Source: Candidatus Woesearchaeota archaeon (GTDB lineage: Archaea; Nanobdellota; Nanobdellia; SCGC-AAA011-G17; PNOQ01). Taken from it: 12,918 bases of DNA. Below are positions 1 to 12,918 of the stretch, piece by piece. The position numbers were made by a program, and so were the translations under genes. Where the stretch lies: positions 1 through 12,918 of the forward strand of contig CAYZTT010000014.1 in the NCBI GenBank assembly GCA_964481835.1. Reading direction: 5' to 3'. Position 1 is the stretch's first letter; every line of letters starts with the position of its first letter. Below the pieces are notes generated by a model. It did no database searches and was not told the origin of the DNA. It saw only the letters and a program-made list of their open reading frames with translations.

Positions 1-25
1 ACTAAAATTACTTGCTTGTATTCAC

Positions 26-337
26 TCATTTTTTGCCTTCTGATTTAAATTTGTGTTTAACCTGGCTCTCAACCTTCCTTAACACTTTATGTAGTGCCTT
101 ATGCAGCTCCCAATCATCTCCTTTCACATTAATTAAACTCTCCGGGGTTTTTACCTTAGCGTGAAAAGAATATTTACATCTCTCTCCAGCCTTATCATGT
201 TTTTTAGCATGTATGCTCAACAATCCAGGGAGATCTCTCTTTATCTTCTCATAATACCGCATAGAAAACTCTTCTATTTCCATTTTCTCATCATCCTTAA
301 AGTCCCTTAGGCCCAAAATTTGTATATTCTCATCCAT
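26..337 (-). CDS. Small basic protein resembling the ribosome hibernation factor HPF/RaiA (S30AE-like)
   Basis: 103-aa ORF with ATG at 335-337 on the minus strand. It aligns by eye to the HPF/YfiA pattern: an N-terminal strand 'NIQILG', a helix 'EIEEFSMRYYEKIKRDL', then 'KYSFHAKVKTPESLINVKGDDWELHKALHKVLRKVESQVKHKFK'. That last segment matches the conserved 'vEvtv.v.g..l.a.e..D.y.AiD...dKLe.Ql.K.k.k' half. The coding call is solid; the function call is tentative because no HMM was run. Confidence 0.5.
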   Translation of the reverse strand: MDENIQILGLRDFKDDEKMEIEEFSMRYYEKIKRDLPGLLSIHAKKHDKAGERCKYSFHAKVKTPESLINVKGDDWELHKALHKVLRKVESQVKHKFKSEGKK

Positions 338-364
338 CTTAATATATTAAAGAATAAAAGCTAT

Positions 365-2611
365 TTATTTCTTTCTCTTTTTATCAAAGAAATAGAACCC
401 TGCCAACAAAAGGGCCACAATAACAATTGATAAACTGCTCATAAATGGAACATTCTCACTAGCTAAAAAGCACTCTTGGAATTCTTCATATGTTGCTCCC
501 CCAGGAGATAAATAAATGACCTGCATCTCTCCAACCCCATCAGAACAGTCATTCGGACTTGATGCTGGACAAGCACAATCTCCAAAAATAGTTTGAGCTA
601 CATCTGAGCTTCCAGGAGGTGTGCCTGGCCCTCCAATATTAAAACATGATTGACAATCGCTCTCACATCTAAAAGCACCACTACAAGTTCCAGTTTCGCT
701 TCCAGGAGGATCGCAAACTTCATCATAACCATCACTACCATCATTGTCTATACTGCCATCGCCACACTCGTCATCACACGTAGAAGAACAACCGTCTCCA
801 TCCCGAGGAGTACATGTTCCTCCCGCACCTGCACAATCAGCATCACTCTCACAATAAGTTGAATCATCCCCTGTACAAAGTCCTCCATCATCACAATCTT
901 CTGTCCCTTCAGGAACTCCATTTCCACATGTGGATGGTCCTACAGAAGCACAAGTACAATCATTCATACAAATATCTCCTCCACTACATCCATCTCCCAA
1001 TACTAGAATATTATCGACAACTATAGATGAGATATAAGCATCCACTCCATTCCAAGTATAAGTCTCGGTTGTTCTAGGGGCATATAGGGCATCACAATCT
1101 TCTACACCATCTCGAACAAAATTTCCGCATCCTGCAGCATCAGTCACGCCAGCAGCAACACAATAATCGCCTGCCATATCCATATTGTCTCCAGGGACAT
1201 TATCCACAACATTTCTTAGAATATCATCATCAAATTCATCACAACATAAGGCTCCACCAATATCTGTGACTATTGACTCTCCCCCATCATCTCCACAAGC
1301 TTCAATCTCAAAATTAGAGCGATCATCTGGATAATGCCAAACTGTCCCATCCATTTCCCATCCATTGAATATCTTTACATACAAATCCACATCATTAACA
1401 TATTCCCCATAGGTTCCAATACTTGCTCCTTCAGCCCATACAACATCATCTGTCATATCCAAGGGTAAGCAATCAGAATAGAATTGAGTAACATAGTTCT
1501 CGCCATCATCTAAATCCCTAGTTCCGCTTCCTGCACGACAAGAAGTTCCTTGGCAATACCCCCCTCCTTCTCCGCCATCACAAATATTATTTCCTGTTGC
1601 GCCCGGATCTCCACAAACTTCATTACATTCCGGCGCCCCTGGTGGAAAGGTAGCTAAACAATCTTCAGTAGCCATTGTAGAACCATAGCCTCCTACAGTG
1701 CCCCCCATAGAAGATCCAAGGTTCTCTCCCCTTAAATCAAAGGGCTGTGATGCTGCGCCATCGCAAGACCTTGTATACGCAGTAGTAGCATCTGAGCAAC
1801 CAGCAGCATCTTGTGTTATACTCGGACAATTGCTCTTATCCCATCCACTAACTATGTCTCCATCGCTCCCGGCCCCATAATCGCAAGATCTTCCAAGAGT
1901 AAGGTCTCCCCCATACGGGCCAGCACAATATTCTAAACAAAATCCGCCTTCCCATTGCCAACTACTCTCCATATCTTCTAAAGCAGGTATTTGAGATGCA
2001 CCCCATTCTGCAGGGCCATATACTTTCTTAGCATCAATTGCATCATAGTCATTGGCACAATGTTGGTAAGGATGCGTCTCCGAGAGACCTTTTATTTGGG
2101 CATAAGGTGGGAACGCTGGATGCCCATTGCTACTATCCTGGCAAAAACTTCTCTTAACAATATAACTTCCAGCCACAAAATTACAAGAGCTATCTGGTAT
2201 CCAAGAAGGATCATAGCAAACAGATTCCGAATATGAATATGAAGTAGGACTAGTTACATCTCCCCCAGTGTAAGTAACATAGGGGTCTGCTTGAAAAAAT
2301 CTATTTATACACTCTCCTGGGCCTCCACCTGGACCTGGATCAACCCAATCACAAAGATGCAATACATCTCCTGTACCGTCTGCCTGTCCGGATTGACCTC
2401 CACGATCCTCTCTAAAACAATTCGCCCTATGGGGAAGATCTTCATTTTCGCAAGTAAGCTGACTCAAACCGCCACATAATATATTACAATCGGGGTAACT
2501 AACTGGGTTCCCAAATCCTGCACCCATATATCCATCACAAGGCGCGGCTGCAAGTGAATTAAAACTACTCAATATAAAACTAAAAACCAATACTAATATC
2601 AACCTCTTCAT
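365..2611 (-). CDS. Large cysteine-rich secreted surface protein with Myxococcus-type Cys-rich repeats and a C-terminal TM anchor
   Basis: The ORF extends to a TTG at 2617, but the ATG at 2609-2611 gives 'MKRLILVLVFSFILSSFNSLAAA|PCDG', a classic signal peptide, and lies 26.5 nt from a TATA box. The protein has roughly 50 Cys (about 7%) and is Asp/Gly-rich. The repeats 'CGNFVRDGVEDCD', 'CGNGVPEGTEDCDDG...DGDGCSSTC' and 'CGDGSIDN..DEVCDPPG' resemble the TIGR02232-type CGNG..E.CDDGN..DGC repeat. The C-terminus 'VPFMSSLSIVIVALLLAGFYFFDKKRKK' is a TM helix plus a basic tail. Confidence 0.75.
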   Translation of the reverse strand: MKRLILVLVFSFILSSFNSLAAAPCDGYMGAGFGNPVSYPDCNILCGGLSQLTCENEDLPHRANCFREDRGGQSGQADGTGDVLHLCDWVDPGPGGGPGECINRFFQADPYVTYTGGDVTSPTSYSYSESVCYDPSWIPDSSCNFVAGSYIVKRSFCQDSSNGHPAFPPYAQIKGLSETHPYQHCANDYDAIDAKKVYGPAEWGASQIPALEDMESSWQWEGGFCLEYCAGPYGGDLTLGRSCDYGAGSDGDIVSGWDKSNCPSITQDAAGCSDATTAYTRSCDGAASQPFDLRGENLGSSMGGTVGGYGSTMATEDCLATFPPGAPECNEVCGDPGATGNNICDGGEGGGYCQGTSCRAGSGTRDLDDGENYVTQFYSDCLPLDMTDDVVWAEGASIGTYGEYVNDVDLYVKIFNGWEMDGTVWHYPDDRSNFEIEACGDDGGESIVTDIGGALCCDEFDDDILRNVVDNVPGDNMDMAGDYCVAAGVTDAAGCGNFVRDGVEDCDALYAPRTTETYTWNGVDAYISSIVVDNILVLGDGCSGGDICMNDCTCASVGPSTCGNGVPEGTEDCDDGGLCTGDDSTYCESDADCAGAGGTCTPRDGDGCSSTCDDECGDGSIDNDGSDGYDEVCDPPGSETGTCSGAFRCESDCQSCFNIGGPGTPPGSSDVAQTIFGDCACPASSPNDCSDGVGEMQVIYLSPGGATYEEFQECFLASENVPFMSSLSIVIVALLLAGFYFFDKKRKK
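638..1132 (-). other. Region encoding three CGxG-x(5-9)-(E/D)xCD cysteine-rich repeats (aa ~496-660 of the surface protein)
   Basis: Motifs read directly from the translation: CGNFVRDGVEDCD, CGNGVPEGTEDCDDG, DGDGCSSTCDDECGDGSIDNDGSDGYDEVCD. Confidence 0.55.
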
Positions 2612-2633
2612 ATACAAAAATTAAGAAATATAC

Positions 2634-2641
2634 TATTTAAA
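2634..2641 (-). promoter_or_regulatory. TATA box (TTTAAATA on the minus strand) for the Cys-rich surface protein gene, overlapping the rlmE stop codon
   Basis: It is centred 26.5 nt upstream of the minus-strand ATG at 2611. The rlmE TAA (2637-2639) is embedded in it. Confidence 0.45.
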
Positions 2642-3182
2642 ACTTTCTAATCCCAACAACATAAACTTCCTTACTTCTTTTCTTAGATGCCTCTGGTTTT
2701 AATATCTTTATAACCCTAAAACTATCTTTAACTTCCTCAATAAATCCACTAAACAGCTCACTATTGAAAATTTTACAAACAAAGTTTCCATTTTTATTCA
2801 AAACTTCTTTTGCAATCTCAAGGGCCCGCATACTTATCTCAAAACTTAATTCATTATCTACCTTCCTAACTCCAATAGTCTTAGGGGCCAAATCGCTTAT
2901 AACTACATCATATTTATCCAATTTCTCAAATAAATCTTCATCAAAAACATCTGCTTCAATAAAATTAACACCTTCAATCTTCACTTCTTTTAAATCGACC
3001 GCATCCACATCTGCCTTTAAATCCAAACAATACTGGCTCCAGCTTCCAGGCCACGCACCCAAATCCAAAACTTTATCTTCTTGTTTAATTAATTTAAATT
3101 TATTATTGATATTCTTAAGTTTAAATACACTTCTTGCCTTATATCCCTCGGCTTTGGCTTTGGCAGTAAACTTATCTCTCAT
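2637..3182 (-). CDS. rlmE: 23S rRNA 2'-O-ribose methyltransferase RlmE/FtsJ family
   Basis: 181 aa. The N-terminus 'AKAEGYKARSVFKLKNINNKFKLI' matches the family pattern. 'VLDLGAWPGSWSQY' is the SAM-binding motif (canonical DLGAAPGGWSQ). 'VISDLAPKTIGVRKVD', 'FVCKIFNS' and 'KPEASKKRSKEVYVVG' supply the K-D-K-E tetrad context. The start ATG overlaps the upstream stop as ATGA at 3179-3182. Confidence 0.85.
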   Translation of the reverse strand: MRDKFTAKAKAEGYKARSVFKLKNINNKFKLIKQEDKVLDLGAWPGSWSQYCLDLKADVDAVDLKEVKIEGVNFIEADVFDEDLFEKLDKYDVVISDLAPKTIGVRKVDNELSFEISMRALEIAKEVLNKNGNFVCKIFNSELFSGFIEEVKDSFRVIKILKPEASKKRSKEVYVVGIRKF

Positions 3183-4054
3183 TTTGTATGTAACTCCACA
3201 ACATCTCCACTTTGCAAAGTATGCTTAAGCCCACATTTCATGCCCTCGTGTTTAGCAGATTTCCCCCAAATCCTTGCAAAGCTGAACTTTTTAATAAAAT
3301 CCTTATGGACCTCGGAAGCTAAATCCTTAACGCTAGATTTTTTCTTCAGCGCAATGGGAGGATAATCCTTTTTCTTTCCCGGGGTTTTAGTAAAAACATA
3401 AATTAAATCTAACGAGCTCCAAATCTTATTTTTTACATGGAACGGGTCCTCTTTCCGTTTAACCACAATTCTGTTTCCCTTTATGCCTGCCAACTCAAGC
3501 TCATGACCAATAAACTTTTCTTCCTTCTTATCTTCCGCCAAAATAACAATCAAATCTGCTCCCCTAATTATCCCTAAATGCATTGGGCCCTTCTCTTTCT
3601 CCATAAAATTCTCAACAATAGCAGGAATCTCAATAAGTTGAATCGGAACCTCATTAATCAACATTGTTCCAACTTCTGGAGCCTTAGTGCTAAATTCATA
3701 ATCTGCAACCAACGGGCTAGCATTCGTAATTTTACTCAATAGATAGGATTTTCCAGAATTGGTCCTTCCAATCAAAACAACTTGGGCAGACCCTTCCTTC
3801 TTGATACTAAAGCCTCCGCCCTTGCCTTTCCTCGCTAACTTCTCTTTTTCCAATAATGCCTTATATTTAGAAAGCCTCTGCTTTATTTCCCTCTCCAGAT
3901 TTTCAGTACCCTTATGCTTATTTAAAGAGGAAAGCATCTTTTGCAATCCTTTAATTTTATCTGGTAATCCCTCTGCTTGCAGATATTCTTTTTCTGCCCT
4001 CTGAAACTCCGGACTAACATTCGTTGGCATATTTAAAAGAAAAAAAGATAGCAT
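3179..4054 (-). CDS. Reduced DRG-family (archaeo-eukaryotic) GTPase-like protein with a C-terminal TGS domain
   Basis: The N-terminal helix 'NKHKGTENLEREIKQRLSKYKALLEKE' matches the DRG pattern NKAT..H.g.LKakLAkLr. 'GFSIKKEGSAQVVLIGRTNSGKSYLL' carries the G1 P-loop and 'YEFSTKAPEVG' carries G2. The TGS-like end is 'LIYVFTKTPGKKKDYPPIAL...FARIWGKSAKHEGMKCGLKHTLQSGDVVELHTK'. An alternative start is the ATG at 4028-4030 (MPTNVSPEF). Confidence 0.75.
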   Translation of the reverse strand: MLSFFLLNMPTNVSPEFQRAEKEYLQAEGLPDKIKGLQKMLSSLNKHKGTENLEREIKQRLSKYKALLEKEKLARKGKGGGFSIKKEGSAQVVLIGRTNSGKSYLLSKITNASPLVADYEFSTKAPEVGTMLINEVPIQLIEIPAIVENFMEKEKGPMHLGIIRGADLIVILAEDKKEEKFIGHELELAGIKGNRIVVKRKEDPFHVKNKIWSSLDLIYVFTKTPGKKKDYPPIALKKKSSVKDLASEVHKDFIKKFSFARIWGKSAKHEGMKCGLKHTLQSGDVVELHTK

Positions 4055-4073
4055 AAAAAACTTTCCATAACGC

Positions 4074-4080
4074 TTTTAAA
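4074..4080. promoter_or_regulatory. Shared TATA-like element (TTTTAAA) between divergent tRNA-Leu and the DRG-like gene
   Basis: It is centred 27 nt upstream of the tRNA 5' end (4104) and about 23 nt upstream of the minus-strand ATG at 4054. It is the only TATA-like element in the 49-bp spacer. Confidence 0.5.
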
Positions 4081-4103
4081 TCAAAATTATCCCCTAAAAT
4101 TAA

Positions 4104-4187
4104 GCAGGTGTGCCGGAGCGGTCAAACGGGGAGGACTCAAAATCCTTCGGCTTAGTGCCTACGCAGGTTCGAACCCTGTCACCTGCA
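4104..4187 (+). tRNA. tRNA-Leu (anticodon CAA), no encoded CCA
   Basis: Cloverleaf folded by hand. The acceptor stem is GCAGGTG/CACCTGC (7 bp) and the D-stem is CCG/CGG. The anticodon stem is GAGGA/TCCTT with loop CTCAAAA, giving anticodon CAA. There is a long variable arm CGGCTTAGTGCCTAC (class II), a T-arm GCAGG-TTCGAAC-CCTGT, and discriminator A4187. It is followed by CTA and then T6, so CCA is not encoded. Confidence 0.9.
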
Positions 4188-5219
4188 CTATTTTTTCAAA
4201 TGCACATCCATCTGGGGAAACGGAATCCCAATCCCTGCTTTATTCAACGCCTTATAGATTTTAGTGTTTGCCTCATCCTTAGAACTAAACCTATCTCCGA
4301 AATCATCAACATAGAAATAGGCTTTAAACAATAAAGCAGAATCCCCCATTTCTCTAAAACTGACATCCGGGGTAGGGTCATCAACAAAATTCTTAAGGGA
4401 TCTAATTTCTTTCATTACTATCTCCTTCACTTTATCTACATCGCTCCCATATTCAACTCCAAAAGGAATTACAACCCTTGATTTAGGTTCTGGTAAAGCA
4501 ACATTCTGAATAACACTCTCCGCCAATTTTGTATTTGGGACTATAAAATACTCATTATCAAAAGAAACGATCTTAGTACTCCTCAACCCAACCTTAACCA
4601 CTTTTCCTTTAGTCTCATTATCCAAATAAATTAAATCTCCAACCCCGACACTCTTATCCATAACAACACTGGCCCCAGAAAAAATATTAGCCAACACCGG
4701 TTGCAAAGCCAAAGCAACAGCCAAACCAGCAACACCCAAGGCCCCTAACAAGGGCAAGATCTCAACTCCCCAAATATTTAGAATATATAAAACCGCAACG
4801 ATAAACAAAGATATTTTTAAAACACTATGCACCAAAACAGCAATACTATCATCCAGTTTGCTCTTCGTCTTAGCAGTGACCCTTTTCAAAGCTCTGATAA
4901 CCCCCAAATCAACTAAAACATAAGCTAAATATCCAATAAAAATAACAATAAGAGAGTAGATCAGATTGGATAACACCCCGCTAATATTTTCAGCTAAAGC
5001 TAGTCTACCCAAGGTAAGCCTCAGGGTAACCAACAACAAAATATAAGTTATCGGCTTAGAAGATTTCTTCATAATCAAATCATCCACATCCGATTTGGTT
5101 TTAATAGTGACTTTCAGCAAAATCTTCTCCAGAACAAAAAAAGCTATTCGTAATCCTAAGAAAACTACAAAAAAATACAAAAAAGCACTAAAATAAGGAT
5201 TTCCCATGTCAAAAACCAT
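4188..5219 (-). CDS. mscS: Small-conductance mechanosensitive channel, MscS family
   Basis: 343 aa with several N-terminal TM helices. The pore helix and beta-domain signature is 'LANIFSGASVVMDKSVGVGDLIYLDNETKGKVVKVGLRSTKIVSFDNEYFIVPNTKLAESVIQNV'. This matches the MscS pattern ..PF.vGD.I.v.g..G.V..I.lr.T.i...dg..v.iPNs.l....i.N. Confidence 0.85.
   Translation of the reverse strand: MVFDMGNPYFSAFLYFFVVFLGLRIAFFVLEKILLKVTIKTKSDVDDLIMKKSSKPITYILLLVTLRLTLGRLALAENISGVLSNLIYSLIVIFIGYLAYVLVDLGVIRALKRVTAKTKSKLDDSIAVLVHSVLKISLFIVAVLYILNIWGVEILPLLGALGVAGLAVALALQPVLANIFSGASVVMDKSVGVGDLIYLDNETKGKVVKVGLRSTKIVSFDNEYFIVPNTKLAESVIQNVALPEPKSRVVIPFGVEYGSDVDKVKEIVMKEIRSLKNFVDDPTPDVSFREMGDSALLFKAYFYVDDFGDRFSSKDEANTKIYKALNKAGIGIPFPQMDVHLKK
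4191..4196 (+). terminator. Oligo-T tract (T6) immediately 3' of tRNA-Leu, archaeal-type terminator
   Basis: TTTTTT at 4191-4196, 4 nt after the discriminator base. It lies inside the 3' end of the convergent mscS coding region. Confidence 0.45.
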
Positions 5220-5242
5220 CAGAAACTAATAAATAAGAAAGG

Positions 5243-5250
5243 TTTTAAAA
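5243..5250. promoter_or_regulatory. Perfectly palindromic TATA box (TTTTAAAA) shared by divergent leaderless genes mscS and trmI
   Basis: Its centre is 5246.5. That is 27.5 nt from the minus-strand ATG of mscS (5219) and 26.5 nt from the plus-strand ATG of trmI (5273). Each strand has a purine-rich BRE-like flank 5' of the element: AAGAAAGG on plus and GGAAAATC on minus. Confidence 0.55.
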
Positions 5251-5272
5251 GATTTTCCCCAATCCATAAAAT

Positions 5273-5986
5273 ATGAAATTCAAAAGAATCCTACAAAGAA
5301 ATGAAAAACAGTATTATTGGGTAGAGGGAGATTTCCACTCCAATCAAGGTATACTTAAAGAGGAAGATATAAAATCAAAATCTCGATTAGAATCCAGTTC
5401 AGGAAAAGAGTTCTCTGCATACGATGCAAAGTTCATTGATAATCTCAAAAAAATAAAACGTGGCCCCCAAATAATGTCTTTCAAAGATATAGGTCGAATA
5501 ATAATAGAAACAGGAATAAATAAAAATTCAACAGTTTTAGATTGTGGAACCGGTTCTGGAATGCTAACTGCATCGCTAGCCAACATAGTAAAGAAAGTAA
5601 TAACATATGAGAAAAGAGAAGGATTCTTAAAAATAGCAAAAAAGAATTTTGAAAATTTAGGATTAAAAAATATTACAATAAAAAATAAAGATATATACGA
5701 AGGAATTGACGAAAAAAATCTAGATTTAATAACCTTAGATTTAGAAAAACCAGATTTAGTTTTAAAACATGCAGAAACGTCTCTGGTTTCTGGAGGTTTT
5801 CTCGTAGTTTATGTTCCAACAATCCCCCAGATACAAAACGTTTTAAAAAATATAACTGAAAATCTCCAAGTTACAAAATTCACTGAAATATTAGAACGAG
5901 ATTGGAAATTTGAAAGGGGAATAGTAAGGCCAGAAAATCAAATGTTGGGGCACACTGGCTTTTTATTATTCCTTAGGAAAGTTTAG
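5273..5986 (+). CDS. trmI: tRNA (adenine-N1)-methyltransferase TrmI/GCD14 family (m1A57/58)
   Basis: 237 aa. The N-terminal beta-domain is followed by 'RGPQIMSFKDIGRIIIETGI', matching the family's 'tqi.ypKD...I' segment. The SAM motif is 'VLDCGTGSGMLTASLA', followed by 'DLITLDLEKP'. The family-typical C-terminus is 'RPENQMLGHTGFLLFLRK'. Confidence 0.85.
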   Translation: MKFKRILQRNEKQYYWVEGDFHSNQGILKEEDIKSKSRLESSSGKEFSAYDAKFIDNLKKIKRGPQIMSFKDIGRIIIETGINKNSTVLDCGTGSGMLTASLANIVKKVITYEKREGFLKIAKKNFENLGLKNITIKNKDIYEGIDEKNLDLITLDLEKPDLVLKHAETSLVSGGFLVVYVPTIPQIQNVLKNITENLQVTKFTEILERDWKFERGIVRPENQMLGHTGFLLFLRKV

Positions 5987-5991
5987 TAACA

Positions 5992-5999
5992 TATATAAA
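5992..5999 (+). promoter_or_regulatory. TATA box (TATATAAA) for the PIN-ATPase-KH gene
   Basis: It is centred 26.5 nt upstream of the ATG at 6022. Confidence 0.5.
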
Positions 6000-6021
6000 T
6001 CTAATATGAGGACAATTAACT

Positions 6022-7806
6022 ATGAAAACATATGTACCAGACACTTCTGCAATCATAGAGGGCGTCATTTCTGAATTAATAGAAAAAAGTGAAATCTCCG
6101 GAGCGATAATTATCGCCAATGCAGTAGTTTCAGAATTAGAGGCACAAGCAAACAGGAGAAAAGAAATTGGATTCTTAGGATTAGATGAATTAAAAAAACT
6201 CCAAGGATTTAAAAAAGAAGGGAGAATAGAACTAAGATTTGTAGGCCCAAGGCCAACCCCAGACCAGATCAAATATGCAAAATCCGGAGAGATAGATGCC
6301 ATGATAAGGCAGATAGCCTATGAAGAATCTTCTACCCTAATAACTGCAGACATAGTCCAGGCAGAATCTGCAAGAGTATATGGGTTAGAAGTGAAATTCA
6401 TAGAACAAGTTCCTCTAAAAGAAAAACTAAGTATAGAGAAATATTTTGACAAAACCACAATGTCAGTTCACTTAAAAGAAGATACAACCCCCTTAGCAAA
6501 AAGGGGTGCCCCAGGAAACTGGCAACTTGTAAAAACAGGAAAAAAATTATATTACAAAGAAATAAACAAAATTGCAAAAGAAATTGTAGAAAAAGCAAGG
6601 ATGGACCCAAAATCCTTTGTAGAAATATCCAGATCAGGATCAACAGTAATTCAATACAAAAACTATAGAATTGTAATCGTAAGAAAACCAATTTCAGATG
6701 GCTTAGAAATAACTGCAATAAGGCCAATCAAGAAATTAAATTTAGATGATTATCAAATTCAAGAAGAACTTTTAGAAAGAATAAAAACTCAGGCAAGAGG
6801 AGTTTTACTTGCAGGAGAAACGGGTTCAGGGAAATCTACACTAGCACAAGCAATAGCAGAATATTACGCAAACAATTCAAAAATAACAAAAACGGTAGAA
6901 TCTCCAAGGGATTTGCAATTAGACCAAAAGATAACACAATATTCAAAAAACTTCTCAACTTCAGAAGAAATTCACGATATATTATTTCTTTCGAGACCAG
7001 ACAACTTAATATTTGACGAGATAAGAGATACTCCCGATTTCAAATTATTTATCGACCTAAGACTTGCTGGCTCAGAATGCCTGGGCGTAATCCACTCTGC
7101 TTCGGCAATTGATGCAGTACAAAGATTCATTGGAAGAATAGATACAGGTTTAATCCCCTCAGTAATTGATACCATAATCTTCATGGAAGCCGGGAAGATA
7201 CATACAATTTTAACTCTAAAAATGTCCGTCAAAGTACCTTCAGGAATGACTGAAGCAGATCTAGCAAGACCAGTAATAGAAATATTTGATTTCATCGAAA
7301 ATTCACCAGCTTACGAAATATATTCCTACGGAGAAGAAACTGTAGTAATCCCAGTTGAAAATAAAAAATCTCCTTCCCAAAAATTAGCAGAAAAACAACT
7401 ACTAAAAGAGATAAGGCAATATTCCAAAGATGCAGACGTAGAATTAATTTCCAACAATAGGGCAAACATATTTGTTCCAGAAAAAGATATCGCTCAAATA
7501 ATCGGAACAAAAGGAAAAAGAATTGAAAATATAGAAAATAATATTGGAATAAAGATAACGGTTAAGCCAAAACTAAAAAAACAAGATTCATTAGAGTATA
7601 ATGTTGCAGAAACAGCAAAGTACATAATATTTAGATTCCCAAAAAATATAACAAAACAATCTATAGAATTCACACTCGATGGACAGTTCCTATTCTCTGC
7701 AATAACCTCAAACAAATCAAAGATACAAATTCACAAGAAATCCCAACTTGGAAAAAGTCTAGCAGAAGCTTTAGATAATAACAGAAATATAGAAGCCAAA
7801 TTCTAA
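6022..7806 (+). CDS. PIN domain / PilT-like P-loop ATPase / KH domain protein (archaeal COG1855-type)
   Basis: 594 aa. The N-terminal PIN-like segment is 'YVPDTSAIIEG...'. The Walker A motif is 'LLAGETGSGKSTLAQA' and the Walker-B-like motif is 'PDNLIFDEIRD'. The C-terminal KH motif is 'IAQIIGTKGKRIENIENNIGIKITV' (GxxG). This three-domain architecture is typical of the conserved archaeal ATPase family. Confidence 0.8.
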   Translation: MKTYVPDTSAIIEGVISELIEKSEISGAIIIANAVVSELEAQANRRKEIGFLGLDELKKLQGFKKEGRIELRFVGPRPTPDQIKYAKSGEIDAMIRQIAYEESSTLITADIVQAESARVYGLEVKFIEQVPLKEKLSIEKYFDKTTMSVHLKEDTTPLAKRGAPGNWQLVKTGKKLYYKEINKIAKEIVEKARMDPKSFVEISRSGSTVIQYKNYRIVIVRKPISDGLEITAIRPIKKLNLDDYQIQEELLERIKTQARGVLLAGETGSGKSTLAQAIAEYYANNSKITKTVESPRDLQLDQKITQYSKNFSTSEEIHDILFLSRPDNLIFDEIRDTPDFKLFIDLRLAGSECLGVIHSASAIDAVQRFIGRIDTGLIPSVIDTIIFMEAGKIHTILTLKMSVKVPSGMTEADLARPVIEIFDFIENSPAYEIYSYGEETVVIPVENKKSPSQKLAEKQLLKEIRQYSKDADVELISNNRANIFVPEKDIAQIIGTKGKRIENIENNIGIKITVKPKLKKQDSLEYNVAETAKYIIFRFPKNITKQSIEFTLDGQFLFSAITSNKSKIQIHKKSQLGKSLAEALDNNRNIEAKF

Positions 7807-9062
7807 AACGGATCGTATTGCACAAGATTTCCTTCAGGAGTCACCATAATATTTGTATGGACTCCAGAAAAACGTGAAACAGCCTCATCATAAGTAAACG
7901 GCACAAAACCAGGATCCCTATACGGGTGGCGCCCATAAATATTATTGAACTGTCTAATCATACCTGGAGTGGCCTCTCCCGAAGCCAGAACTTCTCCAAA
8001 TTCCCTCCCAGGAATAAACTGCCTATCAATGTACCCTCTAAACCCATTCATCCCGAACTCGTCCTTAAGAATCCTTGTCCTTAAAATTCTCGCAGTGGGG
8101 ATTCCTCTAGCTTCCATCTCAGCTTGTAAAGCAACCTCATTATTGAACACTCCTCGGTGTATAATATGTTTTCTAACTGCCCCATTTGGCATACGATAAA
8201 CGGGCCTAATTCCTCCTTGCAACTCTACCGGCGCCCCACGTATAAGGTGTGCTGCAAAGAGAGATAGAACAATCGCAGGAGCTTGATGTACAAGTTCCTC
8301 AAAATACCCTACATCTCCCGACATTCTACGTAAATCCATATCAGAAAGTGCTTGCCCCCCCATATTATATTCAGTTAATTTTCCATTTCCATAATCTGCC
8401 CAGGCCTCTCCAGTCTTAGAATTGGAAAAGCCATAAGCTTCAAAAGGCAAATTATAGAAATTTATCTCTGAATTTGTATCTCTAACGTCCCCCCAAAGAG
8501 AATTATACATACTTTCTCCAAATTTTTCATTCACCCATCCGGGAGGATCCTGAAAAATATTTTGCTGATTCAAAGTCCAACTTTCCATCCCAGTAGGATC
8601 AACATAATTCATTGGATTACTTTCAACATAAGAATAAGGTTGATTCCCTTCAACCGGATCCACCCCACTAAACCTTCCCAAATTATCATCATAATATCTA
8701 GCACCAAAATAATACAAAGAAGATTCATCCTCTTCTTTTCCAGTGAATGGGTAATCCACTCCCGAGTTCACAACCTTCTGGCCAAAAGGCAACGATTTAA
8801 ACTCCTTATCTAAATTTCCAGAAGAATCCGTTGTAATTCGATTACTCATCCTGCCTTGATGATAATATTCAACTTCAGGACCCCTAACAGAGGCAACTAC
8901 TGAACTCCCCACATAAATAAACTTCTTAACTCCCATATCTTCTCTCAAAGGAACATACCCCCCCATTTCCCCAGAACTAATTCCCGGAATATCAATAACC
9001 GCTGCATAAGAAATAGGCACACAAGCAATTACCAAAATTAAAAATATCACCAAAGTTTTCAT
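7803..9062 (-). CDS. Secreted RHS repeat-associated-core protein with an unrecognised 260-aa C-terminal (putative toxin) domain
   Basis: 419 aa. The signal peptide is 'MKTLVIFLILVIACVPISYAA'. Residues 61-159, 'YYHQGRMSNRITTDSSGNL..LPFGQKV..YPFTGKEEDESSLYYFGARYYDDNLGRFSGVDPVEGNQPYSYVESNPMNYVDPTGM', match the RHS core terminus (TIGR03696-type: pfG...rFtGqe.D.etGLyyyrARYYDp.lGRF.s.DP...N.Y.Yv.nNP.n.vDPsGl). Residues 160-419 contain no motif I can assign. Confidence 0.8.
   Translation of the reverse strand: MKTLVIFLILVIACVPISYAAVIDIPGISSGEMGGYVPLREDMGVKKFIYVGSSVVASVRGPEVEYYHQGRMSNRITTDSSGNLDKEFKSLPFGQKVVNSGVDYPFTGKEEDESSLYYFGARYYDDNLGRFSGVDPVEGNQPYSYVESNPMNYVDPTGMESWTLNQQNIFQDPPGWVNEKFGESMYNSLWGDVRDTNSEINFYNLPFEAYGFSNSKTGEAWADYGNGKLTEYNMGGQALSDMDLRRMSGDVGYFEELVHQAPAIVLSLFAAHLIRGAPVELQGGIRPVYRMPNGAVRKHIIHRGVFNNEVALQAEMEARGIPTARILRTRILKDEFGMNGFRGYIDRQFIPGREFGEVLASGEATPGMIRQFNNIYGRHPYRDPGFVPFTYDEAVSRFSGVHTNIMVTPEGNLVQYDPF
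7806..8585 (-). other. Variable C-terminal domain (aa 160-419) downstream of the Rhs cleavage-type motif; function unknown
   Basis: It lies directly after DPTGM. It is cysteine-free and shows no HExxH, HNH, deaminase or obvious ART signature. Confidence 0.5.
8586..8882 (-). other. RHS-core / DPxG...DPxG[LM] autoproteolysis-type segment (aa 61-159)
   Basis: I verified by reverse-complementing 8571-8600: gat cct act ggg atg gaa agt tgg translates to DPTGM|ESW. Confidence 0.7.
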
Positions 9063-9082
9063 ATAACTCTAAACAAAAATTA

Positions 9083-9090
9083 ATATAAAA
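9083..9090 (-). promoter_or_regulatory. TATA box (TTTTATAT on the minus strand) upstream of the RHS-core gene
   Basis: It is centred 24.5 nt upstream of the minus-strand ATG at 9062, within the 34-bp spacer after the glycoside-hydrolase-like gene. Confidence 0.4.
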
Positions 9091-9096
9091 ATGTAT

Positions 9097-10833
9097 CTAA
9101 CCCGGCAGCAAAGGGGGGCTCAACTTACTCGCTCCATAAGATATCCAATACCCTTTCTTAGGCTGTAAAACATCCAACAAAGTTAATTCAACATATTCTC
9201 CATCAATCGGCCCGTATTCCCAGACACCATTAACCAATCCTGGATCTGCAACTAAATCAGAAACAACTATTGGATCTCTAACCCCAATCAAACTCAGTCC
9301 CTCACTAACAACCACTTCATCAATTTGTTCATAGCCTTCAAAAGATAAACTCACAACGCTGTTAGAATGCACAAAATATCCCCTTCCAAATTCTAAATCC
9401 ACTAAATCACCTTCACCGTTAATCCAGTATTCCCAATTACCATCAAATCCCAATACACTATCTGCTCCAGATTCACTAAAAATATCCAAACCCGAAGTTA
9501 CATCTAAGGGAATAGATATCAAATTCCATCCTTCAACAAGATCAATATCCGAAGTTATTAACAAACAATCTAAGTCTTCATCAACCTCATTATCACAATT
9601 ATTGTCTGCACCGTCGCAAATCTCTTCCATTCCAGGGTTTATATCATAAGAAAAAACACTGCAGCTTGAATTAAAATTATTGAAGAATGAAACTTCATGT
9701 TCGTCACTAACCTCTAGCCGCTTAAAGTAAAGCCTGCTAAGTCCAATTCCTCCAGAGAACAAATGTGTCCCATCCCCAAGTACATTTATCTCCGGGGCAT
9801 TATACACCTTATTATCAAAACTACCCAGCCAAGTATAGCCATCAATAAGGTCATCCGAATAAAAATAATTTATTCCCTCCGTGCTATGGTCCGTTTCACA
9901 CTCTCCCTGGTTAGATTCCCAACATTTACTCAACAAATAATGTCTCTCCCCCACATCAAAAACAACAACATTTTCTGCCTGCCCCATATCTACCTCTTCA
10001 ATCATATCCACTGCATTCCAATTAATTAGATCGGAACTTTCAGAAACATCAACTCCTGCAGATAATGTATCTGATCGCTTAATTGTATTATACATAAGCC
10101 AGCGATCTCCATCTTTCAAAACAAAGGGATCCCTACACTGGTTATTCCACCCCCCAGGAACCCCATGTGTGCTCCAAGGGTTTCTACAATCATAGACACA
10201 CCCATCTCCAGTTGTTCCAGGACAATTATTTACCGAAGCCCTATCCCAAGTAACTAAGTCACTAGAAATTAACAGTCCAGTTCTCTGACTATAATAATCG
10301 GGGGTTCCATCATCTTGATGTGCAACTCCGGTATAAAACATATAGTACATCCCATCATCTTCATTAAAATAAACATAAGGCGCCCAAACATTTCCGTCAT
10401 CCCAATCCGTCTCACTCAAACTAGAATCAATGACATCTTGGTGATATTCCCAATTTACAAAATCTGAAGTCATAAAATCATAAATTATCTTGTTATTATA
10501 ATGATGGTAAAATACATGGTAAAATCCATCCCGATACACAACAGAATGATCTGCTATCCACCCATAGGGCCCTGGGGGAGCAAAATTATAACTGGTGTCT
10601 TCATTACATTCCTCCGTCCCATCAACATAATAAGGAAAATAAGAATCAAAGCAATCATCTCCCCCACAGGCCTCGTCCAAATATCCATCCTCATCGCGAT
10701 CAGGACAATCTCCAAAAGGAAAGTTCGCAGGAGATTTCTGCGCATCTTGCCCAATAATACTCAAGAGTATAATTGCTATAAAACTAATTATCGCCAAACT
10801 GGTCATAAAAAAATAAAGTATCCTCTTTCCCAT
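9097..10833 (-). CDS. Membrane-anchored extracellular 5-bladed beta-propeller glycoside-hydrolase-like protein (GH43/GH32/GH68 superfamily) with MopE-like Cys/Asp motifs and an uncharacterised C-terminal domain
   Basis: 578 aa with an N-terminal TM/signal anchor 'ILYFFMTSLAIISFIAIILLSII'. Propeller motifs are 'IADHSVVYRDGFYHVFY' (candidate nucleophile Asp), 'VWAPYVYFNEDDGMYYMFYTG', 'CRDPFVLKDGDRWLMY' (RDP-type) and 'GQAENVVVFDVGERHYLLS' (candidate acid/base Glu). The propeller is flanked by 'DCPDRDEDGYLDEACGGDDCFD' and 'ICDGADNNCDNEVDEDLDC', both MopE-type putative metal-binding motifs. The family-level call is by eye only. Confidence 0.6.
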   Translation of the reverse strand: MGKRILYFFMTSLAIISFIAIILLSIIGQDAQKSPANFPFGDCPDRDEDGYLDEACGGDDCFDSYFPYYVDGTEECNEDTSYNFAPPGPYGWIADHSVVYRDGFYHVFYHHYNNKIIYDFMTSDFVNWEYHQDVIDSSLSETDWDDGNVWAPYVYFNEDDGMYYMFYTGVAHQDDGTPDYYSQRTGLLISSDLVTWDRASVNNCPGTTGDGCVYDCRNPWSTHGVPGGWNNQCRDPFVLKDGDRWLMYNTIKRSDTLSAGVDVSESSDLINWNAVDMIEEVDMGQAENVVVFDVGERHYLLSKCWESNQGECETDHSTEGINYFYSDDLIDGYTWLGSFDNKVYNAPEINVLGDGTHLFSGGIGLSRLYFKRLEVSDEHEVSFFNNFNSSCSVFSYDINPGMEEICDGADNNCDNEVDEDLDCLLITSDIDLVEGWNLISIPLDVTSGLDIFSESGADSVLGFDGNWEYWINGEGDLVDLEFGRGYFVHSNSVVSLSFEGYEQIDEVVVSEGLSLIGVRDPIVVSDLVADPGLVNGVWEYGPIDGEYVELTLLDVLQPKKGYWISYGASKLSPPLLPG

Positions 10834-10854
10834 ACAAAGAAATCTTAATTCATG

Positions 10855-10864
10855 TATATAAAAT
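10855..10864 (-). promoter_or_regulatory. TATA box (ATTTTATATA on the minus strand) for the glycoside-hydrolase-like gene
   Basis: It is centred about 26.5 nt upstream of the minus-strand ATG at 10833. Confidence 0.45.
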
Positions 10865-10896
10865 TAACCAAATATTGTTCCTCAACATATAAATCC

Positions 10897-10904
10897 TTTT
10901 TAAT
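10897..10904 (+). promoter_or_regulatory. TATA-like element (TTTTTAAT) for dacZ
   Basis: It is centred 24.5 nt upstream of the ATG at 10925. A second candidate, ATATAAAT at 10887-10894, lies 34.5 nt upstream. Confidence 0.35.
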
Positions 10905-10924
10905 CTAGCACCACTAAAAAAGTT

Positions 10925-11758
10925 ATGAACCCCATAGAGCAAGCTATAGGAACTGCAGCAACAAAAATTGCCAGAGAAATAAATTCCGATTCAATAATCT
11001 CAATTGAAAAATTAACCGGTGAAGAATACGAGGAAGATTCCAATCTTAACATAAAAGTCACAATTTTCAAAAGAATAGATCCAAAAAAATACAAAAAAGC
11101 AGAATATAAAACTAAAACAAGGAAACTAGAGGCGGGCTCCATAATCCCAGTAAAAGAAATTCTAATGGAAGCCATAACAAAGAACTACATAAACAAAGGG
11201 GAGCGAGTAGTTTGTATAGAAGATGGATCAACAGGAACCGGATACAAAGGAATCTTATTTGTGTTTGATGTTGATGAAGTATTTTTCAAAATTGGAAAGC
11301 AAAATATCTCAGAACATATAAATCCAGAGATCATAGAGGCAACAGTGGATATTGCTTTAAAGATAGCCCATGAGGGAAGAGAAGGCAGGCATGTTGGGAC
11401 TGCATTCATAATAGGAAATCTCTCAGAGATAAATAAAAACCTAAAACAACTAATAATTAATCCCTTCAAAAGTTTAGATGAAAAAGTGAAGATAACCGAT
11501 CCAGCCATAAGAGAAACAGTAAAAGAATTCTCCCAACTAGACGGTGTTTTCGTAATAGACGAAGAAGGCCACATAATAAGTGCGGGAACCTACATTGATA
11601 TAAATTTCTCAGATGTAGATCTCCCCGAAGGATTTGGAACAAAACATAGATCTTGTGCAGCCCTAACAAAAGAAACAAATGCAGTAGCCATCACAGTTTC
11701 CGAATCCGGCGGCAGAGTAAGAATCCTCAAAGATGGCAGAATAGCTGTAAAAGTCTAG
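10925..11758 (+). CDS. dacZ: DacZ-type diadenylate cyclase (pyruvate-kinase-C-like N-domain + DAC domain)
   Basis: 277 aa. The DAC-domain motifs are 'HEGREGRHVGTAFIIGN', 'QLDGVFVIDEEGHIISAGTYI' (DGA-type motif, here DGV) and 'GFGTKHRSCAALTKETNAVAITVSESGGRVRILKDGRI'. The last segment is the GTRHRAA...vVSEE.G.is motif, here KHR. The N-terminal ~130 aa regulatory domain fits the archaeal DacZ architecture. Confidence 0.75.
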   Translation: MNPIEQAIGTAATKIAREINSDSIISIEKLTGEEYEEDSNLNIKVTIFKRIDPKKYKKAEYKTKTRKLEAGSIIPVKEILMEAITKNYINKGERVVCIEDGSTGTGYKGILFVFDVDEVFFKIGKQNISEHINPEIIEATVDIALKIAHEGREGRHVGTAFIIGNLSEINKNLKQLIINPFKSLDEKVKITDPAIRETVKEFSQLDGVFVIDEEGHIISAGTYIDINFSDVDLPEGFGTKHRSCAALTKETNAVAITVSESGGRVRILKDGRIAVKV

Positions 11759-11793
11759 ATATTAATCACTATACAGTTACAACAATAGAAAGA

Positions 11794-11801
11794 TTTATAA
11801 A
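11794..11801 (+). promoter_or_regulatory. TATA box (TTTATAAA) for the OMP-like gene
   Basis: It is centred 28.5 nt upstream of the ATG at 11826. This supports 11826 rather than the TTG at 11808 as the start. Confidence 0.5.
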
Positions 11802-11825
11802 GAGAAATTGCCCTATTCTAATAAA

Positions 11826-12314
11826 ATGTCAAGTACAATAAAGAGAGGAATAGGACTATTAACATTTGCCCTATTAGCACTTCCCAGACTTGTTTTTGGA
11901 GACGTATACGCTGGCTTAAATGGAAGCCTATATGCAAATTCACAAGGGGGAGATTCATATTCCATCGCCGCAGAAATTGGAGAAACAGAAAAAGGAATGA
12001 ACAGAAGAGCAAATTTAGAATTCCAAAATCTATCAACTGATTTAAGAGTTGGATATGGATTTGGAAATGGTTGGTTAGTTCCTTATTTCACCGGGGGAAT
12101 TTCGGCAATAGTTGAACCTTCACTAAATGATGTTTCCTTATCTCCTGCATTTGCTGCAGGCCTAGAATTTAGATTATCAGAAAATCTATTGCTTGGGGTA
12201 GAGGGCCAATTGAAAGGACATCCAGAATCTTTAGAAGGCGATTCCGGGGTATCTTTAACAGGGACAAGCGCAGACAACAGACTCGTAAAAGTGTCTTTAA
12301 AATTTAGAAAATAA
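11826..12314 (+). CDS. Small secreted protein with an 8-strand outer-membrane beta-barrel-like pattern (OmpX/OmpA-TM/OMP_b-brl-like)
   Basis: The signal peptide is 'MSSTIKRGIGLLTFALLALPRLVFG|D'. About 8 amphipathic alternating segments follow: DVYAGLNGSLYAN, SYSIAAEIG, RRANLEFQNL, DLRVGYGFG, LVPYFTGGISAIV, FAAGLEFRLS, LLLGVEGQLKG, RLVKVSLKFRK. 'GYGFG', 'AAGLEFRLSENLLLGVEGQ' and the terminal 'VSLKFRK' resemble the PF13505-type pattern. The fold call is tentative. Confidence 0.45.
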   Translation: MSSTIKRGIGLLTFALLALPRLVFGDVYAGLNGSLYANSQGGDSYSIAAEIGETEKGMNRRANLEFQNLSTDLRVGYGFGNGWLVPYFTGGISAIVEPSLNDVSLSPAFAAGLEFRLSENLLLGVEGQLKGHPESLEGDSGVSLTGTSADNRLVKVSLKFRK

Positions 12315-12316
12315 TT

Positions 12317-12918
12317 CTAAAATTCGTAATTTAAAAATAATCCTCCGGAGTGAGTATTTGGATCCCACTCTGCCGAAGCTGAAAGCCCCCGGTAGTCTGG
12401 GCTTGTAACCCCAATTCTTGGAAAGTATCCCCCGATAGAATTGCTAGAGAAATCATGCAGTATTCCATTCCCTTTCAAGGTATTAACTAAATAGCCTATC
12501 TGATCTGAAGGCACAGACCATGATTCCCCCAATATCTCTCCCGATAGAGAATACCCAGAATAAGTGGTTCTAGTCGCTTGATACCCAAAAGGATAGCTTA
12601 CAGAGACAGTAGTCCCCCAAGGCCCCCCCCTATTCGCTTGGACTCCCCAAAGAACATACCCAGTCTGATGATTAGCATTAATTGTTCCTGAAACAGTAGA
12701 TTCTTCTTCAACTCCCATTTCCCCAACATAAATCGAGCCAATATTTGCATGCCCCCTTAACAAAAGATTGGCAGTCAATGGAGTATTATAATTAAACCCT
12801 GCCGCTTCCAAGAAAGCACTAGACTCTCCAATAAAAGGCACGTTAATTCTTCCCGCCGGATTTCTCGCCGGGATGGCCGCGTCGGCGTTGGCTGAAATCG
12901 GTGCCAACGCGAAAGCCG
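12317..12918 (-). CDS. Secreted beta-rich protein ending in an OMP beta-signal-like motif (…GGLFLNYEF); 5' end lies beyond the window
   Basis: The frame stays open to the window edge and reads '..AFALAPISANA|DAAIP', the tail of a signal peptide with an AxA cleavage site. The M in the ORF track is a TTG. Alternating-hydrophobic strands include 'ANLLLRGHANIGSIYVGE', 'TGYVLWGVQAN', 'TTVSVSYPFGYQA' and 'YSGYSLSGEILG'. The C-terminus 'LFLNYEF' has a terminal Phe. Confidence 0.45.
   Translation of the reverse strand, partial: AFALAPISANADAAIPARNPAGRINVPFIGESSAFLEAAGFNYNTPLTANLLLRGHANIGSIYVGEMGVEEESTVSGTINANHQTGYVLWGVQANRGGPWGTTVSVSYPFGYQATRTTYSGYSLSGEILGESWSVPSDQIGYLVNTLKGNGILHDFSSNSIGGYFPRIGVTSPDYRGLSASAEWDPNTHSGGLFLNYEF

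Follow-up and report, generated by a model that had tools for sequence, protein, structure and literature searches.

A predicted Sec-exported Rhs-core protein without a YD-repeat cage, from a family of Woesearchaeota-type archaea with exchanged C-terminal modules

The window analysed here, a 12,918-nucleotide stretch of a Candidatus Woesearchaeota contig, contains a gene whose product is probably (we put the probability at roughly 0.6) a Sec-exported, cage-less type of Rhs polymorphic effector and a member of a family expanded in Woesearchaeota-type DPANN archaea. We infer that the protein is exported, cleaves itself and is toxic.

Results

The gene and its surroundings

The gene (positions 7803..9062, minus strand) was defined from the list of open reading frames and its translation. 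It starts with an ATG at 9062, ends with the stop codon at 7803-7805 and encodes a 419-amino acid shell-less Rhs-core protein with a predicted secretion signal. An earlier, sequence-only reading of this DNA had described the same reading frame without stating its strand. The upstream gene, which is on the same strand and codes for a secreted GH43/GH32-like hydrolase, ends with the stop codon 9097-9099, leaving a gap of 34 nt to the ATG. A TATA-box-like element (TTTTATATTA, 9081..9090, minus strand), spotted by eye, is located 19-28 nt upstream of the ATG. In this AT-rich DNA it would be a weak sign that the gene is transcribed from an archaeal promoter of its own into a near-leaderless mRNA. 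The 3'-end of the gene overlaps the convergent housekeeping gene for PINA ATPase (NF010335, 746 bits). Other neighbours code for Gcd14/Trm61, a DRG-type GTPase with a TGS domain and FtsJ, and a PTH2 gene is found farther along the same contig; these genes bear out the archaeal surroundings that had been claimed. As the sequence-only reading had also held, there is no PAAR, VgrG, T6SS or T7SS context: neither the window nor the rest of the 17-kb contig contains such a gene. No candidate for a downstream immunity gene was found at the locus.

The identical protein is encoded on three independent metagenome contigs from different samples, and the gene is therefore not an assembly artefact. The right edge of the window cuts through the gene of a second family member, of which the C-terminal part is encoded at 12317..12918 (minus strand; the same gene as L003:2080-3465). 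This protein is nearly identical to the relative P0034 and has the same signal peptide and core as the focal protein, whereas its C-terminus is different (Gly/Ser/Tyr-rich, ending in ...LFLNYEF). The contig thus holds two paralogues with different C-termini.

Signal peptide and linker

The N-terminal 20 residues (9003..9062, minus strand; MKTLVIFLILVIACVPISYA, followed by AV) have the features of a Sec-type signal peptide: Lys at position 2, a 14-residue hydrophobic region, and S-Y-A at -3 to -1 of the predicted cut after A20. Of the 120 closest homologues (here and below, the best 120 of at least 715 relatives, with lengths of 290-546 aa), 109 begin with a similar hydrophobic stretch, in agreement with the signal peptide proposed before. 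A lipobox was also considered and rejected, because Cys14 is not conserved. The signal peptide is followed by a variable linker (aa 21-44; 8931..9002, minus strand) of low conservation and low pLDDT; identity to the query over aa 21-40 was 0.26.

The Rhs core and its two Asp motifs

Residues 45-159 (8586..8930, minus strand) were identified as an Rhs C-terminal core by TIGR03696, alignments to PDB sequences, AF2 modelling and Foldseek. The core consists of five YD-type beta-strands (aa 46-89) and an RHS repeat-associated core, or aspartyl-protease plug (aa 92-159). The latter was matched by TIGR03696 over positions 3-76 of the 76 model positions (E 1.3e-17, 64.1 bits; curated cutoff 32.5 bits), and the same model matched all 120 closest homologues. 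In a phmmer search of PDB sequences aa 42-165 aligned with the C-terminal ends of the cores of SGS1/SGS4, TcC/YenC2, RhsA, RhsP and Tse5. The core beta-strands were modelled with pLDDT values of 77-85, and the best Foldseek matches of the core were RhsP, a teneurin-like protein and RhsA. For the best-conserved stretch of the core (aa 90-156) the pLDDT was only 42-50 despite an alignment of 120 sequences, which suggests that the core may not fold alone.

The core contains the motifs D135-P-V-E-G (8646..8660, minus strand) and D155-P-T-G-M159 (8586..8600, minus strand), separated by 15 residues exactly as the sequence-only reading had written (DPVEG-x15-DPTGM). R122, D135, D155 and G158 are invariant in the 120 homologues, whose N-termini share a mutual identity of only about 55%. 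By homology with Rhs1, an autoproteolytic cut is predicted after M159, i.e. between nucleotides 8586 and 8585. In Rhs1, which has a DPLGL motif, the D1338N replacement abolishes cleavage and the C-terminal toxin part begins five residues later (PMC8636562). The predicted position is supported by this chemistry and by a break in sequence identity precisely at this point.

No YD-repeat cocoon had been seen in the protein, and none was detected here: the N-terminal part gave no match to Pfam RHS_repeat or YD-shell models even at E<=10, and between the linker and the TIGR03696 region there are only about 45 aa, modelled by AF2 as the five beta-strands.

Exchange of C-terminal modules in the family

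Over aa 101-160 identity to the query was 0.63-0.82 (about 0.7); from aa 161 onwards it was 0.09, placing the break right after M159. The N-termini of the 120 homologues all match each other, whereas their C-termini formed 64 clusters without links between them, including 38 singletons. Paralogues encoded in tandem or nearby in the same genome (L001, L008, L011) share 80-100% identity up to DPxGM but 5-30% beyond it. At an orthologous locus of two strains (SecDF-Trm56-[Rhs]-170aa-PKD) the N-termini share 76%, the terminal domains 67% and the products of the downstream 170-aa gene 85% identity, whereas the middle modules are unrelated (25%). This small downstream gene is conserved and travels with one type of terminal domain, resembling a toxin-immunity pair; at most of the examined loci of the family no consistent immunity gene was found. 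These comparisons showed that middle and terminal modules have been exchanged behind a conserved core. C-terminal replacement after DPxGM is the hallmark of polymorphic toxins, and the earlier interpretation has thus survived both computational tests that could have overturned it, the RHS-core HMM search and the search for cassette swapping.

Among the C-termini of other members LysM, Peptidase_M15_4, Pesticin, NlpC/P60, C39-like, TIGR02594 and pretoxin-HINT domains were recognized. Such peptidoglycan-directed or polymorphic toxin-associated domains must work outside the producer, which speaks for extracellular action.

Genome matches with the full architecture came from Woesearchaeota/Nanoarchaeota MAGs. 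The archaeal matches start at residue 1, in reading frames of mostly 354-440 aa (a few DPANN variants have about 500-780 aa). In most bacterial matches, by contrast, only aa ~45-160 align and are preceded by more than 1,333 aa of open reading frame, presumably the shell. One relative is surrounded by genes for Spt4, Rpb7, S24e, NAC, Sec61-beta and aIF2-gamma. The small-genome archaeal setting assumed from the window alone is thereby corroborated.

The 260-residue C-terminal part

The C-terminal 260 aa had been called unassignable. This was correct in so far as no sequence match was found in Pfam, NCBIfam or the PDB, but the region proved to consist of two parts, and AF2 and Foldseek predict a kinase-like fold for the last 144 aa.

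The middle ('pre-toxin') module (aa 160-275; 8238..8585, minus strand), delimited by BLAST/phmmer and AF2, also occurs in P0002-P0008 and P0051/52, where it is fused to other terminal domains. Its pLDDT is 73-89 over most of its length, and aa 194-262 have a weak similarity, below cutoffs, to RhuM and PADLOC PDC-S05. The module ends in a hydrophobic segment modelled by AF2 as a helix (YFEELVHQAPAIVLSLFAAHLI, aa 253-274; 8241..8306, minus strand) and followed by a basic stretch. The best 19-mer of the helix has a Kyte-Doolittle score of 1.51 (usual threshold 1.6; 1.6-1.8 in relatives with the same module). Its hydrophobic run comprises only about 14 residues and includes a His. By hand count from the sequence, the net charge is about -1 before and about +4 after the helix.

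The terminal domain (aa 276-419; 7806..8237, minus strand) is an orphan: its one true homologue among 1.84 billion representatives and 5.8 billion proteins was P0123. From an alignment of these two sequences AF2 produced a model with a pLDDT of 77.7 and a pTM of 0.67. The top 50 Foldseek matches in the PDB were all kinases, APH or MLKL (probability 0.92-1.0), with low TM-scores (0.31-0.46) and high RMSD. In hhalign FIPGRE was set on the PKA beta5-hinge segment MEYVPGGE with a non-significant probability of 2.4%. Candidate motif residues invariant between the two homologues are G283/G284, K298, E309, F349-PGRE, H402-T-N404 and D417-P-F419, the last being the C-terminal end of the protein. The canonical HRD Asp is absent from the domain (Ser at its position) and the entire C-lobe is also missing. 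The models thus predict a truncated protein-kinase-like fold, which appears to retain the candidate nucleotide/Mg-binding residues Lys298, Glu309, Asn404 and Asp417. OspG and NleH are minimal effector kinases without subdomains VIII-XI, which are active, have the HRD Asp and are delivered by a T3SS. The focal protein resembles them as a putative secreted effector with a kinase fold cut to roughly the N-lobe and the catalytic/DFG region, but its chain ends at D-P-F and has Ser at the HRD-Asp position; neither was among the top Foldseek matches of the domain. Kinase-type toxin domains have precedent in polymorphic toxin-related systems (PMC3482391).

Discussion

In the mechanism that we propose, the signal peptide would carry the unfolded chain through the Sec translocon. 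Outside the cell the Rhs core of about 115 aa would fold, and its aspartyl-protease site (R122, D135, D155), judged by its homologues, would cut after M159 to release the 260-aa fragment. The middle module with its hydrophobic helix may help the fragment to bind or enter the target cell, and the payload would be the kinase-like domain. In the family as a whole the conserved core-coding DNA serves as a recombination handle for exchange of the two distal modules.

The focal protein shares with the T6SS Rhs effectors (Rhs1 of P. laumondii, RhsA of P. protegens, RhsP of V. parahaemolyticus, Tse5 of P. aeruginosa) the RHS repeat-associated core with two Asp motifs followed by a hypervariable region, and its family diversifies, like they do, by replacing the region after DPxG[LM]. 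It differs from them in lacking the YD-repeat cocoon of about 1,000 aa, the N-terminal plug, PAAR, prePAAR, VgrG and Eag chaperone, in having a Sec signal peptide for export, in its archaeal producer and in the absence of an adjacent immunity gene. A precedent for Sec export of an Rhs protein is WapA, a Rhs/YD polymorphic toxin of Bacillus subtilis and Streptococcus suis, in which the Rhs core (TIGR03696) forms the end seal and precedes a 'PreT-CT' (pre-toxin plus toxin) region (PMC12704120) paralleling the middle and terminal modules described here. WapA, too, works without an injection machine; unlike the focal protein, it has a mass of 250-350 kDa, wall-binding domains, a full beta-barrel encapsulating the toxin and a cognate immunity gene. 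The focal core also aligns to the core ends of TccC3/YenC2 (E 1e-6 to 8e-6), TcC proteins of the ABC (Tc) insecticidal toxins with the same logic of aspartyl autoproteolysis, but there TcB and TcC build a cocoon that docks on the TcA injector. No counterpart of TcA or TcB was found here, a possible exception being an SpvB-domain neighbour in one related genome; SpvB is the N-terminal domain of TcB. In CdiA-CT regions a conserved demarcation motif precedes an entry/translocation domain and a catalytic domain, which are independently exchangeable. The focal family likewise swaps a proximal module and a distal domain independently, behind an Rhs core instead of a T5SS filament with a VENN motif; an entry function of the middle module is suggested by this analogy only.

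Several observations count against an effector: no immunity-gene candidate was found and the 3'-end of the gene overlaps the PINA gene, the best-conserved segment of the core is modelled with low confidence, the kinase-fold prediction comes from two aligned sequences with low TM-scores, the canonical catalytic Asp is absent, no delivery machine is encoded near the gene, and a kinase-like payload, needing nucleotide, must reach a cytoplasm. The positive stretch after the helix also fits a stop-transfer anchor, in which case the kinase-like domain would remain inside the producer. The protein would then be a membrane-anchored, self-cleaving receptor-like protein that signals or regulates: the signal peptide would export the Rhs core together with some 95 aa from the start of the tail, while the kinase-like domain would have ATP in the cytoplasm, the normal workplace of such domains. 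The near-threshold hydrophobicity, the charge distribution conforming to the positive-inside rule and the lack of an immunity gene agree with this, but we consider it unlikely. The hydrophobic run is short and contains a His, the HRD Asp is missing, and other members of the same architecture bear extracellular peptidoglycan hydrolases and LysM. Moreover, in P0016 a pretoxin-HINT releasing domain, which would be senseless inside the producer, follows a comparable but weaker hydrophobic segment (best 19-mer score 0.96), and the extreme C-terminal turnover is typical of conflict systems rather than signalling receptors. The same hydrolase C-termini could point to a secreted or surface-displayed protein that is not toxic, with adhesins or wall-degrading 'feeding' enzymes serving an episymbiont in host attachment or nutrient scavenging and the Rhs core as scaffold or processing handle. 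This would fit the 'vampiristic', peptidoglycan-degrading way of life that has been suggested for Woesearchaeota (PMC9723730), the upstream secreted hydrolase and the lack of a consistent immunity gene at most of the loci examined. It too must be rated a minor possibility, given the swapping of C-termini like cassettes at a sharp border, the many singletons among them, the pretoxin-HINT of one member, the immunity-like gene accompanying one domain type, and a kinase-like domain that is no obvious adhesin or scavenging enzyme.

That a shell is supplied in trans, by short copies forming a barrel or docking onto a large YD/SpvB-type protein as TcC does with TcB, seems quite improbable; the payload would in that case still be encapsulated. 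The low confidence of the conserved core as a monomer would be expected if folding needed a larger assembly, and in a complete Woesearchaeota genome two tandem members are followed by a reading frame that exceeds 1,021 aa and encodes an SpvB domain (PF03534, E 2.2e-9). However, the first 1,021 aa of that protein have no YD motif or RHS/YD-shell match, and no large YD protein is encoded in the window, elsewhere on the 17-kb contig or in any of the other archaeal flanks that were inspected. A functionless orphan cassette displaced from a full-length rhs gene is brought to mind by short, signal-less 'RHS repeat-associated core' reading frames starting inside the core among the bacterial matches (e.g. 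L035, L043, L049). This explanation is effectively refuted by the focal gene's own start codon, signal peptide and TATA-like element, by the recurrence of the architecture with invariant catalytic residues in the closest relatives, by the lack of a full-length rhs gene upstream and by the identical protein from different samples.

Archaeal peptidoglycan hydrolases kill bacteria (Strock et al. 2025, PMC12352652). Like these enzymes and the proteins of the predatory-Woesearchaeota proposal (PMC9723730), the family would represent secreted archaeal effectors against bacteria, prominent in Nanoarchaeota/DPANN. Members with LysM plus M15, Pesticin or NlpC/P60 C-termini resemble the hydrolases, but the focal payload is not a peptidoglycan hydrolase. 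The term RHS is absent from both papers, and neither ties the hydrolases to an Rhs-core carrier. Members of this large family of tiny Woesearchaeota-type archaea already carry the automatic label 'RHS repeat-associated core domain-containing protein [archaeon]' in both NCBI and JGI, but the family apparently has no prior description. Of the bacterial Rhs toxin cage it retains just the terminal, putatively self-cleaving piece, together with an export signal and a swapped payload. A shell may not be needed, since Sec export would keep the payload unfolded until it is outside the producer; if so, there would be no call for the two tasks of the cage, self-protection and packaging for an injection machine.

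Identification of a predicted secreted Rhs-core protein

The open reading frame at 7803-9062 was present as described in the sequence-only reading and encodes 419 amino acids; translation added that it lies on the minus strand, with the ATG at 9062. The product (the focal protein) had been claimed to carry a Sec signal peptide. Its N-terminus, MKTLVIFLILVIACVPISYA followed by AV after the predicted cut, indeed is that of a typical Sec signal, in which a basic residue and a hydrophobic run are followed by S-x-A at the cut, and a signal-type hydrophobic N-terminus, as read from the sequence, is conserved in 109 of the 120 best homologues. A lipoprotein reading (lipobox-like VIAC14; a prolipoprotein diacylglyceryl transferase gene on the contig) was rejected: Cys14 is replaced by Ser in the homologues P0007 and P0009, and among the homologues a small residue at -1 is the exception, while ISYA is conserved.

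The RHS-core model TIGR03696 of NCBIfam (RHS repeat-associated core, curated cutoff 32.5 bits) matched aa 92-159 over model positions 3-76 of 76, with an E-value of 1.3e-17 and 64.1 bits. Judged by this match, the protein truly belongs to the TIGR03696 core family. In a phmmer search of PDB sequences aa 42-165 aligned to the core at the far C-terminal end of TcC/YenC2, TccC3, RhsA, RhsP, Tse5 and the mosquito SGS proteins. The predicted twin-Asp motif was found as D135-PVEG, 15 residues, D155-PTGM159. Rhs1 of P. laumondii has two DPLGL motifs before the cleavage site, spaced by 17 residues as against the x15 of the focal motif; the Asp of the second one is catalytic, since D1338N abolishes cleavage, and the toxin fragment starts five residues later (PMC8636562). 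Because of this homology the autoproteolytic cut of the focal core was placed after M159, where the core would, by analogy with Rhs1, cleave itself.

The absence of a shell was borne out. Even with a threshold of E<=10 the N-terminal part gave no Pfam match to RHS_repeat or a YD shell, and only about 45 residues (five strands, aa 46-89, in the AF2 model) lie between the signal-peptide linker and the TIGR03696 region. The whole N-terminal part comprises 159 aa, as opposed to the >1,333 aa of open frame upstream of the core in bacterial relatives. AlphaFold gave a pLDDT of 42-50 for the most conserved segment, aa 90-156, despite a deep alignment. When the full-length model (pLDDT 57) was submitted to Foldseek, weak Rhs matches were obtained for the N-terminus and none for the middle module (aa 160-275). 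In real Rhs proteins the corresponding segment is the C-terminal plug buried in the barrel (PMC8636562); this, together with the poor model, suggests that the core may need a partner or self-assembly.

An element, TTTTATATTA, is located 19-28 nt upstream of the ATG. It is compatible with an own archaeal promoter, although in AT-rich DNA such evidence is weak. The possibility that the gene is an orphan rhs C-terminal cassette or remnant was effectively refuted by its own ATG, signal peptide and TATA-like element, and by the upstream gene, which is GH43/32-like and not rhs. The identical protein was found on three contigs from independent samples.

A large family with exchanged C-termini

A search of 5.8 billion proteins yielded at least 715 relatives. 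Since the best 120 of these are all 290-546 aa long (median 398), the short architecture is the rule. TIGR03696 matched all 120, and L91, G94, F106, T107, K109, F119, R122, Y124, D125, D135, Y145, P150, D155 and G158 are invariant among them. Over aa 61-160 these homologues share 0.56-0.82 identity with the focal protein; from aa 161 onwards the value is 0.09. Similarly, all 14,280 ordered pairs of their N-termini match each other (median identity 55%), while the C-termini form 64 clusters without links between them, of which 38 have a single member. In loci L001, L008 and L011, paralogues of one and the same genome share 80-100% of their residues as far as DPxGM, and beyond it their identity is no higher than background. 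The C-terminal region is thus exchanged among relatives right after the core boundary, as had been anticipated for a polymorphic toxin. With a significant HMM match and swapped C-termini, both computational tests able to refute the sequence-only reading came out in its favour.

In a scan of GTDB species genomes, matches starting from residue 1, signal peptide included, came from Candidatus Woesearchaeota, Nanoarchaeota and unclassified 'archaeon' MAGs. The archaeal matches lie in ORFs mostly of 354-440 aa, with a few DPANN variants of about 500-780 aa. In bacteria most matches are confined to aa ~45-160, and the open frame extends upstream of them by more than 1,333 aa, which presumably form the shell. 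In a candidate division KSB1 bacterium (L027:4001-4303) the product of an ORF of about 395-426 aa has a signal peptide immediately followed by the Rhs core, so the shell-less Sec-type architecture is not strictly archaeal.

Relatives are automatically labelled 'RHS repeat-associated core domain-containing protein [archaeon]' by NCBI and JGI. The literature searched, whose coverage did not extend to the paper of Makarova et al. (2019, mBio) on archaeal polymorphic toxins, contained no description of such a family, shell-less and dependent on Sec, from DPANN archaea and nothing combining DPANN with 'RHS repeat'; the sole item with both Rhs and Woesearchaeota merely cites Busby et al. in its references.

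A second family member runs off the right edge of the window, which contains its C-terminal part (12317-12918, minus strand, with the ORF at 12317-12907; L003:2080-3465 on the whole contig). Its product is near-identical to the homologue P0034 and has the same signal peptide and core as the focal protein. The C-terminus of about 283 aa differs from the focal tail: it is rich in Gly, Ser and Tyr and ends in ...GGLFLNYEF, a sequence resembling the beta-signal of outer-membrane proteins. A convergent plus-strand gene at 11808-12314, separated from it by 2 bp, encodes a 168-aa protein with a signal peptide that scored just above the cutoff of Pfam OMP_b-brl (29.5 versus 28.7 bits). Such features are odd here, because the organism is an archaeon without outer membrane. 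No similarity was detected between the 168-aa protein and the C-terminus of the second member. The gene pair recurs in two other contigs, and the 168-aa gene beside the homologue P0049, but the syntenic locus is the same and the evidence is not independent.

Middle and terminal modules

The 260 residues following M159 had been called unassignable. As far as sequence matches are concerned this held, for apart from the weak RhuM similarity given below no Pfam, NCBIfam or PDB-profile match, and none of aa 276-419 to a kinase model, was obtained at E<=10. It did not hold otherwise: the middle module proved to be shared and the model of the terminal domain (aa 276-419) kinase-like.

Residues 160-275 are common to the homologues P0002-P0006 at 53-66% identity and, more distantly, to P0007/8 and P0051/52, all of which run on into unrelated terminal domains. 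Within this module aa 194-262 (window 8277-8483) gave Pfam RhuM at E 0.004-0.008, below the cutoff, and weak matches to five PADLOC PDC-S05 models (best E 6.2e-5, 20 bits), which may reflect a real but very distant relationship. Conversely, the terminal domain of P0007 is found also in P0009 and P0014, after different middle modules. No similarity of the focal terminal domain to that of P0007/8/9/14 was found by phmmer with all filters off; the long BLAST alignment of the focal tail with these proteins is not a sign of terminal-domain kinship, because it is carried by the middle module.

The P0007, P0009 and P0014 genes occupy one locus with the order SecD/SecF, Trm56, Rhs-core gene, 170-aa gene, an optional second Rhs-core gene and a PKD protein gene (L088:3001-4822, L089:3001-6021 and the JGI contig with P0009), a rearrangement hot spot. 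Between two strains identity is 76% in the N-terminus, 25% in the middle module, 67% in the terminal domain, 85% in the downstream 170-aa protein and 83% in the flanking Trm56. These values and the separate sharing patterns indicate that middle and terminal modules are exchanged independently. The 170-aa gene (L088:4310-4822) starts about 48 bp downstream of the Rhs-core gene on the same strand and encodes a membrane-anchored acidic protein (N-terminal TM helix, acidic body); two of the three strains have another Rhs-core paralogue behind it. By its position and conservation it travels with one terminal-domain type, as a toxin-immunity pair would, and its product is a candidate immunity protein. 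Only relatives that differ from the focal protein in their terminal domain have a candidate of this kind, and the focal gene itself lacks one.

Small genes of another kind, encoding 113-144 aa with an N-terminal hydrophobic segment, are convergent with Rhs-core genes and abut or overlap their 3' ends by a few bases (L001:12381-12806, L017:4933-5367 and L055:3103-3444, all on the minus strand). They are mutually unrelated and had no Pfam matches. They could be unconventional partner or immunity genes, or products of chance in a compact genome.

An exhaustive search of 1.84 billion representatives found one real homologue of the focal terminal domain, P0123, a protein of 266 aa with a different signal-bearing N-terminus, 33% identity and the same ending ...HTNI...QYDPF. 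P0121, P0122 and P0124 were judged spurious (repeat or low-complexity translations with many short matched stretches), and a profile search of the 5.8-billion set gave no further members. The P0123 contig has a BLUF gene upstream, which is uninformative.

AlphaFold modelled aa 276-419 with pLDDT 77.7 and pTM 0.67 from the two-sequence alignment. The modelled chain runs from three strands through a helix to two long strands, and after a hinge come three helices and two short strands; this order matches the N-lobe, hinge, helices and catalytic-loop strands of a kinase, after which the chain ends. All of the top 50 Foldseek matches in the PDB were protein kinases, aminoglycoside phosphotransferases or the MLKL pseudokinase, with probabilities of 0.92-1.0 and E-values of 5e-4 to 7e-3, but TM-scores of only 0.31-0.46. 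Candidate kinase residues, mapped by eye and secondary structure and not by structural superposition, are G284 (Gly-rich loop), K298 in 'VRK' (beta3 Lys), E309 (alphaC Glu), F349-PGRE (hinge), N404 (catalytic-loop Asn) and D417 (DFG Asp), all invariant between the focal protein and P0123. Ser399 stands in place of the HRD Asp. The N404-D417 spacing is 13, as is that of N171-D184 in PKA. As the chain ends at F419, there is no C-lobe beyond the DFG position. An hhalign comparison with the N-lobe of PKA was not significant (probability 2.4%) and aligned only the hinge segment, onto MEYVPGGE. On the strength of the model we propose, with moderate confidence, that the terminal domain has a nucleotide-binding fold that is kinase-like but truncated. 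Toxin domains of kinase type are known from systems related to polymorphic toxins (PMC3482391).

C-terminal domains of other members

Recognisable C-terminal domains among the 120 members included LysM (6), Peptidase_M15_4 (2) and TIGR02594 (2), as well as a Pesticin-type lysozyme, NlpC/P60, a C39-like peptidase, pretoxin-HINT and a T9SS-type tail. Several of these domains target bacterial peptidoglycan, which is absent from archaea. This fits published evidence of archaeal peptidoglycan hydrolases, prominent in Nanoarchaeota (PMC12352652), and the proposal of predatory Woesearchaeota (PMC9723730), two papers in neither of which Rhs is mentioned.

Genomic neighbourhood

The focal gene is convergent with the gene of a PINA-type ATPase (NF010335, 746 bits), the stop codons overlapping. 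Other neighbours on the contig are genes for a Gcd14/Trm61 methyltransferase, an MscS channel, a DRG-type GTPase with a TGS domain, FtsJ and a DAC-domain protein, with PTH2 further along the 17-kb contig. The sequence-only reading was right that an injection machine is missing, no PAAR, VgrG, T6SS or T7SS component being found in the window or on the 17-kb contig, and that the setting is archaeal. The gene of the homologue P0003 lies among those for Spt4, Rpb7, S24e, S27ae, NAC, Sec61-beta, aIF2-gamma and aIF5B; since these neighbours and the genomes with matches from residue 1 are archaeal, the attribution to DPANN is sound. No immunity gene was found directly downstream of the focal gene, and there is no ORF between its stop and the convergent PINA.

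Directly upstream, on the same strand and after a gap of 34 nt, lies the gene at 9097-10833 (minus), which may be co-expressed with the Rhs-core gene. Its product is a membrane-anchored or secreted protein of 578 aa with a five-bladed propeller region of GH43/GH32 type and a MopE-type metal-binding motif. Other family members did not show this pairing. The product of 365-2617 (minus; 750 aa) has a signal peptide, is very rich in Cys, Gly and Asp, and ends in a TM helix followed by KKRKK; it had no Pfam or NCBIfam match at E<=0.01 and is probably a surface protein. The contig also carries a prolipoprotein diacylglyceryl transferase (LGT) gene (L003:93-788) and a Hom_end_hint-like ORF, which, beside the OMP-like genes, are bacterial-type envelope genes in a DPANN genome.

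A synteny search for the focal locus elsewhere recovered no orthologous locus with another C-terminus and yielded only a truncated PINA fragment beside Rhs-core genes. In this Woesearchaeota MAG (L055:1878-5263) only the first ~90 codons of PINA are left, with 70% identity to the PINA of the window, and they are flanked by two Rhs-core genes, between which a convergent gene of 113 aa is also located. The arrangement is either a real rearrangement beside rhs-like genes or an assembly chimera.

Discussion

The focal protein resembles the Rhs/WapA polymorphic toxins in that a hypervariable C-terminus is exchanged at the core boundary. It differs from the Rhs/YD toxins (Rhs, TcC, WapA) in lacking their defining YD-repeat shell and, at its locus, the cognate immunity gene immediately downstream. 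Its N-terminal trafficking element, which in such toxins may be PAAR/VgrG-binding, LXG/WXG, TcB docking or, as in WapA, a Sec signal, is of the Sec type, and there was no PAAR, VgrG or T7SS match. WapA is a precedent for an Rhs protein that uses the Sec pathway (PMC12704120).

Domain order, conservation of the protease residues, the signal peptide and cassette exchange are shown by the present analysis. From these we infer the following mechanism. Sec would export the unfolded chain and the core would fold outside the cell. Cleavage after M159 would then release a fragment of 260 aa, whose middle module, with a hydrophobic helix at aa 253-274, could serve in binding or entry, while the terminal domain would act inside the target cell in a nucleotide-dependent manner. 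Current explanations of Rhs function centre on the shell, which protects the producer's cytoplasm and, for injection by T6SS or Tc, packages the unfolded toxin. Neither protection nor packaging would be needed, and the shell would be dispensable, with a payload that never folds in the producing cell. Generalizing, we give a probability of roughly one in three to the reading that the Rhs core is an autonomous, cage-independent module of self-cleaving release and recombination, on which Woesearchaeota-type DPANN archaea have built a large Sec-only arsenal with independently exchangeable entry modules and payloads, directed against bacterial neighbours or their hosts, and that the focal payload represents a toxin class that is new, its kinase fold stopping at DFG and being known from two protein clusters among 5.8 billion proteins.

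Other explanations can be considered. One is that the helix at aa 253-274 serves as a stop-transfer anchor and leaves the kinase-like domain in the producer's cytoplasm; its Kyte-Doolittle value of 1.51 and the following stretch of net charge +4 would agree with this, but the hydrophobic run is only about 14 residues, the peptidoglycan-hydrolase payloads of other members must act outside the cell, and in one member pretoxin-HINT follows a comparable but weaker hydrophobic segment. A non-toxic role in host attachment or scavenging seems unlikely. It seems less likely still that a shell is supplied in trans or by self-assembly. The poor AlphaFold model of aa 90-156, a segment buried as a plug in the Rhs barrel, would be explained in this way, and in a complete Woesearchaeota genome (CP060219) an ORF of more than 1,021 aa (L011:5273-8335, plus strand) lies directly downstream of two tandem Rhs-core genes and carries at its N-terminus an SpvB domain (PF03534, E 2.2e-9), as do shell proteins of the TcB type. 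However, its first 1,021 aa contain no YD motifs, and the ORF runs off the locus. The tandem genes themselves encode about 100 extra N-terminal residues, which are an acidic low-complexity linker (DVVKNDVV...) and not YD repeats.

If the protease plug and cassette swapping are retained without the cocoon throughout a large conserved family, this would show that the core has a function of its own, and the family would offer a minimal system of about 140 aa for studying Rhs autoproteolysis. Classical polymorphic toxins have been regarded as rare in archaea, with Methanosarcina and haloarchaea cited as examples (Zhang et al. 2012, PMC3482391), whereas in the DPANN archaea there are several paralogues per genome. 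The many singleton C-termini, the kinase-like orphan domain included, constitute a catalogue of candidate new effector activities. Interactions of DPANN archaea with hosts and bacteria are mostly obscure, and cultures do not lend themselves easily to their study. Through its peptidoglycan-hydrolase C-termini the family is connected with recent evidence of archaea attacking bacteria (PMC12352652).

Follow-up and report, generated by a model that had tools for sequence, protein, structure and literature searches.

Transmembrane beta-barrels of the outer-membrane protein (OMP) type are seen as a defining feature of diderm bacteria and of the organelles that descend from them. The membrane-embedded immunity proteins of pore-forming colicins and of T6SS and CDI membrane toxins are alpha-helical inner-membrane proteins. 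Immunity genes are usually co-directional with the toxin gene and lie directly 3' of it. To our knowledge there is no precedent for a transmembrane beta-barrel immunity protein, and we know of no obvious site or insertase for a beta-barrel in a single-membrane archaeon. The closest described systems are the Rhs/YD-repeat polymorphic toxin-immunity systems of bacteria (Zhang et al. 2012, PMC3482391); Tse5 is an Rhs pore-forming toxin (PMC10684867). Polymorphic toxin systems have long been held to be rare in archaea (PMC3482391). The type structure of the PF13505 (OMP_b-brl) family of barrels is OprH (2LHF), according to OMPdb (PMC9581022).

The stretch of DNA analysed here (the window, 12,918 nucleotides of contig CAYZTT010000014.1) contains a convergent gene pair, the products of which are called protein 1 and protein 2. 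As in the bacterial Rhs systems, the Rhs-associated core of protein 2 closes with DPxG...DPxG directly before a hypervariable C-terminal domain (CT), the CT and the adjoining small gene are swapped together between strains, several paralogues occur per genome, and the cassette diverges fast in comparison with its conserved flanks. The locus also differs from the bacterial systems. The host is a Woesearchaeota-like archaeon. The N-terminal part of protein 2 has about 130 residues and no YD shell around the toxin, there is no T6SS/PAAR/VgrG module, and export is predicted to occur through a plain signal peptide. The partner is convergent, secreted and OMP-barrel-like, and the CT is without a known family. 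No publication connecting Woesearchaeota with OMP-type barrels or with short Rhs proteins was found in the literature.

The convergent locus

Protein 1 is encoded on the forward strand at positions 11826-12314 (162 residues, stop codon TAA at 12312-12314). The gene for protein 2 lies on the reverse strand and ends with TAG (cta) at 12317-12319, leaving a gap of 2 nt between the two stops. This arrangement, already described in the initial annotation, is seen in the sequence and in at least nine independent assemblies. The gene order DacZ, protein 1, protein 2 recurs in three JGI samples, five ENA assemblies and two Logan runs, showing that the pair is not a misassembly. The motifs quoted earlier (GYGFG, AAGLEFRLSENLLLGVEGQ, VSLKFRK and GGLFLNYEF) are all found in the sequence, and so is the TATA box at leaderless distance that had been reported for the forward-strand gene. 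This TATA-box-like element, TTTATAAA, occupies positions 11794-11801 on the forward strand, -32 to -25 from the ATG of protein 1. It is the final stretch kept in common with a strain that carries a different cassette, the homology breaking at about 11808. An element of the form T[TA]TA[TA]A is situated at -24 to -37 in 9 of the 11 window genes, and the archaeal TATA elements of the genes for proteins 1 and 2 are found at about -27 to -32. The archaeal context assumed in the initial annotation is confirmed by a PRK13764/PINA ATPase, DacZ, the leaderless TATA promoters and nearest relatives in Woesearchaeota MAGs. The diadenylate cyclase DacZ (10925-11758, forward strand) borders the variable slot as a conserved gene and is 94-97% identical between strains with different cassettes.

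The final 64 nt of the window (12855-12918) are a chimeric contig end. They have a GC content of 67%, compared to about 37% for the window, show 38 mismatches to all seven other assemblies that cover them, each assembled independently, and have no match elsewhere. Up to position 12854 the sequence is identical to contigs from ten samples or runs, with a single mismatch at 7883, and independently assembled contigs run past this position into further archaeal genes. The concern that this end of the contig might be misassembled bacterial sequence is thus justified for 12855-12918, where GC content and every other assembly disagree with the window, and is not justified for 11826-12854, where the independent contigs agree. 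As an explanation of the gene pair, misassembly is extremely improbable: the GC content, the TATA promoters and the unbroken synteny with the archaeal flank also oppose it.

Protein 2 and its variable domain

The window contains only the C-terminal part of protein 2, about 178 residues encoded at 12317-12854 on the reverse strand and ending in GGLFLNYEF; the preceding 259 residues are encoded outside the window. The N-terminus that is apparent in the window is spurious, because it comes from the chimeric contig end. The real protein has 437 residues (10492-11805 of the locus L001, reverse strand), with its signal peptide and Rhs core outside the window. The earlier description of two signal-peptide proteins therefore holds for protein 1, whereas protein 2 is not a complete protein of about 200 residues and has its authentic signal peptide elsewhere.

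Protein 2 matches the Rhs-associated core model TIGR03696 (Rhs_assc_core) with 62.2 bits (cut-off 32.5, E 5e-17) over residues 87-154, ending in DPTGM, and it contains the motif DPV-x17-DPTGM. The Pfam domains RHS_repeat and TEN_YD-shell are absent from the protein, in which only about 130 residues precede the end of the core; full-size YD-shell proteins are separate genes near the locus in related strains. Protein 2 is a predicted secreted short Rhs-core polymorphic toxin.

The variable C-terminal domain of protein 2, called CT-A, has about 285 residues, is rich in Gly, Ser and Tyr, and is rare. It has no Pfam family up to E 10 and no match in the PDB by phmmer or profile search, and hhalign finds no relation to the OMP_b-brl alignment (probability 0.15%). 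A scan of metagenome contigs with the CT-A profile returned only a second, syntenic lineage of the same pair (lineage ii). The identities on the two faces of its putative strands (11/36 and 11/39) show no bias, and amphipathic windows hold only 30% of the columns. An AlphaFold2 model from a two-row alignment has a pLDDT of 27.6. Within the domain, two Cys are conserved as a pair and three His are invariant. The Rhs-core identity of protein 2, together with a CT-A that lacks an OMP or PDB match and a face-conservation signature, does not support the earlier suggestion that this protein is an OMP.

A total of 682 relatives of protein 2 were found, most of which share only the N-terminal 35% or so of the query. 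When the last 150 residues of the 120 best-scoring relatives were re-clustered, 81 unrelated C-terminal clusters were obtained, and the C-terminal types among these 120 include LysM/M15, pesticin and HINT. The window itself encodes a paralogous short Rhs-core protein (P0011) of 419 residues at 7803-9062 on the reverse strand (TIGR03696 E 1.3e-17). Its N-terminal module is as in protein 2, but its C-terminal domain is unrelated, so that this one genome already shows the family to be polymorphic. Both the Rhs-core identity of the family and its polymorphism are evident at the level of sequence comparison.

Other members of the family abut housekeeping genes in the same manner as protein 2 abuts protein 1, and tight convergent abutment was rejected as evidence of linkage. 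The layout by itself proves nothing, because convergent genes often overlap closely with housekeeping genes in genomes as compact as these.

Protein 1 and the OMP_b-brl barrels

Protein 1 consists of a predicted Sec-type signal peptide (residues 1-25, MSSTIKRGIGLLTFALLALPRLVFG followed by DVY, with the junction ...RLVFG/DVY) and an OMP_b-brl-like domain of about 137 residues with eight amphipathic strands. Residues 3-25 were modelled as a helix by AlphaFold. The protein scores 29.6 bits against PF13505 (E 9.3e-7), which exceeds the gathering threshold of 28.7 by a margin of 0.9 bit and gives a positive outcome for a profile check proposed in the initial annotation. The match extends over residues 24-126, aligned to model positions 54-149 of 175. 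The sole distant homologue, P0122 (37% identical), matches the same region of PF13505 with 28.0 bits. In an exhaustive phmmer search of 1.84 billion representatives, protein 1 found P0123 (E 3.5e-5), a bona fide bacterial tandem OMP_b-brl/OmpA_membrane protein that scores 95.8 bits on PF13505 and 60.7 bits on OmpA_membrane. The two were aligned by hhalign over 71 columns with a probability of 89% (E 2.3e-6).

The eight strands were assigned by hand and the two faces of each strand were compared between protein 1 and P0122. The polar face is identical at 25 of 42 positions and the hydrophobic face at 7 of 42 (p 1e-4). An automated version of the test gave 25/43 and 10/43 (p 0.002), so that the identity amounts to 58-60% on the polar face and 17-23% on the hydrophobic face. 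A bona fide OMP used as a control gave 22/34 polar against 14/38 hydrophobic positions, and a soluble control showed no difference. The pattern in protein 1, with a conserved polar and a variable hydrophobic face, resembles that of OmpA-like barrels and is an indirect indication of transmembrane strands that line a polar lumen and turn hydrophobic residues to the lipid. A z-score based on the period-2 hydrophobic moment was also considered as a discriminator and was dropped, its OmpX positive control having given z = 0.

A PDB sequence search with protein 1 alone gave no match. The profile of the archaeal pair (protein 1 and its homologue) did not find OmpA or OmpX in the PDB, the best match being TbuX/TodX at E 0.18. 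OmpA is matched in the PDB at E 0.002 only once the bacterial P0123 joins the profile, a result that is partly circular. The AlphaFold2 model of protein 1 from a single sequence has a pLDDT of 36.8. The C-terminus, ...VKVSLKFRK, has Phe at position -3 and no terminal aromatic residue, and that of P0122 is ...LVIKYNQNS; a C-terminal beta-signal with a terminal aromatic is therefore absent from protein 1. A profile search of genome contigs with protein 1 yielded no further relatives, PHROGs and PADLOC added no useful information on the gene pair, and no Omp85/BamA (BAM) gene is visible within about 20 kb around the locus.

Protein 1 has in common with the small eight-stranded barrels of PF13505 (OprH, the OmpA transmembrane domain, OmpX) the signal peptide, the mature domain of about 137 residues and the eight amphipathic strands. 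With bona fide members of the family it shares the core motif PYxxGG...GxEYxxxxNxxxGxE, as well as the conservation of the charged or polar face and the variability of the hydrophobic one. It differs from these barrels in being found in an archaeon without a known outer membrane or BAM, in its very short loops, in its FRK ending, in being known from three lineages and in having a score at the family threshold. A further similarity, weak and below threshold, is to PF24653 (E 0.005) and phrog_417 (E 0.0026), the cyanophage OMP-like barrels, which likewise represent a small OMP-like barrel in a non-diderm genetic entity. For protein 1 no viral context was found, and a search of viral contigs with the protein 1 and CT-A profiles found no relatives.

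By sequence comparison protein 1 is a divergent homologue of the bacterial OMP_b-brl barrels. The earlier suggestion of an OMP-like barrel is supported by PF13505, phmmer, hhalign and the approximately eight amphipathic strands, although the terminal aromatic residue is missing. The strands may close into a barrel and be embedded in a membrane.

Exchange of the cassette between strains

The slot is located between tRNA-Arg(CCT) and dacZ. The loci L001 and L099 are about 81% identical in the nucleotide sequence of their flanks and 97% identical in DacZ protein. Their blastn homology ends at L001 9983, 18 nt before the ATG of protein 1, and restarts at 11344, which is exactly the Rhs-core/CT junction at about residue 154. 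The full cassette (L001 9984-11343) thus extends from just past the TATA box to the Rhs-core/CT junction, and its window portion, as delimited by this comparison, is 11809-12854; two further alleles, B and C, are found in the same slot. Allele B (L099) has a 194-residue signal-peptide gene and CT-B in place of the 162-residue gene and CT-A. Its layout is convergent with a 2-nt gap, as in allele A, and hhalign finds no relation of partner B to OMP_b-brl. Between B and a related allele, B', the partners are 59% identical, the CTs 67% and the DacZ proteins 94%. Allele C (L104/L105) has CT-C and no small gene in the slot.

Protein 1 and the CT are thus co-replaced as one cassette between related strains, and for this reason protein 1 is read as a CT-specific cognate partner. 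Most likely, it is specific to CT-A and functions as its immunity protein.

The OMP-like gene adjoins CT-A in all of the lineages found, namely the window strain, lineage ii and L013. The OMP-like gene and CT-A are 91% and 79% identical, respectively, in lineage ii, and 37% and 30% in L013, where the two genes overlap by 13 nt. Lineages i and ii are syntenic and hence not independent; the sole independent lineage, L013, is a 1.3-kb contig. The OMP-like gene is absent from the six-frame ORFs of L016-L095 (80 family loci from genomes, taken with at most 3 kb of flanking sequence per side, less at contig ends), the only match being the bacterial locus L075. Both genes of the pair are under purifying selection, with a dN/dS of 0.08 for protein 1 and 0.09 for CT-A. 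Their dS values are unequal, 0.59 for the partner versus 1.40 for CT-A.

Proposed function and alternative explanations

The interpretation that we favour, at somewhat better than even confidence, is that the locus is allele A of a hypervariable polymorphic-toxin slot and that protein 1 is the immunity-like cognate partner of CT-A. The host would be a tiny marine Woesearchaeota-like (DPANN) archaeon. In this scheme, for which we infer autoproteolysis, toxicity and an immunity role, protein 2 would be exported through its Sec signal peptide, and the YD/Rhs-core module of about 130 residues (DPV-x17-DPTGM) would cleave itself, by analogy with bacterial Rhs proteins, to free the CT-A of about 285 residues. 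CT-A is predicted to act outside the cytoplasm, on an envelope or membrane. Protein 1, expressed from its own archaeal leaderless promoter and likewise exported, would be an eight-stranded barrel homologue, polar inside and hydrophobic outside, situated at or in the envelope of the producer and blocking the action of CT-A on self or kin. Similar to the colicin, T6SS and CDI immunity proteins, it would be a toxin-specific protector of the envelope, encoded beside the variable domain of the toxin; those proteins are alpha-helical, whereas the candidate described here is a beta-barrel homologue with a putative immunity role.

Several properties count against this model. The partner is convergent, with its own promoter, instead of being co-directional and directly downstream of the toxin gene. 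The PF13505 margin is 0.9 bit, and the archaeal-pair profile does not retrieve OmpA or OmpX from the PDB. The pLDDT of both AlphaFold2 models is low, and, as stated above, a transmembrane beta-barrel immunity protein would be without known precedent and would have no obvious site or insertase in a single-membrane archaeon. The dS values of the partner and CT-A differ. Protein 1 ends in FRK, and there is a single independent lineage, L013, on its 1.3-kb contig.

Both products might instead be true transmembrane beta-barrels of bacterial origin that the archaeon exports. They would insert into a foreign membrane, such as the outer membrane of a diderm bacterium that serves as partner or prey, and form a two-component pore or adhesin there, or else into an outer layer of the archaeon that has gone unrecognised. 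The OMP_b-brl homology and OMP-type face signature of protein 1, its weak matches to the cyanophage barrels, the porin-like tail of CT-A and the family-wide terminal Phe agree with this, and many of the sister C-terminal domains (LysM, M15, pesticin) target peptidoglycan, which suggests bacterial targets. However, CT-A matches no OMP profile or PDB entry, has few amphipathic columns and equally conserved faces, and appears more enzyme-like or soluble on account of its Cys pair and three invariant His. Moreover, insertion of OMPs from the cell exterior is not an established route, no BAM/Omp85 gene lies within the surrounding 20 kb or so, and with alleles B and C the slot behaves as a toxin locus, so that this explanation appears unlikely. 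A low probability is also assigned to protein 1 being an accessory specific to CT-A and not an antidote: it might chaperone the domain, help it to dock or to be exported, or activate it, holding or presenting the cleaved CT at the cell surface. Cassette co-replacement and co-occurrence would fit an accessory equally well, allele C does without a partner, and the convergent orientation is unusual for immunity genes. If the targets are bacterial, as the peptidoglycan hydrolases among the sister CTs suggest, the archaeal producer may need no immunity. Nevertheless, protein 1 has no homology to known chaperones or adaptors, the fast co-divergence of partner and CT is typical of antagonistic pairs, though compatible with helpers, and where polymorphic toxin systems have been characterised, it is the immunity gene that co-varies with the CT (PMC3482391).

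That there is neither a functional link nor a barrel is considerably less probable. Protein 1 would then be a beta-rich secreted protein that PF13505 picks up as a borderline false positive, and the two genes would be neighbours through genome compactness alone. The narrow margin over the threshold, the archaeal-pair profile without a significant PDB match, the low single-sequence pLDDT and the frequent convergent overlaps with housekeeping genes would be expected in this case. Against it, the same PF13505 region is matched by two sequences that are only 37% identical, phmmer and hhalign connect protein 1 to a protein that scores 95.8 bits on PF13505, the face-conservation signature agrees with the positive control, and the cassette breakpoints fall at the promoter of the small gene and at the Rhs-core/CT junction. 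A more far-reaching proposal, which we consider rather doubtful, is that a monoderm DPANN archaeon uses a genuine lipid-embedded OMP-type barrel from diderm bacteria under an archaeal promoter. Such a barrel would be a membrane-resident antidote pairing with the porin-like C-terminal strand of the toxin, or would form with the toxin a device that inserts into, or mimics, the OMPs of bacterial neighbours.

The locus reveals that Woesearchaeota-like archaea possess a large family of short Rhs proteins, predicted to be toxins exported through the Sec pathway, and that a toxin slot flanked by tRNA-Arg and dacZ is allelic. In one of its alleles the predicted cognate partner is homologous to bacterial OMP barrels, is under selection and has a native promoter. 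Should this partner be an immunity protein, as in the favoured model, it would represent a new structural class of immunity proteins and a clear case of an archaeon re-using a bacterial envelope fold. If it is membrane-embedded, the question arises of how a beta-barrel folds without BAM, and a lipid-embedded barrel would be a transmembrane beta-barrel working beyond the paradigm of bacterial and organellar outer membranes. The gene pairs are small, concrete objects for the study of DPANN competition with, or attack on, neighbours.

C-terminal tails of the family

The CT-A tails in the three lineages are GGLFLNYEF, GGLFLNYGF and RAGINYEF, which conform to a porin-like ...NY[EG]F pattern. In the initial annotation GGLFLNYEF was taken for an OMP beta-signal. 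The pattern is present and conserved in the three lineages, but it is not OMP-specific, because an excess of terminal Phe is seen throughout the family, in C-terminal domains that are unrelated to one another. In the variant with OMP insertion or mimicry, the family-wide ...xEF/YxF tails could be mimics of the OMP beta-signal aimed at BAM or DegS of the target. The bias towards a C-terminal Phe spans unrelated toxin domains, this residue ending 24 of the 120 best-scoring proteins and occurring in 15 of the 81 C-terminal clusters, versus a background of 5%.

Gene pair and archaeal setting

The gene of protein 1 (11826-12314, plus strand, 162 aa) converges on that of protein 2, which lies on the minus strand with its stop end at 12317. 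The two stop codons are 2 nt apart, as can be read directly in the window, and every motif quoted by the initial annotation, which had likened both products to bacterial outer-membrane protein (OMP) beta-barrels, was located there. The window is AT-rich (~35-40% GC), with archaeal-looking gene content. It encodes a PRK13764/PINA PIN-ATPase-KH protein (745 bits), a DacZ-type diadenylate cyclase, a TGS-domain GTPase, RlmE and a GCD14/TrmI-like methyltransferase. An element of the form T[TA]TA[TA]A is situated 24-37 nt 5' of the start codon in nine of the 11 window genes, as expected for archaeal leaderless transcripts. That of protein 1, TTTATAAA, occupies 11794-11801, and archaeal promoters precede both genes of the pair.

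Eleven contigs from JGI, ENA and Logan assemblies encode protein 1 without any difference, and in all of them dacZ is followed by the protein 1 gene and then by the convergent gene. Up to position 12854 the window is the same as the 19.9-kb contig L001, apart from one mismatch. The last 64 nt (12855-12918, 67% GC) differ from the other assemblies at 38 positions; the seven covering this stretch agree with each other against the window, and the tail has no match among the other sequences compared. It is a chimeric contig end. Assembly L003 likewise breaks within a few bases of 12855. Because the N-terminus of protein 2 in the window comes from this tail, the signal peptide originally read there is an artefact.

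Protein 2 and its C-terminal domain

Of protein 2 the window encodes just the final ~178 residues, all within a variable domain. The complete gene, read in L001, encodes 437 aa arranged as a canonical signal peptide (MKRGVILLLLLLVFSSFSYA), a ~130-aa module closing with ...FTGKEEDESSLYYFGARYYDDNLGRFSGVDPV-x17-DPTGM, and a ~285-aa C-terminal domain, CT-A, rich in Gly, Ser and Tyr. The Rhs-associated core (NCBIfam TIGR03696, E 5e-17) covers residues 87-154, directly before CT-A. A search of 5.8 billion proteins gave 682 relatives, nearly all of which cover only the N-terminal ~35%; several bear the name 'RHS repeat-associated core domain-containing protein [archaeon]'. Among the best 120 relatives the C-terminal domains form 81 unrelated clusters, and some C-termini in the family have LysM/peptidase M15, pesticin or HINT domains. 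Among genomes, the nearest relatives are 'archaeon' MAGs (isolates SI037/SI048...) and Candidatus Woesearchaeota; more than one short-Rhs copy per genome, indeed several, occurs in part of these MAGs. The Rhs core, signal peptide and polymorphic C-termini together identify protein 2 as a short polymorphic toxin of the Rhs type from a DPANN-like archaeon, its Sec-dependent export and its toxicity being predicted. No paper on OMP-type barrels or the short-Rhs family in Woesearchaeota was found in literature whose coverage excluded the main archaeal polymorphic-toxin review; the short-Rhs family itself may possibly have been described earlier.

CT-A occurs in three lineages only: the window strain (lineage i), lineage ii (P0003/L010/L015, 79% identical) and the contig L013 (30% identical over the whole domain). 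Its conserved features include three invariant His residues, the Cys pair of YVGxCxExSCGY and a C-terminal NY[EG]F. The domain has no match in Pfam at E up to 10, nor in the PDB by sequence and profile searches; hhalign showed no relation to OMP_b-brl, an automated strand-face conservation test found no OMP-type bias, and the AlphaFold2 model has a pLDDT of 27.6. The OMP identity proposed for protein 2 is thus left without a family match or a face signature.

The porin-like tail, which had been interpreted as an OMP beta-signal, is indeed present and conserved. However, a terminal Phe, often as ...[VF]EF or ...YxF, is found in 24 proteins among P0002-P0121, the best 120 of the 682 relatives, and in 15 of their 81 C-terminal clusters, against a background of 5% (binomial p 5e-9). 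Since this enrichment extends across the whole family, the tail is not specific evidence for an outer-membrane protein; the enrichment suggests a family-wide C-terminal signal. With neither OMP support for protein 2 nor a genuine start for it in the window, half of the original claim falls.

Protein 1

The other half, the OMP-barrel likeness of protein 1, is supported by several comparisons. Protein 1 matches PF13505 (OMP_b-brl) with 29.6 bits (E 9.3e-7), a small margin over the gathering threshold of 28.7, and a cyanophage OMP-like domain more weakly. An exhaustive phmmer search of 1.84 billion representatives gave two relatives only. P0122, with 158 aa and 37% identity, matches the same region of PF13505 in its own right at 28.0 bits; P0123 (phmmer E 3.5e-5; high-GC, 447 aa) carries OMP_b-brl and OmpA_membrane in tandem (95.8 and 60.7 bits). 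When the archaeal trio was compared, profile against profile, with both domains of P0123, the probability was 89% (E 2.3e-6), the match spanning a PYxxGG...GxExxxxxNxxxGxE core. A profile of the archaeal pair alone gave nothing significant against the PDB.

The mature protein (~137 residues) consists of eight amphipathic segments. With strands assigned manually, identity to P0122 is 60% on the polar face and 17% on the hydrophobic face (p 1e-4); without manual assignment it is 58% and 23% (p 0.002). In the automated test a bona fide OMP gave 65% and 37%, and a soluble control showed no bias. Barrels of the OmpA/OmpX type conserve a polar lumen and vary on the lipid-facing exterior, whereas soluble barrels have the opposite pattern, with a conserved hydrophobic core. 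The face pattern of protein 1 is that of an OmpA/OmpX-type barrel, closure of the barrel being predicted. The C-terminus is FRK, not aromatic, and the single-sequence AlphaFold2 model has a pLDDT of 36.8. A dN/dS of 0.08 between lineages i and ii shows purifying selection on the gene. The presence of an OMP-like gene in this archaeon is real and unexpected.

Cassette exchange between strains

On a 377-kb contig of lineage ii the pair recurs in the same synteny, its stops again 2 nt apart. In L013 an OMP-like gene (37% identical) overlaps the CT-A gene (30% identical) by 13 nt. A six-frame ORF scan of loci that included 80 genome loci of the family, with flanks of up to 3 kb, gave no OMP-profile match in family loci lacking CT-A; the only other match was a bacterial OMP at the Geobacteraceae locus L075.

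The pair occupies a hypervariable slot between tRNA-Arg(CCT), its edge in all three alleles, and dacZ (L001 9984-11343; L099 3969-5362; L104 4001-5273; L108 869-2724). The flanking genes are 87-97% identical, and the slot has at least three alleles: the OMP-like gene with CT-A (A), a 194-aa secreted protein with the C-terminal domain CT-B (B), and CT-C alone (C). The most telling comparison is with strain L099, which carries allele B and has DacZ 97% and PINA ATPase 88% identical to those of the window strain. Using blastn, the dacZ-proximal intergenic homology stops 18 nt before the protein 1 ATG and returns exactly at the Rhs-core/CT junction, residue ~154 of protein 2. Between these breakpoints L099 has an unrelated 194-aa signal-peptide protein, convergent and 2 nt from a short Rhs gene whose 420-aa product has the unrelated CT-B, ending ...RPSIGVQYQFVP. 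Two further strains have allele B at this slot (partner B 59%, CT-B 67%, DacZ 94% identical). In allele C (L104/L105) the short Rhs gene directly abuts dacZ, with no small gene. What defines polymorphic toxin cassettes (PMC3482391) is that the C-terminal domain and the neighbouring gene are replaced jointly, the breakpoints falling at the core/CT junction. To judge from these sequences, the protein 1 gene and CT-A form one cassette, in which protein 1 is a CT-specific, co-inherited and selected partner of OMP_b-brl ancestry.

The cassette behaves as does a bacterial Rhs toxin-immunity cassette. It differs in that the host is an archaeon, in having neither a YD shell nor a dedicated secretion module, and in its partner, which is encoded convergently, is predicted to be secreted and is of an OMP barrel fold family.

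Possible function of the pair

The structures and functions of both proteins are predictions from sequence. Both sequences have a Sec-type signal peptide. Protein 2 would be exported and then cleave itself after DPTGM, and CT-A would act on the envelope or membrane from outside. Protein 1, likewise exported, would be located in or on the producer's envelope and neutralise CT-A. A partner placed outside the cytoplasm speaks for CT-A acting there too, and the hydrophobic exterior of the partner speaks for a lipid- or protein-embedded location.

Protein 1 might instead be a helper of CT-A rather than its immunity protein, a reading that shares the co-inheritance of the two. The initial annotation had both proteins as exported barrels meant for a foreign membrane; the OMP_b-brl homology and the face signature of protein 1 are to be set against the lack of any OMP-family or PDB match for CT-A. 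Chance adjacency, or a false-positive family match, has the small PF13505 margin on its side, and against it the P0123 matches and the positions of the cassette breakpoints. Misassembly, anticipated as a source of bacterial sequence, does account for 12855-12918, but the window up to 12854 matches L001 with one mismatch. Neutralisation of CT-A by protein 1 is the reading preferred here.

Neighbouring genes

A second short Rhs-core protein (7803-9062, minus strand, 419 aa) has the same module as protein 2 and another C-terminus, weakly similar to RhuM and PADLOC PDC-S05 (E 6e-5). Its gene, which lacks a partner, overlaps that of the PINA ATPase by 4 nt; in related strains a nearby position is taken by a short-Rhs gene with LysM + Peptidase_C39_2. 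In lineage ii a full-size, 2936-aa YD-shell/Laminin_G protein adjoins the cassette (L010 2-472; 377-kb contig, JGI 3300072015), its C-terminus likewise rich in Gly, Ser and Tyr and ending ...GGRIAWERPIGY. The window also encodes a 750-aa secreted protein (365-2617, minus strand), Cys- and Gly/Asp-rich, which ends in a membrane anchor and matches nothing in Pfam, and a secreted GH43/GH32-like beta-propeller protein with a MopE-type Cu-binding motif (9097-10833, minus strand; 578 aa, as against 1305 aa in lineage ii). The sole Rfam match in the window is tRNA-Leu(CAA) (4104-4187, plus strand), between the GTPase and MscS genes.

For the OMP-like gene, dS between lineages i and ii (L001 10001-10489 and L010 2424-2912) is 0.59, below half the values for the neighbouring CT-A (1.40) and for the pilin-like gene (1.35). 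Recombination within the cassette, or a constraint imposed by the overlapping 3' ends, could explain the low value.

Compared with the strains that carry alleles B and C, L001 has an insert of ~2.1 kb (11840-13864) between its Rhs gene and tRNA-Arg, just past the window end. Encoded in it are a 138-aa protein whose N-terminus (MNKLGVNPLIVTSILVGLTVVIG) resembles that of archaeal type IV pilins, a HINT-domain protein (157 aa) with a tail rich in Cys, and one prolipoprotein diacylglyceryl transferase (LGT), besides a 70-aa ORF. A second LGT gene lies just past the tRNA; to have two is unusual for an archaeon, the enzyme being of bacterial type.
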